Origin: Balanoglossus misakiensis
Taxonomy: Eukaryota; Animalia; Hemichordata
Direction of reading: 5' to 3'
Assembly: GCA_040954595.2 (NCBI GenBank)
Contig: JBECUI020000036.1
Span: 106,860 to 170,859 of the forward strand
DNA: 64,000 nt
Shown in pieces: positions 1 through 64,000 of this stretch (its first letter is position 1; each line of letters begins with the position of its first letter). The notes below the pieces were generated by a model. That model worked only from the letters and a program-made list of their open reading frames with translations. It was not told where the DNA came from and ran no database searches. The translations under genes and the position numbers were made by a program.

Positions 1-127
1 TTCAATATTTTCCTCAAATAATAGACACATAAAGTATATCGGAACTTTTCCTGTAATTCTTGCTAAATAATGTCTCATTATTTTTTGTTGTGTCTCACTT
101 TTTTGAACGGCTCCTCCTTGGCTTGAC

Positions 128-536
128 TCAATAAGAGAAAAAAAATGTGCATACGTACTTGCAAAGGGTGGCTGGTGGGGTGGAGTAGCGCAGGAAGACT
201 GCTTTCACAAAATTGGAAAAGCCATATTGAATTTTTTCTAATCCCGCTTCCTGCATCAACTTTTGCATCCTTGCAATGCCCGTTCCCATCTTTTCAATAT
301 AGTCAATTCTCTGCATGAGGTTGGCAATATTGGGATTTCTCAGCAAACTCACTTTAGCAAAGTCTTTTTCTCTTAATCCCTTCGGCAGCCCTCCCGGACT
401 GGTAATCTCCACCCTGTCATCAAAAATTTCAACCATAACATGGGCTCCCATCTCAAAATAATCTCGATGGATAACCGCATTAATAACTGCTTCTCTCAGA
501 GCCTCATAGGGGAGTTCGGGAATTTCTTTTCTAGCT
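128..536 (-). pseudogene. 5'-truncated HATPase_c_4 (RecG C-terminal-like / AlbA_2-associated) ATPase domain remnant
   Basis: Motifs PYEALREAVINAVIHRDY, VEIFDDRVEITSPGGLP, RNPNIA and IEKMGTGIARM. No N-terminal domain; similarity stops at the junction with the darT fragment (536/537). Confidence 0.8.
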
Positions 537-676
537 GGTGAGGGCAATTAAAACAAATTCAGACTCGGGACGTTTACTAATACACGCCCCATCAAAAGGA
601 TTATTCGCAAAAAAAGGAAGGGAACATAGCTGTTTAATTGTTTTCTTCTCTGAATTCTATAATCTCACAGTCCGCA
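537..676 (-). repeat. Degenerate direct-repeat copy of an internal darT segment (partner copy 4453-4594)
   Basis: Aligned by eye: 140 nt vs 142 nt, with 4 substitutions and 2 single-base deletions (~96% identity). Confidence 0.95.
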
Positions 677-698
677 TGCAAACGATCTCGACCTTCTC

Positions 699-3005
699 TC
701 ACTCTTTCCTGCGTTCTAATGCAAAACTATCTTTTTGCTGTTCCATTTGATAAAAGGCAATCTCCTTGCCCTCAAAAAGTTTCTTGATTGCTGTTTTCTT
801 TTTATAGTCGCACTTCATTCCAAAGGTGATGGATTTTATATTGCATGTTTCCAGTTCAAGGAATACCCCACCTTGTGCTTGGCTATACTTGATTGCACGT
901 ACCTCTTGTTCATAGTTCCAACACTTTGCTTTTGTAAAGAATCCACTCTCTATAAGAGCTGTTACTGATTGCCAATCATAGGTTATCTCTAAGTTGTCGG
1001 GATAGTGAACCTCCCCAATGGCAATCCTGTTCTTTTCCTGAAATTCTCTATCAAATCCATACTCAATGAATATGCCTGTATGGCTATCCGCGTAATGGCT
1101 CCACATAAGCATGTTTCCCCAACTTCTTTTATTTGCTTGTACAAAAGACCCAACCCTTATCTTTTTCCACTCTTCTTTGAGGAGAAGTGGCATATTCTTC
1201 TCCTTTGCAAGGGGACAATCCATTGGGTCATTAAAATTGTCGGGATCTGCCAGGTACAGCTCTCCGTTAATGAGAGCCTCTAATGTGTTTTGATTGACGG
1301 GTCTAAACTTGCCAATTCCTTGTTCTTTAACAGGCATTCCGGTAATAGCTAAGGCAATGGCTTGGCTATAGTCTGCTATTGCTCGATCATGCTTGCCTTG
1401 AGTAACATACGCATTCCCTCGATTATAATATGCCCTCGCCTGGTCGTTCTCATTGGTATATAGTTCTATGGCTTGGCTATAGTCTGCTATTGCACGGTCA
1501 TACTTGCCTGTATCACTATACGCAATTCCTCGATTATAATATGCCGCCGCCTTGCCGTTCTCATCGGTATATAGTTCTATAGCTTTGCCGTAGTCGGCTA
1601 TCGCCCGGTCATGCTCCCCTGTATCCCTATACGCAATCCCTCGATTAACATAAGCTTTCGCCTTGCTGTTCTCATCGGTATATAACGCTATCGCTTTGCC
1701 ATAGTCGGCTATTGCCTGGTCATACTTGCCTGTATCACTATACGCAATTCCTCGACCAACATAAGCCAACGCCTCGGTGTTCTTATCGGTAGATAGTTCT
1801 ATTGCTTGGCTATAGTCTGCTATTGCACGGTCATACTTACCTGTATCACTATACGCATCCCCTCGGAGAAAATATGCATTCGCCTTGTCGTTCTCATCGG
1901 CATATAGTTCTATAGCTTTGCCGTAGTCGGCTATTGCCTGGTCATGCTCGCCTTGAGCAACATACGCAATTCCTCGATTAGCATAAGCCTTTGCTTGCTC
2001 GTTCTTATCGGTAAATAGCCCTATTGCTTGGCTATAGTCTGCTATTGCCCGGTCATGCTCACCTTTACCCCTATACGCATTCCCTCGATTATAATATGCC
2101 TTTGCTTTGTCATTCCTACTGGTAAATAGCTCTATCGCTTTGCCATAGTCTGCTATTGCACGGTCATGCTCACCTTTAGCACTACACGCAGTTCCTCGAT
2201 TATAATATGCCTTCGCCTGGTCGTTCTCATTGGTATATAGTTCTATGGCTTTGCTATAGTCTGCTATTGCACGGTCATGCTCGCCTTGAGAACTATAAGC
2301 ATTCCCTCGACTATCATAAGCCTTCGCCTGGTCGTTCCTACCAGTGAATAACTCCATCGCTTTGTCAAAGTCTGCTATTGCTCGGACATGATCCCCTGTA
2401 TCCCTATACGCAATTCCTCGATTAACATAAGCTTTCGCCTTGCTGTTCTCATCGGTATATAGTTCTATAGCTTTGCCGTAGTCGGCTATCGCACGATCAT
2501 GCTCCCCTATATCCATATATGCAATTCCTCGACCAACATAAGCCAACGCCTCGGTGTTCTTATCGGTAGATAGTTCTATCGCTTGGCTATAGTCTGCTTT
2601 TGCCCGGTCATACTTACCTGTATCACTATACACATCCCCTCGGAGAAGATATGCATTCGCCTTGTCGTTCTCATCGGCATATAGTTCTATAGCTTTGCCG
2701 TAGTCTGCTATTGCCCGATCATACTTACCTGTATCACTATACGCATTTCCTCGGTTTTCATAAGCCCCTGCCTTGTTCTTCTTATCGGTATATAGTTCTA
2801 TCGCCTTGCCGTAGTCGGCTATTGCACGGTCATGCTTGCCTTGAGCAACATACGCATATCCTCGACCATCATAAGTCTTTGCCTTGGCACTCTTATTTGC
2901 AATCGGGGAGTTGATAATTTCAGTACAGCATTCTATCGCGCTGTCATAGTCGGCTGCTTTATAAAGCCGGACTGCTTGCTCGAATAGTTTTGCTATGTTT
3001 ATCAT
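699..3005 (-). CDS. TPR-array protein with C-terminal DUF2971-like domain
   Basis: 14 tandem 37-aa TPRs (AxAYxNRGxAYxxxGxxDRAIADYxKAIEL), then LYLADPDNFNDPMDC, MWSHYADSHTGIFIEY and FFTKAKCWNYEQEVR, which match my recollection of DUF2971 motifs. Confidence 0.85.
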   Translation of the reverse strand: MINIAKLFEQAVRLYKAADYDSAIECCTEIINSPIANKSAKAKTYDGRGYAYVAQGKHDRAIADYGKAIELYTDKKNKAGAYENRGNAYSDTGKYDRAIADYGKAIELYADENDKANAYLLRGDVYSDTGKYDRAKADYSQAIELSTDKNTEALAYVGRGIAYMDIGEHDRAIADYGKAIELYTDENSKAKAYVNRGIAYRDTGDHVRAIADFDKAMELFTGRNDQAKAYDSRGNAYSSQGEHDRAIADYSKAIELYTNENDQAKAYYNRGTACSAKGEHDRAIADYGKAIELFTSRNDKAKAYYNRGNAYRGKGEHDRAIADYSQAIGLFTDKNEQAKAYANRGIAYVAQGEHDQAIADYGKAIELYADENDKANAYFLRGDAYSDTGKYDRAIADYSQAIELSTDKNTEALAYVGRGIAYSDTGKYDQAIADYGKAIALYTDENSKAKAYVNRGIAYRDTGEHDRAIADYGKAIELYTDENGKAAAYYNRGIAYSDTGKYDRAIADYSQAIELYTNENDQARAYYNRGNAYVTQGKHDRAIADYSQAIALAITGMPVKEQGIGKFRPVNQNTLEALINGELYLADPDNFNDPMDCPLAKEKNMPLLLKEEWKKIRVGSFVQANKRSWGNMLMWSHYADSHTGIFIEYGFDREFQEKNRIAIGEVHYPDNLEITYDWQSVTALIESGFFTKAKCWNYEQEVRAIKYSQAQGGVFLELETCNIKSITFGMKCDYKKKTAIKKLFEGKEIAFYQMEQQKDSFALERRKE
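1347..2882 (-). repeat. Intragenic array of 14 x 111-bp TPR-coding repeats with a 777-bp higher-order duplication
   Basis: Units are highly similar at DNA level. Repeats 3-5 recur as 10-12 (e.g. gcttggctatagtctgc at 1804 and 2581). Confidence 0.92.
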
Positions 3006-3069
3006 GTAACCTTCTGCCCATACTTTTTATGTTATATCATCACATTCCCTACAAACAAGTACGGACTAT

Positions 3070-4116
3070 TCAAGAAATTTTACAAAGGAAATATCCCAAA
3101 AAAGTTTTTTCAATTAAATTGTGTTTTAGTAAAATATCGATCCCTTCTTTTATTACATCATCATTAAATCTTCTTTTCTCTTCCTTCGGCCATTTCTTAA
3201 ATTCTTCAATAATTTTTTCTTCACTTTCACATCCCTCGTTTATTAAATAAGCAACGGTTGCAGCTGTCTCAATAAGTAACGGATCTTTTATGCTTAAGGT
3301 TGTCTTTGTAGCTTGCTCAATGGGGATAGCAAATTTTTCTAATAGGCTCTCTGATCTTTTACTAATATGGGTATTGTAAGCCAATTCAAAAGCCTGAATG
3401 AGTTCTTTATTATAAAATGTTTTATATTCTTCAATTTGTTTAGAAATTAATTCAATAGCATAGCAGTAGGGGCCATATTTGTGTTTTACAAACTTAAAAT
3501 AAACCGTTTGAGCAAATAAGTTCATCAAAAAGGCCGTCTTTTGTAAAACAAGATCCGCTAGGAAAGCATTATCATTTTTACTGTTCCCCTTATCAATCCC
3601 AATCTTTAATTTCATAATAATCAAATGAGAAGCACTCAATTTAGGAGGCTCTTTGATATTGCTTGTATTCATTACTGCAGACGGCTCAAAAATAACTATT
3701 TGCACACCCTCTAAAAAAGATAATTTTTCCTCTATTTTCTGTTTAACAGTTGTCCAAGCAAGCCCCCCGTTTCCACTGCCCAGTGGAGGAATAGAAATAG
3801 TTTTAATCTTTCTTGTTTGAATTGTTTGAGCAAGATCTTTTAGTCCGTCATCAATAAAAGAATATTTTGATTTTTTTCTCCATTCATCTTTTGTCGGAAA
3901 ATTAATAATTATTCTTTCACCCTCTTTAACAACAAACATTTTACCAGTTTGCACTTTCTTTTTTTTACAAGCTTCTACGTATTGACGATTATTTTCAGGG
4001 AATCTAGTCTTGAATTGGTAGGCGATTCCCTTTCCCATATATCCTTCACAATTCACGGTATTCACAAGAGCTTGTGAATTTGATTCAAAAATATTTCCTG
4101 TTGTAAATTTAATCAT
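3070..4116 (-). CDS. darG: DarG antitoxin, macrodomain DNA ADP-ribosyl glycohydrolase
   Basis: GNIFES..ALVNTVNCEGYMGKGIAYQFK, IINFPTKDEWR, ISIPPLGSGNGGLAW; C-terminal LQK..YGPY region; 9 bp downstream of darT. Confidence 0.92.
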   Translation of the reverse strand: MIKFTTGNIFESNSQALVNTVNCEGYMGKGIAYQFKTRFPENNRQYVEACKKKKVQTGKMFVVKEGERIIINFPTKDEWRKKSKYSFIDDGLKDLAQTIQTRKIKTISIPPLGSGNGGLAWTTVKQKIEEKLSFLEGVQIVIFEPSAVMNTSNIKEPPKLSASHLIIMKLKIGIDKGNSKNDNAFLADLVLQKTAFLMNLFAQTVYFKFVKHKYGPYCYAIELISKQIEEYKTFYNKELIQAFELAYNTHISKRSESLLEKFAIPIEQATKTTLSIKDPLLIETAATVAYLINEGCESEEKIIEEFKKWPKEEKRRFNDDVIKEGIDILLKHNLIEKTFLGYFLCKIS

Positions 4117-4125
4117 AAAAATCCC

Positions 4126-4719
4126 TCACACTCTACATGCAAACATATGTGGGTTTATCTGAATAAATACCTCATTGCTTCCGCTCATGTTTTCTATTTC
4201 TTTTTTGGACTCTGCATTTCTTACATAGATTCTCTCAAAAAATTTTTTCTCCACTTTTGATGCTATTATACACTCGGCCATACAAGTTTGTTTGCAGTCC
4301 CTATCTTGATAGTCTCTTTTATCCATCAAATTCCAGTCTATTTTTTTATATCCTTCCTTGTAGGAATATATCTTCTTTTCATGATTTTTAAAATAATGAA
4401 TAGGATGGGTGGGAATAATTTTTGCCTGTAATTGGTTGCAGGCATCTTCGCGGGTGAGGGCAATTAAAACAAATTCAGACTCGGGACGTTTACTAATACA
4501 CGTCCCATCAAAAGGATTATTCGCAAAAAAATGGAAGGGAACATAGCTGTTTAAATTGTTTTCTTTTCTGAATTCTATAATCTCACGGTCTGCAATATCT
4601 ACAAAACTGCTCTTTAATTCACTTCTGGCCTGTAAGCCATTCTGAAAAATTGACTCTAAATTTTTAATATCAGTGAGATGATATATGAGTTTGCCGGCGC
4701 TTGGATTAATAGCGCACAT
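4126..4719 (-). CDS. darT: DarT (DUF4433) DNA ADP-ribosyltransferase toxin
   Basis: LIYHLTDIKNLESIFQNGL, YVPFHF and MAEC (candidate catalytic Glu); paired with a macrodomain gene. Confidence 0.88.
   Translation of the reverse strand: MCAINPSAGKLIYHLTDIKNLESIFQNGLQARSELKSSFVDIADREIIEFRKENNLNSYVPFHFFANNPFDGTCISKRPESEFVLIALTREDACNQLQAKIIPTHPIHYFKNHEKKIYSYKEGYKKIDWNLMDKRDYQDRDCKQTCMAECIIASKVEKKFFERIYVRNAESKKEIENMSGSNEVFIQINPHMFACRV
4453..4594 (-). repeat. Intact copy of the darT internal repeat (partner copy 537-676)
   Basis: Direct alignment with 537-676. Confidence 0.95.
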
Positions 4720-4767
4720 CGCTTTTCTCCCTTTAAAAATTATAGCATAAATGACTGTACTTTGTCA

Positions 4768-5000
4768 TTATGAATTGGCAAAACTTTTTTCAATGTTTAC
4801 TTCTTCTTTCAGCAAGGTCGCCTCATCCAGGGTCGTCTGCGTTCCCTCAATCTTGCTGGAGGTAACCGCTTCCCGCTTTGCGTACATGGTAATAAAAGAA
4901 TCAATATCGGGAACCAGTGTAGAATACGCCTCCAGAGAACCTAAACCACGCATTGCATTCCCGAGCAAGAGGTCAATCTCCTTATCTTCCCAATATTTTT
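4768..5000 (-). pseudogene. Fic-family N-terminal remnant
   Basis: LGNAMRGLGSL...MYAKREAVTSSKIEGTQTTLDE is typical of Fic N-termini. It stops after ~70 aa, before any HPFxxGNGR motif. Confidence 0.8.
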
Positions 5001-5073
5001 ATTTAAGCAATGCCAAAATGCGAGAATAATTCAAACTACTTGATTACAGATTCTATAATTTCAAGACAAATCC

Positions 5074-5103
5074 TTGCATAATAAAGAGACTATAAAATAT
5101 AAT
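5074..5103 (+). promoter_or_regulatory. Putative sigma70 promoter of topA (likely leaderless)
   Basis: TTGCAT-18 nt-TATAAT, ATG 7 nt downstream, no Shine-Dalgarno. Confidence 0.5.
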
Positions 5104-5110
5104 CGTATAC

Positions 5111-7468
5111 ATGAAAAAAACCGAACGCATCCTTGTTATTGTTGAATCTCCCACGAAGGCTAAGACCATTAAACGTTTTCTTTCTGACGAATATAATGTT
5201 CAGGCAACGTATGGACATATACGGGATTTGCCACAATCGGCAAGTGATATTCCGAAGGGGTTGAAACAATACGCATGGACCAGACTCGGGATTGATGTTG
5301 AAAATAATTTTCAACCCTTGTACATTACCCCTCGAACAAGTAAGAAGACTATCACTAATCTACAAAAGGAGATGAAGGATTGTACATCTATTCTACTGGC
5401 AACGGACGAAGACCGCGAAGGGGAAAGCATCTGTTGGCATCTTCTAGAACTGCTACAGCCGAAAAAGGAAATTAAACGAATTGTTTTCCATGAAATAACG
5501 AATGAGGCAATTGATCACGCCATTAAGAATGCACGAGATGTGAATATGAAACTCGTACGGGCACAGGAATCTCGGCGCATACTAGATCGCCTCTACGGAT
5601 ATACCCTATCCCCTCTGATCTGGAAAAAGATTGCATACGGATTAAGTGCAGGACGGGTGCAGTCGCCCGCACTCCGCATCCTTATTGAGCGAGAACGAGA
5701 ACGAATACAGTTCGTATCAAGCGAATACTGGGATATCAAAGCAGAACTGGCAAACGAGAAGGAGATCGAATTTCAGGCACTTCTCTCTAAGGTTGATAAT
5801 AAGACAGTCGCCGGCACAAAACATTTTGACTCCACAACCGGTGTCTTTACCGGCAACGAAACAGTTATGCTACTAAATAAACAAGAAACCGCAGATCTAT
5901 GTACGGAACTAGAAGGAGTTGATTGGATCGTTACCGATCTGACATCACGAGACAGCACCTTGCGACCATCTCCCCCCTTCATTACATCAACATTGCAACA
6001 AGAAGGAAACAGAAAACTCGGATTGAGTACGCGCCAAACCATGCGTACCGCACAACAGCTATACGAAAAAGGATTAATCACCTATATGCGAACCGACTCG
6101 CCCATGCTCTCGCAGGAAGCAATTCGCGCCGCACGGCAGGCAGTACAGACTAGAATTGGGGAGGAGTATCTTTCACCGAAGTCTCGTCAGTACACCGCAC
6201 GATCCCGGCAAGCACAGGAGGCACACGAAGCCATTCGCCCCGCCGGATCCGTTTTTCGTGATCCCAAAACAATAACTTTTGATTCTACCGCTGAACAGCG
6301 CCTCTACACTATGATCTATCAACGAACACTTGCATCTCAAATGGCAGATGCTAAACGACGAACATATAATGTACAGATTCAGGCGGGCAGGACTATTTTT
6401 AATGCAACCGCAACAGTTACCACTTTTGCAGGATTCTTGCGTGCTACTGCCACAAAAGAAAAGGGCCCGCGCAATACCGAAGAAATTTCTACAATCACTC
6501 CGGGCAGTGTTCTTACAGTGCGGGATATTCAACCCGTAGAACATCATACAAAGGCGCCACCGCGTTATACAGAGGCAAGCCTCGTGCAAAAGCTCGAAGG
6601 AATGGACATCGGGAGACCATCAACATATGCAAGCATTATTTCAACCCTCTACGAACGAAAATATGCTCGAAAGAAGGATAATGCCATTATTCCTACATTT
6701 GTCGGCATTGCCGTTATCCAATTCCTAGAAGAACATTTTGAATACCTCGTTACATACGAGTTTACATCAAACATGGAAGAAGCTCTGGATCAGATAGCGG
6801 GGGGGAACCTCGATTCAATAGCATACCTGAAAGAATTTTATCTCACCGATGCCGGATTGCATCAAAAAGTTGAACAGGGTGAACAGGAGATTGAGGCCGA
6901 ACCATGCCGGGTCATCCACCTTCCTTACGAACTACCTGAAAGTACGGAAATACGGGTCGGTCGTTTCGGTCCCTACGTCGTCTTGACCGAAAAGGGAACC
7001 GAAGCCCTTACTTTTTCTCTCCCCGATGAGACCGCACCTGACGAGATAAATAAGGAAGTCATTCAATCACTTGCCGAAATAGAGAGGCGCGGTCCAATTG
7101 TTATTGGAACCGACCCGGAGAGTGGGAAAAAAATATACTGCCTCCATGGACGATATGGACCTCATTTACAACTCGGCGAAAATGACACCGAAAAGAAACC
7201 ACGTCGGGCGGCACTTGATATCCCACCGGAGGAGGTTACTCTGGAACATGCTATAAAACTATTTAGCCTGCCTCGAACACTCGGGGTGCATCCGAGTACA
7301 GAGAAGGAAATACGAGCATCCATCGGTCCCTACGGCCCGTACATCGTCCATGACGGTGATTTTCGATCACTTAAGAATGATGATGTATACACAATTGAGT
7401 TGGACAGGGCTTTAGAGATTCTCGCTCAGAAAAAAACAGTTCGAAAAAAACGTACAAAGAATAAATAA
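5111..7468 (+). CDS. topA: DNA topoisomerase I
   Basis: LVIVESPTKAKTI, ATDEDREGE, SAGRVQS, ITYMRTD, GIGRPST-like motif; C-terminal GRFGPY/GRYGP repeats. Confidence 0.97.
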   Translation: MKKTERILVIVESPTKAKTIKRFLSDEYNVQATYGHIRDLPQSASDIPKGLKQYAWTRLGIDVENNFQPLYITPRTSKKTITNLQKEMKDCTSILLATDEDREGESICWHLLELLQPKKEIKRIVFHEITNEAIDHAIKNARDVNMKLVRAQESRRILDRLYGYTLSPLIWKKIAYGLSAGRVQSPALRILIERERERIQFVSSEYWDIKAELANEKEIEFQALLSKVDNKTVAGTKHFDSTTGVFTGNETVMLLNKQETADLCTELEGVDWIVTDLTSRDSTLRPSPPFITSTLQQEGNRKLGLSTRQTMRTAQQLYEKGLITYMRTDSPMLSQEAIRAARQAVQTRIGEEYLSPKSRQYTARSRQAQEAHEAIRPAGSVFRDPKTITFDSTAEQRLYTMIYQRTLASQMADAKRRTYNVQIQAGRTIFNATATVTTFAGFLRATATKEKGPRNTEEISTITPGSVLTVRDIQPVEHHTKAPPRYTEASLVQKLEGMDIGRPSTYASIISTLYERKYARKKDNAIIPTFVGIAVIQFLEEHFEYLVTYEFTSNMEEALDQIAGGNLDSIAYLKEFYLTDAGLHQKVEQGEQEIEAEPCRVIHLPYELPESTEIRVGRFGPYVVLTEKGTEALTFSLPDETAPDEINKEVIQSLAEIERRGPIVIGTDPESGKKIYCLHGRYGPHLQLGENDTEKKPRRAALDIPPEEVTLEHAIKLFSLPRTLGVHPSTEKEIRASIGPYGPYIVHDGDFRSLKNDDVYTIELDRALEILAQKKTVRKKRTKNK

Positions 7469-7496
7469 ACAATGCATCGAATACGTAATTAAGTGT

Positions 7497-8703
7497 TTAC
7501 TTGTGCATTTTTTGGTAGTAGTTCGCTTCGGTTACAATTCTTTTTGTATCGTGCACATGAATCTTGCCTTCAATAGTACTGATAGAGTTGTTTGCTAATA
7601 ATTCGCGTAAGGCAATATTTCCCTGTTCCATTGGCAACCCAACCCATTTAATTAACTCTTGAGGTCCGAAACTAAGCACATATTGTTGCCCCTCTTCGAT
7701 AGGGATATGAAGTTTCTCAAGCTGCACCAAGATAGCATCATACATCCGAGCAATCTTGTTTGGAATAACCGCATTGGACAGTTGCCGATATACCACCCAT
7801 ATACGTTCAGCAAGAAGAGTCGTTAACCGAACGATAATCTGTGGCTGGGAATTGACGATACGCTGAAAGTTTTCACGGTTTACCGAAAGCAAAACGGAAT
7901 CCTCATATGCAATGGCAGAGGCAGACCGGGGCTTTTGCTCAAGCAATGCCATTTCTCCGAATATATCTCCCGTGCGGAGGATAGCAAGCAAGACCTCGTT
8001 ATTATTCACTATCTTAGTAATCTTCACGCTACCTTGCTGAATAATATACATCTCCTTGCCTGGCATCATTTCGGAAAAGATCATGCTGTTTTTGGGATAG
8101 TTCCGAATAAATTCATTCGAATGTTCCATCTCTTCAAGATATACTACCGCAGTTGCCTGTTCCTTTATGCTCTCCATGCGCTTCTTGACCTCAAGCCCTC
8201 GTGGATCGTTCGGACAAAGTTTTCAGAAACTGATAATAGACATAGTATGCCTGACTGAATTGTTGTTGTGCATCATAGTACGCAGCAATCGTATAAGTAT
8301 GTTCAATCCTGATGTCGCCAGCGCTGGAGCCGGTTAAATTAGCAAGGGCACTATCCAAATACCTCATACGACGAGAAAAACTTTCAATAATTTTCATAGC
8401 AACCGCTGTATTTCGCTTAATGAGATTGCCGTATTCATCCTTATGAACAGCAATTAATACGCAGTCCGTTAATGCCTGTACCGTTTCAATACTACGTTGT
8501 GCAGACATAGCAGAAATAACACCGAAGAAGTCGCCCGGATTGAGGATATTTCCGCTCTCTTCCTGTACGACCTCAGCACTCTTCGTTATCTTGACCACTC
8601 CTGATTGAATGATAAAGAAGCGAGTTAACTCCGCTTTACCCTCTACAATAATATACGCTCCCTTGCTAAAGCGTACTAATGATATCTGAGTACTAGTGTT
8701 CAT
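7497..8703 (-). CDS. Tandem cNMP-binding domain (Crp/Fnr-like) protein, split by a +1 frameshift near 8220-8223
   Basis: Two cNMP domains (PGDFFGVIS; [19 protein letters not shown]). Removing one A joins the ORFs as [25 protein letters not shown]. Confidence 0.8.
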
Positions 8704-10003
8704 GTACTATCTCCCTCATTTCATTATACAGTGGAAAAGTCTGACATAAATCACGAACTTTTTGCATAATGATTGGTATGCTACGCTCACCATCCGTTAG
8801 CACTTGCACAATTAATTGTCCAATGTACTCTATCTCTTGCTCTTTCATGCCTCGGGTTGTGAGCGCTGGGGTCCCAAAGCGAATGCCGGAACAGTAAAGA
8901 GGGCTGCGTGTATCATAGGGAATTGCATTCTTATTAGCGGTAATACCGGCTGCACATAGGAGAGTTTCCGCATCCTTGCCTGTTATATTAAAATTATTCA
9001 AATCTACCAGTACAATATGATTATCGGTGCCGCCGGTTATAACGCGTGCACCTTTTTCCTGAAGCACACGAGCAAGCGTTTGAGCATTGAGTATTACCTG
9101 TTTCTGATATTTTCGGAATGTCGGTAATAAGGCCTCACCAAAAGCGACAGCCTTCGCTCCTATCGTATGCATCATTGGACCACCTTGTACCCCGGGAACT
9201 ATCGCTGAATCTATCAGTTCGGATACCCGTTTGATCCGTCCGGACTTGGGAGCACGAATATCTCGATCATTCTCCATATCCTTGCCCATTAAAATAATGC
9301 CCCCTCTCGGTCCGCGGAGAGTCTTATGGGTCGTTGCAGTAACAACATGTGCATGTGGGATAGGACTTGGATGGTAATCAGTAGCAACAAGACCGGCAAT
9401 ATGTGCCATATCGACAACAAGAAGGGCTCCCACCTCATCGGCTATAGCACGAAATTTGTCAAATTCAATAATCCTCGAGTAGGATGATGCACCGGCAATA
9501 ATAATCCGCGGCTTGCTTGCTTTTGCAGTCTCTCGGACAGCATCATAATCAATTCGTTCACTGCTCTTATCCACCCCGTAAAAAGAAGCCTGATAGAGTT
9601 GTCCGGAAAAACTGACCGATGCACCATGTGTCAAATGACCACCATGTGCCAAATCCATGCCAAGTATCCTGTCGCCTGGCTTCATAAGGGCAAAATAGAC
9701 AGCCATATTTGCAGTACTACCGGAATGTGCTTGGACATTTACATAAGCAGCACCAAAGAGCTTCTTTGCACGGGCACAAGCTAATCGTTCCACCTCATCA
9801 ACATGTTCACATCCGCCATAATACCGTTTGCCGGGATACCCTTCGGCATACTTATGAGTCAGCACCGAAGCATTCGCTTCTCGTACCGCCGGACTAACAA
9901 AATTTTCTGAGGCTATAAGTTCCAGATTATTCTTTTGCCGTTCTTCTTCTAATTGAAAGAGTTTTGCTATTTCAAGATCATTTGCTTGTACAAAGTTATG
10001 CAT
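8693..10003 (-). CDS. glyA: Serine hydroxymethyltransferase
   Basis: [35 protein letters not shown]; ATG at 10003 preferred. Confidence 0.97.
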
Positions 10004-10078
10004 ATAATATCCAAGTAATAACACTATTATAGTATCCTGAACATTAATACATCGTCAAGGTATTTCTGAAAATTATAA

Positions 10079-11677
10079 CTATCTGTTTATGGATGACAGT
10101 TGAATGAGTATCGGAGTTTCGTATTGAACAAGGAATCGCGAAGATCCGTGGAAGTAGCCCTGTATCGATTGGCGTGCATACCCGGGGGAAGCATGATAAA
10201 TACCCTGTGCAGTCGGATCAATAACCGGTAATAAGTCGACATTGTTGTGGAATGCAATATGCCGAGAATCCAGATTGCCGAAATATTGGGCACGCGAAGG
10301 AAATAACTCAGCAAGTGTACTGTACATGCCGTCTGCAAGAGCAGGATCTACAGGAACCCATCCGAAATCTTCGAGAAAAAATTCAGCCCAGCTATGCATG
10401 AGTACCCCCTCCGATGTCAGAAGTAAGCCGCTCATAACGCGTGCAGGGATCTTGATAACCCGAAGCCCGATAACATACAGCATAGCATAATCAAAGGCTG
10501 TACCCATTCCTTCTGCAAAACGGTCCGGCACCATACTTATTGTTGAGTCCTCATCCTCTACCGGTTGCATACGAATCAACAAATTCTGAAAAAGTTTTTC
10601 AGCCTTGTAGTACGGATTAGATATGCCGCGTACACTTTGCTCAGCAAATTGACGGATGGGCGATAGGACAGATGCCGATAAGAACAGATCATTAAGATAC
10701 CGCCGGCGGAATGTTTCATCTATATCGTAGCGTTGCTGTATTTCAGTCGGATATATGGTAGTACGCTCGGTAAAACGCAGAAGCCTGTAGATACGCTTGA
10801 TGGCTTGCTCCTTGAAGCTAAAAAACTGCTTCGGTGATAGGATACTCTGTATACTTCCGTCCTCCCGCAACTCTTCTACGACCGGCTGTGCAGTTGTGAG
10901 ATCGGGAATCGGGAACCAGAGCTTTATCTCCTCCGTCTCTTCGATATGATCTACTGAGATAAGGTGTTCCAGTACAACCTCGTATCCTCCCTCGTAGTTT
11001 TTTGTTCCACCCCTCGAAGTAATGCTCAGCACATCGCTGATGACACTGCCCCTGCTTGTTGTAATACGTACAGCCGACTGTACCGCACCATCAGGAATGG
11101 TAACTGTAATCTGCATATCAGACCAAATAATGTTTTCCTTATCAACTGGAATCCATACATCTTTCTCACGAGAATGAGAAAATAATACTTGGGAGTCGTA
11201 TGGTTCATCGCCAAAATTTTTTCCGATAATTGATACCCGATCTCCTACAAATGCCTGTTCAGGTTCAAAGTATTGAATCTGTGGTCCCATCTCGTCTTGA
11301 TTATCCGCGCGCACAGACGATATAACATCAATACGCGTAACCAGAATAGGATTGCTCCTTCCCTTGTCCGTCTCCACTGTAAGAAATCCAGAAGGGAAAT
11401 CATCGGTAACCAGAATCTGTATCTCCTGGTCCGTCCACAACTGATAATGACTGCGCGTTATAATTTGTCCCGCAATATACACCCGCCCATTACCAAAATT
11501 TTTTCCGGTAATAACAATGCTATCCTTACTCGATACCTGTGACGGAGTAAGATCGGCAATTTGCGGGGGGCGCCAGTAAAAGAAAAAAAAAGAAATCCCA
11601 AGACCCAAGACTAACAGGCCAATGAAGATGAAAAATATAAATTCAGAGAGACGAAGCACTTTCCCCCGGAACCGCAT
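10079..11677 (-). CDS. Membrane-anchored IPT/TIG-domain plus transglutaminase-like protein
   Basis: N-terminal TM helix, two I(T/I)GKNFG TIG-like repeats, and IPARVMSG..HSWAEFF..GWVPVDP. Confidence 0.8.
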   Translation of the reverse strand: MRFRGKVLRLSEFIFFIFIGLLVLGLGISFFFFYWRPPQIADLTPSQVSSKDSIVITGKNFGNGRVYIAGQIITRSHYQLWTDQEIQILVTDDFPSGFLTVETDKGRSNPILVTRIDVISSVRADNQDEMGPQIQYFEPEQAFVGDRVSIIGKNFGDEPYDSQVLFSHSREKDVWIPVDKENIIWSDMQITVTIPDGAVQSAVRITTSRGSVISDVLSITSRGGTKNYEGGYEVVLEHLISVDHIEETEEIKLWFPIPDLTTAQPVVEELREDGSIQSILSPKQFFSFKEQAIKRIYRLLRFTERTTIYPTEIQQRYDIDETFRRRYLNDLFLSASVLSPIRQFAEQSVRGISNPYYKAEKLFQNLLIRMQPVEDEDSTISMVPDRFAEGMGTAFDYAMLYVIGLRVIKIPARVMSGLLLTSEGVLMHSWAEFFLEDFGWVPVDPALADGMYSTLAELFPSRAQYFGNLDSRHIAFHNNVDLLPVIDPTAQGIYHASPGYARQSIQGYFHGSSRFLVQYETPILIQLSSINR

Positions 11678-11678
11678 A

Positions 11679-12419
11679 TTATTGACTTGGAACTGCCGTT
11701 CGGGAAACTGTAAATTGAAGTTCCATTATCGGTTTTGCTTCATCGTTATCCCAGTCTTCAAATAGGAACCCGCTATCGTTATCGTCATCGTTGTCGTCAT
11801 CAGTATCATCATCGTCATCCCATATAGATCGCCAAGATCTATACATATCTTGAATCCTTTTCTTCAAGCTATTTTTTTCCTGAGACCCAAGAGGAATAAA
11901 GAGCACCGGCTCATCTAAGTGCATTGGGATCTCTTTTAGAATAGTACGGTAACGTACATTCTCTTCTCCGCGCACCCATAACCGTCCCTGAAGGAAAAGA
12001 AGAATACGTCTGTTTTCCTCGTGATAAGGCGTTAGTTTCAGATCAAGAAACATATGATCACTCGATAGCTGCACGGCCAGAGATTCGCCGTCTTTAGTTG
12101 TATCATTTGTGTTCGATGACCAGATTAGTTGCCCACTCGGAAGAAGTAGGCGAGATATAATTTCTACATCGTAGGAAAAATTACCGAAACTTTCACTTGG
12201 TCCCAACTGCACCTGAAGACGTTTCAGCTTAAAAGGACGAAGAAATTTCGGATGTTCTGCATGCTGAAAGGCACGGAAGGAACGCAGAGGTAGATGTACC
12301 AATCGATGCGACCATGGCGCTTGTAAAGTAGCAGAAATGGGTTCTTCAGCAGATAACTCAATAATATTGATGCATGCAGGTGCGAGTAGTACAATCATGC
12401 ATAAAACAAAACGCAACAC
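11679..12419 (-). CDS. Exported hypothetical protein with an Asp-rich tract
   Basis: 246-aa ORF with hydrophobic N-terminus, tightly packed in the ECF sigma operon. Confidence 0.7.
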   Translation of the reverse strand: MLRFVLCMIVLLAPACINIIELSAEEPISATLQAPWSHRLVHLPLRSFRAFQHAEHPKFLRPFKLKRLQVQLGPSESFGNFSYDVEIISRLLLPSGQLIWSSNTNDTTKDGESLAVQLSSDHMFLDLKLTPYHEENRRILLFLQGRLWVRGEENVRYRTILKEIPMHLDEPVLFIPLGSQEKNSLKKRIQDMYRSWRSIWDDDDDTDDDNDDDNDSGFLFEDWDNDEAKPIMELQFTVSRTAVPSQ

Positions 12420-12422
12420 AAT

Positions 12423-13046
12423 TTACTCTCCCGTAGTGGCTCCTGAAACAGGATTAACAACACTCGGATTATTAATTGGAACTAACAGTGGTGTCCCCTC
12501 AATGGATAGTCGGGCCTGTGCAGGCAGAATAATAATCTGTCTGTCCTCTGGTAATTCCTTAAGAAGCATTTGGACAAGTGACTGGAAATTTTGTTGAATA
12601 ACCATATCATTACTCTTTATATCACTTCCCAGAGATACAAAATCGACATTTGCATCAGTCGCCTGAACAGGGGGCTCAGATTCGGAAGCAACGGCGGGTG
12701 TGGACGTTTTCAAGGATTCTACAACGGCCGTAACATTATTTGTGAGAAAGGGTAAACCCAAAAAGATAATAAACAGGGAAGCAAATATTGGTATGGGAAG
12801 CATAAAAAATGATTGCGTCCGACGTTTTACAGATACACGCTCCTGTACCCGTTCCCATACTCGTTGCTTGGACAACTCTTCTGGGAATTGAACAGATCTT
12901 AGTCTGTGCTGTACATGCTCCAATTTTTCCATCTCTTGACGAAGAGATGGATTATTCTGTACAAGACGATCTAAATTCGCTTGTACATCTTCGGGCAATT
13001 CACCATCAATAGATTCAGACAATAAATGCTTAATATCACTCTTCAT
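12423..13046 (-). CDS. Putative anti-sigma factor
   Basis: LLSESIDGEL N-terminal anti-sigma-like motif, single TM helix, overlaps the ECF sigma gene. Confidence 0.75.
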   Translation of the reverse strand: MKSDIKHLLSESIDGELPEDVQANLDRLVQNNPSLRQEMEKLEHVQHRLRSVQFPEELSKQRVWERVQERVSVKRRTQSFFMLPIPIFASLFIIFLGLPFLTNNVTAVVESLKTSTPAVASESEPPVQATDANVDFVSLGSDIKSNDMVIQQNFQSLVQMLLKELPEDRQIIILPAQARLSIEGTPLLVPINNPSVVNPVSGATTGE

Positions 13047-13572
13047 TGTTCATTCCTCGCTTTTTTAATGTATCACCGAGTGCCACACGGGCACGAAATA
13101 ATCTAGATTTTACATTTGAAAGACTTATTTGTAGTACATCTGCAATTTCCTTACAGGACAAGTCGGCATATGTAACCAGAACTAATGCCTCCCGTAACCG
13201 TGTTGGTAATTGTGCAATCGCTCTCATAACCTCTTCTCTCTCTTCATTTTTGATTGCAACAGCCTCTCCGGTCTTTTCTGATGGAAATAATTGGGATTGA
13301 TTATGCAATACTTTATCATATGCTCTATATTCCCTTGACCTCTTCTTCGCATAATTAATGGCTAAATTTTTTCCGACACGAATAAGCCAATATTTCTCCG
13401 TTCCTTCTCCAACCTTATACATATACTGGTAAAAGCGTACGTATGTCTCCTGGCATATTTCCTCTGTTGCCTCCTGACTATATGCAATAGCGTAGACGAC
13501 ACGAAACACCACCGAAAAGAACTGCTGGTACGCTTCTGCAAATCTCTGTTCATCGGAACGACTTTCATACAT
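13036..13572 (-). CDS. ECF RNA polymerase sigma factor
   Basis: EEICQETYVR, WLIRVGKNLAIN, LSCKEIADVLQISLSNVKSRLFRAR. Confidence 0.93.
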   Translation of the reverse strand: MYESRSDEQRFAEAYQQFFSVVFRVVYAIAYSQEATEEICQETYVRFYQYMYKVGEGTEKYWLIRVGKNLAINYAKKRSREYRAYDKVLHNQSQLFPSEKTGEAVAIKNEEREEVMRAIAQLPTRLREALVLVTYADLSCKEIADVLQISLSNVKSRLFRARVALGDTLKKRGMNNEE

Positions 13573-13648
13573 AATAATATAACACCCAACAATACCATAC
13601 CGTTACATATTATTGCAAGATATATGAATTTTTACTATTATATTATGA

Positions 13649-14565
13649 GTGTTAACGGAATTAGGGCAGTTATTTAGCAAAAACAATCTCACGTATTGCT
13701 GTAATGAGGCAATGTGCTCCCATACCAGTATTCGTATCGGCGGGCCGGCAGAAATATACACGGTTCCGCGAAGCATTGAAGAGATACAGAAAATTCTCGC
13801 TATACGCGCCGAAACAGCTGCCTCCCTCTTTATCCTCGGGGGGGATCAAACATACTTGTTTCCGATAACGGTATCCCCGGTATTGTTTTGGACACGAAGA
13901 ACTTAAACCATATCGAAATACGAGATGATAGCCTGTACTGTGAATCAGGTCTCCCCATCAGCAACGCCGCCGAGTATGCCGCCGATCGTGGTATTGCCAG
14001 CCTTGAGTTTCTCTATTCCATGCCGGGAAGTGTCGGGGGTGCCGTATGGATGAACGCGCGATGTTATGGTCAAGAAATATCACAGGTCTTACAATCGGTT
14101 CGGTATATGACGCACGATGGAAAAATACATGAGTATCTTTACGATGAAGCAGATTTCGCGTATAAGAAATCACCCTTTCAAAACCAAGACAGGATTATCT
14201 TATCTTCCTCTATTGCTATCAAGAAAGATAATTCGGAACAAATCCGGGAACGCATGCAATTTTATCAGGCAGACAGGGAACAGAAGGGGCATTTTACTGC
14301 TCCATCGGCTGGTTCAGTGTTTAAGAACAATCCGAAATACGGTGCACCTTCGGGCATGTTAATAGATAGCTTACACATGCGTGGCACACAGCGGGGTGGT
14401 GCACGAATTTCTGATATGCATGCAAACATTCTGATAAATATGGGCAATGCCACGGCAGAAGATGCATCCCTATTAATTCAAGAAGTAGAAAATAAAATAA
14501 AGAAGGAACGGGGGCTGGTATTGGAACGAGAAATACTACAGATAGGGAATTGGAACAACTCGTAA
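13649..14565 (+). CDS. murB: UDP-N-acetylenolpyruvoylglucosamine reductase, frameshifted at G7 (13838-13844)
   Basis: HTSIRIGGPA, MPGSVGGAVWMNA, PSAGSVFKN, HANILIN. One extra G restores the conserved LGGGSNILVSD. Confidence 0.93.
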
Positions 14566-14584
14566 ATACTAGTAGCCATTAAAA

Positions 14585-15937
14585 ATGGAAGAGCAATTAA
14601 CAATCAATATTGTGCGGGCCATGCTGAACACCCCGAAAAACACTCAGGTTCGCAAACAATTTCACCACCTTACCATGCCTGATATTTATCAGATATGGGA
14701 AGAGTTTTCTCCCGATGAATTGCTTGCTATTTTCTTCCATTTGGATCTCGCTTCTCGAGTCGATCTTATCCGCATTCTATCTACAAAAGATCAGGAAATT
14801 CTTATTAGCACCCTGCCGCTATCCAATATGAAGGAAATATTTGCCCATATGGAACCGGATGATCTCGTAGACACCATTCAGACCCTACCACCGGAAGTAC
14901 GAACATCAGTATGGAACTCAATGAGTAACGAAGCCAAACAGGAGACCCTCTTCCTGCTCCGCTTCGATGAAACTGAAGCCGCAGGAATTATGACCCCGCG
15001 GTATCTAGCAATCAGAAAAGACCTTTCCGTCCATCAGACAATTAGCTTCGTACGTAATACAGCCCCACGAGTACAGAACATTTCATACATATACGTTCTT
15101 GATAATCTGAACCGTCTTGAAGGCATTGTTTCATTAAGACATCTATTAAGTGCAGATGATGAATCGCTTACATCATCAATTATGAAGACCGACATTATCT
15201 CCGTACATGAAGAAACGGATCAAGAGATAGTAGCATCGCTTCTGGAAAAACATGAGCTGCTTGCTCTCCCTGTTCTCGATACCTACGGACGTCTCCTGGG
15301 TATTGTAACAATTGATGATGCTATCAACGTCATACGAGATGAACAAACCGAGGATGTGTACAAGATGGGTGCTATGGAAGGAAGTACCGAAATGTATCTA
15401 AAAACATCCATATGGCGGCTCGTTCGAAAACGGATGCCATGGCTTGCACTGCTTCTCTTTGCCGGAACATTGACTACAAATATGATTGGCATCTTTGAAC
15501 AGTTCATACAGACATCAGCCTTCCTGTTCTTGTTTATTCCCGTCATTATGCAAACTGGGGGAAATACAAGTGTTCAAAGTTCAACCCTGATGATCCGCGG
15601 TCTTTCTCGCAATGAACTGAGTTTCCGAAACATTTGGAATATTCTCGGGAAGGAAATTCTGGTATCTAGTGTTCTCGGCATTACCCTAGGAGTACTCATT
15701 ATTCTCCGGAGCATGTTTGTCTCTCCTACAGTTGAAATAATTCATTCCTTAACCCTCGGTCTTTCCCTCTCCTTAGTTGTCATGTTCGCCTCAATTATGG
15801 GAGTGCTTGCACCACTATTTATTCACCGATTAGGGCACGACCCAACGGTAATGACCGGTCCCTTAATTGCTACCATTATTGATGTCGCAGGCCTTGCAAT
15901 TTATTTTTCCATTGCCCAACTCATTCTCGGAAGCTAA
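14585..15937 (+). CDS. mgtE: Magnesium transporter MgtE
   Basis: N-terminal domain, CBS pair (AGIMTP..GIVTIDD), KRMPWL, TGGNTSVQS, DPTVMTGPLIATIID. Confidence 0.95.
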   Translation: MEEQLTINIVRAMLNTPKNTQVRKQFHHLTMPDIYQIWEEFSPDELLAIFFHLDLASRVDLIRILSTKDQEILISTLPLSNMKEIFAHMEPDDLVDTIQTLPPEVRTSVWNSMSNEAKQETLFLLRFDETEAAGIMTPRYLAIRKDLSVHQTISFVRNTAPRVQNISYIYVLDNLNRLEGIVSLRHLLSADDESLTSSIMKTDIISVHEETDQEIVASLLEKHELLALPVLDTYGRLLGIVTIDDAINVIRDEQTEDVYKMGAMEGSTEMYLKTSIWRLVRKRMPWLALLLFAGTLTTNMIGIFEQFIQTSAFLFLFIPVIMQTGGNTSVQSSTLMIRGLSRNELSFRNIWNILGKEILVSSVLGITLGVLIILRSMFVSPTVEIIHSLTLGLSLSLVVMFASIMGVLAPLFIHRLGHDPTVMTGPLIATIIDVAGLAIYFSIAQLILGS

Positions 15938-17229
15938 CGCGAAATGCGATATACAAGAACACTCTGTACATACACCTTGTCCCAACTATCTTGCCATGAT
16001 TGAATACCATCGGATATATCCACTGCATCAGGTGTTTCTATGGATATGTTCAAACTCAATCCCTCAGCCAAATGAAATGTCCCGCTCAAGGCCCCACGCA
16101 GAGTCCAAGGGCTGTCGGAGAACTCTATACGAAACGATAATCTATCCTTCCAGTTCATACTTATACCGTACCTCTGTTCGATAATGCCCCGCCCATCTAT
16201 CGTCCAGGTTCCACTAAGGTCGATACGGAGCTTTTGCACGTGTATACTACATTGATAACGTATATCTTCGCTCACCCCCATTACCCCAGAAATACTCAGG
16301 CTATTGGAAAGAGAAATAGAAGAGGTTAATGCTGATGTCAAACCGAGTTTAACCGTCTGTTCAAGTTCTCTCCTCTTCGTCTCGGGGGACAAAAGGTAGT
16401 CGGGGTAGTCCTGTTCATACGCAACTTGATACCCTAACTCAATTCCTGAGAAACGAAATGAGACACTGGTAGAGCATGACCATTCTCTCATACTCATCTT
16501 CCCGCCTGGCATACGATACCGGTTCTGGCCATATGCAAGCAGCATAGCTACTGTTATTGGTCGGTAATATATGCGGGCATAGGTTATACTTCGTAGCCGC
16601 GGGGCTATCCGGGTACCCAATGATACAAAGAGATCACTGGTAAAACGCAGATGCGTATTTTTGTACCCCACTGAGGTAGCAAGATGCTGCACCGGAACCG
16701 CCGGGCTATCTGCCTCGTAAAACCAGCTATCTTCTTTTTTTCTTGTTGAGCGACTATTCATAGTAAGCGTTTGTACCTCAATACCCTGCGGAAAACGAAA
16801 GAAGAGGCCAGCCCCCAGTCCATACCAGTACTGACTTTGCCAAAACCATAACGAAATAGGAAGAAGGACCAGTGCTGCACTGATAGTACTACCGGTACCG
16901 ACAGTAAAATATGTCCGTTCACCAGCTGATGCCGACCATGCACGAACGCTATCGGGATTTTTCAGTCGTGTATACAATCCGTGAGACTGAAGGGTGCCGA
17001 CCTTTAACCAATCTGTTTGTAATGAAAAAGAATACGAATGCTTGTTCTTCAAGCTATCATGCTTATACAAAAGAGAATACTTCCCAAGCGATGTGTATAT
17101 GTTTATATCGGTACTGTATAGCAAATGGCTATCAACTGAATTGCTTAATTTGATATTCAACCATTGCAGCGGGGCGGCACCGGCAATAGAATGGAAGAGA
17201 AGCAGTCCTAACGATACAACAACTCGCAT
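15934..17229 (-). CDS. Exported hypothetical protein, possible outer-membrane beta-barrel
   Basis: Signal peptide ending AGA and many amphipathic beta-like segments rich in Y/F/W/S/G. Confidence 0.6.
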   Translation of the reverse strand: MRVVVSLGLLLFHSIAGAAPLQWLNIKLSNSVDSHLLYSTDINIYTSLGKYSLLYKHDSLKNKHSYSFSLQTDWLKVGTLQSHGLYTRLKNPDSVRAWSASAGERTYFTVGTGSTISAALVLLPISLWFWQSQYWYGLGAGLFFRFPQGIEVQTLTMNSRSTRKKEDSWFYEADSPAVPVQHLATSVGYKNTHLRFTSDLFVSLGTRIAPRLRSITYARIYYRPITVAMLLAYGQNRYRMPGGKMSMREWSCSTSVSFRFSGIELGYQVAYEQDYPDYLLSPETKRRELEQTVKLGLTSALTSSISLSNSLSISGVMGVSEDIRYQCSIHVQKLRIDLSGTWTIDGRGIIEQRYGISMNWKDRLSFRIEFSDSPWTLRGALSGTFHLAEGLSLNISIETPDAVDISDGIQSWQDSWDKVYVQSVLVYRISR

Positions 17230-17263
17230 ATATTGATATAACGATCATGCTGTATCCTTTGCT

Positions 17264-18064
17264 TCAGGAGAAACGTTTTTTCTTCAGGTATTCCCTACTG
17301 ATAAAGATATACAATCGTTCAAGAAACGATATAAAAACCAGTCCGGCGGCTATCATTTCAAGATACGGGTGTAACTGTTGCACTAGTGGACGCCAATTGT
17401 CAAAGAGGGTCAGGAAACCAATATTATAGAAGAGAAAAATACCGCAAATCATCACCTTGCCCAGTATTGTCGACCGCATTACTACCTTTTGACTAAGCAT
17501 AATAATTGTTGCTAACAGACCCTGTACCGTAAGACGAACCATAATGAGGATAATAAACCAGAAGGAGAGCCAATTAATAGAAAACAAAAAGAAAGAAACG
17601 GCTACAAGTATATAATAATCAGCCATTGGATCAAGGTGTTGACCAATACGCGTTATCTGATTCTTTCGGGCTATCCATCCATCAAGCAGATCGCTTAGTG
17701 AAATAAGAACGATAAGCACCAATAAGCCAAGGATGCTACTCTGATTCGTACTCGCACTAAATAGCAAGAAATGCAAATTCGGTACCGACGTCAACCGAAA
17801 AAGGGTAATGACATTAGCAACATTCATGGCATCCAAGGGCTTCTCTTGTTGCGCAGTAATAATAACAAAGTCTTGTTTCCTTATGAACAGGAATACAAGA
17901 AGCCCTACATGCGTTATGATAATCCAGATGACCCACCATATAAGCCCATTCGTCTGTTCATCGCGTGCAAGATTTCGTGCAAAGAATATCCATACAAGCA
18001 ACTGGAAAGCAAAATAGAACGAGACCCAGGCATATATTTGATTTCGTAATTTATGCACAGGCAA
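17264..18064 (-). CDS. CDP-alcohol phosphatidyltransferase
   Basis: NVITLFR, SDLLDGWIAR..ITRIGQHLDPMAD. Confidence 0.9.
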   Translation of the reverse strand: MPVHKLRNQIYAWVSFYFAFQLLVWIFFARNLARDEQTNGLIWWVIWIIITHVGLLVFLFIRKQDFVIITAQQEKPLDAMNVANVITLFRLTSVPNLHFLLFSASTNQSSILGLLVLIVLISLSDLLDGWIARKNQITRIGQHLDPMADYYILVAVSFFLFSINWLSFWFIILIMVRLTVQGLLATIIMLSQKVVMRSTILGKVMICGIFLFYNIGFLTLFDNWRPLVQQLHPYLEMIAAGLVFISFLERLYIFISREYLKKKRFS

Positions 18065-18080
18065 TACCTAAATATTCGGA

Positions 18081-18557
18081 TCAGGTGCTACAGTTACATG
18101 TGCCCCCACAAGCACAGGCATACCCATCCGGGCGTTCATGATCAACGGCTAATATAGTAACTTGAAACGTCAAGGTCTCGCCAGCAAGTGGATGATTTGC
18201 ATCAAGTACTATCATATCATCCTCTATAGCGGTTACCGTCATTACTTGTTTATTAATATTTACCCTCATGCCAACTTGCAAATCAGAAATGTTTTCGAAT
18301 ACCGTGCGTGGCACACTCCGGACTAATGATGGATCATGTGTTCCATATCCCTCTTCTGGGGACAAAACAAAACTAAAGGTATCCCCAACCTGCTTGTTTT
18401 CCAATGCCTTATCAAGACCCGGCACAACATCACCATTTCCATGGAGAAGAATCATGGGCCCACTTTGCTCGGAACTGCCAAGAACCTGCCCAGAACTTGC
18501 TGAAAAAGAATATTTAATAGTTATATACGCATTTTTTTGTACTGTATCGGTACTCAT
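18081..18557 (-). CDS. slyD: FKBP-type peptidyl-prolyl isomerase, SlyD-like
   Basis: VVPGLDKAL, PEEGYG, DANHPLAGETLTF; short Cys-rich tail. Confidence 0.9.
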   Translation of the reverse strand: MSTDTVQKNAYITIKYSFSASSGQVLGSSEQSGPMILLHGNGDVVPGLDKALENKQVGDTFSFVLSPEEGYGTHDPSLVRSVPRTVFENISDLQVGMRVNINKQVMTVTAIEDDMIVLDANHPLAGETLTFQVTILAVDHERPDGYACACGGTCNCST

Positions 18558-18560
18558 ATA

Positions 18561-19115
18561 CTACTCCACTGTTGTAAACCGTTGCAAATACCATTTGCAC
18601 TCATCAAGAAAGTCCTCAACATAATTTTGCATATCCGGAACATTGCTTGAACCGTCTTCGGCAATATTTGTATGTACAGAAGGAATAGGCAATATCTGTG
18701 GCAACGAAATGCCACCAACTCCCGCAATAAGACTGCGTAACTGTTCCCCCGCCCGTATGCCTCCAAAAGGACCCATAGAATAGGTTACAATCGCAAATGG
18801 TTTTCTATAGAACTCATCTTTGAAATAGTCCAAGATATTTGACAACCCAGGTGGAATACTGTAATTATACTCAGGGCTGATAAGCATATATCCCGGTGCT
18901 TCTGCAAAGATTTTTGACAAATTTACTAAGGACTCCGGGGCAGCACCCTCCCCGTAGTCTTGGTATCTATTTAATAAAATACCAATATCCATTTTTTTGG
19001 GGTCAACAACAATGCCCTGCATACCCTTCTTTTCCATAAACGAACGAACAAACGCTGCAACACGATCACCCATCCTCATTTCACGATACGATCCGATAAT
19101 TATTGGAACTTTCAT
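18561..19115 (-). CDS. NAD(P)H-dependent FMN reductase
   Basis: IIIGSYR, SPEYNYSIPPGL, YSMGPFGGIRA. Confidence 0.9.
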   Translation of the reverse strand: MKVPIIIGSYREMRMGDRVAAFVRSFMEKKGMQGIVVDPKKMDIGILLNRYQDYGEGAAPESLVNLSKIFAEAPGYMLISPEYNYSIPPGLSNILDYFKDEFYRKPFAIVTYSMGPFGGIRAGEQLRSLIAGVGGISLPQILPIPSVHTNIAEDGSSNVPDMQNYVEDFLDECKWYLQRFTTVE

Positions 19116-19199
19116 ACATTTTCCTTCCTTCCTATCAGCAATACTTAACGATTAATGCCTATGTATATTATTATATAATAGATATTAACATACTACAAA

Positions 19200-20411
19200 C
19201 TATTTACTGACTTGTAATAGTCTACTAAACTCATTAATAATGTCATTAACATACTCAATTCCCACCGATACACGAATAGTGGTATCGTTTATCCGCATAG
19301 TTTTTCGTTCTTCATTGCTTAAGCGCGAATGAGTTGTTGAAGCCGGATGAGTAAGAATGGTGCGAACATCCCCAAAGTTAGCAATTTTACGAAAAAAACT
19401 TTTCTCGGACACAAACCGTTCCGCTCGTTTTTTATTTCCCCGTATGTCAAAGCAAAGTATTCCGCCACCAGCACTCATTTGTTTTTTTGCCAGGTCGTAT
19501 TGGGGAAATGTTGATAAGTACGGATAATATACCTGTTGAATGTCCGGATGTTCATCCAAAAATAATGCCAGTGCATACGCATTAGAACTATGCCGTTCCA
19601 TGCGCAAGCCCAGTGTTTCCAAGCTCTTAGACAGAATCCAAGCATTAAAAGGCGAAAGGGCTGCTCCAGTCATTCGTATATGTGCCCGAACTTCTTCCAT
19701 GTATTCCTTCGAACCGAGCACGGCACCACCGAGACATCGTCCCTGCCCATCAATAAATTTTGTTGCCGAGTGAACAACGATATCAGCTCCATGCAAAAAT
19801 GGTTGTTGCAGTACCGGTGTTGCCAAACAGTTGTCCACAACAAACAGGACATCCTGTTCGGACGCAACACTTGCAATCCCTGCCATATCTGCCAACTCAA
19901 GCCCGGGATTAGATGGAGTTTCAACAAGAATGAGTTTGGTATTCGGACGTATGGCATCCCTCCATTCCTGTAGATCTGCTGTTATATGAACCTGAGTACA
20001 GGCAATATTATACTTAAGCAAAAATTTTGTTACCAACTGCTGCGTTGTTCCGAAGAGGACATGCGAAGTTAAGATATGGTCCCCTGCCTGCAGGAAGGTG
20101 CCAAAAATCGCATACAAAGCTGCCATGCCGGAAGCAGTCGCGACCCCATCTTCACATTGCTCCATCGCACATAAACGAAGTATCATTTCTTTGCTATTCG
20201 GGTTATCCCAACGAGCGTACAGAAAGCCTTGCTCTTCTCCGGCAAAGATGCGCTGACCTTGCTCAAGGGAGTTAAAATAGTAGCCTGAATTCATGTACAC
20301 TGCCGTACTTTGCTCTCTATTTGCAGATGATGGGACGGCAGTATGTATAATTTGTGTTTGAACATGAAGATCTGACAATATCGGCAAGTCTTCATTCTGA
20401 TTATTTATCAT
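19200..20411 (-). CDS. metZ: PLP trans-sulfuration enzyme, O-succinylhomoserine sulfhydrylase-like
   Basis: ATASGMAA, ETPSNP, VHSATKFIDGQGRCLGG, HPASTTHSRL; GGAG precedes the ATG at 20411. Confidence 0.8.
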   Translation of the reverse strand: MINNQNEDLPILSDLHVQTQIIHTAVPSSANREQSTAVYMNSGYYFNSLEQGQRIFAGEEQGFLYARWDNPNSKEMILRLCAMEQCEDGVATASGMAALYAIFGTFLQAGDHILTSHVLFGTTQQLVTKFLLKYNIACTQVHITADLQEWRDAIRPNTKLILVETPSNPGLELADMAGIASVASEQDVLFVVDNCLATPVLQQPFLHGADIVVHSATKFIDGQGRCLGGAVLGSKEYMEEVRAHIRMTGAALSPFNAWILSKSLETLGLRMERHSSNAYALALFLDEHPDIQQVYYPYLSTFPQYDLAKKQMSAGGGILCFDIRGNKKRAERFVSEKSFFRKIANFGDVRTILTHPASTTHSRLSNEERKTMRINDTTIRVSVGIEYVNDIINEFSRLLQVSK

Positions 20412-20509
20412 AATTTTGTGCTCCATGCAGTGTATCAAAGAATAGGCAATTTGTACAACTATGCATAGAATGCTTGTTTTCTTTCTCTTTTTTCGGCATA
20501 CTGAAAATG

Positions 20510-21247
20510 ATGTTGGGAACATATATAAATATGGGCACGGTTATTGTAGGAAGCATTCTAGGTCTGTTTTTCCACCGTATCGTACGAAAAGACACTCAAG
20601 AGATTATTTACATAAGCATTGGTGCAGTTACCATTGTTCTTGGTTTCTCCCTGGCATTAGCAAGTCAACACCTTGTATACATGGCACTTGCATTAGTGAT
20701 TGGTGGATTTATTGGGCACCTGCTGCGTTTAGAAGAGCGCATCTTAAACCTAGGAAAAACATTCTGGAAGATGAGTATTCGACTCATCCCCGCCATAAAA
20801 GAAAACGAAAAAAATGCCCAGTTTGCCCAAGCATTTCTAGACTCATCGGTATTATTCTGTTCGGGTTCATTAGCAATTCTTGGTCCCATCCGGGCGGCAA
20901 TCCAACAAGACTACGAATTACTCATTATTAAGTCCGCACTGGACGGAACGGTTGCTATTATCTTTGCAGCCGCTATGGGAGCAGGGGTTATTTTTTCTGC
21001 CTTATCAATACTCTGTTATCAGGGGGCAATAACAATTATTGCATCCCGACTTGGTACTGTTATTAACGATACCATGCTTACCGAGCTTGGTGCCATCGGC
21101 GGCATACTCATTATATTTATCGGACTACAGCTATTAGAAATCCGCAAAATAAGCATTAGCAACTTTCTCCCCGCCGTTATTGTTATGCCGGCTCTCATAC
21201 TCATACATCCATTAATATCAGAGATATTTCAATTACTCACTTCCTAG
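20510..21247 (+). CDS. DUF554 family membrane protein
   Basis: MLGTYIN..GSILG, SVLFCSGSLAILG, KSALDG, SNFLPA. Confidence 0.88.
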   Translation: MLGTYINMGTVIVGSILGLFFHRIVRKDTQEIIYISIGAVTIVLGFSLALASQHLVYMALALVIGGFIGHLLRLEERILNLGKTFWKMSIRLIPAIKENEKNAQFAQAFLDSSVLFCSGSLAILGPIRAAIQQDYELLIIKSALDGTVAIIFAAAMGAGVIFSALSILCYQGAITIIASRLGTVINDTMLTELGAIGGILIIFIGLQLLEIRKISISNFLPAVIVMPALILIHPLISEIFQLLTS

Positions 21248-21255
21248 TTCTGATC

Positions 21256-22608
21256 CTAGTTTGTACTGTAATCGACAATTGATTCTTCATGTTCTTCAAC
21301 AATGATGATGCAGGTACAGGGCTTATATACAACATCAAGAGCATTGATGGTCTTAATGGCATCGATAATGTGTTTTTCCGAGGTCGCATGCGTTGTAATA
21401 GTAATATTCGCCTGCAATTCCGCCTGGTTTTCTGGTACCTCGTTCTGCAATATACTGGCGATACTAATCTGATTATGCAACAAAACATTGCTTAGTTCCG
21501 CAAGCACCCCGGGTCGATCCAGGACAGGAATTCTGAGGTAGTATCGATTCGGAACGTTATTGATTTCTACTTGGTCTATCCGAGAATTAATATCCTGCCA
21601 GTATCCGGCTGTCTGAAAGGTGCGCTGTATATGCCCCAGTGCGACTGCAATAATATCCGATATAACCGCACTGGCAGTCGGTATGCCCCCAGCTCCTCTC
21701 CCGTAATACAGTGAGTGTCCGCTCACACTGCCGTAAACACTAATTGCATTAAAAGCACCGGAAACCCATGCCAAGGGATGGCTTTGATGAATAAACGCTG
21801 GGCGAACCCAGATACATATGCCCTGTGATGTATGTAAAGCTGCTGCAAGTAATTTGACTTCGTATCCAAGTGTTTTACTGTATTCAAAGTCCGCTTGATC
21901 AATGTTTTCGATTCCTTGTACATAAATTTTATCGAAATCAACCCGTAACCCCATAGCAAGTGAAGCCATGATAGCAATTTTATGTGCCGAATCTATTCCG
22001 GAGAGATCAAGTGCAGGGTCATCCTCCACCATGCCCGCATCCTGTGCTAGTTTCAGTGCTTGCTCGTAGGCCAAGTTATTTGATGACATACTACTAAGGA
22101 TATAATTACACGTGCCGTTCACAATTCCGAAGATTGCATCAATAGTATTTGCCAATAATCCCTCAGTCAACGTTCGAATAATAGGAATGGTGCCGCCACA
22201 ACTGGCTTCAAATCCAATGACTTTATTCTGTTTGCGAGCAAGACTCCACAACTGCGTTCCATAATGCGCAAGCAAGGCCTTGTTTGCCGTAACAACGTTC
22301 TTTCCTTGCATTAATGCCTGCTCGATTATGGTATAGGCTATATCCGTACCACCAACAAGTTCAACAACACAATCGACATCCGGATCATGCAACACCATCT
22401 GCAAATCCGTAGTAAATAGCTCTTTCTGTGCAGAGACCTTCGGTAGCGACCGCACAACAATATGTTTCAGCACAATCCGTACGCCACATCGTTCTTGCAA
22501 GACTCGCCACTGTTCCAGTAAAATGGTTGCTGTAGCCGAACCCACCACACCATATCCCACAATAGCAATACAAATATGCCGTTCAGTACGGGGCATCGTT
22601 TCTTTCAT
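21256..22608 (-). CDS. hom: Homoserine dehydrogenase with ACT domain
   Basis: GYGVVG, VVTANKALLA, FEASCGGTIP, GIVNGTCNYIL, DRPGVLA. Confidence 0.95.
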   Translation of the reverse strand: MKETMPRTERHICIAIVGYGVVGSATATILLEQWRVLQERCGVRIVLKHIVVRSLPKVSAQKELFTTDLQMVLHDPDVDCVVELVGGTDIAYTIIEQALMQGKNVVTANKALLAHYGTQLWSLARKQNKVIGFEASCGGTIPIIRTLTEGLLANTIDAIFGIVNGTCNYILSSMSSNNLAYEQALKLAQDAGMVEDDPALDLSGIDSAHKIAIMASLAMGLRVDFDKIYVQGIENIDQADFEYSKTLGYEVKLLAAALHTSQGICIWVRPAFIHQSHPLAWVSGAFNAISVYGSVSGHSLYYGRGAGGIPTASAVISDIIAVALGHIQRTFQTAGYWQDINSRIDQVEINNVPNRYYLRIPVLDRPGVLAELSNVLLHNQISIASILQNEVPENQAELQANITITTHATSEKHIIDAIKTINALDVVYKPCTCIIIVEEHEESIVDYSTN

Positions 22609-22626
22609 ACATTTTCCTTATTATTC

Positions 22627-22677
22627 ATGGTATATCCCCCCTATGCGGTTGTCAATAATAAGCAAGAAATGTATTCT
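22627..22677. promoter_or_regulatory. Back-to-back promoters sharing TTGTCAA
   Basis: Plus strand TTGTCA(22649)-17-TATTCT; minus strand TTGACA(22655)-17-TACCAT. Confidence 0.5.
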
Positions 22678-22683
22678 TTTTCT

Positions 22684-23625
22684 ATGCGGTATATCCTGTT
22701 GTATATCCTATTTCTAATAGCACTACCACTGTTAGCTGCAGAAGAAGTGCTCGGGCACATATACGAGCTTGGTGGGAGGGCGCTGCTTATTCGTAATATG
22801 GAACCGTCCGCCGTTACAGTAAGGATGCCCATACATCCATATGACTACATCGAAACCGACAGTTTTCTCACAGTAGAGTTAACATCGGGAAATATAGTAC
22901 AAATTTCAGGGGGAAGTATTCTTTCATTTCAATATTCCGCCCTCACACCCGTCATTATCCTTCATAGTGGTTCAGTCTCCGTACGTACGACTGCAGAGAT
23001 AGCAGTGTGGGTATACACCCATAGCATTACCGCCAATAACGCAGATTTTCGTGTAGCAATTGGGAACAACAGTATGGCATTGATGGTCTTTGAAGGCATG
23101 GCTCTTCATCAACATAATGAGATCCAGCGCACAGTGAGTCCCCCTATGGGACTCCTGTTCCATATTGATGACTCCGTCGAAGAATTTGTACTCCACGATG
23201 CCGGATCAGGTACATGGGAGAATTCATTCCAAAACTGGAGCCATGAATCTTCCTACTCCTTGACACCGGAGCAACTAAGTTATGTACTGTACAAATACCG
23301 AGAACAACATCGACTATTCTTTCAGAAATTAAACAGTCTCGCCGCGACACAGACAGCTACGAATAAATTAATAGATAAACATCAGAGAGGACTCACCAAT
23401 ACAAGTATGCCGCAGGCAATGCTTGACAACGCAGAATCGTTATCTCTTGCTACGTACCAATTGGAATATCTCCTGGATTACATTGTGCAATGGTATCCAC
23501 CCCCTGTAACAAGAATCGCAGATCCCGAATTTGCACAGATTATCACTGATGCACAGCAGGAATACTCATTCCTCAAAGAACAGTTTCATCAATTACGTTA
23601 TATATTCAAACTTCTACAGCAGTAA
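22684..23625 (+). CDS. Exported FecR-like domain protein
   Basis: Signal peptide MRYILLYILFLIALPLLA; DYIETD, LHSGSV and ADFRV..VFEG resemble FecR-domain motifs. Confidence 0.65.
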   Translation: MRYILLYILFLIALPLLAAEEVLGHIYELGGRALLIRNMEPSAVTVRMPIHPYDYIETDSFLTVELTSGNIVQISGGSILSFQYSALTPVIILHSGSVSVRTTAEIAVWVYTHSITANNADFRVAIGNNSMALMVFEGMALHQHNEIQRTVSPPMGLLFHIDDSVEEFVLHDAGSGTWENSFQNWSHESSYSLTPEQLSYVLYKYREQHRLFFQKLNSLAATQTATNKLIDKHQRGLTNTSMPQAMLDNAESLSLATYQLEYLLDYIVQWYPPPVTRIADPEFAQIITDAQQEYSFLKEQFHQLRYIFKLLQQ

Positions 23626-23627
23626 TG

Positions 23628-24725
23628 CTAGGCGTTAATAACTGATTCTGTTTCCTGATCAAAAAGAATTGCACGCGATAAGGTCGGCTTGAAATAAACC
23701 TTATCCCCTACTTCTATTTTAATGGTCGGAGGAATACGTGTAATAATTTGATGTGAGCCGGTATTGATATAGAGATGAATTTCTGCTCCAAGGGGCTCAA
23801 CAATATCTACCGTAGCAGGAATATGGGCACCCTCTTTCATATCAGGCTGATGTATCAAGTCTTCCGGGCGTATGCCGAATGTTATGGACTTTCCGACATA
23901 GGGGGCTGCTGCCGACTTTAGCTTCCCTGTTAATTCTAGAGTAAAAGCCTCTTCTTTCCCTATAATCGACTTGCCCTGCTCAACAATGTCCATTGATAAA
24001 AAGTTCATAGGTGGCGAACCTATAAATCCGGCAACGAATTTGTTTGCTGGTTCGTTGTACAAGGTCAACGGACTGCCAATTTGTTGAATAATGCCGTCTT
24101 TCATAACAACGATCTTGGTACCCATCGTCATGGCTTCGACCTGATCGTGAGTAACATAAATCATAGTGGCATTCAATCGATGATGCAATGCTGATATTTC
24201 AGCCCGCATTTGTACACGTAACTTTGCATCAAGGTTGGACAGAGGTTCATCGAACAAAAAGACCTTCGGATGACGTACAATTGCCCGTCCAACTGCTACC
24301 CGTTGGCGCTGTCCACCAGAGAGTGCTTTCGGTTTTCGCTCCAATAAGGAACCAATATCGAGAATACGCGCCGCCTCGTCTACACGTTCTTTAATTATTT
24401 CTTTGCTGAATTTGCGAATTTTTAACCCAAATGCCATATTATCGTACACTGACATGTGGGGATAGAGGGCATAATTCTGGAATACCATCGCTATATCACG
24501 ATCTTTTGGGGGAATGTCATTAACCTTTTTTCCGTCAATAAGTAAATCTCCCTCAGAAATTTCTTCCAAGCCAGCAATCATACGAAGAGTAGTTGTTTTT
24601 CCACAACCAGATGGACCAACAAGTACTGCAAACTCTCGATCTTCGATCACAATGTTTGCACTTTTTACAGCGTGAACATTGCCACTGTACACCTTATTAA
24701 TATTTTTTAATTCTACCTTTGCCAT
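23628..24725 (-). CDS. Sugar ABC transporter ATP-binding protein (MsmX/MalK family)
   Basis: GPSGCGKTT, VFQNYALYPHM, LSGGQRQR, DEPLSNLDAKLR; C-terminal TOBE-like region. Confidence 0.95.
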   Translation of the reverse strand: MAKVELKNINKVYSGNVHAVKSANIVIEDREFAVLVGPSGCGKTTTLRMIAGLEEISEGDLLIDGKKVNDIPPKDRDIAMVFQNYALYPHMSVYDNMAFGLKIRKFSKEIIKERVDEAARILDIGSLLERKPKALSGGQRQRVAVGRAIVRHPKVFLFDEPLSNLDAKLRVQMRAEISALHHRLNATMIYVTHDQVEAMTMGTKIVVMKDGIIQQIGSPLTLYNEPANKFVAGFIGSPPMNFLSMDIVEQGKSIIGKEEAFTLELTGKLKSAAAPYVGKSITFGIRPEDLIHQPDMKEGAHIPATVDIVEPLGAEIHLYINTGSHQIITRIPPTIKIEVGDKVYFKPTLSRAILFDQETESVINA

Positions 24726-24794
24726 ATATACCTCCAGATTATTCAATTAAAATTACATTGTTAGCATTGTAATTACATAACTTACCGTAGTTGA

Positions 24795-24823
24795 ATAGTA
24801 TTCTATTTCATGTATTAAGTCAA
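24795..24823 (-). promoter_or_regulatory. Putative sigma70 promoter of the sugar ABC ATPase gene
   Basis: TTGACT-17-TACTAT on the minus strand. Confidence 0.5.
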
Positions 24824-24902
24824 CCCTTTCTCCATTCTAAAGTCAGAAAAATTCACACAGAGGAGCTATGCTCCGGATTCTTCCTATTCGATTGCTGATC
24901 GT

Positions 24903-26099
24903 TTATTCTCCAGTATAGAGATACCATTTCTCGACATCTTCTTGCAGTGGTCTATACCTTTCAGATTCCACCGATTCTTTGAGCCATGGGAAAAGAATTT
25001 CATCCTTAAATTTTTGCCAGTTCTCTAGTGAAACATTACTGAGGGCTAATAAATTTTCAGAGGGCATCCTCCCTTGTAACTCATGGTAATAGAGTGGTAT
25101 AACATCCTCATTGATCTCCGGTAAGGATGAAAGCATTCCGGCAATGCCAAAGACCGGAAGATGGAAGGTGCTTTTTTCCTGCAGGATTTTTTTCTGGGTC
25201 TGTACTGAAAAAAACCATCGGAGGAATTGCTCTGCCTGACGTTTATGCACAGATTTTCGCGTAATTCCCGCATAGATAATGCTATCTAATACATAGATCT
25301 TCTCTCCGGATGAAAGAAATGCAAAATTTCTATTCCATCGATAGTTCTGCGGAAGAAGAAAAAAACTACTGACTGTATTGTATAACAGTGCTATTCGATC
25401 CTGCTCCAATGCCTTATCAAGCCGGATCGTTAAATATCGGCGAGTAAAGTCTTCTTTCTTTGCATCCATTTTATCCCAATTTCTCAGATATAGGAGTGCC
25501 GATTTAAGATTAATATCATCCCACTGAAGATGGTTATTTCCATCAACCCAAAAACCAACATCCGAAATTTTGAGATATTCGTAGAGAAACTCCTCATGCC
25601 AACTGGGAGAAAATCCATACCGTATAAGACTTCCATTGGAAGCGAAAAGCGTACTATCATTGCCGAGTGCTCGTAACTCACTTGCGGTAACCCATGTCGT
25701 TGGGGGTGTGTGAGGAATATGTTCCGGTATGAAATCTATGAGTGGAAGATCAAAGGCAACCGGTAATACATATAGTTGATTATCAATAACTCCTCCGGCG
25801 ATGAGTTCCGGATAAAAGTTTGCTACGAATTGTTTATCCGTTCCAAGTGCATACAGAGGCATGAACCGTTCCTTGTCGCCTGTAATATATGGTGCAATAA
25901 CAATGTCGGCGACCTTCTGTGAATCAATATCACGCTGAAGTGAGTCGAGAAAACGAACATGTACTGTTGTATGGTCATGCAGGCTGTTGTATAACTCAGC
26001 ATAATAGGCCGTTTCCGGAACAGAACTCCGTATTACCAGTGTTGTAACAGAACTACAGGCTGTCAATAATAGAGCAAAACAAAAAGCGAGATAGCGCAT
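24903..26099 (-). CDS. Lipoprotein, divergent ABC solute-binding family
   Basis: Lipobox LLTAC; YVLPVAFDLP and AEQFLRWFFSVQTQ resemble sugar solute-binding proteins. Confidence 0.7.
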   Translation of the reverse strand: MRYLAFCFALLLTACSSVTTLVIRSSVPETAYYAELYNSLHDHTTVHVRFLDSLQRDIDSQKVADIVIAPYITGDKERFMPLYALGTDKQFVANFYPELIAGGVIDNQLYVLPVAFDLPLIDFIPEHIPHTPPTTWVTASELRALGNDSTLFASNGSLIRYGFSPSWHEEFLYEYLKISDVGFWVDGNNHLQWDDINLKSALLYLRNWDKMDAKKEDFTRRYLTIRLDKALEQDRIALLYNTVSSFFLLPQNYRWNRNFAFLSSGEKIYVLDSIIYAGITRKSVHKRQAEQFLRWFFSVQTQKKILQEKSTFHLPVFGIAGMLSSLPEINEDVIPLYYHELQGRMPSENLLALSNVSLENWQKFKDEILFPWLKESVESERYRPLQEDVEKWYLYTGE

Positions 26100-26100
26100 A

Positions 26101-27393
26101 CTAGGGGCTCATGTCTGCGACAAGGAATACTTCTTGAAATAGATCTTCCAATGCATCAATATCAACACTGGCATAGGCAATGCGAATGAGACTGTTTTGT
26201 ATGGCTATAATACCAATGCCGCGTTCTAGTAATGCCATGCGAATCGCCTCCGCATTGTTCTCCAAGCAACGAAAGGTCATGAAGTATCCGGAATTAAAAG
26301 GAAGTGCAAGAAGTTTCTTGCTTATTTGATGCCGGGTTACAATGTCTTTGACAAGTAGGTATCGCTCCTGCATCATATGAAACTTCTGCTTCTTTTCCAC
26401 CTCATATTGCTTGTTCTTTAGCAGTGAAATAATGAGATTCTGTGAAAGATTGCTGACATTGGACACCGTTGCCCGGACAAGCCCCATGAACTTCGTCCGC
26501 AGTGCAGTGTATTGCTGGGGCGTGAATCCTGCTGCCCCCAGAGTAATAAAGCCGACCCGAAGTCCCCATGCATAATCTTCCTTCGTTGCTCCATCAACCT
26601 TCACTGCAAGAATATTTGGATGGGCATCGTATAGCAGACTAAACAATGAATGCGGGAAAATATCGGATTCATAGAAAAACCCGAAGTAAGCATCATCAGA
26701 TATTACCAAGAATTTATTCCCCTTCTCTGCTGACGCGACAAGGAGAGATACGATCCGATCTGCTTCCTCCCGACTGGGGGTGTAGCCTGCGGGATTATTG
26801 GGAAAGTTGAGTAAGACAATGCTCTTGCCCGTCTTCTTGCATCCCTGTTCAAGTGCTGCTGCAAAGCCGCTGTCATTAAATCCATTTGCTTCATTAAAAA
26901 ATGAAAAGGTCTGTATGTCGGCATTGCGACGCTGTTCAAATATTAACCGATAATTGCCCCAGAATAGATCAGGTATAATAATACTACTCCCCTGCTCGGC
27001 AAACATCTCCGCACAAAGAGCGATCCCGTGGGTAAGACCACTACAAACAACCGGCAATGAGACTTTATCACGAATTACCAGTGGATTGTTCTGAATAATC
27101 CTGTGCAACCAGAGTTCTGTCAACTCTGCTATTCCTGCAGTCGGTGCATAGCCAACTACCTGTGATGAATTGAGGCTAGGGAGCAGATCTTGCATCTGCT
27201 GAGACATAATCGGTTTGTTCTGAAGACATGCCATACCGGCAGTTGCATTAAACCGATGTGCATGTTTTTTTGCCTCTGCACTTTGTGCTACAATGCCCTT
27301 TGGGAAAAATATATTCCTGCCAATGTCGGATAATAACGTATCCACCACGGTTCCTTGTAATACAGTATTTAACTCCTGTGCTAGCTTATTCAT
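26101..27393 (-). CDS. Class I/II PLP aminotransferase
   Basis: LNFPNNPAGYTP, DDAYFG, DGATKEDYAWGLRVGF; ATGA overlap with the ogt stop. Confidence 0.92.
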   Translation of the reverse strand: MNKLAQELNTVLQGTVVDTLLSDIGRNIFFPKGIVAQSAEAKKHAHRFNATAGMACLQNKPIMSQQMQDLLPSLNSSQVVGYAPTAGIAELTELWLHRIIQNNPLVIRDKVSLPVVCSGLTHGIALCAEMFAEQGSSIIIPDLFWGNYRLIFEQRRNADIQTFSFFNEANGFNDSGFAAALEQGCKKTGKSIVLLNFPNNPAGYTPSREEADRIVSLLVASAEKGNKFLVISDDAYFGFFYESDIFPHSLFSLLYDAHPNILAVKVDGATKEDYAWGLRVGFITLGAAGFTPQQYTALRTKFMGLVRATVSNVSNLSQNLIISLLKNKQYEVEKKQKFHMMQERYLLVKDIVTRHQISKKLLALPFNSGYFMTFRCLENNAEAIRMALLERGIGIIAIQNSLIRIAYASVDIDALEDLFQEVFLVADMSP

Positions 27394-27911
27394 AGTAAAA
27401 ACTCCTGTTCTTCTAAACTTAGTAATGCGTGCTTTACTGCTTTCCCAGTCTCCAGACCGAGAGAACGATAGGCATATTTCCCAATTCCTCCCCGTCTCGG
27501 TACTACCCGATGACAAGGAATAATAATGGCTACCGGATTTTGCGCTATTGCATTGCCTACTACACGGGCACATCTCGCCATGTTTAGTTCTTGCGCAATA
27601 TCTTCATAGCTACACGTACTTCCATACTTTATCGCCATCAAGGCATTCCAAACCCGATGCTGAAACTTCGTACCTTCTAAACTGAGTGCAAGAGAAAACG
27701 TTTTACGTTGCCCCCGAAGAAACTCATCAATTTCACGTTGGACCATGATACACAAATCGTTGCCTTTCTGATATTCCCTCCCTGCAACCGGTACAAATGT
27801 TAACTCCCGAAGTCGCAAATCAGAATCAAAATTAAGGTAAAGTGGCACTTGTCCAACCGTCGGTATGTTCCCCCAAATACAAAATCCTTGTTTATCACCT
27901 GTTCCTATCAA
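27390..27911 (-). CDS. ogt: Methylated-DNA--protein-cysteine methyltransferase
   Basis: GTKFQHRVW, ARVVGNA, active site IPCHRV. Confidence 0.92.
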   Translation of the reverse strand: MIGTGDKQGFCIWGNIPTVGQVPLYLNFDSDLRLRELTFVPVAGREYQKGNDLCIMVQREIDEFLRGQRKTFSLALSLEGTKFQHRVWNALMAIKYGSTCSYEDIAQELNMARCARVVGNAIAQNPVAIIIPCHRVVPRRGGIGKYAYRSLGLETGKAVKHALLSLEEQEFLL

Positions 27912-27954
27912 AACCCTGTTCCTATCAAAACCCTGTTCCTATCAAAACCCTGTT
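27898..27954. repeat. 17-bp tandem repeat (CCTGTTCCTATCAAAAC x3 plus 6 bp)
   Basis: Three exact copies read directly; they overlap the ogt start. Confidence 0.95.
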
Positions 27955-27993
27955 TATCCAACCAATGCCGTCTAAACAATTACTACATAATAA

Positions 27994-30012
27994 TTACTGA
28001 ACATATACTATATCGTTCTTTTCAACCGTTAAAGAGTTGGTCGAGAAATTACGGTCTAGCTGTACAGTAAGAACGTTGTTTGCCTTGCGTGATACAATCC
28101 CACGCCCTATCTCTACTTGTTCCACGTTATTCAGGCGGTATATAGCAAGTCCACTGCCAATACTGGCTGCAGCCGGATTTAATAACTGAACATTAACTTC
28201 GCTTCCAGCAAGTATCTGTACAACAAATCCAACTATGACCGCATCCGCGACCCGCTCAATAACGACGGGCTTCTCAGGTTGCGAAGTTTCCCCGCTTTCC
28301 TGTACAAGCTCAATGATTGCCGTTATGTTTTTTCTTAACTGATCATCATCTGCATACGATTGCTCTACTCTCCTCTGCAATGTGCTATCACCATTTAGAT
28401 ATCGCACTGCTAGATCAAGAGAAGTAAGATACTCGTTTCGTGCACGCGCCACAGCATCGCCCGTTTCTTGTTCAACAATTTGCTCGTGCAATGTTTCCAA
28501 AGCAAACCCTACTCCATCAAAGATGTTGGTTTGTTCCAGCGTATTAATGAAGGTATCGTATGCCACCTTCTTAGACTCCTTGTCACCCCGGTTTAAGGAA
28601 TTCTGTACCTGTATTTCACCATCTCTATATATTTGCTGTGCCTTCACCAGAAGGTTTTGGGATGGGACGGTCTGATTGACACGCTCCTGCAAGACTTGAC
28701 GGGCACGTGCCAAACTGTTTTTTGTTATTGCAGCGTCTGCTTTGAGTACATTGATAATGTTATCCCGTTCTTCCACCGTATTCCGCAGAAAAACGAGCTC
28801 ATTTTGGAGATTGCTTATTTTTGTTGCCTGTAGATCTTCCTGCAAGATACTGCCCTCTGAACTATGTAATCGGTCGGCGAGCACATCGCTGCTAACAAGA
28901 AGTTGTTCTGCTTCTTGTGCTTGCCGCTCAGCTACGGAAACGTAGTTACGTAATACATTGACAATTTGTTGATCAAGATTCACCTGGTTAACAAGGATCT
29001 CGTTTGTCGGCTCAATCTGACTCAGGACATCACTCAGAGAATCTAATCCAAGACTCGCATTCTGATATTCTCCGGTTTCCAGCAATGCAAATACATGTTC
29101 ATATCCGGCCTGTATCTGATCAAAAGATAATTCCGCACTTCTTTGGGCTTCCAAGAGCAATTCGTACTGCTGTTCATATATCGATGCGTTCTGTGATGCC
29201 TGTTGCAACTGGCTCGCAAGGTCTAATACACTAACGTTTTCTTCCATGAGGATACTTAACTCCGATTTACGCCTGTCAACATCCATCTCCAGTAACGTGA
29301 GTTCTTCCTGTTGTCGGAGCAGGCTATTGTCTAAAAAGGCAATCCTGTCCTGTAAGGCTTGTTGCTGTGTTTCCAACTCTGAGGTTAACGAAAGACGGTA
29401 GGCCTCTAATTCATTATCAACCTTCTTTAATTCCTGTTCACGAAATTCTGCTATCGTTTTCTCAATTTCATCTTGGCTCATGCTATTTGCTTCTAATCGT
29501 TCGTTTTCTTGATTAATGCTATCATCCAGGTTCGCTAATAACTCACCACGCCTAATGTCAATGTTCCGCTCAATGCCCTCAACAAGACTTTGTGCCGCAC
29601 GTTCGGCCTCTTCCACCTGTGCCTGTATGCTTTGGATTTCTCGTTCTTTTTCCTGAACTGTCTGTTCTGCACGATCAGATATTATTTGGATTAATTGTGA
29701 CTCAATAGATAAATAGGTGTTTGATGCGGTTACAATGTCAGATTGTATATTCCGATTTAACCAGCCCCATGTAAAAAGAATAACGATACCTGCAAGCAGT
29801 AATAATCCTGCAGCGACAATTAGAGGAGCCCTCATACCGCTTTTTGCACTCTTTGGCATGAGGTGATCAGAGATTGAGGTCAGCCGGGAACGCTTCATAA
29901 GGGTATCAATCTCCTTCATGACCTCCTGTTCTTCTTCCTTGCTGGTAACTAACATCGTATCATCAAAAGAAACATCATTTTTTGGATGACCTACTGTATT
30001 ATCTGCTGGCAT
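27994..30012 (-). CDS. Single-pass membrane coiled-coil protein
   Basis: GAAGGAG RBS, one TM helix, long E/Q/L heptad region, short beta-rich C-terminus. Confidence 0.75.
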   Translation of the reverse strand: MPADNTVGHPKNDVSFDDTMLVTSKEEEQEVMKEIDTLMKRSRLTSISDHLMPKSAKSGMRAPLIVAAGLLLLAGIVILFTWGWLNRNIQSDIVTASNTYLSIESQLIQIISDRAEQTVQEKEREIQSIQAQVEEAERAAQSLVEGIERNIDIRRGELLANLDDSINQENERLEANSMSQDEIEKTIAEFREQELKKVDNELEAYRLSLTSELETQQQALQDRIAFLDNSLLRQQEELTLLEMDVDRRKSELSILMEENVSVLDLASQLQQASQNASIYEQQYELLLEAQRSAELSFDQIQAGYEHVFALLETGEYQNASLGLDSLSDVLSQIEPTNEILVNQVNLDQQIVNVLRNYVSVAERQAQEAEQLLVSSDVLADRLHSSEGSILQEDLQATKISNLQNELVFLRNTVEERDNIINVLKADAAITKNSLARARQVLQERVNQTVPSQNLLVKAQQIYRDGEIQVQNSLNRGDKESKKVAYDTFINTLEQTNIFDGVGFALETLHEQIVEQETGDAVARARNEYLTSLDLAVRYLNGDSTLQRRVEQSYADDDQLRKNITAIIELVQESGETSQPEKPVVIERVADAVIVGFVVQILAGSEVNVQLLNPAAASIGSGLAIYRLNNVEQVEIGRGIVSRKANNVLTVQLDRNFSTNSLTVEKNDIVYVQ

Positions 30013-30150
30013 TTTTGTCGTTTCTCCTTCATATCATGTTATATACAAATTTTCAAAACTATGGTATCATAATTATATATTTATACGCTATGCATATATT
30101 ACTCTATATGCTGAACTTAATATAGCAGTAGTTATTGTTATTGGTGTATA

Positions 30151-31866
30151 ATGAGAGAGAAGATGATAAAGCCAATAAACATAATCAGCATAAAACATAA
30201 GGTAAGTTTGATAACCCTTTCACTGTTAATATCCGTTCTGCTTATAACTGGATTTACTGCCTCCTTTTCTGCTCGCAACGGCGTAACTCGCATGGCAGTG
30301 CGTCTATTCGGATTAAAGGCGAATGAACTACAAAAATACATGTTGAACCAATGGCAACTACTTGTAGATAACGAACTGCAAAACGATTCTGTCTTTGTTG
30401 AAGCGGCAAAAAATTCCATTACATCGTATGCCAGTACACTCATACAAAGTAATACGGAACTGATATTTGCCTATGAACAAACCGGGGATAGCTACCTGCT
30501 GGCGATGCATAAGGGTGGAATCGATACTGAAAAAGACTACGAAACCTTAAACCAGATAAGCAACCTTGAAGAGATTATTACAGAACAACAACAAAGCTGG
30601 GTTCGATTTGCCCCGAAATACTTTAACCGCGTCGGACAGTATTTCTTCTTTGAACCACTTCAATGGCATGTCTTCTTAACCGAGATCGAACAGTCCTTTA
30701 TGGTGGATGCAAATCGCATTAGTTTTCAAACATTGTTCATTACTATACTATCTGTTGTGGCCGGGCTTGCGTTGAATATTCTTCTCGTTGGATATATCTT
30801 GCGCCCCATTGAAAAGACAGTACAAGCCATGGAGACCGTCATTACAGACAACGACTTAACAGCAACGGTTGCAGTTGAAAGTAGAGATGAACTCGGCAAA
30901 CTGGCGCAAACATTCAATGTTATGATTACCGAACTCAATACCGCATACCAACAAATAAAAAATCATGCCTTGCGGGCAGTTATCGCCAAACGCGGTGAAA
31001 CAAAAATTCGTAATGTATTCCAAAAATACGTCCCGAACAGTGTTATTGATTCGGTTATCAAACAGCCGGAAAGTGCCTTGATTGGTGATAATCGTTCGCT
31101 AACTATTATGTTTACCGATATCCGAAGTTTTACTTCCATATCCGAACAGTATAAACCCGAGAAACTTGTATTGGACCTCAACCAATACTTTGAATCTATG
31201 GTCAATATTATTATAAACCATCACGGTGTTATCGATAAATATATCGGGGATGCAATTATGGCATTTTTCGGTGCTCCTGTACAAATGGAAGACAGTGCAA
31301 TAGCTGCTATTGATTCTGCCATAGCAATGCAACACATGTTAACGACCTTTAATAGTCAACGAAAGAAGAAAAAGCTTTCTCCATTCCACACTGGTATTGG
31401 GGTTGCGTATGGAACAGTAACTGTCGGTAATATTGGTTCCGACAAAAAAATGGAATACACTGTTATTGGCGATACCGTTAACCTCTGTGCACGATTAGAA
31501 AGTCTGAATAAGTACTATAGGCAAACCCTTCTTATCGATCACAATGTCTGTCAAAGGATTCAGAAGAAATACAGCGAGAATATTCGTTTTGTTGATACCG
31601 TACAAGTGCGCGGTAAGACGACTGGTGAGAAAATTTATACGGTAGTAGGTAATCCTACAGATACGGAAAAGGAAGCTTGGACTATATATAACGCAGCGAT
31701 AGACCTCTACTACGAACAAAAATTTACCGAAGCACTGAAGCAATTCAAAAAGGCTAAGAAGTTATTACCCAATGATTATATTACCGAACTGTTCATACAG
31801 CGGACTGAGGCATTTATAAATAATGCCCCTCCATCAAACTGGAAGGGCATCGAAAGCATCCAATAG
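30151..31866 (+). CDS. Membrane class III adenylate/guanylate cyclase with HAMP domain
   Basis: 2 TM helices, DELGKLAQTFN HAMP motif, MFTDIRSFT, DKYIGDAIMAFFG, YTVIGDTVNLCARLE. Confidence 0.93.
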   Translation: MREKMIKPINIISIKHKVSLITLSLLISVLLITGFTASFSARNGVTRMAVRLFGLKANELQKYMLNQWQLLVDNELQNDSVFVEAAKNSITSYASTLIQSNTELIFAYEQTGDSYLLAMHKGGIDTEKDYETLNQISNLEEIITEQQQSWVRFAPKYFNRVGQYFFFEPLQWHVFLTEIEQSFMVDANRISFQTLFITILSVVAGLALNILLVGYILRPIEKTVQAMETVITDNDLTATVAVESRDELGKLAQTFNVMITELNTAYQQIKNHALRAVIAKRGETKIRNVFQKYVPNSVIDSVIKQPESALIGDNRSLTIMFTDIRSFTSISEQYKPEKLVLDLNQYFESMVNIIINHHGVIDKYIGDAIMAFFGAPVQMEDSAIAAIDSAIAMQHMLTTFNSQRKKKKLSPFHTGIGVAYGTVTVGNIGSDKKMEYTVIGDTVNLCARLESLNKYYRQTLLIDHNVCQRIQKKYSENIRFVDTVQVRGKTTGEKIYTVVGNPTDTEKEAWTIYNAAIDLYYEQKFTEALKQFKKAKKLLPNDYITELFIQRTEAFINNAPPSNWKGIESIQ

Positions 31867-31878
31867 AATTGGTAGCTA

Positions 31879-32268
31879 TTAAGCCTTTCTTGGTCGTGCT
31901 AATAATAGACCCAATAAAACCGATGCGGTTGCGATTATATGAACGATGACTGCCGCCAGATGTGGCGCCCCCATTCCCCATAATGATGGGATCCACCAGC
32001 CGGCATAGTACAACACGGTACCAATCATTGCGACATTCCATGCTTTTTCCTGTTCTCTTGCAAAAATGGTAGCGTACACAATTCCCGCTACGACACCAAG
32101 TGCAAGCATTGCTCCTCGGAATGCATGATAATTCGTATGCGTCGCACCATCTACTAGATTAGGCGCCTGAAACGTTACATCAAAAGTAAATGCAAATGTT
32201 TGCCAGATACTAACTAACGAAAAGAATAATCCAATAACTAACAGTAGCATTCCAAATTTATTTTTCAC
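31879..32268 (-). CDS. Small multi-TM hypothetical protein
   Basis: 129 aa, about four hydrophobic segments, RBS AAGGGAAA before GTG. Confidence 0.65.
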   Translation of the reverse strand: MKNKFGMLLLVIGLFFSLVSIWQTFAFTFDVTFQAPNLVDGATHTNYHAFRGAMLALGVVAGIVYATIFAREQEKAWNVAMIGTVLYYAGWWIPSLWGMGAPHLAAVIVHIIATASVLLGLLLARPRKA

Positions 32269-32306
32269 CTTTATTTCCCTTTATATAAAAATATCTCGTT
32301 TCTACA

Positions 32307-33119
32307 CTAGAACGAAACAGATCTGACCTTGTATTCAAAAATATAGTCTTCAAAATCAGGTACCAGATAGAATTTACCCTTTGCATAGGTTATGCCTGAA
32401 CTTTCACGAGCACCAACAACCCCGTAACTCTCTGCTATCTGATTCGTTAAGAGATCAAAATGAAATATTGTAGAGTATGCTTCACTAAACAAGTATAACT
32501 TATTATTTGCAAAGGTTGCCCCTGCAATAGTAAAACCGACGGGGTAATCAATTGCGCTTTCTTTGAGTGTATTCGACGATATATCGTACACATACATGTA
32601 TTTTTCAGGCAAATCTTTATCGAAGAAATACAGCTTCCCGTCAGAATACGCGAGATTACCGATCTTTACCTCTCTAAAAGTATCTACCACAGGAATAGTT
32701 TTCTCTAATACTAATCCTCTCTTGACATTCAACTGATACAATGTTCCAATCTCGGACATAATATACAGCGTATTATTGCCCCCGTACGCTATCCCTTCCA
32801 GGTCACCATCTACCGGCAAAATAATCTTGTCAAGCAATTTGAACTCACTATTATACTTCACAACAACTGCAACATGTGCCGGGACTACATCACCATGTGG
32901 TTCATCAGTAGAAACGTAAAAGACATCGTGTTCCCAATCATACGTAAGAGATGCTGCTAATAAACGACTACTAAATCTCCACGTATCTCCAACTGAAATA
33001 TTTTTTGACTGTATGGGGGAATTTAACGCATTATCATCCAACTCAACCCCTGGGGGAAGAGCTCCCATAGCAAAAAACATTAACAAACAAACAAACCCTA
33101 TTCCGTATATTTTTTTCAT
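32307..33119 (-). CDS. Exported beta-propeller protein (SdiA-regulated/YjiK-like)
   Basis: MKKIYG signal peptide after GGAGG; repeats DLEGIAY, IGNLAY, IAGATF, SSGITY. Confidence 0.65.
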   Translation of the reverse strand: MKKIYGIGFVCLLMFFAMGALPPGVELDDNALNSPIQSKNISVGDTWRFSSRLLAASLTYDWEHDVFYVSTDEPHGDVVPAHVAVVVKYNSEFKLLDKIILPVDGDLEGIAYGGNNTLYIMSEIGTLYQLNVKRGLVLEKTIPVVDTFREVKIGNLAYSDGKLYFFDKDLPEKYMYVYDISSNTLKESAIDYPVGFTIAGATFANNKLYLFSEAYSTIFHFDLLTNQIAESYGVVGARESSGITYAKGKFYLVPDFEDYIFEYKVRSVSF

Positions 33120-33186
33120 GCAATTAACCTCCTGCATTCACGTATATGTAAACAAAAAACATAGCAGTTGGTTACTAATGAAATGA

Positions 33187-34275
33187 TTAAGAGCTAGTAT
33201 TTTCCGACGTTTCTGGTTGAATGGGGCTACCGTTGAGTATTGACCGTAAGTAATCGTAGGGATTGGTATCTTTTTTACTCTTTATTACTTCCTCAAGAAG
33301 AACAATATTGGCAACTGTTTTCTGTAGATCCCGATCAAAGTATTCGTAAACATCGTAAAAAAGATGGAGATTCCTCATATATGTGTCAAAGAGGTTCAAG
33401 TACGCATTGTTTATCGGATACTTCGTAAGATTGCGATAGTTCTCACTCTGAAAGTAGTCATGATAGTTTTCATCGAAGTCTTCTCGAAAGCGTCGTATAA
33501 TGCGTTGTTTTTCTACCAAGACCTGCTCACGTACCATTGGCTCTGCGTACATATCGGATAATTCTTGCCGCAAATCAAACATAATGCGCTGTAAGGCTTG
33601 GAAATCTTTTTGGGCATCTACTGTCTGCAGATATTCCTGTGAATCCGTACCGTAGAATTCTTCAAGATAGCTCAGAGCTCCAACAAGCCCCACGAATGTT
33701 GCAAACTCCTCATTGAACTGCGGATTATCCTGCACCCATATCCGAGCATGCAATAATTCATGAAAAATCAATTCTGCAATAGATCCCACTGCATCATCAA
33801 CCATAAAAGAATAAAGAGGCGCACTAAAATAGTTTTGACTACTAAATGATGAGACCGATCGAACCAATACATCATACTGTAACTGTTCTAGCCGCTGGGC
33901 CTCCTTTTGTGCACCCTTCTCCTGATAGTACCCGCGATAGGGAAGTTTGCCGAAGATGGGATAAGTCCAGTAATGGCGATCAAAACTTGTATCCTTCGTT
34001 GCCGATACCACCCGGACAGCAAATCCGCGGTCCGTATCAATGTATTTTGTATAGTTATTGTTTTTTTCAAGTCCAAGAATCGGCAGAGCATATTGACGGA
34101 TGGCCTCTACTTGCTCTAAGAAATCTCGTACGTCCCCGCCAACAGTCGGATCACTGAGCAAACTCTTTACCGATACAGCTTTTACTTGATCCGATAATAG
34201 ATACCAGCCCTGTGTTGTTAAATAACAGCCTTGCAAAAAAAGAAACGCAAGAACAACCATAATCCATGCCATCAT
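33187..34275 (-). CDS. Putative zinc aminopeptidase lipoprotein
   Basis: Lipobox LQGC, WTYPIFGKLPYRGYY, LIFHELLH..FNEEFATFV (HExxH...E). Confidence 0.85.
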   Translation of the reverse strand: MMAWIMVVLAFLFLQGCYLTTQGWYLLSDQVKAVSVKSLLSDPTVGGDVRDFLEQVEAIRQYALPILGLEKNNNYTKYIDTDRGFAVRVVSATKDTSFDRHYWTYPIFGKLPYRGYYQEKGAQKEAQRLEQLQYDVLVRSVSSFSSQNYFSAPLYSFMVDDAVGSIAELIFHELLHARIWVQDNPQFNEEFATFVGLVGALSYLEEFYGTDSQEYLQTVDAQKDFQALQRIMFDLRQELSDMYAEPMVREQVLVEKQRIIRRFREDFDENYHDYFQSENYRNLTKYPINNAYLNLFDTYMRNLHLFYDVYEYFDRDLQKTVANIVLLEEVIKSKKDTNPYDYLRSILNGSPIQPETSENTSS

Positions 34276-35297
34276 TGCATTATATCAATAAAATCATCCG
34301 AAACATAGTGCTCATTGTCAATTTTCATCATGGGTCTGATGATCGCTTGGTCTAATGCAAGATGCTTCTGTTCTAATAATTGCTGTGCATTCCGGTAGCG
34401 CTCCTGCCATAGCTCTTCGGCAATAGGGGGAAGACCGGGCTGAGGGGGTGCCAAGTGCTTGGGGCGAGAGCTTTGAGATTGATGCCAAGGGCCGAACTTC
34501 GGGATTGAGTCGTATAACAAGCGTGTATAGGGATGGCGCGGCTCCTTCAACAGTTCCTTTGCCGGTGCTTCTTCCACAAGAATGCCGCGATATAATACTC
34601 CGATTCTATCGCTGATATAGCTAACTACTGCAAGGTCATGAGAAATAAACAGGATCGAACAGCCTTCTTTGTCTCGTAGCTGCAGAATTAAGTCAATGAT
34701 ATGCTTGCGGATCGGTGCATCAAGGGCGGATACAACTTCGTCGCAGATCAATAATTCCGGGCGAGTCAATAATGCTCGTGCAATGGAGATACGCTGTCGT
34801 TGTCCACCTGAAAAATCCGGGGGGCGACGGGAAAGGATGCTGGGATCCAACCGAACTTCATGGAGTACCGCTTCTATACGTTCCATCCCTTCCTTATTGT
34901 TTACCCAACGAGGCGAATATCGATACGCATTCAGTAATATCTCCTGAATCGACATACGCGGATTAAGCGATCGGACTGGGTCCTGAAATATGTATCGTAC
35001 TCGACTTCGATATTCCTTGAGCTCTGCACCACGAAGATCCTGCACCGAAAACTGTTCCCCATCATTACCGGTAAACAAAAGCCTTCCCGCACTGGGACGC
35101 TGCAGGGAAACAATGACGGACGCTAATGTTGTCTTGCCACAACCAGTCTCACCTACCAGTCCGTATATCTCTCCCGGCTTGATCTGTAAAGATATGCCGT
35201 TTAATGCATAGATCTGCCCCTCAGTATTGGAAAAGAAGCCCGTTTTCAGTGAATACATCTTAAACACATTGTGCATGCTAATCATCAGGAAATACAT
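34272..35297 (-). CDS. Peptide ABC ATPase (OppF-like), system 2
   Basis: GETGCGKT, FSGGQRQR, HPYT. Confidence 0.9.
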   Translation of the reverse strand: MYFLMISMHNVFKMYSLKTGFFSNTEGQIYALNGISLQIKPGEIYGLVGETGCGKTTLASVIVSLQRPSAGRLLFTGNDGEQFSVQDLRGAELKEYRSRVRYIFQDPVRSLNPRMSIQEILLNAYRYSPRWVNNKEGMERIEAVLHEVRLDPSILSRRPPDFSGGQRQRISIARALLTRPELLICDEVVSALDAPIRKHIIDLILQLRDKEGCSILFISHDLAVVSYISDRIGVLYRGILVEEAPAKELLKEPRHPYTRLLYDSIPKFGPWHQSQSSRPKHLAPPQPGLPPIAEELWQERYRNAQQLLEQKHLALDQAIIRPMMKIDNEHYVSDDFIDIMQ

Positions 35298-36084
35298 CCT
35301 TTGTACTGATAACGTTCTCTACAAGATATTTTGTATACTCATGTTTGGCTTCAGTAATAATTTTTCGGCTATCCGTTAATTCCACAATTTTGGCATCCTT
35401 CATAACGGCAATCCTGTCGGAAATGCTCTGCACGAGAATAACGTTATGACTAATAAAAAGAATTGACAGTGAACGCTTTTGTTGTAAAGACAAAAGAAGG
35501 TTGATAATTTCAGCTTCGATAGTAACGTCCAAGGCGGTTGTCGGTTCGTCGGCAATGAGAATTTTCGGATTGCGCGAAATTGCTAATGCGATCATTATTC
35601 GTTGCAACATGCCTCCGGAGAACTGGGACGGGATATTATGCAGTCGCTTTTCAGGATCGGAGATATGCACTTCCCGGAGTAAATCAATTGTCCGTTCTCG
35701 CACTTGTGCCCGTGTAAGATTGGGCTCTTGTACTCGGAGTGTCTCCGCAAAGGTTTTTTCAATCGAATAAATAGGATCAAAGGATGATGCTGGTTCCTGA
35801 AAGATATATCCGATTTCTCGACTTCGGAAAAGCCGAAGCTCTTCGTCATTATACTGAAGAATGTTTTTTCCCTGATAGTAAATACTCCCTGATGTAATAT
35901 GCCCATTTGCAGGCAAGAGTCGTAACACGGACAATGCATTTACAGTTTTTCCGGATCCGCTTTCCCCTACAAAACCAAGAATCTCCCCCTCCCTCAGATC
36001 CCAACTAACTGAAGAAAGCGCATGCACCTCTTTATTAGGAAGCGTAAAATGAACAGAGAGATCCTTAGTTTCAAGAATATTCAT
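35278..36084 (-). CDS. Peptide ABC ATPase (OppD-like), system 2
   Basis: [25 protein letters not shown]. Confidence 0.92.
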   Translation of the reverse strand: MNILETKDLSVHFTLPNKEVHALSSVSWDLREGEILGFVGESGSGKTVNALSVLRLLPANGHITSGSIYYQGKNILQYNDEELRLFRSREIGYIFQEPASSFDPIYSIEKTFAETLRVQEPNLTRAQVRERTIDLLREVHISDPEKRLHNIPSQFSGGMLQRIMIALAISRNPKILIADEPTTALDVTIEAEIINLLLSLQQKRSLSILFISHNVILVQSISDRIAVMKDAKIVELTDSRKIITEAKHEYTKYLVENVISTKDVFPDD

Positions 36085-37127
36085 TATACACCTCCCCCCC
36101 GCAGATGATATGGATCCCAGACATCACGCAAGTACTCACCAAGAAATGTATAACTCATCGTTGTAATGAGCAAAAACACCCCGGGTATCAGGAGCCATGG
36201 AAAATTCTGTAAATTACTGATGGTCATAACATCCTTACTCATCAGCAAACCCCAACTAACAGAGGGGTCAGTAATTCCCAGCCCCAAGTAGCTGAGCACT
36301 ACTTCACCAAGGATAAAACCTGGAATCCCTAGGGCAATGCTGATAATGAGAATAGATGCCATATGCGGAAGTATGTGGCGAAAGATAATTAAAAACGCAG
36401 GAGTGCATTCCAGCACTGCATTTACAACGAAGTCCTCTGTTTTAATACTGTGCACCATTCCACGCACAATACGCGCAGTACCCGGGAAGCCGACAAAGGC
36501 AAGGATAACTGTAATGAGTACAAACATTTGCCCAGGTTCCAATGAATAAGAAAAAACCGCCCGAAGGAATAGTATAAGGTACAGTGCAGGAAGTAACATA
36601 ATAATCTCCGCAAAACGCATAATAATCCAATCAATCCAGCCCCCATAATACCCTGCAGTGCCGCCGAGAATAATTGCTAACATAAAGCTGATACCAATGC
36701 CAATGAATCCGATGTTCAATGATATTCTGCTTCCGTAGAGAATGCGGGAAAAGATATCCCGCCCGTAGCTATCACTCCCAAAGATAAACACAGGGATATC
36801 ACCATCACTAGAAAGCAGTCGCCGCTCCATAGGAAGGAGCCCGAATAGTTTATACGGGTCTCCCTTCCGGAACATCTGTACCTTCTGATATTCACCCTTG
36901 ATCCATACATATCGCCAATCTAATTCTTGAATTAAAGCAGAACTTTGTACCTGCAAACCCAAGCCCTGATCCGGTGAGTAGATCCGGAGGTTCGGTGGAT
37001 GATAAATATAATCCTTGAAGATCCGGTTTGCCTCATACGGGGCAAGAAATTCCGCAAACAACATGGTGCCATACAGTATTACAAGCATAATAATTGAAAT
37101 TATGCCGATCACAGATATGCGTTTCAT
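36084..37127 (-). CDS. Peptide ABC permease (OppC-like), system 2
   Basis: FGSDSYGRDIFSRILYGSRISL, LSYLGLG. Confidence 0.92.
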   Translation of the reverse strand: MKRISVIGIISIIMLVILYGTMLFAEFLAPYEANRIFKDYIYHPPNLRIYSPDQGLGLQVQSSALIQELDWRYVWIKGEYQKVQMFRKGDPYKLFGLLPMERRLLSSDGDIPVFIFGSDSYGRDIFSRILYGSRISLNIGFIGIGISFMLAIILGGTAGYYGGWIDWIIMRFAEIIMLLPALYLILFLRAVFSYSLEPGQMFVLITVILAFVGFPGTARIVRGMVHSIKTEDFVVNAVLECTPAFLIIFRHILPHMASILIISIALGIPGFILGEVVLSYLGLGITDPSVSWGLLMSKDVMTISNLQNFPWLLIPGVFLLITTMSYTFLGEYLRDVWDPYHLRGGGV

Positions 37128-38209
37128 GTTCCCACCATCTGTGTCCGTTTACTGTATCGAATACGCGGATCAATAACTGCTAACAGTATATCACTAATAG
37201 TAATGCCAACCAAAACAAGAAAACTGATAAACATAAAGTTTGCCAGAACAAGATTGACATCTTCCATAAGCACCGCTTCATACATAAGTTGTCCCATACC
37301 GGGGTAGGAAAAGATTATTTCAAGAATCAAGGAACCTGAAAAAAGTCCGGCAAAGATGTTGGCGCTCCCGGTAATAAATGGACTCAGTGTATTCCGAAAG
37401 GCATGTGCAAAGTATATACGCCGTTCGGAAATTCCTCGAGATCGGAGTGAGCGAATATAAGGTTTTCCGAGTTGATCGAGCATAACAGAACGTATGACAC
37501 GCATGGACCCACCAATGCCTGAAATGAATGCCGCAAAAAGGGGCAAGGTAATATGATGTAAATAGCTAAATACAAAGCGAACCGGGGCATCCTGTATGCG
37601 AAAGTTCGGATAGGCGGTTATCGGAAACCAGCCACTCATAGCGGCAAAGAGCTGAAGCAACAATAGAAGCAGAATACTGGGAAATGCGTGGAGAAATACT
37701 GCAACAACTCCAGCAATAATATCGACCTTAGTATTTACTTTCGAAGAGAAATAGATCCCAATAACGAAGGATATGATGGTAAGAAAAAACAAGGATATAA
37801 TATTCAAAACGAGGGTGTTGACCATGCGTTCTTGGATTAAAAACAGGATGGGAGCACGAGATACCAAACTCTTTCCCAAGTCCCCTTTTAAGAATACCTG
37901 CCCAATCCATCGGAAGTACTGAGAATAAAACGGAAGATCGAGTCCAAGCCGTTCCTTCTCGCGTGCAATCGCCTCGTTTGAATATAACTCGCTTTGATCC
38001 GTTGCTCCATCACTGTTTGCAAACAGTTGAATTCGTACATAGCTGTCTATGATATCGCCCGGGCTTAGGGACATCAATGCAAAGACAAATAGCCCGAGTA
38101 CAAACAAGAGACAAACCATGAGTACGAGGCGAAGAAGAATAAAGACCGCAAGGGGATGCTTATTGCACTGTAATTGTAACCAGACAAGAACTATGTGCAG
38201 ACCTTTCAT
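37124..38209 (-). CDS. Peptide ABC permease (OppB-like), system 2
   Basis: SPGD, GDLGKS, EIIFSYPGMG, DPRIR. Confidence 0.92.
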   Translation of the reverse strand: MKGLHIVLVWLQLQCNKHPLAVFILLRLVLMVCLLFVLGLFVFALMSLSPGDIIDSYVRIQLFANSDGATDQSELYSNEAIAREKERLGLDLPFYSQYFRWIGQVFLKGDLGKSLVSRAPILFLIQERMVNTLVLNIISLFFLTIISFVIGIYFSSKVNTKVDIIAGVVAVFLHAFPSILLLLLLQLFAAMSGWFPITAYPNFRIQDAPVRFVFSYLHHITLPLFAAFISGIGGSMRVIRSVMLDQLGKPYIRSLRSRGISERRIYFAHAFRNTLSPFITGSANIFAGLFSGSLILEIIFSYPGMGQLMYEAVLMEDVNLVLANFMFISFLVLVGITISDILLAVIDPRIRYSKRTQMVGT

Positions 38210-40020
38210 TTCCTGCTCAAGTACAAGCGCGAAGTGTTGAGCCCGTTCAGGGTGTCATAAAAAACGTTATTCCATCTCTTATTTACACCAAGAAAGGAGT
38301 ACGGATGAACAATATAGATAACTGGAAGCTCGGTAAGCAATATTTCCTGATATTCGTTGTATATATTCCATGACTCTTCTTCATCAATGGTTACCATTCC
38401 TTGATTATATAGGTAATCAATTCGTGTTTCCCATTCCGTAGCTGGTTCTTCCTGCAATGGATGCCATAAATGGAAATTTCCATCAGACTGCCAGACATTA
38501 CTCCCACCATTCGGCCAATAATTGGCTCCAAGCCCGACAATGGTACTGTGCCAGTCGTAACTTTCAGTCAGTCGGCTAACAAGGCTCTGAAAGTCGATAA
38601 TTTGTAAACTTGCTGTTATGCCGATAGATCGGAGTTCATCAATAAAAATATTTGCAATTTCTATTCTAATGTTATTTTCCGCCCCCACCATAAGGTCAAA
38701 CTCAACCAGATTCCCATCTTGATCGTACATGAGATCATCATTGCCCTTTTGTATGCCCATTTCCCCCAGAAGATTAATTGCTCGTTGGGGATTATAGGTG
38801 AACTGCAGCTTTATATCCGGATTAAAATACGGATTGGGACGAGCAAAAAAATAGAGTGCCGGTTCGCCGAGACTTCGAAATACCTGCTTCGCAATTCGTG
38901 AGCGATTTAACAAAGAACTCATAGCCTGACGAAACTTGGCATTCGAGAACAACGCTAGTTGTACCGGTGAGACCGTGTTGGGATTCTGATTAAAGACAAG
39001 GAAATCCGAAGAGAGAGACGCTCCCCCATTATATACATCGTATGAAGGATCTTCCTTATTAAGCAAGATATCCAGATCTTCGGGACGGGGAGAATACGAA
39101 TCGGTTTCTCCTTGTTGAAACAAAAGGAAGGAAGCATTTATATCGCTAACGATGCGCAAGATATAGGTTTCTATATACGGAATGCTCTTCCCCGCCTCAT
39201 CCGTTTCCCAATAATATGGATTACGTTCCAGTTTGACATACTTTCCCGGTGCATATTCAGTAATGTACATAGAACTCATTGAAGGAATGCTTTGCACATC
39301 AGTGGATATGTTTAGTATATCACGCAGGCCGCCAACCCCACCTTCTTTTTTTGCCGGCTCGTAGAGATAGCGTGGCCCGAAAAACATATTACACGACAGC
39401 AAAGGGTTGGCAATAATTCGCGGAAAATGAAATGTAAAACTCAACTGGTCTGTTTTTTCTATCGTTATGCGCTTCTTGCTGCCATCAGGCATATCAAGAA
39501 ACTGCCCGGCATAGCCAGGTTGTTGCAGGTCCGGATCACCGTCTATTTCATCGTACCAGAAGACAACATCATCAGCGCTTATGTGAATCTTCGTCTCTCC
39601 ATCCGGTGTTGTCCAGTACAAATCGTTGCGTAAGGTAAAATGAACATCCAATCGATCTTCTATCTGTTCGACTTCAAATGATGCCGCCGCTTCCGGTTCA
39701 AACTCCCGTTCGTAGGGATTATAATCCATGAGATAGCTAAATAAGACATCTATAATTTCTCGCGTAGAACTGTCTCGCGCGGTTAATGTATTGAAGGTCT
39801 TGGGATCATTTAGGATGGTGCCGGTATAGGTGCCGCCTGCCGACCCAATCGCAAACTCTGCCGGTCCCGGCTTTTGCATGGTTTTACTCAGAATAACATT
39901 ATGAGCTTCTTGCCGTTGTGCATCTACTGCCCCCGCTTCCACCTCGACAGTCCCGCTGCAGGAAATCAACAGAAGTCCCAACCCAATAGCTAATATTAAA
40001 CGAATTCCCATAGTATACAT
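38206..40020 (-). CDS. Family-5 ABC substrate-binding lipoprotein, system 2
   Basis: Lipobox LLISC, DPKTFN, SADDVVF, LERNPYYW, FRQAMS. Confidence 0.9.
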   Translation of the reverse strand: MYTMGIRLILAIGLGLLLISCSGTVEVEAGAVDAQRQEAHNVILSKTMQKPGPAEFAIGSAGGTYTGTILNDPKTFNTLTARDSSTREIIDVLFSYLMDYNPYEREFEPEAAASFEVEQIEDRLDVHFTLRNDLYWTTPDGETKIHISADDVVFWYDEIDGDPDLQQPGYAGQFLDMPDGSKKRITIEKTDQLSFTFHFPRIIANPLLSCNMFFGPRYLYEPAKKEGGVGGLRDILNISTDVQSIPSMSSMYITEYAPGKYVKLERNPYYWETDEAGKSIPYIETYILRIVSDINASFLLFQQGETDSYSPRPEDLDILLNKEDPSYDVYNGGASLSSDFLVFNQNPNTVSPVQLALFSNAKFRQAMSSLLNRSRIAKQVFRSLGEPALYFFARPNPYFNPDIKLQFTYNPQRAINLLGEMGIQKGNDDLMYDQDGNLVEFDLMVGAENNIRIEIANIFIDELRSIGITASLQIIDFQSLVSRLTESYDWHSTIVGLGANYWPNGGSNVWQSDGNFHLWHPLQEEPATEWETRIDYLYNQGMVTIDEEESWNIYNEYQEILLTELPVIYIVHPYSFLGVNKRWNNVFYDTLNGLNTSRLYLSRK

Positions 40021-40042
40021 GCCTATCCTCTTATCAATAATG

Positions 40043-41044
40043 TTAAGAAATATGTAAAAAACATGCTACCCTATGATTCTTTTGCACTTCAGTAAGTGCG
40101 GGGATGTTTTCGCGACATTTTTTCATACGAACCGGACAACGATGATAAAAACAACAGCCTCGTTGTTCTTCCGTGGGGGAAGAAACTTCACTCTTTAGAA
40201 TGATGTGTTCACGGGTACGCTCTCGCACCGGATCCGGTATAGGGATTGCTGATAACAATGACTGCGTATAGGGATGCAGCGGCTTTTTATAGAGGGTTTG
40301 GGTATTAACAATTTCCACAATCTTCCCAAGATACATAACGGCAATCCAATCGCTGATAAAACGGACAACTGCCAGATCATGGGCAATAATAAGATAGGTT
40401 AATCCCAAACGCTGTTTTAACTGAACAAGAAGGTTCAAGATTTGTGCCTGTATTGAGACATCCAAGGCACTCACCGGTTCATCTGCCAAGACCAGTTTAG
40501 GATGAAATGCAAGTGCTCGGGCAATGCCAATACGTTGCCGCTGACCACCTGAAAATTCGTATGGATAGCGATTCTTAAAACGATTGGAAAGCCCTACCGA
40601 CTCCATCAGTTCATCGACCCTTTCTTCTATTTCCTTCTTCGTGATATCCAGCAGCCCTTGCTGTCGAAATACTTGTAGCGGCTCGGCAATAATGTTGGCA
40701 ACAACCATGCGCGGGTCAAGTGCTGAATAGGGATCCTGAAAAATCATCTGCATGTTTCGCCGAATAATAAGCATCTGACGTTTATTAGCAGACAAAACAT
40801 CCTGATCTTCAAAATATATCTCTCCGGCTCGCGAAGGGATTAAGCGCATAATGGCACGAATGGTGCTGGATTTTCCGCAGCCTGATTCACCGACAAGTCC
40901 GAGTACTTCACCGGGAGCAAGAGAAAAGGAGATATCATCAACAGCCCGAATATGCCCAACTGTTTTTTTCAATAATACCCCCTTTTCAATGGGGAAATGT
41001 ACCTTTAAGTTTTTTACCTCTAGTATGGGTTTCTCTTTAGGCAT
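40043..41044 (-). CDS. oppF: Oligopeptide ABC ATPase
   Basis: GESGCGKS, FSGGQRQRIGIARAL, HPYT, C-terminal Cys cluster. Confidence 0.93.
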   Translation of the reverse strand: MPKEKPILEVKNLKVHFPIEKGVLLKKTVGHIRAVDDISFSLAPGEVLGLVGESGCGKSSTIRAIMRLIPSRAGEIYFEDQDVLSANKRQMLIIRRNMQMIFQDPYSALDPRMVVANIIAEPLQVFRQQGLLDITKKEIEERVDELMESVGLSNRFKNRYPYEFSGGQRQRIGIARALAFHPKLVLADEPVSALDVSIQAQILNLLVQLKQRLGLTYLIIAHDLAVVRFISDWIAVMYLGKIVEIVNTQTLYKKPLHPYTQSLLSAIPIPDPVRERTREHIILKSEVSSPTEEQRGCCFYHRCPVRMKKCRENIPALTEVQKNHRVACFLHIS

Positions 41045-42023
41045 TGTATTCTTCCTTAATGTAACGCCAACAAGATACGCTGCGATCTTTCTTTACTTCT
41101 ACCTTTGTCGGATATTGACGTTTGCAGATGTCACGTACGTATTCACAACGTGGATAAAACGGGCATGCTTCCGGTAAATTAATAAGTGTTGGCGGCTGCC
41201 CCGGAATAGAATATAGTTCATTCTGATCGTCAGCATCTACCCTTGGTAAGGATTTAAGCAGTCCCTGACTATACGGATGGAGGGGATCGGCGAATATATC
41301 ATCAACAGATGATCGCTCAACAAGCTTCCCCGCATACATTACATGAACTTGATCGCAGATGTTTGCCACAACCCCGAGATCATGTGTAATAAGAATAACT
41401 GATGTCCCCAGGCGTTGAACCATATCCTTGATGAGCTCCAGTATCTGTGCCTGTATAGTAACATCCAAAGCAGTTGTTGGCTCGTCGGCAATAAGAACCT
41501 CAGGGTTGCAGGAAAGGGCAATCGCAATAACAATACGCTGGCGCATTCCCCCTGAAAACTGATGCGGATAGTCATTAATGCGCCGTTCCGGTGATGGAAT
41601 ACCGACCATACGGAGTAAGTCAACCGCTCTTTTAGAAGCTACCGACTTGCTAACCTGTTCATGGAGACAAATCATCTCTGTAATTTGAGTGGATACCCGA
41701 AGAAAGGGATTTAATGATGTCATAGGGTCTTGAAAAACCATGGATATTTTTGCTCCACGAATCTTCCGCATATCGTTTTCCGGCATGCTTAATATATTCT
41801 GACCGCCAAATAATACCGAGCCGGAAGTAATTATGCCTTTCGCCCTGGGAAAGAGCCGCATAATCGACAAGGCGGTTACTGACTTTCCACTTCCCGACTC
41901 CCCTACCAACCCGAGCACTTCCTTCTTCCGCAGCACAAAATCAACCCCATCAACCGCTTTAACAATGCCGTCATCCGTTTGGAAATGCGTACTTAACTGC
42001 TTTACTTGTAAAACTGCTTCCAT
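41037..42023 (-). CDS. oppD: Oligopeptide ABC ATPase
   Basis: [37 protein letters not shown]. Confidence 0.93.
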
Positions 42024-42025
42024 TA

Positions 42026-43108
42026 TTACACCACGTACTTGCTTTTCGGATCGAAGGCATCGCGTAGACCGTCGCCGAGAAAATTCATTGATAACAAAAA
42101 GAGAGACATAACAAGCGCCGGAAAAAACAATCGCCACGGTGCCACAGTCATGGCATCAACTGCATCCCCAATTAGGGTACCCCATGAAGCAAAGGGTGCC
42201 GACAGCCCAAGACCCAAAAATGACAAGAATGCTTCCTGAAGAATGAAGGTCGGAACGCGTAATGTCGTAAAAACAATAATAATGCCAAGCACATTCGGTA
42301 ATAAATGCCTGAGAATTATACGAAAGGGACTAAGCCCAATGCTGCGTGCTGCCTCGATAAATTCATGGTTCTTCATTGATATAATCTGACCACGGATAAT
42401 TCGTGCTGCGGTCAACCAACTGATGAGTGCAAGCGCAAAGAAGACATTGACAATACTTGATCCAAAAAAAGTAACAAAGATAATAACTAATAACATGTAA
42501 GGCAAGCCATACATGACATTAATGATCGTCATAATAACACTATCGATCTTGCCACCGAAATAGCCGGCAATGGAGCCAAATATAATTCCAATGAAGATGG
42601 ATGTTATGCTCCCTACTACCCCCACCGCAACCGACACTTGGCTCCCGTAGATAATGCGGCTGAGCATGTCACGCCCGAGATAATCCGTGCCCATAATATA
42701 GTTGACCTCATGTGTCTTGATAACCTTCCCGTCAATGGTCATTTCATCTGTTTGTATTCTGTTGAGAATTACCTGGAGTTTTTGCTCCTCCGCCTCCGTC
42801 ATTGTTTCCCGTGCTGCGTTTTCCATTACTTGCATAATATAAGCATGCTCTCGCTCATACCACAATTCACCTGCACTCTTAAAAATGCTGGGCGGCAAAT
42901 CTCTGTGCTCAGGGACTTGAAGTCGATAGGAGCGAATAGGTAATACCGGGGCAAAGAGTGCTATTAATACATATAGTACAATAATAATTAAACCAAATAT
43001 CGCCAACTTGTTCTTTCGCAAACGCCGAAAGGCATCTCTTGTTGGTGATATTGCTTCCTGCTCAAAAACATCTTTTGTCGTTGTTAACTCTTTCATAAAT
43101 CTGTTCAA
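42026..43108 (-). CDS. oppC: Oligopeptide ABC permease
   Basis: RRLRKNKLA, MGTDYLGRD, EAARSIG, GDGLRDAFDP. Confidence 0.93.
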   Translation of the reverse strand: MNRFMKELTTTKDVFEQEAISPTRDAFRRLRKNKLAIFGLIIIVLYVLIALFAPVLPIRSYRLQVPEHRDLPPSIFKSAGELWYEREHAYIMQVMENAARETMTEAEEQKLQVILNRIQTDEMTIDGKVIKTHEVNYIMGTDYLGRDMLSRIIYGSQVSVAVGVVGSITSIFIGIIFGSIAGYFGGKIDSVIMTIINVMYGLPYMLLVIIFVTFFGSSIVNVFFALALISWLTAARIIRGQIISMKNHEFIEAARSIGLSPFRIILRHLLPNVLGIIIVFTTLRVPTFILQEAFLSFLGLGLSAPFASWGTLIGDAVDAMTVAPWRLFFPALVMSLFLLSMNFLGDGLRDAFDPKSKYVV

Positions 43109-44038
43109 CTAGTCGTAACGAATACGAGGATCAAGCATTCCATATAGGATATCTACTATAAAATTTACTAGTATTAATAATACCGAATATACAACCACAA
43201 TCCCGAGAATAAGGGTATAATCCCTGTTAAATGCGGATTGTACAAAAAATTTGCCAAGCCCCGGAATGCGAAATATAGATTCCACAACCACCGAACTGGT
43301 TATCATGGCCGCAAAAGCAGGTCCCGTATAACTGATGACCGGCACTAAGGTTCCTTTTAGTGTATGTCGGTAGAGGATCTGCTTCATTGAGAGCCCCTTT
43401 GCCCGTGCCATACGGATAAAATCACTTTGTAATATTTCTACTACGCTTGCCCGAGTTAACCGGGCAATATACGCCATAGTAACCAAGCAGAGCGTGAGAA
43501 CAGGCATTATTAACGTGCTCCACCCGAATCGTGTATCAATCCAACCTGAGGTCGGCAACCAATGCAACTGTATTGCAAATATATAGACCAAAATAGGGCC
43601 CACCACAAAGAGAGGAATTGATATGCCCAGTACGGTTCCTACCATAAGGAAGTAATCGATAGAAGTGTTTTTATGATATGCCGCCACCATGCCCGCAGGG
43701 ACTCCAATGCCTAATGAAAGACATAGGGCTAACAAGGAAAGCAACATCGACGGTCCTAATCCAGCAATAACTAACTCGTTAACACTGAGATTTTGATAAC
43801 GATATGAGGGACCAAGATCGCCAACAAGTAATGAACCGATATACCGGAAGTATTGCATTACCAACGGTTCATCAAAATGATATTTTTGTTCAATGTTCTT
43901 TAATACTGCCTCCGGGAGGGAACGCTCACGATCAAAGGGCCCCCCCGGTGCTATCCGAATAATAAAAAAACTAACGGTAGCAATAATAAGCAATGTCGGA
44001 ACCAGTCCCAACAAACGCCGTATGCAGTACTGTACCAT
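43109..44038 (-). CDS. oppB: Oligopeptide ABC permease
   Basis: APGGPF, GDLGPS, ARAKGL, LDPRIRY. Confidence 0.95.
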   Translation of the reverse strand: MVQYCIRRLLGLVPTLLIIATVSFFIIRIAPGGPFDRERSLPEAVLKNIEQKYHFDEPLVMQYFRYIGSLLVGDLGPSYRYQNLSVNELVIAGLGPSMLLSLLALCLSLGIGVPAGMVAAYHKNTSIDYFLMVGTVLGISIPLFVVGPILVYIFAIQLHWLPTSGWIDTRFGWSTLIMPVLTLCLVTMAYIARLTRASVVEILQSDFIRMARAKGLSMKQILYRHTLKGTLVPVISYTGPAFAAMITSSVVVESIFRIPGLGKFFVQSAFNRDYTLILGIVVVYSVLLILVNFIVDILYGMLDPRIRYD

Positions 44039-44079
44039 AAACTATATCAGGCAATCCAGCGGATTGCATTTTCCTTTCG

Positions 44080-45646
44080 TTAGTTTACAGCACCTACAGG
44101 ATGGTAATCCATAACATTGGTGTACCAGCCCCGCCATGTAGTAGCGTCGAGAAGATTCTTCGATACGTAGTAATAAATCGGCATTATTGCTGCATCCTCT
44201 TCTATGAGCAAGCGCTCAGCATCTGCCAGTATTGCTGCACGTTCGGGACCATCTGGAAGACGGTTGGCACGACTGAGAATTGTATCGTACTGCTGATTAG
44301 CAATAACGACCACCGTTCATAGCTCCACCAGTAACAAACATGTCTAGGAAAGTGTTCGGATCGGGATAATCTCCTACCCAACCGGCACGGACAATATTAA
44401 AGTCTCCCTGACGACGAGTATTCAAATATACACCCCATTCTTGATTCTGTAACTCAATCTCGATACCGAGATTATCAAACCATTGCTGCTGTATGAACTC
44501 GGCAATAGATTTGTGATTTTCACTGGTATTGTATAACAATTCCAACTTCGGAAATCCTGCTCCATCAGGATATCCTGCCTCGGCAAGTAATCTCTGTGCT
44601 TCAGTAACATCCTCTTGATGCCCAGTAATGCCCTCATATCCTGCCATGGGAGGGACAATTGCATACGCGGGTGTTTGCCCCGCACGAATAACAACATCAA
44701 TCAGCAGTTGTCGATCAATAGAGTAACTCAAAGCTTTGCGAACACGGGCATCGTTTAATGGTGCCACTTGTGTCTGAAAAACATAATAATACGTCGCTAA
44801 CTGCGGAACTGAGTGATAATCCGCTCGGAATTTTATTTCCTCTATCCGTGAATCCGGATAATCCACACTCCAATCAACCTCGTTGTTAGTATACATGTTA
44901 TACATAACCGTTTGCTCTTCAACCGGTAAAAATACTACCCTACTGAGAGTTACTTTAGCACTATCCCAATACTGTGGGTTTGGCTCTAGTGTAATATTCT
45001 TTTGTACTTCCCAGTTGGTAAGAACAAAGGGCCCGTTCCCTACAAAGTTCTCGGGCTTGACCCAATCTGACCCAAATTTTTCCACTGTATGCATGGGCAC
45101 GACTGCAAAGGCATAGTGCGTTAAAGCATTCAGTGCATACGGAAGAGGACCGATTGTTTCAAACTGAAACGTGCGATCATCCAGTGCACGAACCTGTAAT
45201 GCTTCTACTCCTGCCTCGCCACTGTTAAATGCTTCCGCACCTTTCAAAAACATGGAAGGAAACCATGCATAAGGGGCTGCTGTCGCCGGATCTAAAATAC
45301 GCTGCCAACTCGCAACAAAGTCATGTGCGGTTATGGGAACACCATCGCTCCATGTTGTATCACGGAGGGTAAAGGTGTACACTGTACCGTCATCACTAAT
45401 AGTCCAACTCTCGGCTACGCCGGGTACTGCTAATGCAGTCTCAGGATCGACGTTCACTAAGCCTTCATACAAACCCATAGCAATACGATGTTCGGGTACT
45501 CCACTCATTAAATGAGGATCAAGGGTTTCGGGTTCGGTTCCGTTTACTACGGAAAATCCACGTCCCCCTGCCTCAGACTGACCACCTGCCATTAATGGTA
45601 GTGCTACTAACAATAACAAGATACAAAGAAAATGTTTTCGTACCAT
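44080..45646 (-). CDS. oppA: Oligopeptide-binding protein, split by a +1 frameshift near 44303
   Basis: EPETLDP, WSDGVPITAHDF, NGPF, RAGWVGDYPDP. Removing one base gives GGRYANQQYD...AERLLIEEDAAIMPIYYY. Confidence 0.9.
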
Positions 45647-45737
45647 ATTTCCCCCTTTCATTAATATAATGAACATATAATGATGTCATAATACTATTGA
45701 CTATGTCAACCCATAATAAATAATATTCAGAATTCAC

Positions 45738-45766
45738 TTGACGAAACGCTATGTACACCCTATCAT
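45738..45766 (+). promoter_or_regulatory. sigma70 promoter of tRNA-Ala
   Basis: TTGACG-17-TATCAT, 10 nt before the tRNA. Confidence 0.65.
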
Positions 45767-45776
45767 TATATGAACA

Positions 45777-45850
45777 GGGGGTGTAGCTCAGCTGGCTAGA
45801 GTACTTGAATGGCATTCAAGGGGTCACGGGTTCAAGTCCCGTCACCTCCA
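45777..45850 (+). tRNA. tRNA-Ala(GGC)
   Basis: Acceptor GGGGGTG/CACCTCC with G3:U70; anticodon arm CTTGA-ATGGCAT-TCAAG; T arm ACGGG-TTCAAGT-CCCGT; discriminator A; CCA not encoded. Confidence 0.96.
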
Positions 45851-45880
45851 CTGGCAAATAAACCATTAAGGGTAAACATC

Positions 45881-47488
45881 ATGGGTGCAACAAATAATAT
45901 CGATATTAGTGACTTACTACAGGATCTGGAATTACCCCAGGAACAAGCAGAACCAAAGGCCACTGCTACGAATGCAGTGCCTGATGGCGCTCAAGAAGAA
46001 CAACAGGAAGGATTTCAGAAGGTGGCTCCGACATTTGTTTCCGGGCAAAATCTTTTTGCTGAACAAGATTACGTGCAATCCTGTATACAGGGCGAAGAGG
46101 CGGGAGAAACTATCTGGAATACTATTAAGAAATTTGTCCAGACTGAAGACACAGACACTCGATCAAAACTTCGCGGATTGATTATTGGTCAGTACTGGCA
46201 ATTACTGGAATTGATTGCTAAGAAAGTAAATACCGAAAATTTTTCTACAGCAAAGAAATTATTCATTCGCTTTGGTATGATATCACCAAGTCTCGTATCC
46301 GAAGAACAACAACAAATTTTATCCAGCACCCGCATGGATACATTGCCTGACAACTTGATCTATTACCTCGATGAATGGTTTGCTGCTATTTCACAGAACA
46401 AGGTTACTCCCTCTACCTTAAACGAACTTGATGAAATCGTTGATAAGAAAAAAACAGCACAGGGCAATTTACTTGAAAAACTGGAATCACAGGCTGATAC
46501 GAATATACTTCAAATTAAAAATCAAAATGAACGCATACAGCAGATTCTTAGTAATGTGCAGAATCATGTATCAATGCTGAAAGAACGAGAACCAAGCATC
46601 GACACGCATGGAGAACTGCACCCGTTTACCGAACAGCAACGGCGATTGATTGCCGAATTTGCTCCTATGATGCGAGAATTGTCGGCAGCAAACCGCATAT
46701 TAACAACTTGTTTTGCCGAACTGTCCCAGGTGCAAAAAAGAATGTCGTCGGTTGAACAGAAAACAGGTGACGGTTCAGATCAAAAGTCAACAGTTACACT
46801 TCGCCCACAATTAGCAGGACGAGAAGCAACAACAATGCGCCAAATGGTAAAACTCTGCGTCGGACGAACGGGAAATCATTTTCCTATTCTATTTAAGTCG
46901 TATTTTCAGCCTATCCAAAACCAGCTGGGGATTCGGGAAAACGTCAATAATATCTTGGCTGAAGCAGAAAAACTTGATCCCGATCTTTTTACGTATACAT
47001 TCCGGAGCATAACTCGTCGGAACGCACCCTATTTCATTCTCGTACCAAGTTATGGGAACCGCGGTATATGTTGGGAGGCGTTTGAACGGAGAAATCGAGC
47101 AAACAGTAAAGGAAGAATCGTCATTCCTATGTATCCGCGCGATCTAAAAATTGCAGTTGTCGCAGGACTCGGAGAATTGCGCTGGCAGATGGCAAAAAAC
47201 CAAGCCTCTCGTTTTTGGATGGAAGAAGGTTTGACTGGTTGGTACTACGATTATTACACAAAGGAAAAATTAAAGGGCGATATACAGGAACACTTCGTGC
47301 GAGACTACATTGTGTGGATAACAAAAGAAAGCACTGCTACCCAACAACTGAATCAAGAAGTCCGTGACATCTTTTGGCGATACATTCCCTTTCCTCAAAC
47401 ACTAAAGGAAAAACTGAAGAATCAGGGTTATGTATACCAACAACTGTACAAAAAAGACCAGAATCGTGCTACGTCCTCTATGTACTAG
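45881..47488 (+). CDS. Hypothetical protein resembling a spirochaete-conserved family
   Basis: Long ORF, ATG 45881; RQMVKLCVGRTGNHFPIL, LVPSYGNRGICWE and WMEEGLTG look like conserved blocks. Confidence 0.75.
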   Translation: MGATNNIDISDLLQDLELPQEQAEPKATATNAVPDGAQEEQQEGFQKVAPTFVSGQNLFAEQDYVQSCIQGEEAGETIWNTIKKFVQTEDTDTRSKLRGLIIGQYWQLLELIAKKVNTENFSTAKKLFIRFGMISPSLVSEEQQQILSSTRMDTLPDNLIYYLDEWFAAISQNKVTPSTLNELDEIVDKKKTAQGNLLEKLESQADTNILQIKNQNERIQQILSNVQNHVSMLKEREPSIDTHGELHPFTEQQRRLIAEFAPMMRELSAANRILTTCFAELSQVQKRMSSVEQKTGDGSDQKSTVTLRPQLAGREATTMRQMVKLCVGRTGNHFPILFKSYFQPIQNQLGIRENVNNILAEAEKLDPDLFTYTFRSITRRNAPYFILVPSYGNRGICWEAFERRNRANSKGRIVIPMYPRDLKIAVVAGLGELRWQMAKNQASRFWMEEGLTGWYYDYYTKEKLKGDIQEHFVRDYIVWITKESTATQQLNQEVRDIFWRYIPFPQTLKEKLKNQGYVYQQLYKKDQNRATSSMY

Positions 47489-47526
47489 GAACTTGGATTC
47501 TGCCTTTTCAGCATTGCTTGGTTCTT

Positions 47527-47778
47527 CTAGCGAAAAAATTTCCCAAAGTCAATACGCTTGGACAGCATACTGACCAGTTTTTTGTATACAAAGTACGTTA
47601 CAAAAACCGATAGGGCAAACATTAATAGAAAAACAATTTGATTAACAACGATCGATGACTGCCTTGCAAACAGGAAAAAGAACGGCAAATACAACAAAAC
47701 CATAACAATAGCCATAATAACTATGTTTGCTAGTGTTGCCGCTATAATAAACAAAATAGTATTGAATGTCTTATTCAT
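47527..47778 (-). CDS. Small two-TM protein downstream of lspA
   Basis: 83 aa, two hydrophobic helices, overlaps the lspA end. Confidence 0.7.
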   Translation of the reverse strand: MNKTFNTILFIIAATLANIVIMAIVMVLLYLPFFFLFARQSSIVVNQIVFLLMFALSVFVTYFVYKKLVSMLSKRIDFGKFFR

Positions 47779-48385
47779 CTTTTACCCCATCGGCATTCAC
47801 TGTATTAATCTCCTGCTTCTTGTGCGAAAAAAAGAGATTATTAAGAAGGAATAACATCCCACTCACAACAATACATGCATCTGCCATATTGAAGGTAGGC
47901 CACCATTGCGAACCGAACAATCCGTAGACCCGGACATCAACAAAATCCAGAACTCCACCCGAGCGAAAAATTCTGTCGAATACATTCCCAAGTCCCCCAC
48001 CAATGATAATCGAAATATAAATGCGCTGACGTGAAGAAAAGTCATGGCCAAATATGAGGTAAATAAACAGGGCAGCTAACATGGCAATGGGAGCAAAAAT
48101 GGTAAGAAGGAATCTCCATAATTCGGGCAGGTCCTTGCCGATGCCGAATAACAACGCCGGGTTCTTTACATGCACCAGTCGAAGGAAGTCATCAATAATG
48201 TACACGCTGTTTGCACCTCTTCCTTCAGGAATGAAATATGATACTGCTAACTTTGTTGACTGGTCAAAAATAAGTACGAGAGCGATAATAATAAAATATA
48301 GATAGATATTTTTCCTAGAGACCCGTTGGACAATCGATGAATCTTGTCTCAAGGTCTGTATCTCTTCTGATTCTGTCTGCAACAT
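47771..48385 (-). CDS. lspA: Lipoprotein signal peptidase II (start uncertain)
   Basis: DQSTK, GGGLGNVFDR, GVLDF, WPTFNMAD. Confidence 0.93.
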   Translation of the reverse strand: MLQTESEEIQTLRQDSSIVQRVSRKNIYLYFIIIALVLIFDQSTKLAVSYFIPEGRGANSVYIIDDFLRLVHVKNPALLFGIGKDLPELWRFLLTIFAPIAMLAALFIYLIFGHDFSSRQRIYISIIIGGGLGNVFDRIFRSGGVLDFVDVRVYGLFGSQWWPTFNMADACIVVSGMLFLLNNLFFSHKKQEINTVNADGVKDE

Positions 48386-49070
48386 TCTTTACTCCCCAAA
48401 TTTCACTTCGGTAATGCCCCCCGAAAATAACATTGATTTTCTCTTCCTTGCAATAATGATACACCGAATGCGCTGCATCTCCAGTAATAAATGCATCCAC
48501 TCCGGCATCAACAGCATCGGATACCATGGCGGGGGCACCGCCTGAAATAATACCAACGCTGGTAATCTTTTTCGGACCAAAGGGTAGGATCGATAGGGTG
48601 CTTTCGTTAAATATCTTACGGGATAACTCTTCGATACTCAACGGTTCCATCAATCTGCCTTGAACCCCCAATGCTCGCCCGCGGTAGAAACCAAATTCCT
48701 TGCGATCAAGCAATTCAAGAATATCCGCCATTCCCGCATTATTGCCTAACTGCGGATGCTCATCAAGTGGAAGATGACATGCATATAATGCCATATCCTG
48801 CTCAATAAGAAATCGTATCCGTTCATAATGTGTTCCTTCCAGAGCAAGCACCTTGCCCCAAAATAATCCATGATGAACAAATAGGAGATCAGCATTCCAG
48901 TCGGCTGCCTTCTGAAAAACTTCAAGCCCTGCATCGACTGCACATGCAACCCGTTTTAGTTTTGTTTTCTTGCAAGCAACTTGTAGACCGTTTAATCCGC
49001 GGTCAATCTCCCTCATCCCATCAATATCAAATAACGTTCGTATGTACGAATCAAATTCTTTCAAGAGCAC
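48315..49070 (-). CDS. Nif3-like dinuclear metal centre protein
   Basis: NGLQV, FVHHGLFW, HLPLDEHP.LGNN, GGHYRSE; GTG at 49070 lies 6 nt after TTGTCA-17-TATACT. Confidence 0.92.
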   Translation of the reverse strand: MLLKEFDSYIRTLFDIDGMREIDRGLNGLQVACKKTKLKRVACAVDAGLEVFQKAADWNADLLFVHHGLFWGKVLALEGTHYERIRFLIEQDMALYACHLPLDEHPQLGNNAGMADILELLDRKEFGFYRGRALGVQGRLMEPLSIEELSRKIFNESTLSILPFGPKKITSVGIISGGAPAMVSDAVDAGVDAFITGDAAHSVYHYCKEEKINVIFGGHYRSEIWGVKNVADRIRRDTDLETRFIDCPTGL

Positions 49071-49160
49071 TTCAAAAGTATAACAAAACAAAAAAAATAT
49101 GACAAGTTATCTGTACTTGCATACAACACTCGTGTAGTATTGATGGTAACCAGATTTAAT

Positions 49161-49760
49161 ATGAGAAAAACACAGGATTGGTACTTCAAAAAGGCAAAAT
49201 CTGAAGGATATCGCTCAAGAGCGGTGTATAAGATTATAGAAATGCAGAAAGATTTTCGCTTGTTTGAAAAAAATCAACGTATCCTCGATCTTGGTGCCTA
49301 CCCGGGTTCCTGGACGAGCTACCTCGCCGGCATCGTTGGGAAGAACGGACGGGTTGTTGCAGTGGATACTCAAGTAATCACCCCCGACAACATGCCCTCC
49401 TGCTGCCGCTTCATTCAAGCCAATATTACCGATGCATCTACTGAATCTCTCGTTGCCCCCTATGTTCCGTTTCACAGTGTAGTCAGCGATGCTGCCCCTC
49501 AAACCAGCGGAGACCGAATTGTAGATACCGCCCGTTCTCTTGAACTTGCTGATGCTGCTGCAACCCTTGCTCTCTCATTGCTGATGCCGGGGGGACACTG
49601 CATTGTCAAAATTCTGGAAGGAAGTGATCTGCCTGCATTTCTCAACAAACTTCAACTACATTTCCGCCGAGTAAAACGGTATAAGCCGCAGGCAAGTAGA
49701 CGCACATCGTCGGAGATGTACGTCATAGCTATGGACTACCAAAAGGAAGGTAAAACATGA
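49161..49760 (+). CDS. rlmE: 23S rRNA Um2552 methyltransferase
   Basis: GYRSRAVYKI, LDLGAYPGSW, SDAAP, KPQASR.SSEMY. Confidence 0.95.
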   Translation: MRKTQDWYFKKAKSEGYRSRAVYKIIEMQKDFRLFEKNQRILDLGAYPGSWTSYLAGIVGKNGRVVAVDTQVITPDNMPSCCRFIQANITDASTESLVAPYVPFHSVVSDAAPQTSGDRIVDTARSLELADAAATLALSLLMPGGHCIVKILEGSDLPAFLNKLQLHFRRVKRYKPQASRRTSSEMYVIAMDYQKEGKT

Positions 49761-51097
49761 AACAAAAATTCTTATGTTCCCAGTGTAACACGGAACAGGC
49801 AAAATGGTTAGGACGTTGTCCGGTATGCGGAACCTGGAACAGCATTACAGAACAACCTGCATCTACCCCCGAAAAACCGAAGTACAGTGCACCTCAAATA
49901 TTACCGGCTATCACTGAAAGTGAAACACATCAATTCCTTACAAATAACAGCGAGTTCGACCGTATCCTAGGGGGCGGCATGAGCATGGGGGCATCCTTTC
50001 TTATCAGTGGTGATCCTGGTATCGGTAAATCAACGCTCATGCTCCAAATCGCTGCCGGAATTTCTGCAACCGTGCTGTACGTCTCAGGCGAAGAAACTAA
50101 AACTCAAATCTCTATGCGTGCTAAACGACTCGGCATTACCAGTAAGGATATTCATCTTCTCTGCGAGGGTTCTCTTGAAAATATAATCCAGGCGATAGCA
50201 ACTATTCAACCGGATATTATTATTATCGATTCCATTCAAACTGTACAGTCCTCCTCCGTTGCTGGAGTAGTTGGAAATATTAGTCAGGTGAGAAATGCCA
50301 TATACGAATTGACTGCACGCGCTCGGGGCATAGAGGCAACACTCATACTGCTTGCCCATGTTACGAAAGATCGCGATATTGCCGGTCCAAAAATGCTGGA
50401 GCATATTGTCGATACGGTTCTTTTTCTTGAACAAGGTGAAGGGGATATACGTGTGCTCCGAATTATAAAAAATAGACATGGGAACTGCGATGGGATCGGT
50501 CTCTTTACTATGCAAGAAACGGGTTTGCATACAGTAGATGATCCGTCTACAGTTTTTCTAAACAGACGCAAGGGTCCTCCTCCGGCTGGTATTGTTGTTA
50601 CTCCAATTTACGAGGGAAATCGCGTGTTTCTCGTTGAGATTCAAGCACTGAGTACAAGCGGCAATGTTGTCAGTTCCCGGGTATACTCTGATCGGATTGA
50701 TGCTCGAAGGATTTCGAGAATTGCAGCTGTGCTGGAAAAAAACACCCATGTCCGATTGTCCGATAAGGATATATATATTAATGTGGCAGGCGGTATCCGC
50801 ATTAATGATGTTGCTATTGACGCTGCCATCGCACTTGCTCTGTATTCTTCTGCAACTGATCGGGCAGTTTCGGCTAACACCGTTATTACGGGAGAAATCA
50901 GCCTTGCCGGAGAGGTTCGTCCTATTCCCTGGCTACAGCAACGTATCCGTGCCTGCCACGATATGCAGTTCCATCATTGCATTGTGCCGATACATAATAA
51001 ACTGGAAGAGAGCACAGACATGAACATTGTATCAGTGGCAACCATTCAAGAGATACTGCAGACCGTCTTCACACAAGAATCAGAACAACAAGATTGA
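49757..51097 (+). CDS. radA: DNA repair protein RadA/Sms
   Basis: C4 zinc finger, GDPGIGKSTL, IDSIQT, KNRHG, GEISLAGEVR. Confidence 0.95.
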   Translation: MKQKFLCSQCNTEQAKWLGRCPVCGTWNSITEQPASTPEKPKYSAPQILPAITESETHQFLTNNSEFDRILGGGMSMGASFLISGDPGIGKSTLMLQIAAGISATVLYVSGEETKTQISMRAKRLGITSKDIHLLCEGSLENIIQAIATIQPDIIIIDSIQTVQSSSVAGVVGNISQVRNAIYELTARARGIEATLILLAHVTKDRDIAGPKMLEHIVDTVLFLEQGEGDIRVLRIIKNRHGNCDGIGLFTMQETGLHTVDDPSTVFLNRRKGPPPAGIVVTPIYEGNRVFLVEIQALSTSGNVVSSRVYSDRIDARRISRIAAVLEKNTHVRLSDKDIYINVAGGIRINDVAIDAAIALALYSSATDRAVSANTVITGEISLAGEVRPIPWLQQRIRACHDMQFHHCIVPIHNKLEESTDMNIVSVATIQEILQTVFTQESEQQD

Positions 51098-52234
51098 TAA
51101 TGCCGTAAAGGTACCAATGGCACTTCCTATGCTTGAAAATAAGAATACAAGCAAAATACGGGTAACCCTATTCCTGTACCAGCCCTTCAATGTAGCAATA
51201 TCAATGTTTATTCGCTCAAAATCTTCAACCTGTGGTCTTCGAAGCATAGATTCCACCAGTCCCGATACTATGCCCACACCAATGGTAGGATTGAGTGATG
51301 TCAGGGGTGCTGCAAGAAAGGTAGCCAGGGCAGTCAGCGGATGAGGTCGCGCAAAAAGAGAAAGCACAGCTGCAAAACTACCGTTTATGATAACCCATTG
51401 CCAGATATTGGATACTGCCGTTGTCCAGTCTCCTACAAAGAATCCTTGACCAATAAGAAATAGTACTGCTGCCGGTATTACCCACGGCACAATACGCGAA
51501 AGAATTCCCGGAGGTGGAACCTTATCTAATTCCTCCAAGTTTACTTGTAATTCATTCTTATGGATCTCCTGCAGGGATTGCATCATGCCTTGTACATGCC
51601 CTGCTCCGACAACCGCAATGATCCGCTTGCCTTCTGCATGATATAATTTCTGGGCAAGGTAATGGTCTCGCTCATCAATTAATATACGTTTTACTGACGG
51701 AAGCTGCTGTGCAATTTCTCCGAGCATATAACTTATTTCCGCATGCTCACGTAATTTTTCAATTTCTTCCTGTTGCAAGGTTTTCTTCTCAAAAAAAAGT
51801 GAGATCAGAACCGCAAGCATTTTGTTTTTTTGGAAAAATCCCGAATTACGCCATACACGAAGAAGGGTAACATTAACCTTCCTGTCAATGAACTCAAAGG
51901 GAATATTATGTTTTTCTGCGGTACGAATAGCTTCTAACATCTCCGCACCCGGATGAATGTCGGCACCCAGCCGACGCTGGAAACCTGATAATACCAGGGT
52001 TGCCAACATAAATAAGCCCTTGTGCTGCCGGAGAACCTTGGATATGTTCATCGAACTCCAACTCTTCGGATTGATGAGATTCTGATACCGATCGTTATCC
52101 AACTCCACGCATACTGAATCCGGCGCTTCCTCTTCTATCGAAGAAACAACGTCAAAAACACTTTGCTCGGAAATATGGGCTGTGCCTATAAAAATAAACT
52201 CTCTGCTTCCTAGCTTGAGGGTAGTTCGGTTCAC
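51080..52234 (-). CDS. TraB/GumN (pheromone shutdown-like) membrane protein
   Basis: GTAHIS, VCVELD, PGAEM, LIDERD, AVVGAGH; C-terminal TM helices. Confidence 0.9.
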   Translation of the reverse strand: MNRTTLKLGSREFIFIGTAHISEQSVFDVVSSIEEEAPDSVCVELDNDRYQNLINPKSWSSMNISKVLRQHKGLFMLATLVLSGFQRRLGADIHPGAEMLEAIRTAEKHNIPFEFIDRKVNVTLLRVWRNSGFFQKNKMLAVLISLFFEKKTLQQEEIEKLREHAEISYMLGEIAQQLPSVKRILIDERDHYLAQKLYHAEGKRIIAVVGAGHVQGMMQSLQEIHKNELQVNLEELDKVPPPGILSRIVPWVIPAAVLFLIGQGFFVGDWTTAVSNIWQWVIINGSFAAVLSLFARPHPLTALATFLAAPLTSLNPTIGVGIVSGLVESMLRRPQVEDFERINIDIATLKGWYRNRVTRILLVFLFSSIGSAIGTFTALSILLF

Positions 52235-53214
52235 TGTAAATCCTTTATGTTATGAACAAAACGTTGCATTAACGCTTCGTCACCTGGGTAATTTGCTAAT
52301 GGGATGTGTCCACCGCTCATCTGTGCACGTCCACCACAGTTGCCAATGTCTCCAATCGCTTTTTGTAGTATATCATTGCTTGGACGATCTTTACTCTCAC
52401 TCCGAGCAGAGAGACGATACTCATCCTCTGTAGGCATACATACTACAACAAAATTAAACTCATGAAAACCTAAGAAAAAATCTGCAACTAGTGCAATAAT
52501 TTCAGTAGTAAAGGTTTGCTTGAGCGGTACAAAGACAAAGGAATCAACCGATTTACATTCGTTGATTGCCTCGGTAAATACTGCTACATCCTTAAAGGAC
52601 AGCGAATTTCGTAAGACATTGCTTGCAAATTGCCAATCGCCAATAAAAAATAGGCTACTAAACGCATCGAGATCAAGCGGCGTTACCCCACGGGTCATAA
52701 ACGCTGTATCCATCATTATTCCGAGAAGCAATGCCGTTGCTACATGCTTTTCGCAAGGAATGCCTGCCTGCCTGTAGTAATCCCAGATAATTGTGGAACA
52801 GGCGCCGTAGTCTTCGCGAATATCAATGTACTTGTATTGCAGGTTGTCCGTAATAATGGGATGATGATCAATCAAGGCAATAATACTACTATTGTATCCG
52901 GCTTTCTGAGCCTGTACCGACAGTCCATCAATGGCAATGAACTGTATCTCCTTTGATACTGTGCTCAAATCCAATACTTCCAACGAAATAGGGAGCGCAT
53001 TAATAATACGCTCCAATGAAAAACTTTGTAGTTCCCCACTGTAACTGATCCGTACTTGAATACCAAAATGCTTCAGGAGCACCTGGAGTGCATAGGCGGA
53101 TGCTACTGCATCGTGGTCAGGAAAATCATGGGGATGTATGTAGACCTGCTTATCAGAAGAAATGACATTGATGAGTTCCTGTATACCTAATTTTCTACGT
53201 TTACTCTTTTGCAT
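52231..53214 (-). CDS. DHH/DHHA1 phosphoesterase
   Basis: HDFPDHDAVAS, IDHH, GACST, GIMMDT. Confidence 0.88.
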   Translation of the reverse strand: MQKSKRRKLGIQELINVISSDKQVYIHPHDFPDHDAVASAYALQVLLKHFGIQVRISYSGELQSFSLERIINALPISLEVLDLSTVSKEIQFIAIDGLSVQAQKAGYNSSIIALIDHHPIITDNLQYKYIDIREDYGACSTIIWDYYRQAGIPCEKHVATALLLGIMMDTAFMTRGVTPLDLDAFSSLFFIGDWQFASNVLRNSLSFKDVAVFTEAINECKSVDSFVFVPLKQTFTTEIIALVADFFLGFHEFNFVVVCMPTEDEYRLSARSESKDRPSNDILQKAIGDIGNCGGRAQMSGGHIPLANYPGDEALMQRFVHNIKDLQ

Positions 53215-53232
53215 GAGGAACGAATTCTGCCC

Positions 53233-54611
53233 CTACTCCACTTTCAACCGTGCTAATCTTGTTTCAACAAAACCTTGCATTCCTTTATCTACTACCTCAT
53301 TATACATGGTAACCGAACTGCCTTTATACCCTTGCAAATCATAGTATACCCCTAAATAGTATTGTAGTCGATAGCGAGTAACTTCGTCAGTATAATTAGT
53401 AATAAATCGGTTCACCTGTGACTCATCTCCTAGACCTAAAAATAACTGAATAAGAGAAAGAAACTCACTTTTCTGCTCTATTTCCGCAAGCAATGTCTGC
53501 AGATAGGTTACAGCCTGCTCTTTTTTCTGCTTCTCTAGCAGGCATGTAGCAGCGAGAAGGGCATATTCAGGATACTGTTTATCAGTTGCAGTGTAATAAC
53601 TGTTAAAGAGTTCTCCTGCCTCCGTTACGTAACCGTCTTCATAGTATAGTACGCCAAGGGGCAAATAGACCGGATAAAAATCCTCGCGGAGTTCCAGTGT
53701 TTTTTGGAAATCCTGTTTCGCCTTCTTAAACCGCTTGAGATGGTCATGCATTTGACCGCGAACAAAATACCCCAACATGATCTGCGGTTTTTGTTCAATG
53801 AAATGTGTTAAGTCTTGTTCTGCTTCAAGGAATCTACGTAATTCCAGACGTACTCTCCCACGATCAAAATAATTCCACGAATAATCAGGTTCTAACTCTA
53901 TGGAAACCGTCAGATCCTTCTCTGCATTTTCAAAATCATGCAGGAGAAGATATGCCATGCCACGACTGGAGTAGGTAAGATACAGTGTTGGTTTTTGTTC
54001 TACTGCCTCATGGAACAAGGACAATGCTTCATCATAGTTATACTGTTGAAGATGTACATGTCCGAGTCCCAATGTACCTTCCAGGGTGTTGCTTATTGCA
54101 CGGCTCTTGGTAAACAGGTCATAGGCCTCGTCATAATACCCTTCTAACAAGGCTATTTCTCCCATTGCATTCAATGCTCGGGTATTATTGGCATCCAGAT
54201 TGATAATATGGGTAAGAATTTCACGTGCCTTTTCTGTGTTCTCATCGTACATGGCAAGCTGTGCCTGACTGAATAGGACAGGAAGGTTATCCTTGTTGTT
54301 TTCCAATGCTTGATTAATCATCATGCGAGCTGATTCATGCTTATCCATGCTAAGATAGAACTGTGCGAGAAGAACTTGCGCGTCTTCACGTGCAATCGGC
54401 ACCCCGCTTTCCAGAAGGGCAATGGCATTCTCTAACTCATCGGTCGTTACCATGAGCGACAAGGCATCATAGTGCCGCAAAACAAGTGCGGGATCAATCG
54501 ATTCAGCAATTTGCGCACCCGGGGGGTAACTATTGAATTGGATCTATTACTGGTGCAACTCATCAGCAAAACAAGCAATACAATAAGCATTTTTTTCCAA
54601 CGAACAAACAT
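53233..54611 (-). CDS. TPR lipoprotein, frameshifted at G6 (54521-54526)
   Basis: Lipobox LLMSC in the 54447-54632 ORF. One extra C (coding strand) joins it as VTPPGAQIAESIDPALVLRHYDAL to the multi-TPR ORF. Confidence 0.8.
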
Positions 54612-54723
54612 TATTGACATCATTCCATACACTCTTTATAATTACTACCTAAATGACTTTCGGCGTATACGAAAAAATAGTAAAGAAAAATATGACAAAC
54701 CACGTCAAATAAATGTTGATGGC

Positions 54724-56571
54724 ATGACAATAAAATCTCATATCGCAAAACGATACATAATTATACCATTTATTTACTTGTTCATCATAGTTTTATTGTT
54801 CTTTCTGCAATTTTCGGAAGAATTAACAACACAGGAGTCAATCTATAACTTAAATTTTAGCGGTAGACTACAAAATACTGACGACAAGACCCTTCAGGCA
54901 GCAGAAATCACTTTTAACGGCTTAAAAATGAACTTTTCGGAGCAGAAAAACTTGCTGCTAGAGCAAAACAAGAAGTCCCAACCGGTGATGCTCCAACAGT
55001 ATGTAAGAACAGAGGATGCATCACTTATTCTCTCTTTTGAGAATAATATACAAATGGAATTTAACGTTGACCAGAACGCAGTAGATACCCTCTATATATA
55101 TCTGACTGTTCCGGAAATCTTGGAGGATGTTACTTTTTTATCACTGCCTTACTCCTTTGAACCGACTGCAGAACTTTCGTCATCTGATGTACGTGCTGAA
55201 TCTATTACCCTGCTGTATAGAGAAAAGATGTATTCACTGCTCCTGCCTCCTGGTTCTACCACCAAAGATGGATATATATCGGTACCGATAAATTTCGGAA
55301 AAAATATTGTGCGATATACCTCCACTCAGACCCAGGAAGCACGAATTAATTTAGTGGAATTTTCTAATACATTTGCCCCCATTCTCGTAGAAGAAAAAAA
55401 TAGAAGAATACAACAGTATATTGAAGATGCATATATGGGATGGAAAAACGCCCGATATAACGGCGGTAGTGGCACATGGGATATGTATAACAGCCCGCCT
55501 CGCTTTAGTGAGAAGGCCTTGACCGCCTACTTGGCCGAGGCATGGAAGCGAGAAGAATATAATATAGCCCTGAACCAAATGATCCGTACCGCTGCTTTGC
55601 ATCCGGATTCGATTGGCTTCCTTTCTGCTCCTTTCTTGGGAAATTTATCAGAGGTCAGTCAAAACTATATAGAATATGACCGGCAACGCAGCAGAGAATT
55701 ACTGCAACAGATTCAAAACCTAGACCTCACGATCTTCCATGATGCAGACATCGTGCAATACATTATCCTCCATGCAGATGCTTCGGTACAACAAGCACTG
55801 TTCGATATTCTTCCTTCCATCGATTTCAGGACTGCAGATATTCTCTCTGCAGTTGGCCTGCTAAATGCCTACATGCAGCAATATCCTAATCCTGAAGTGT
55901 CACGTCTCTTGCAAGACCTGCACCCGATTATAGAGGAAAAACTCATACCGCAAATATTAAAAATAGGGAACGGCATTTTTCTGGAATCATCAACAAACGA
56001 AGTAGATACCCGTGTTTCTATTCATGCTGGTGTGCTGATAGAAAAGTTCGGTATTCGTGAAAATAATCCTACCCTCATACAGGTCGGTCGAAATTTGATA
56101 CTATCCGCACTTGATCTGGCAGAAAACGGCTTTATCCCGGTATCATTATTTATTAGCAAACGAACAGTTGAATCCAGCCGACAATTGCTTGGACCGGAAG
56201 ATATTTATCACCTTATCCATAATAATCCACATTACCCACATTATATCTCGTTGCGAGAGCACTTTGGTCCTGGTTCGTGGGCTTGGACAATTACAACAAT
56301 AAAAGATATACAAATGCAGGATACCGCAATTAATTTTACCTATCAATCAACACCGGATTATACGCATTTCATTATTATGAATAATATCCCACCGTTTAAC
56401 AGGATGAACTTATTCACTCTCAACTGGCGGAATGATCCTAGTTTTGAACTCTATGCTCGTGGGCGCAACTACAACATACAACATCAGGTACTTATGATAA
56501 AATACCACGATCTGCTCCCTGAAAACAGCATGGTATTATTCTATGAACAAGAAGAATTTTATGAAGAATGA
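54724..56571 (+). CDS. Membrane-anchored hypothetical protein
   Basis: ATG 54724, basic N-terminus plus TM helix, ~615 aa with no recognisable motif. Confidence 0.7.
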   Translation: MTIKSHIAKRYIIIPFIYLFIIVLLFFLQFSEELTTQESIYNLNFSGRLQNTDDKTLQAAEITFNGLKMNFSEQKNLLLEQNKKSQPVMLQQYVRTEDASLILSFENNIQMEFNVDQNAVDTLYIYLTVPEILEDVTFLSLPYSFEPTAELSSSDVRAESITLLYREKMYSLLLPPGSTTKDGYISVPINFGKNIVRYTSTQTQEARINLVEFSNTFAPILVEEKNRRIQQYIEDAYMGWKNARYNGGSGTWDMYNSPPRFSEKALTAYLAEAWKREEYNIALNQMIRTAALHPDSIGFLSAPFLGNLSEVSQNYIEYDRQRSRELLQQIQNLDLTIFHDADIVQYIILHADASVQQALFDILPSIDFRTADILSAVGLLNAYMQQYPNPEVSRLLQDLHPIIEEKLIPQILKIGNGIFLESSTNEVDTRVSIHAGVLIEKFGIRENNPTLIQVGRNLILSALDLAENGFIPVSLFISKRTVESSRQLLGPEDIYHLIHNNPHYPHYISLREHFGPGSWAWTITTIKDIQMQDTAINFTYQSTPDYTHFIIMNNIPPFNRMNLFTLNWRNDPSFELYARGRNYNIQHQVLMIKYHDLLPENSMVLFYEQEEFYEE

Positions 56572-57263
56572 ATTTAGTCGTATACTAGAAAAACTGCAGA
56601 GACCGATCTCCGTGTATTTTGTTCGTCACGGAGAAAGTACTGGAAATCAACAGGGTCGGGTGCTTGGCAGAGCAGAATCTCCGCTTACCGATACAGGAAA
56701 ACAACAGGCATACTACGCCGGAGAATGGTTTCTTTCAGAAGGAATAAGGATTACACAGGCATATACATCTCCGCTCTCCCGTGCTCGGGAAACGGGTGAA
56801 ATTATATGTAATTCACTCAGCATTGATCCTCCTGAAATTATTCCCGAACTTACCGAGTTTGATACTGGTATATGGACCGGGAAAAAATTACAGGAACTAC
56901 AACGGAACAACGATCCCCTGTACGGGGAGTTTCTCAAAAAAAGCTGGGAGGCGATCCCGGGATCGGAAAAAATAGAACAGCTTCTGTCTCGTTCGCTTAC
57001 CCTTTTGGCAAACATTAGTTCAACGAGTCAACGAGACCTCCAACAATGCATCAATACTATGCACAGCCCATTCGGGCATTATACAGTGGATATTCAAATC
57101 GACCTTTGATCCTCCGATACTACATTGGATTCCACTTGTCGGTGTCTGGAATTGCAGTCTTTTTCACTTCATATATAGCCCACCTACGGGGAAAAAATTC
57201 GCGGTGCCTCCTCGCTGGACTCATATTAACCACCCTGTCGTGAAACTTGCAGCCAATCTTTGA
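56561..57263 (+). CDS. Histidine phosphatase (PGM family), frameshifted near 57000
   Basis: FVRHGES, TSPLSRARET, LTEFDTG.W. Removing one C restores ILCTAHSGIIQWI..NCSLF, with stop at 57263. Confidence 0.85.
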
Positions 57264-57372
57264 AACAGGTTGGAGAAGAAAAAACTTACCATAATGAATC
57301 AAAAGCAAGACTTCTTTGTATATAGTAGTAATAGACGATAATAGTGTTCTACAATAATATTAGTAGATCAAG

Positions 57373-57942
57373 ATGAAAACGGTACCAACCATAGAAGAAT
57401 TACAGAAACTCTCATCGGACAACTTTCGGCAAATTGCAGAAATGCGTAAACACATTGCCGAAGGAATGCAAGAACTAAAAAACACGATTGCAGAAACAGA
57501 CAGACAATTAGCACAGACAAACAAGCAATTAGCAGATCTCGGCTTTGTGCAGGGAGAGGTTGCGGTCGATCTCTATCGGAGAAATGTATCATCCTTATTA
57601 GAGCAAGCTCAAATTAAGAATACAAAGATTATTCTGCACATGAAATACGATAATCTTGCAGAATATGATATAGTTGCTATCAATGGGCAAGTCGTTGTAC
57701 TCTTTGAGATCAAGAACAAGATGAGACTTGATTACATAAAGAAATTTTGTACGAAGCAGTTTCCCCGGTTTAAGACAGCATTTCCACAATACCAGAAGCA
57801 TACAGTATACGGTGGCATTGGTGCTCTTGTTGTCCCCGAGCATCTGGAGGAGGAAGCACATAAACGAGGATTGTTTGTGCTGACACAGGGCAAAGCCGGC
57901 AATGCTGAGTTGCATGCTCCCCAAAAACTGCTTGAGTTGTAG
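57373..57942 (+). CDS. Coiled-coil plus PD-(D/E)XK nuclease-like protein (DUF3782-like architecture)
   Basis: Heptads AETDRQL/AQTNKQL, then GEVAVD, EYDIVAING..FEIKNK, AHKRGLFVL. Confidence 0.7.
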   Translation: MKTVPTIEELQKLSSDNFRQIAEMRKHIAEGMQELKNTIAETDRQLAQTNKQLADLGFVQGEVAVDLYRRNVSSLLEQAQIKNTKIILHMKYDNLAEYDIVAINGQVVVLFEIKNKMRLDYIKKFCTKQFPRFKTAFPQYQKHTVYGGIGALVVPEHLEEEAHKRGLFVLTQGKAGNAELHAPQKLLEL

Positions 57943-58007
57943 GGGGTTTACACATTTCCTTTTCCCAATATTTTTATCTTTTTGTTCATTTTTTTTTCAT
58001 ATTTGTC

Positions 58008-58036
58008 TTGACAAATTGCCTCTTTATATACATTAT
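58008..58036 (+). promoter_or_regulatory. Putative promoter of the giant lipoprotein gene
   Basis: TTGACA-17-CATTAT with an AT-rich upstream tract. Confidence 0.5.
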
Positions 58037-58324
58037 TTGTATGTTACTTTAATTAAAGAAAGAAAAGGATAACTTGAAATTTTTGTTGTACGGTAGTCAT
58101 ACTTTCCCAAAGAACAACCTCATTGGCACAGCATTCATCCATTTACAAGAAGATCGTGCTGTTTTAGCCGCCCCCACTTGGGGACATCATTCTTATGTTA
58201 TCCTAGATCTTCTCTGCCTCGCGAAGGCATTCTATTATTATCAACTTACAAGGATTATAGCTTATGTCCTTGAGTAGAAAACCTATAAATATAAAATTTT
58301 CACAATACAATAAGGAGTTTATGT

Positions 58325-61300
58325 ATGATTAACAGATATGTTTTTTTAGTAGCAACGTTTGTTTTCTTTGCTTTTGTTCTTTCCTGTGGAAGTACCGGAA
58401 CTACCGATACGAACATTACCGTGCCGAGTCGGGTTTCTGGTATTACCACTACCTTCATTTCCGGTGAGAGTGTCCTTGTAGAATGGCAATCAGTTGAAGA
58501 TGCCACCCAATACACCGTTACTCTCACTCCCCTAGACGAGAATAATGAACCTATAATCGGACAGGATCCGATAACTGTAACTGAAATCTCTTCTCGTGTT
58601 ATCGTAGAAGGTCTGCTGGCTGGTACAACCTATCGCGTTGCAGTTGTCGCTGGCAATACGCAAGGAACTTCTGAGGAAGCATTATCGGACCAACCAATAG
58701 TAACCGGCACAACATCTATGGCCGCTTCGGAGGTAACACTCAGTGTGAGTACAGTCGGTGCTGTTGATGTACAGTGGACAGCTCCACAACCTGATGAAAC
58801 GAACCCTGTAAGTAAATACACCATTCAAGTACGAAAAGAGGGCGTCTCCGAACCGGTTTTAACTCAAGATCTATTGCCCTCAGATCCAACACTTGTGGTA
58901 GATGGGACGAGCATATCTTATCAAATACTACTAGATACTATGCCAGGAGAACAATATCAGGTTCTGATAACCACAGTGTTTTCAGATGAAACATTTTCCG
59001 TACCTGTCGGTTCTCCTACACCCGTTACAACCATATCACCAACGACGGAACCCTCGGATCCGACTGAGCTTGCAGCAGACAGTACTCCAGTAGACGGAAT
59101 AAATGGAGAGGTTACTGCAAACGTGAACTTAAGTTGGACAGCACCGACCAGTGCAGGAACATGGAAAGAAGAAGGAAATTCCGGCGAGATAACAATAAGC
59201 GATTATACCATCTACTGGAAGGCAGGAGAAAGCGTAACAATAAGCGATTATGAGGGGACCGCAACAACAACCGAGAGTAGTTACATCATTACCGGACTTG
59301 CCCCGAATACTAACTATGCCTTTATCGTAGTAGCAAAAAATAGTGCCCTCGTTCGTGGAACTCCGAGCAACATTTTTCCTCATACAACTGATCTCACAAG
59401 TACCATCGGAGCCCTCAATGTCTCGCATGAAATATTTGCTCGTGAAATACAACTCGAATGGGATATAGAAACCAGTCCGCGGAATGCAGATGGAAGCAAG
59501 ATTGTAGTTACCTACAATTTCTATTGGATCCAAACAGATGCGGTACTCAGTAATGCAGAGGTTATTGAACAAGGAAAAAGAGAAATACCTGCAGGGGGGA
59601 TACGGGACGGAACATTACGATAAGCGGACTCTCCCCTCTTACCTCCTATCGATTGCTTGTTCAAGCTCTTGCAGAAGGGAGAGAAAGCAGGACAGACATG
59701 CAGGCCCTTGAAACTATTGCAGCAGAACTAACCGCTCCAGGGATCGTTGTTCAAATAGATAAGGATTTTACCGAGCGACAACCAGGAAAACTCAGGATCG
59801 TATGGGATGCTCCAAACAGAGGAACCAATGCACAGGGAGAGGCGGTAGCCAATATATACAATCTCCAGCATAAACTGACAGGAGAAGACATCTGGAACAG
59901 TGAAATACTAGATATAGCGTCCGAAACATACACATTAGACGGACTTGTCGGAGCCACCAGCTATGATATTCAAATTCAAGCCATAAATAAAGATCACCAA
60001 ACTTTTATGAGCGACTGGTCGGCAACCGTACCACTTCTTAGCAATGGCGTTCGCTCTCTGAGCGTTCAGCCGGAAGCACTCAGTTTGTACAACGGAGAAA
60101 GCGAACAGGTTAGCATTACCCTTGAGGTAGAAAATGTAGATCAGAGCATAACATGGGCAAGCGATAATCCGGAGGTGGCATCAGTAGAAGGGATCGGCAC
60201 TCCTGCACATCTTGGAAGAGTAACAGGAGGAACGACCGCAGGAACTGCAATTATTACTGCAACAGCAGTGGACGGGGGGAGTGTTACGGTTTCCGTAACA
60301 GTATTACTCCGCCCAGCCACAGACCCATCTCCCCCGACTGCCCTGCAAATAGATCAGCAGAAACATATTGAATCGATAACCCTGACCCTCGGTTGGACAG
60401 CCCCAAGCTTTCTCGGAACAATTACCGGAGGAGATGCAGCAAGCATTACCGGATACACGGTATATTGGCATGAGGGAACAGTATTTAATGAAGCACAAGC
60501 CATACAAACGGGAGAAACAACTCATACTGAAGTGAGCATTCCCAATCTTAAGGGAGCAACGGATTATATTTTTGTTGTAGAAGCAACAAACAGTGCGGGT
60601 CTCACCTCACGGGGAATGCTCGGGATCCAAACCGAATCACTGGTTCAGAACCCGTCAGCAGTAACCGACATTACGGATGTTCCGACAACGGACAGCCTGA
60701 CATTGAGTTGGTCTGCAGTGGATGCGGGCCGAAATGCCCAAGGTGCTGAACTAGCTGTACGCTATGAAACCTATCTCAGTGCGACTGCCGGAACCGCAAC
60801 AGATATTGCAGTTGTGGGGAACAAGCAGGTTGATAACGATGAAAGTGATACCAGTATCACGATAAGTGCCTTAAATGCGGGAACAATGTATTACATTGTT
60901 ATTAAGAGTCTGGATGCCGAAAACAAAGAAGTCTGAGTGAGGTATTTTTGAAGTCCACCCTTGAACCGTCGGATCAATCGGTGAATCCCGGCTTACCACA
61001 AAGTATTATCAAGGTTGCAAGCGAGAAGGGAGATAAAGCACTGAAAATAAGCTGGACAGCAGGAAGTACAGGAAAAGATTTTGATGGGAACGAGGTAGCC
61101 AGTTTCTATCAAATACGTTACCGGCAGGCAGGAACAACTGCTGAGTGGACGTTGGTAGAGGATATCACTACCACGGAAACAACGATAAGCGGTTTAGCGG
61201 GTGGTACGGACTATGAAGTAGCAGTCGGTGCATACTTTAGCTATACCCAAGATGGCACGGAAGTAAAAAAGAGTAGTGGATGGTCTGCTAGTACTACTCT

Positions 61301-64000
61301 TCGGAGCAACGGAGTAATCAGCATCAGCATACAAACACCCACGGTGAGTACCGTAGATGTAGGCAGTACTCTCACACTTACCGCAGACCTAACGGTAGAG
61401 AACCTCGATGTCAACGATCCGATCAGAACCGTGCAGTGGGAAAGTAGTGATCCGGCAATAGCAACAGTAACAACAGGAACAGCAACAATCAATGGAATAG
61501 TAACCGGTGTTATGGAGGGAAATGTCAGTATAACCGCTGTGGTTGATACCGATAAACGAAGTGCTCCGGTACTCATTACCGTACGAAAAGCACCGATACC
61601 GGGAGCGCTTTTGTATACCATCTCAGAATCACCTATCTACCTCCTCCTTGGGAAAGATTATAACCCAACGATAACCGATACCCCTGACCCCTTGACCTAT
61701 ACTATTGAAGTAACAACGGTAGTAGGAGGCGGAACGGTTACGGTATCGGAGGGATTCAGTATCAATGAAGATACGGGAATCATTACTGTAGCAAATACGG
61801 TGTCGGCTGGAACCTATACCATGCGTGTTACTGCAAGATCATCGGATTATCGAGGAGAACTAAGCACTGAAGCAACCTGTACGGTCTTACCACAGCCATT
61901 AAGTGGTGTAGAGAATGTCAACTACGGAAGCAGTACATTAGAAACAGTGCGAACGACGACTGCAACATTTCCGTTGAGTACCACTATATTAACGAATGAA
62001 ATTGGCCTAGACTATAGTATTGCCCCTGCTGTACAGGGCATTAGTATTAATACCGATACGGGAACAATAACAGTCGATAACACGGTTGATGAGGGAAGTT
62101 ATGCGCATACGATAACAGTAAGTCCGGGAACAAATCCCAATTTTAGTAACAGTCTGGATATTTCGGTAACGATTGAAGTTATTAATCCGGTTCTTTATGG
62201 TAATTTGTTCTATCAGGGGATGCTCCTGTCGATAGCAGGACTGAGTCGAGAGTATGAAGTGAGTGCAAGCGATCTTCCCGGAACAACGGATACAACAGCC
62301 CTATCCTATACCCTTGCAGTAACACAAGGCGGCAGTAGCGTCCTTGGGTTCAGCATCAATAACATTGAAGGGGACGCAAAGCGGGGGGCAATAACTGTAG
62401 AAAGTACGGTTCCGATTGGAGAATATGACGCATTGGTAACTGCATCACTAGACGGATATAGCGGAACGATAGCAACAACAATAACACTCTCTGTGATTGA
62501 TCAAGCACTCGATTATGGGTCAGTGCATATCGTGCGTCCCGGAGTAGAGACACGCATCCCGATTTATAGACTAGCAGTTCCTGCTATAGCCTTCACTGGT
62601 ATAAGTGGGGAAATAAGCGTTGATGGAGTAAGCGGCGAAATTATTGTCGGAGCAGGCATTACCGTTGGAGAATACCAGATAACGGTGAGTGCAACGGACG
62701 GCACCGACTCCTGGAATACAGATGTTACGATACATGTTCAAGCACAGCAAAATACATTTCCCTATAAGCCGGATATGGAAGCCGAAGAACAAGGATATTT
62801 CGCTTTGGGTGATCTGGACAACCCCTTCCTATTTTTGACCAATAAGGATGATGAAACAGGCTTGAGTGGGAGTATTACCATTCGAGATGCGGCAACGAAT
62901 CGTATTGTATACGATACCAGTAGTGCAACAATAACAGCGGGAACGGATAATGCCGGCACGGCAATTGTGGGCATAGGACCGGATATGACATATCAACAAT
63001 TTGCGGCAGTAACCGGGAACGAAATGAGCATAGCAGTTGAACTGAGAGACGGAACAACAACCGAACGACAGCTTGTTACCAAGAACAGACGGGCCAAAGA
63101 AGAAATTCATACATGGCGTGATTTACAAGGAATAGAGCATAATCTCGATGGGGACTATACCTTGAAGAAGGATATCACTATTCCGGATGCGGGGGGATAC
63201 GGGTTCTCGACCTTTGTTCCAATAGGGGATGCAAGCAATCCCTTTACCGGCAGCTTGGTTGGGACAAGTGCTACGGGAGAACACACCATTGATAAACTCT
63301 ACATCGATATTGATACGAGATTGATCGGGCTCTTTGGACGAATAGAGGAGGGGAGCGTAGAAGATATTATCTTTACCGACCCCAATATTCGTATTGCAGG
63401 TGGTAGCACTGCTTCCGGCACAGTTGTAGGAGCAATGCAAAACGGGGTAATAAATAATGTTAGCGTACAACGAACAGCTACTGCTACCGGTAATGATGGA
63501 AAATTCCATCCTGGGGGAAGGTTTACTGGTGCTCAAAATATCGGGGGCATTGCGGGGAGGATATGGAATTCTATCATTACGAATGTTGATAGTTCTCTAA
63601 CGATTGATACGGATAGTCGATTAGGTGTCTGGGACAATGTTGGGGGACTAGTCGGAACGCAGGAAGCAGGAACGACATTGAATAATCAAAAAACAATGGT
63701 GCAGGGAAGAATGACTGGGAAAATACGCTTTGCAAACCAGTATATTGGTGGGCTTGTTGGAATAGCACGTGATATGGTTGTCGGTACTATGGCAGGCGAT
63801 ATACATAGTGCGCACTCCCGGATCGGAGGGATTGTTGGAAGAGCGGAAAGTGGATCAAATATTATTGGATATGCAGAGGAAATAACAGCTCTTTTCTTGG
63901 GTACCACGGACCATTCCGGTGGATTGGTTGGCATTATGAATGGCGGAACAGCTGTCGGTTATGTAACTGACACTGCAACCTCTGTTGGACATAGCGATTA
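58325..64000 (+). CDS. Giant surface lipoprotein (FnIII, Ig-like and GLUG repeats); two frameshifts; 3' end outside the window
   Basis: AAGGAG RBS and lipobox VLSC. Repeated WTAP..ITGL.P.T.Y FnIII motifs, W(A/E)S(D/S)(N/D)P Big_2-like motifs, SINxDTG.I repeats, FVPIG..FTGSL, and IGGIAG/VGGLVG motifs. Shifts at G6 (59594-59599) and A3 (60925-60927). The final frame appears open to 64000. Confidence 0.85.

What the first reader, a model, noticed from the sequence alone, without database searches (positions are those of the whole stretch)
699..4719. Candidate three-gene ADP-ribosylation defence system: DarT + DarG + TPR-sensor/DUF2971 effector
Seen: darT, darG and the TPR-DUF2971 gene are co-directional with 9-bp and 64-bp gaps. 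They lie in a block bounded by two pseudogene remnants, and darTG is visibly more AT-rich than the backbone. Established: macrodomain-type DarTG is a DNA ADP-ribosylating toxin-antitoxin system with anti-phage activity. Inference: as I recall, DUF2971 has been grouped with ART-like folds (needs confirming). The third gene could then be a ligand-triggered second ADP-ribosyltransferase/NADase, possibly sharing the DarG eraser, or a phage sensor feeding into DarT. I do not know this combination as a described system.
Basis: partly seen in the sequence, partly recalled or inferred. Interest (0 to 1): 0.8.

Follow-up and report, generated by a model that had tools for sequence, protein, structure and literature searches.

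The report
DarTG beside separate TPR-ART defence gene
A known two-gene anti-phage toxin-antitoxin pair (DarTG) sits next to a gene that joins a long repeat array, likely a sensor, to a domain predicted to have the ADP-ribosyltransferase fold of a known single-gene phage defence; the two are likely independent neighbours in a defence hotspot rather than one new three-gene system.

Summary
The three genes, their spacing and the flanking remnants are real. darT and darG form an ordinary macrodomain-type DarTG2 pair with the expected catalytic residues. The third protein has 14 TPR repeats plus DUF2971 (PADLOC PDC-S31), whose model matches ADP-ribosyltransferase folds (Tpt1 Z 8.2, DarT Z 7.1). That part is in print: DUF2971 is described as ART-like, and the single-gene abortive-infection system Aristaios is a DUF2971 protein. 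Coupling to DarTG is not supported. No DUF2971 lay near 123 darT/darG loci (15 lineages with enough flank), no darTG near 80 DUF2971 loci, and the two families co-occurred at chance level in 702 genomes. The TPR gene has host-like composition; darTG does not. No spirochaete genomes could be sampled. What remains interesting is the TPR-DUF2971 fusion itself: common in databases, not found in my paper searches, with near-identical repeats that vary at the predicted binding groove. Earlier scan notes on other genomes also saw DUF2971 as a swappable passenger. Verdict: undescribed sensor-fused variant of a known effector, next to a known system.

The parts
4768..4968 (-). Fic_N gene remnant (truncated)
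   Evidence: PF13784 E 2e-15 over 57 of 82 positions; stops on both sides
4739..4768 (-). best sigma-70-like site of the region, 20 bp upstream of darT (ATGACA-18-TATAAT with TG)
   Evidence: 11 of 12 matches; the total number of sites, 17, is about that of shuffles (15.3), so only position and score argue for it
4126..4719 (-). darT, DNA ADP-ribosyltransferase toxin, 197 aa, of a divergent DarT2 subfamily
   Evidence: Pfam, PADLOC; below the NCBIfam cut-off, 64.8 vs 150 bits; H14, R51 and E149 invariant in 20 aligned subfamily members
3070..4116 (-). darG, macrodomain antitoxin, 348 aa
   Evidence: NF048014 above cut-off; K76 aligns with the FPTK lysine of solved DarG macrodomains 5m31 and 5m3i, invariant in 40 of 40
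1332..2885 (-). 14 TPR repeats of 37 aa (111 bp), residues 41-558 of the 768-aa protein, with an internal 7-unit duplication
   Evidence: 91% aa identity over 100 aa between residues 105-204 and 364-463
699..1340 (-). DUF2971 / PDC-S31 domain, predicted ADP-ribosyltransferase fold, residues 556-768
   Evidence: model pLDDT 92; VIA Z 8.2 to Tpt1, 7.1-6.2 to four DarT chains; Y638, E699, E701, R703 invariant in 144
534..676 (-). decayed internal copy of darT (codons about 42-90), direct repeat of 4450-4594
   Evidence: 95% over 145 bp, two 1-bp deletions; both of its junctions stand in contigs of run X1
128..547 (-). HATPase_c_4 (RecG C-terminal-like) gene remnant, fused to the darT copy
   Evidence: PF13749 E 3e-23; no 5' part, frame breaks at the 3' end
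5111..7468 (+). topA, the core gene beside which the variable block begins
   Evidence: a second contig of run X1 leaves the window's sequence at 5067, just upstream of topA

Best explanation
This is likely a defence hotspot beside topA in a spirochaete that holds two independent modules: an ordinary DarTG2 toxin-antitoxin pair, and a single-gene sensor-effector in which a 14-repeat TPR array is predicted to bind a phage protein and would switch on a DUF2971 (Aristaios-like) ADP-ribosyltransferase. Shown: gene identities, conserved residues, predicted fold, repeat structure, remnants. From established knowledge: DarT2 ADP-ribosylates thymidines in single-stranded DNA; DarG removes the mark through its macrodomain and binds DarT. 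Inferred: the TPR groove is the ligand site; binding releases the tightly attached ART domain; the domain uses NAD+ to modify a nucleic acid (nearest folds are Tpt1 and DarT) or a protein and aborts infection; it needs neither DarT nor DarG. The three genes may share one transcript from the site upstream of darT without sharing a mechanism. The darT fragment and the Fic and HATPase remnants record repeated gain and deletion at this site.
For: Effector: PDC-S31 E 6.8e-40; the top ten VIA rows are headed by Tpt1 and DarT chains and the top Foldseek rows are DarT, though none reaches E 0.001; Aristaios, a DUF2971 protein, works as a single gene (PMC11381338). Independence: 0 of 123 darT/darG loci held a DUF2971 or TPR gene; the nearest sizeable gene after darG differed from locus to locus in 17 examined; 0 of 80 viral DUF2971 loci held darT or darG; DarT and DUF2971 shared 6 of 301 and 2 of 401 genomes against 3.9 and 2.1 expected, Fisher p 0.25 and 1.0; in prophage L114 a TPR-DUF2971 gene follows an ABC-ATPase defence-like pair instead; GC3 is 0.40 for the TPR gene and 0.25/0.34 for darG/darT. 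Sensor: 33 of 144 aligned proteins match TPR_1; repeat variation concentrates at helix-A groove positions, mean entropy 1.66 against 0.19 at structural positions, p 0.0016 against the other non-structural positions; last five TPRs plus the domain model as one rigid unit, pTM 0.91.
Against: The genes are co-directional, closely spaced, with no terminator-like site found between them. In 2 of 80 DarT-bearing genomes a stand-alone DUF2971 gene lies about 4 kb from darG, though on the opposite strand, without TPR, and in one shared island. No spirochaete genome could be sampled and only one other TPR-DUF2971 locus (L114) was seen with its neighbours, so a lineage-specific linkage is not excluded. 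Many loci had short flanks: only 15 of 42 darG lineages had 2.9 kb or more downstream. Groove variation is expected of most TPR proteins (own knowledge) and does not prove immunity. The domain departs from its family at two conserved positions, G565 for Tyr and F646 for Cys. No activity was measured.
Confidence: 0.7

Rival explanations
1. The three genes are one system: the TPR-DUF2971 protein is a second, ligand-triggered writer whose mark DarG erases, or a sensor that triggers DarT.
For: Operon-like layout and one strong promoter-like site; the domain's nearest folds include DarT; DarTG variants with an essential third gene exist (DarHTG, PMC13069673).
Against: No recurrence in 123 darT/darG loci, 80 DUF2971 loci or 80 DarT-bearing genomes as an adjacent, co-directional gene; chance-level co-occurrence; different base composition; DarG did not remove guanine ADP-ribose in PMC11543638, so it is not a general eraser.
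Confidence: 0.1
2. The block is a decaying relic: the TPR gene or the whole island no longer works and is being lost by deletion.
For: Three broken pieces around the genes (Fic, darT copy, HATPase); the 145-bp direct repeats could delete the 3.9 kb between them; two unusual substitutions in the domain.
Against: All three frames are intact; 20 of 21 positions conserved in at least 90% of the family are kept in the domain, 25 of 26 in DarT and 48 of 51 in DarG (homologues were picked by likeness to the query, which inflates these counts); the repeats are constrained at structural positions, pN 0.04 against pS 0.42.
Confidence: 0.1
3. The TPR-DUF2971 protein acts outside phage defence, for example on an animal host or as a stress-response ADP-ribosyltransferase.
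For: PMC12522546 predicts about 18% of DUF2971 proteins to be effectors; an unchecked scan note places another piece of this assembly in an animal, so the bacterium may be host-associated.
Against: The N-terminus shows no hydrophobic signal peptide by eye (no predictor run); the gene sits among defence-island residents; a homologue rides in a prophage cargo position; the only tested DUF2971 protein I found is anti-phage.
Confidence: 0.1

Closest known systems
DarTG2 (DarT with macrodomain DarG; PMC11543638 passages; LeRoux et al. 2022 not held, cited through other papers)
   Same: darT then darG, 9 bp apart; catalytic Glu of DarT and Lys of DarG in place; found among defence genes and in prophages
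   Different: DarT is of a divergent subfamily (AEC motif, below the NCBIfam cut-off); the modified base and motif were not tested
Aristaios (Lactococcus single-gene abortive infection, DUF2971; PMC11381338, PMC13064643)
   Same: DUF2971 domain with predicted ART fold; single-gene effector
   Different: Aristaios is 316 aa and described as mostly ART domain; this protein adds 14 TPR repeats. I did not align it with Aristaios itself
PADLOC PDC-S31 (phage defence candidate; PDC set described in 10.1101/2024.01.29.577857)
   Same: four PDC-S31 models match the C-terminal domain, best E 6.8e-40
   Different: the models (208-273 positions) have no room for the TPR array; the paper's main text does not name S31 and its supplements were closed
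DarHTG (three-gene DarTG variant, PMC13069673)
   Same: precedent for a third gene beside darTG
   Different: its third gene is a helicase, is required, and its DarG is ARH-like; none of that holds here
Fungal NLRs with highly conserved TPR repeats (PMC4986451)
   Same: over 85% identity across 100 aa of repeats; variation on the concave face
   Different: no NTPase domain here; bacterial; selection not formally shown

Membership tests
DarTG2 | DarT-family ART gene directly followed by a macrodomain DarG gene | tested here: met
DarTG2 | catalytic Glu in DarT and catalytic Lys in the DarG macrodomain | tested here: met
   E149 in an invariant AEC motif that aligns with the AAC of 7omu, which I take to be the inactivated site; K76 aligns with the FPTK lysine of 5m31; K80 named as catalytic in PMC11543638
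DarTG2 | NCBIfam DarT equivalog score above cut-off | tested here: not met
   64.8 vs 150 bits; Pfam and PADLOC models pass, so this marks a divergent subfamily
DarTG2 | thymidine ADP-ribosylation of ssDNA reversed by DarG | not testable with these tools
   needs biochemistry
DUF2971 / PDC-S31 / Aristaios-like ART | PF11185 above gathering score and PDC-S31 match | tested here: met
DUF2971 / PDC-S31 / Aristaios-like ART | ART fold with conserved Tyr and ExE motif (PMC12522546) | tested here: met
   VIA Z 8.2 (rmsd 2.9, 113 aligned) to Tpt1 and 7.1 (rmsd 4.0, 144 aligned) to DarT; Y638 and E699/E701 invariant. Z of 7-8 alone is middling; the run of ART rows and the published assignment carry the claim. 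Which Tyr the paper means was not checked
DUF2971 / PDC-S31 / Aristaios-like ART | anti-phage activity as a single gene | not testable with these tools
   shown for Aristaios only
DUF2971 / PDC-S31 / Aristaios-like ART | orthology to Aristaios itself | not tested
   its sequence was not fetched
Conserved three-gene DarTG variant (DarHTG type) | third gene recurs beside darTG in unrelated genomes | tested here: not met
   spirochaetes not sampled
Conserved three-gene DarTG variant (DarHTG type) | third gene required for defence | not testable with these tools
   needs phage challenge
NLR / STAND receptors | central NACHT or NB-ARC NTPase | tested here: not met
   TPR repeats run from residue 41 to 558 straight into DUF2971
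NLR / STAND receptors | high internal repeat conservation (over 85% across 100 aa, PMC4986451) | tested here: met
   91% over 100 aa, from one internal duplication; mean pairwise identity of 13 repeats is 68%

The most novel reading that the evidence does not exclude
Two writers, one eraser: a repeat-shuffling TPR receptor fused directly to a DarT-like ADP-ribosyltransferase has been recruited into a DarTG operon, detects a phage protein without any NTPase switch, and lays a nucleic-acid mark that DarG keeps in check. The receptor half of this reading (TPR-gated DUF2971 as a widespread stand-alone immune receptor) is much likelier, about 0.45, than the coupling.
Probability: 0.08. Interest if true: 0.75.

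Novelty: new variant of a known kind. Interest (0 to 1): 0.35.

Why it matters
How DUF2971/Aristaios effectors are triggered and what they modify is listed as unknown (PMC13064643). A natural fusion to a long, variable TPR array separates the likely sensor from the enzyme, so the trigger and the substrate can be tested one at a time. The three-gene claim would have mattered for how DarT is activated, but the comparative evidence does not support it.

Tried and rejected
No whole genome is held for the window, so no own-genome or relative search was possible. A word-based homologue search of residues 556-768 among 422-1344-aa proteins found nothing; the HMMER search did (8320 hits at E 0.001). 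A complex prediction of DarG with the last five TPRs plus the DUF2971 domain gave no answer; it is evidence neither way. The ESM Atlas gave no result. No RNA holder was listed, which says nothing on expression. In run X1 no diverged darT contig was laid although a diverged DUF2971 allele was; a lack of cover proves nothing. Window 1-434 had no cover, yet one search shows a 13.5-kb contig with the darT-copy/HATPase junction. The viral fold library gave only weak unnamed matches. The profile search of solved structures returned only TPR-type matches in the 60 rows shown. No plasmid held both TPR and DUF2971 parts in one place (0 of 563 records at 80% cover). The tree of 144 domains needs 12 changes of the TPR label (at least 6 on starred branches), so TPR fusion is not one clean clade, but my label misses degenerate repeats. 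pN above pS at groove positions (0.41 vs 0.28) was not tested formally and repeats are not independent. Assembly artefact was considered and rejected for the gene junctions and the darT copy; the exact repeat count cannot be checked from contigs. Paper searches: DUF2971 (6 papers, 5 listed), Aristaios, DarTG with tetratricopeptide (2 papers, nothing relevant in the passages of PMC13092281), PDC-S31 (0), ART with TPR and anti-phage terms (1 unrelated listing, 0). Supplements of these papers were not read and might list TPR-DUF2971 candidates.
Full report
Observation. Three minus-strand ORFs lie at 4126-4719 (197 aa), 3070-4116 (348 aa) and 699-3005 (768 aa), 9 and 64 bp apart. They match DarT, DarG and TPR repeats plus DUF2971. 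A Fic_N fragment precedes them and a HATPase_c_4 fragment follows. darTG is 32.6% G+C against 43.0 +/- 1.8% for backbone bins; the TPR gene is 44.0%, with host-like GC3 of 0.40. The host is likely a spirochaete: of the six listed homologues of a backbone gene that name Spirochaetota, Treponema or similar, against one Clostridia.

A 145-bp, 95%-identical copy of darT codons about 42-90 lies at 534-676, 22 bp after the TPR gene's stop, has two 1-bp deletions and is fused to the HATPase remnant. Contigs of run X1 hold both junctions of this copy and one 1724-bp contig spans the TPR gene start, darG and the 3' part of darT with 6 differences. X1 may be the sample or a close kin of the sample behind the window, so it is a check on assembly, not independent support. 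X1 also holds a second DUF2971 allele about 88% alike and a contig that leaves the window's sequence at 5067, just upstream of topA. I read this as a variable site beside topA with repeated gains and deletions (inference).

DarTG. DarT keeps H14, R51 and E149, invariant among 20 subfamily members; it falls below the NCBIfam cut-off, so the subfamily is divergent. DarG passes its cut-off and keeps the lysine of the FPTK motif. By PMC11543638 (passages), macrodomain-linked DarT2 modifies thymidine in ssDNA and DarG reverses it and binds DarT. This pair is known biology.

The C-terminal domain. Residues 556-768 match PF11185 and PADLOC PDC-S31 (E 6.8e-40) and have 8320 relatives at E 0.001 among 50%-identity clusters. 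The model (pLDDT 92) is nearest to tRNA 2'-phosphotransferase (Z 8.2) and four DarT chains (Z 7.1-6.2) among 48,161 chains; Foldseek ranks DarT first but with no match at E 0.001. Y638, K692, E699, E701 and R703 are invariant in 144 aligned proteins; the protein departs from the family at G565 and F646. PMC12522546 (passages and section 21) already assigns DUF2971 to the ART superfamily near DarT and AbiGi, and does not mention TPR or DarG in its main text. PMC11381338 (passages) shows that Aristaios, a DUF2971 protein, protects Lactococcus as a single gene; PMC13064643 and PMC12967558 (passages) say it blocks phage transcription or protein production, trigger and mechanism unknown. PDC systems are untested candidates found embedded in other systems (10.1101/2024.01.29.577857, passages; S31 is not named in the main text and supplements were closed).

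Is the third gene linked to DarTG? I tested from both sides. Of 123 loci fetched around darT or darG, none held a DUF2971 or TPR gene; they fall into 42 darG lineages, of which 15 had 2.9 kb or more downstream. In 17 of these loci the nearest sizeable gene after darG was a transporter, portal, integrase, methylase or unnamed gene, with no shared third gene. Of 80 viral DUF2971 loci none held darT or darG. Of 80 DarT-bearing genomes from three phyla (81 found, one partial match left out), 11 had a DUF2971 match, and 2 had it on the darT contig within 10 kb; both are versions of one island with a stand-alone 216-aa gene about 4 kb from darG on the opposite strand. Genome-level overlap was 6 of 301 and 2 of 401 against 3.9 and 2.1 expected (Fisher p 0.25, 1.0). 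The one other TPR-DUF2971 locus I could read, prophage L114, follows an ABC-ATPase defence-like pair. Limits: no spirochaete genome could be sampled, some PF14487 matches are not DarTG2, many genomes are incomplete and many flanks short. In favour of coupling stand only the layout, one 11-of-12 promoter-like site before darT and no terminator-like site between the genes, and the precedent of DarHTG (PMC13069673, passages).

The TPR array. Fourteen 37-aa repeats run from residue 41 to 558. Thirteen of them average 68% identity, and a 7-unit duplication gives 91% over 100 aa, which meets the high-internal-conservation rule of PMC4986451 (passages). Variation concentrates at helix-A positions 2, 3, 5, 6, 9, 12, 13 (the groove set is recalled, not from a call): mean entropy 1.66 against 0.19 at structural positions, p 0.0016 against the other non-structural positions. 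This pattern is common in TPR proteins and does not prove immunity. TPR-DUF2971 fusions are frequent: 33 of 144 aligned proteins match TPR_1, with differing repeat numbers, and similar arrays carry TIR, FRG, PNP, CHAT, kinase or protease domains. The last five repeats and the domain model as one unit, pTM 0.91, with no flexible linker; I could not see whether the active site is covered.

Mechanism. Most likely (0.7) two independent modules share a hotspot. DarTG2 works as described. The TPR-DUF2971 protein likely binds a phage protein in its groove, which would release the ART domain to modify a nucleic acid or protein with NAD+ and abort infection. The ligand, the gating and the substrate are inferred. 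Rivals: one coupled system (0.1), a decaying relic (0.1), a role outside phage defence (0.1).

Novelty. DarTG2 is known, DUF2971 as an ART-like anti-phage effector is in print, and the three-gene combination did not recur. My searches found no description of the TPR-fused form; subscription papers and supplements were not seen. Earlier unchecked scan notes on other genomes describe DUF2971 genes, one of them TPR-fused, as separate passengers. I score it as a new variant of a known kind, interest 0.35.

Noticed in passing
window 534-676 and 4450-4594: The two 145-bp direct repeats bracket darG, the TPR gene and the 3' half of darT; recombination between them would delete 3.9 kb and remove the whole block's function in one step.
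   Followed up: partly
window 5067-5110: The variable block begins right upstream of a promoter-like stretch before topA; run X1 has a second contig with other sequence joined at 5067.
   Followed up: partly
window 928-1271: Run X1 holds a second DUF2971 allele or paralogue about 88% alike, with a 6-bp deletion, and contigs with other repeat joints in the TPR array.
   Followed up: partly
window 8191-8703 and 7497-8177 (-): Two cNMP-binding ORFs (170 and 226 aa, 13 bp apart) whose sum matches 365-396-aa homologues; 230-240-aa homologues also exist, so the split may be natural.
   Followed up: no
L114:2221-6639: Prophage cargo: ABC-three-component-like pair (PDC-M68B / LmuB hit) followed by a 512-aa TPR-DUF2971 gene, next to the terminase.
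   Followed up: partly
L113:6924-8996 and L112:2255-3409: Stand-alone DUF2971 directly downstream of a gene of the same HATPase-bearing kind whose remnant flanks the window's block (judged by eye and by shared PADLOC hits).
   Followed up: no
L003:6962-9289: A second DarT-like ORF lies between darT and darG in a Serratia locus.
   Followed up: no
protein P0006: A 1456-aa protein in which a restriction-modification methyltransferase-like part (by eye) precedes TPR-DUF2971; may be a read-through of two genes.
   Followed up: no
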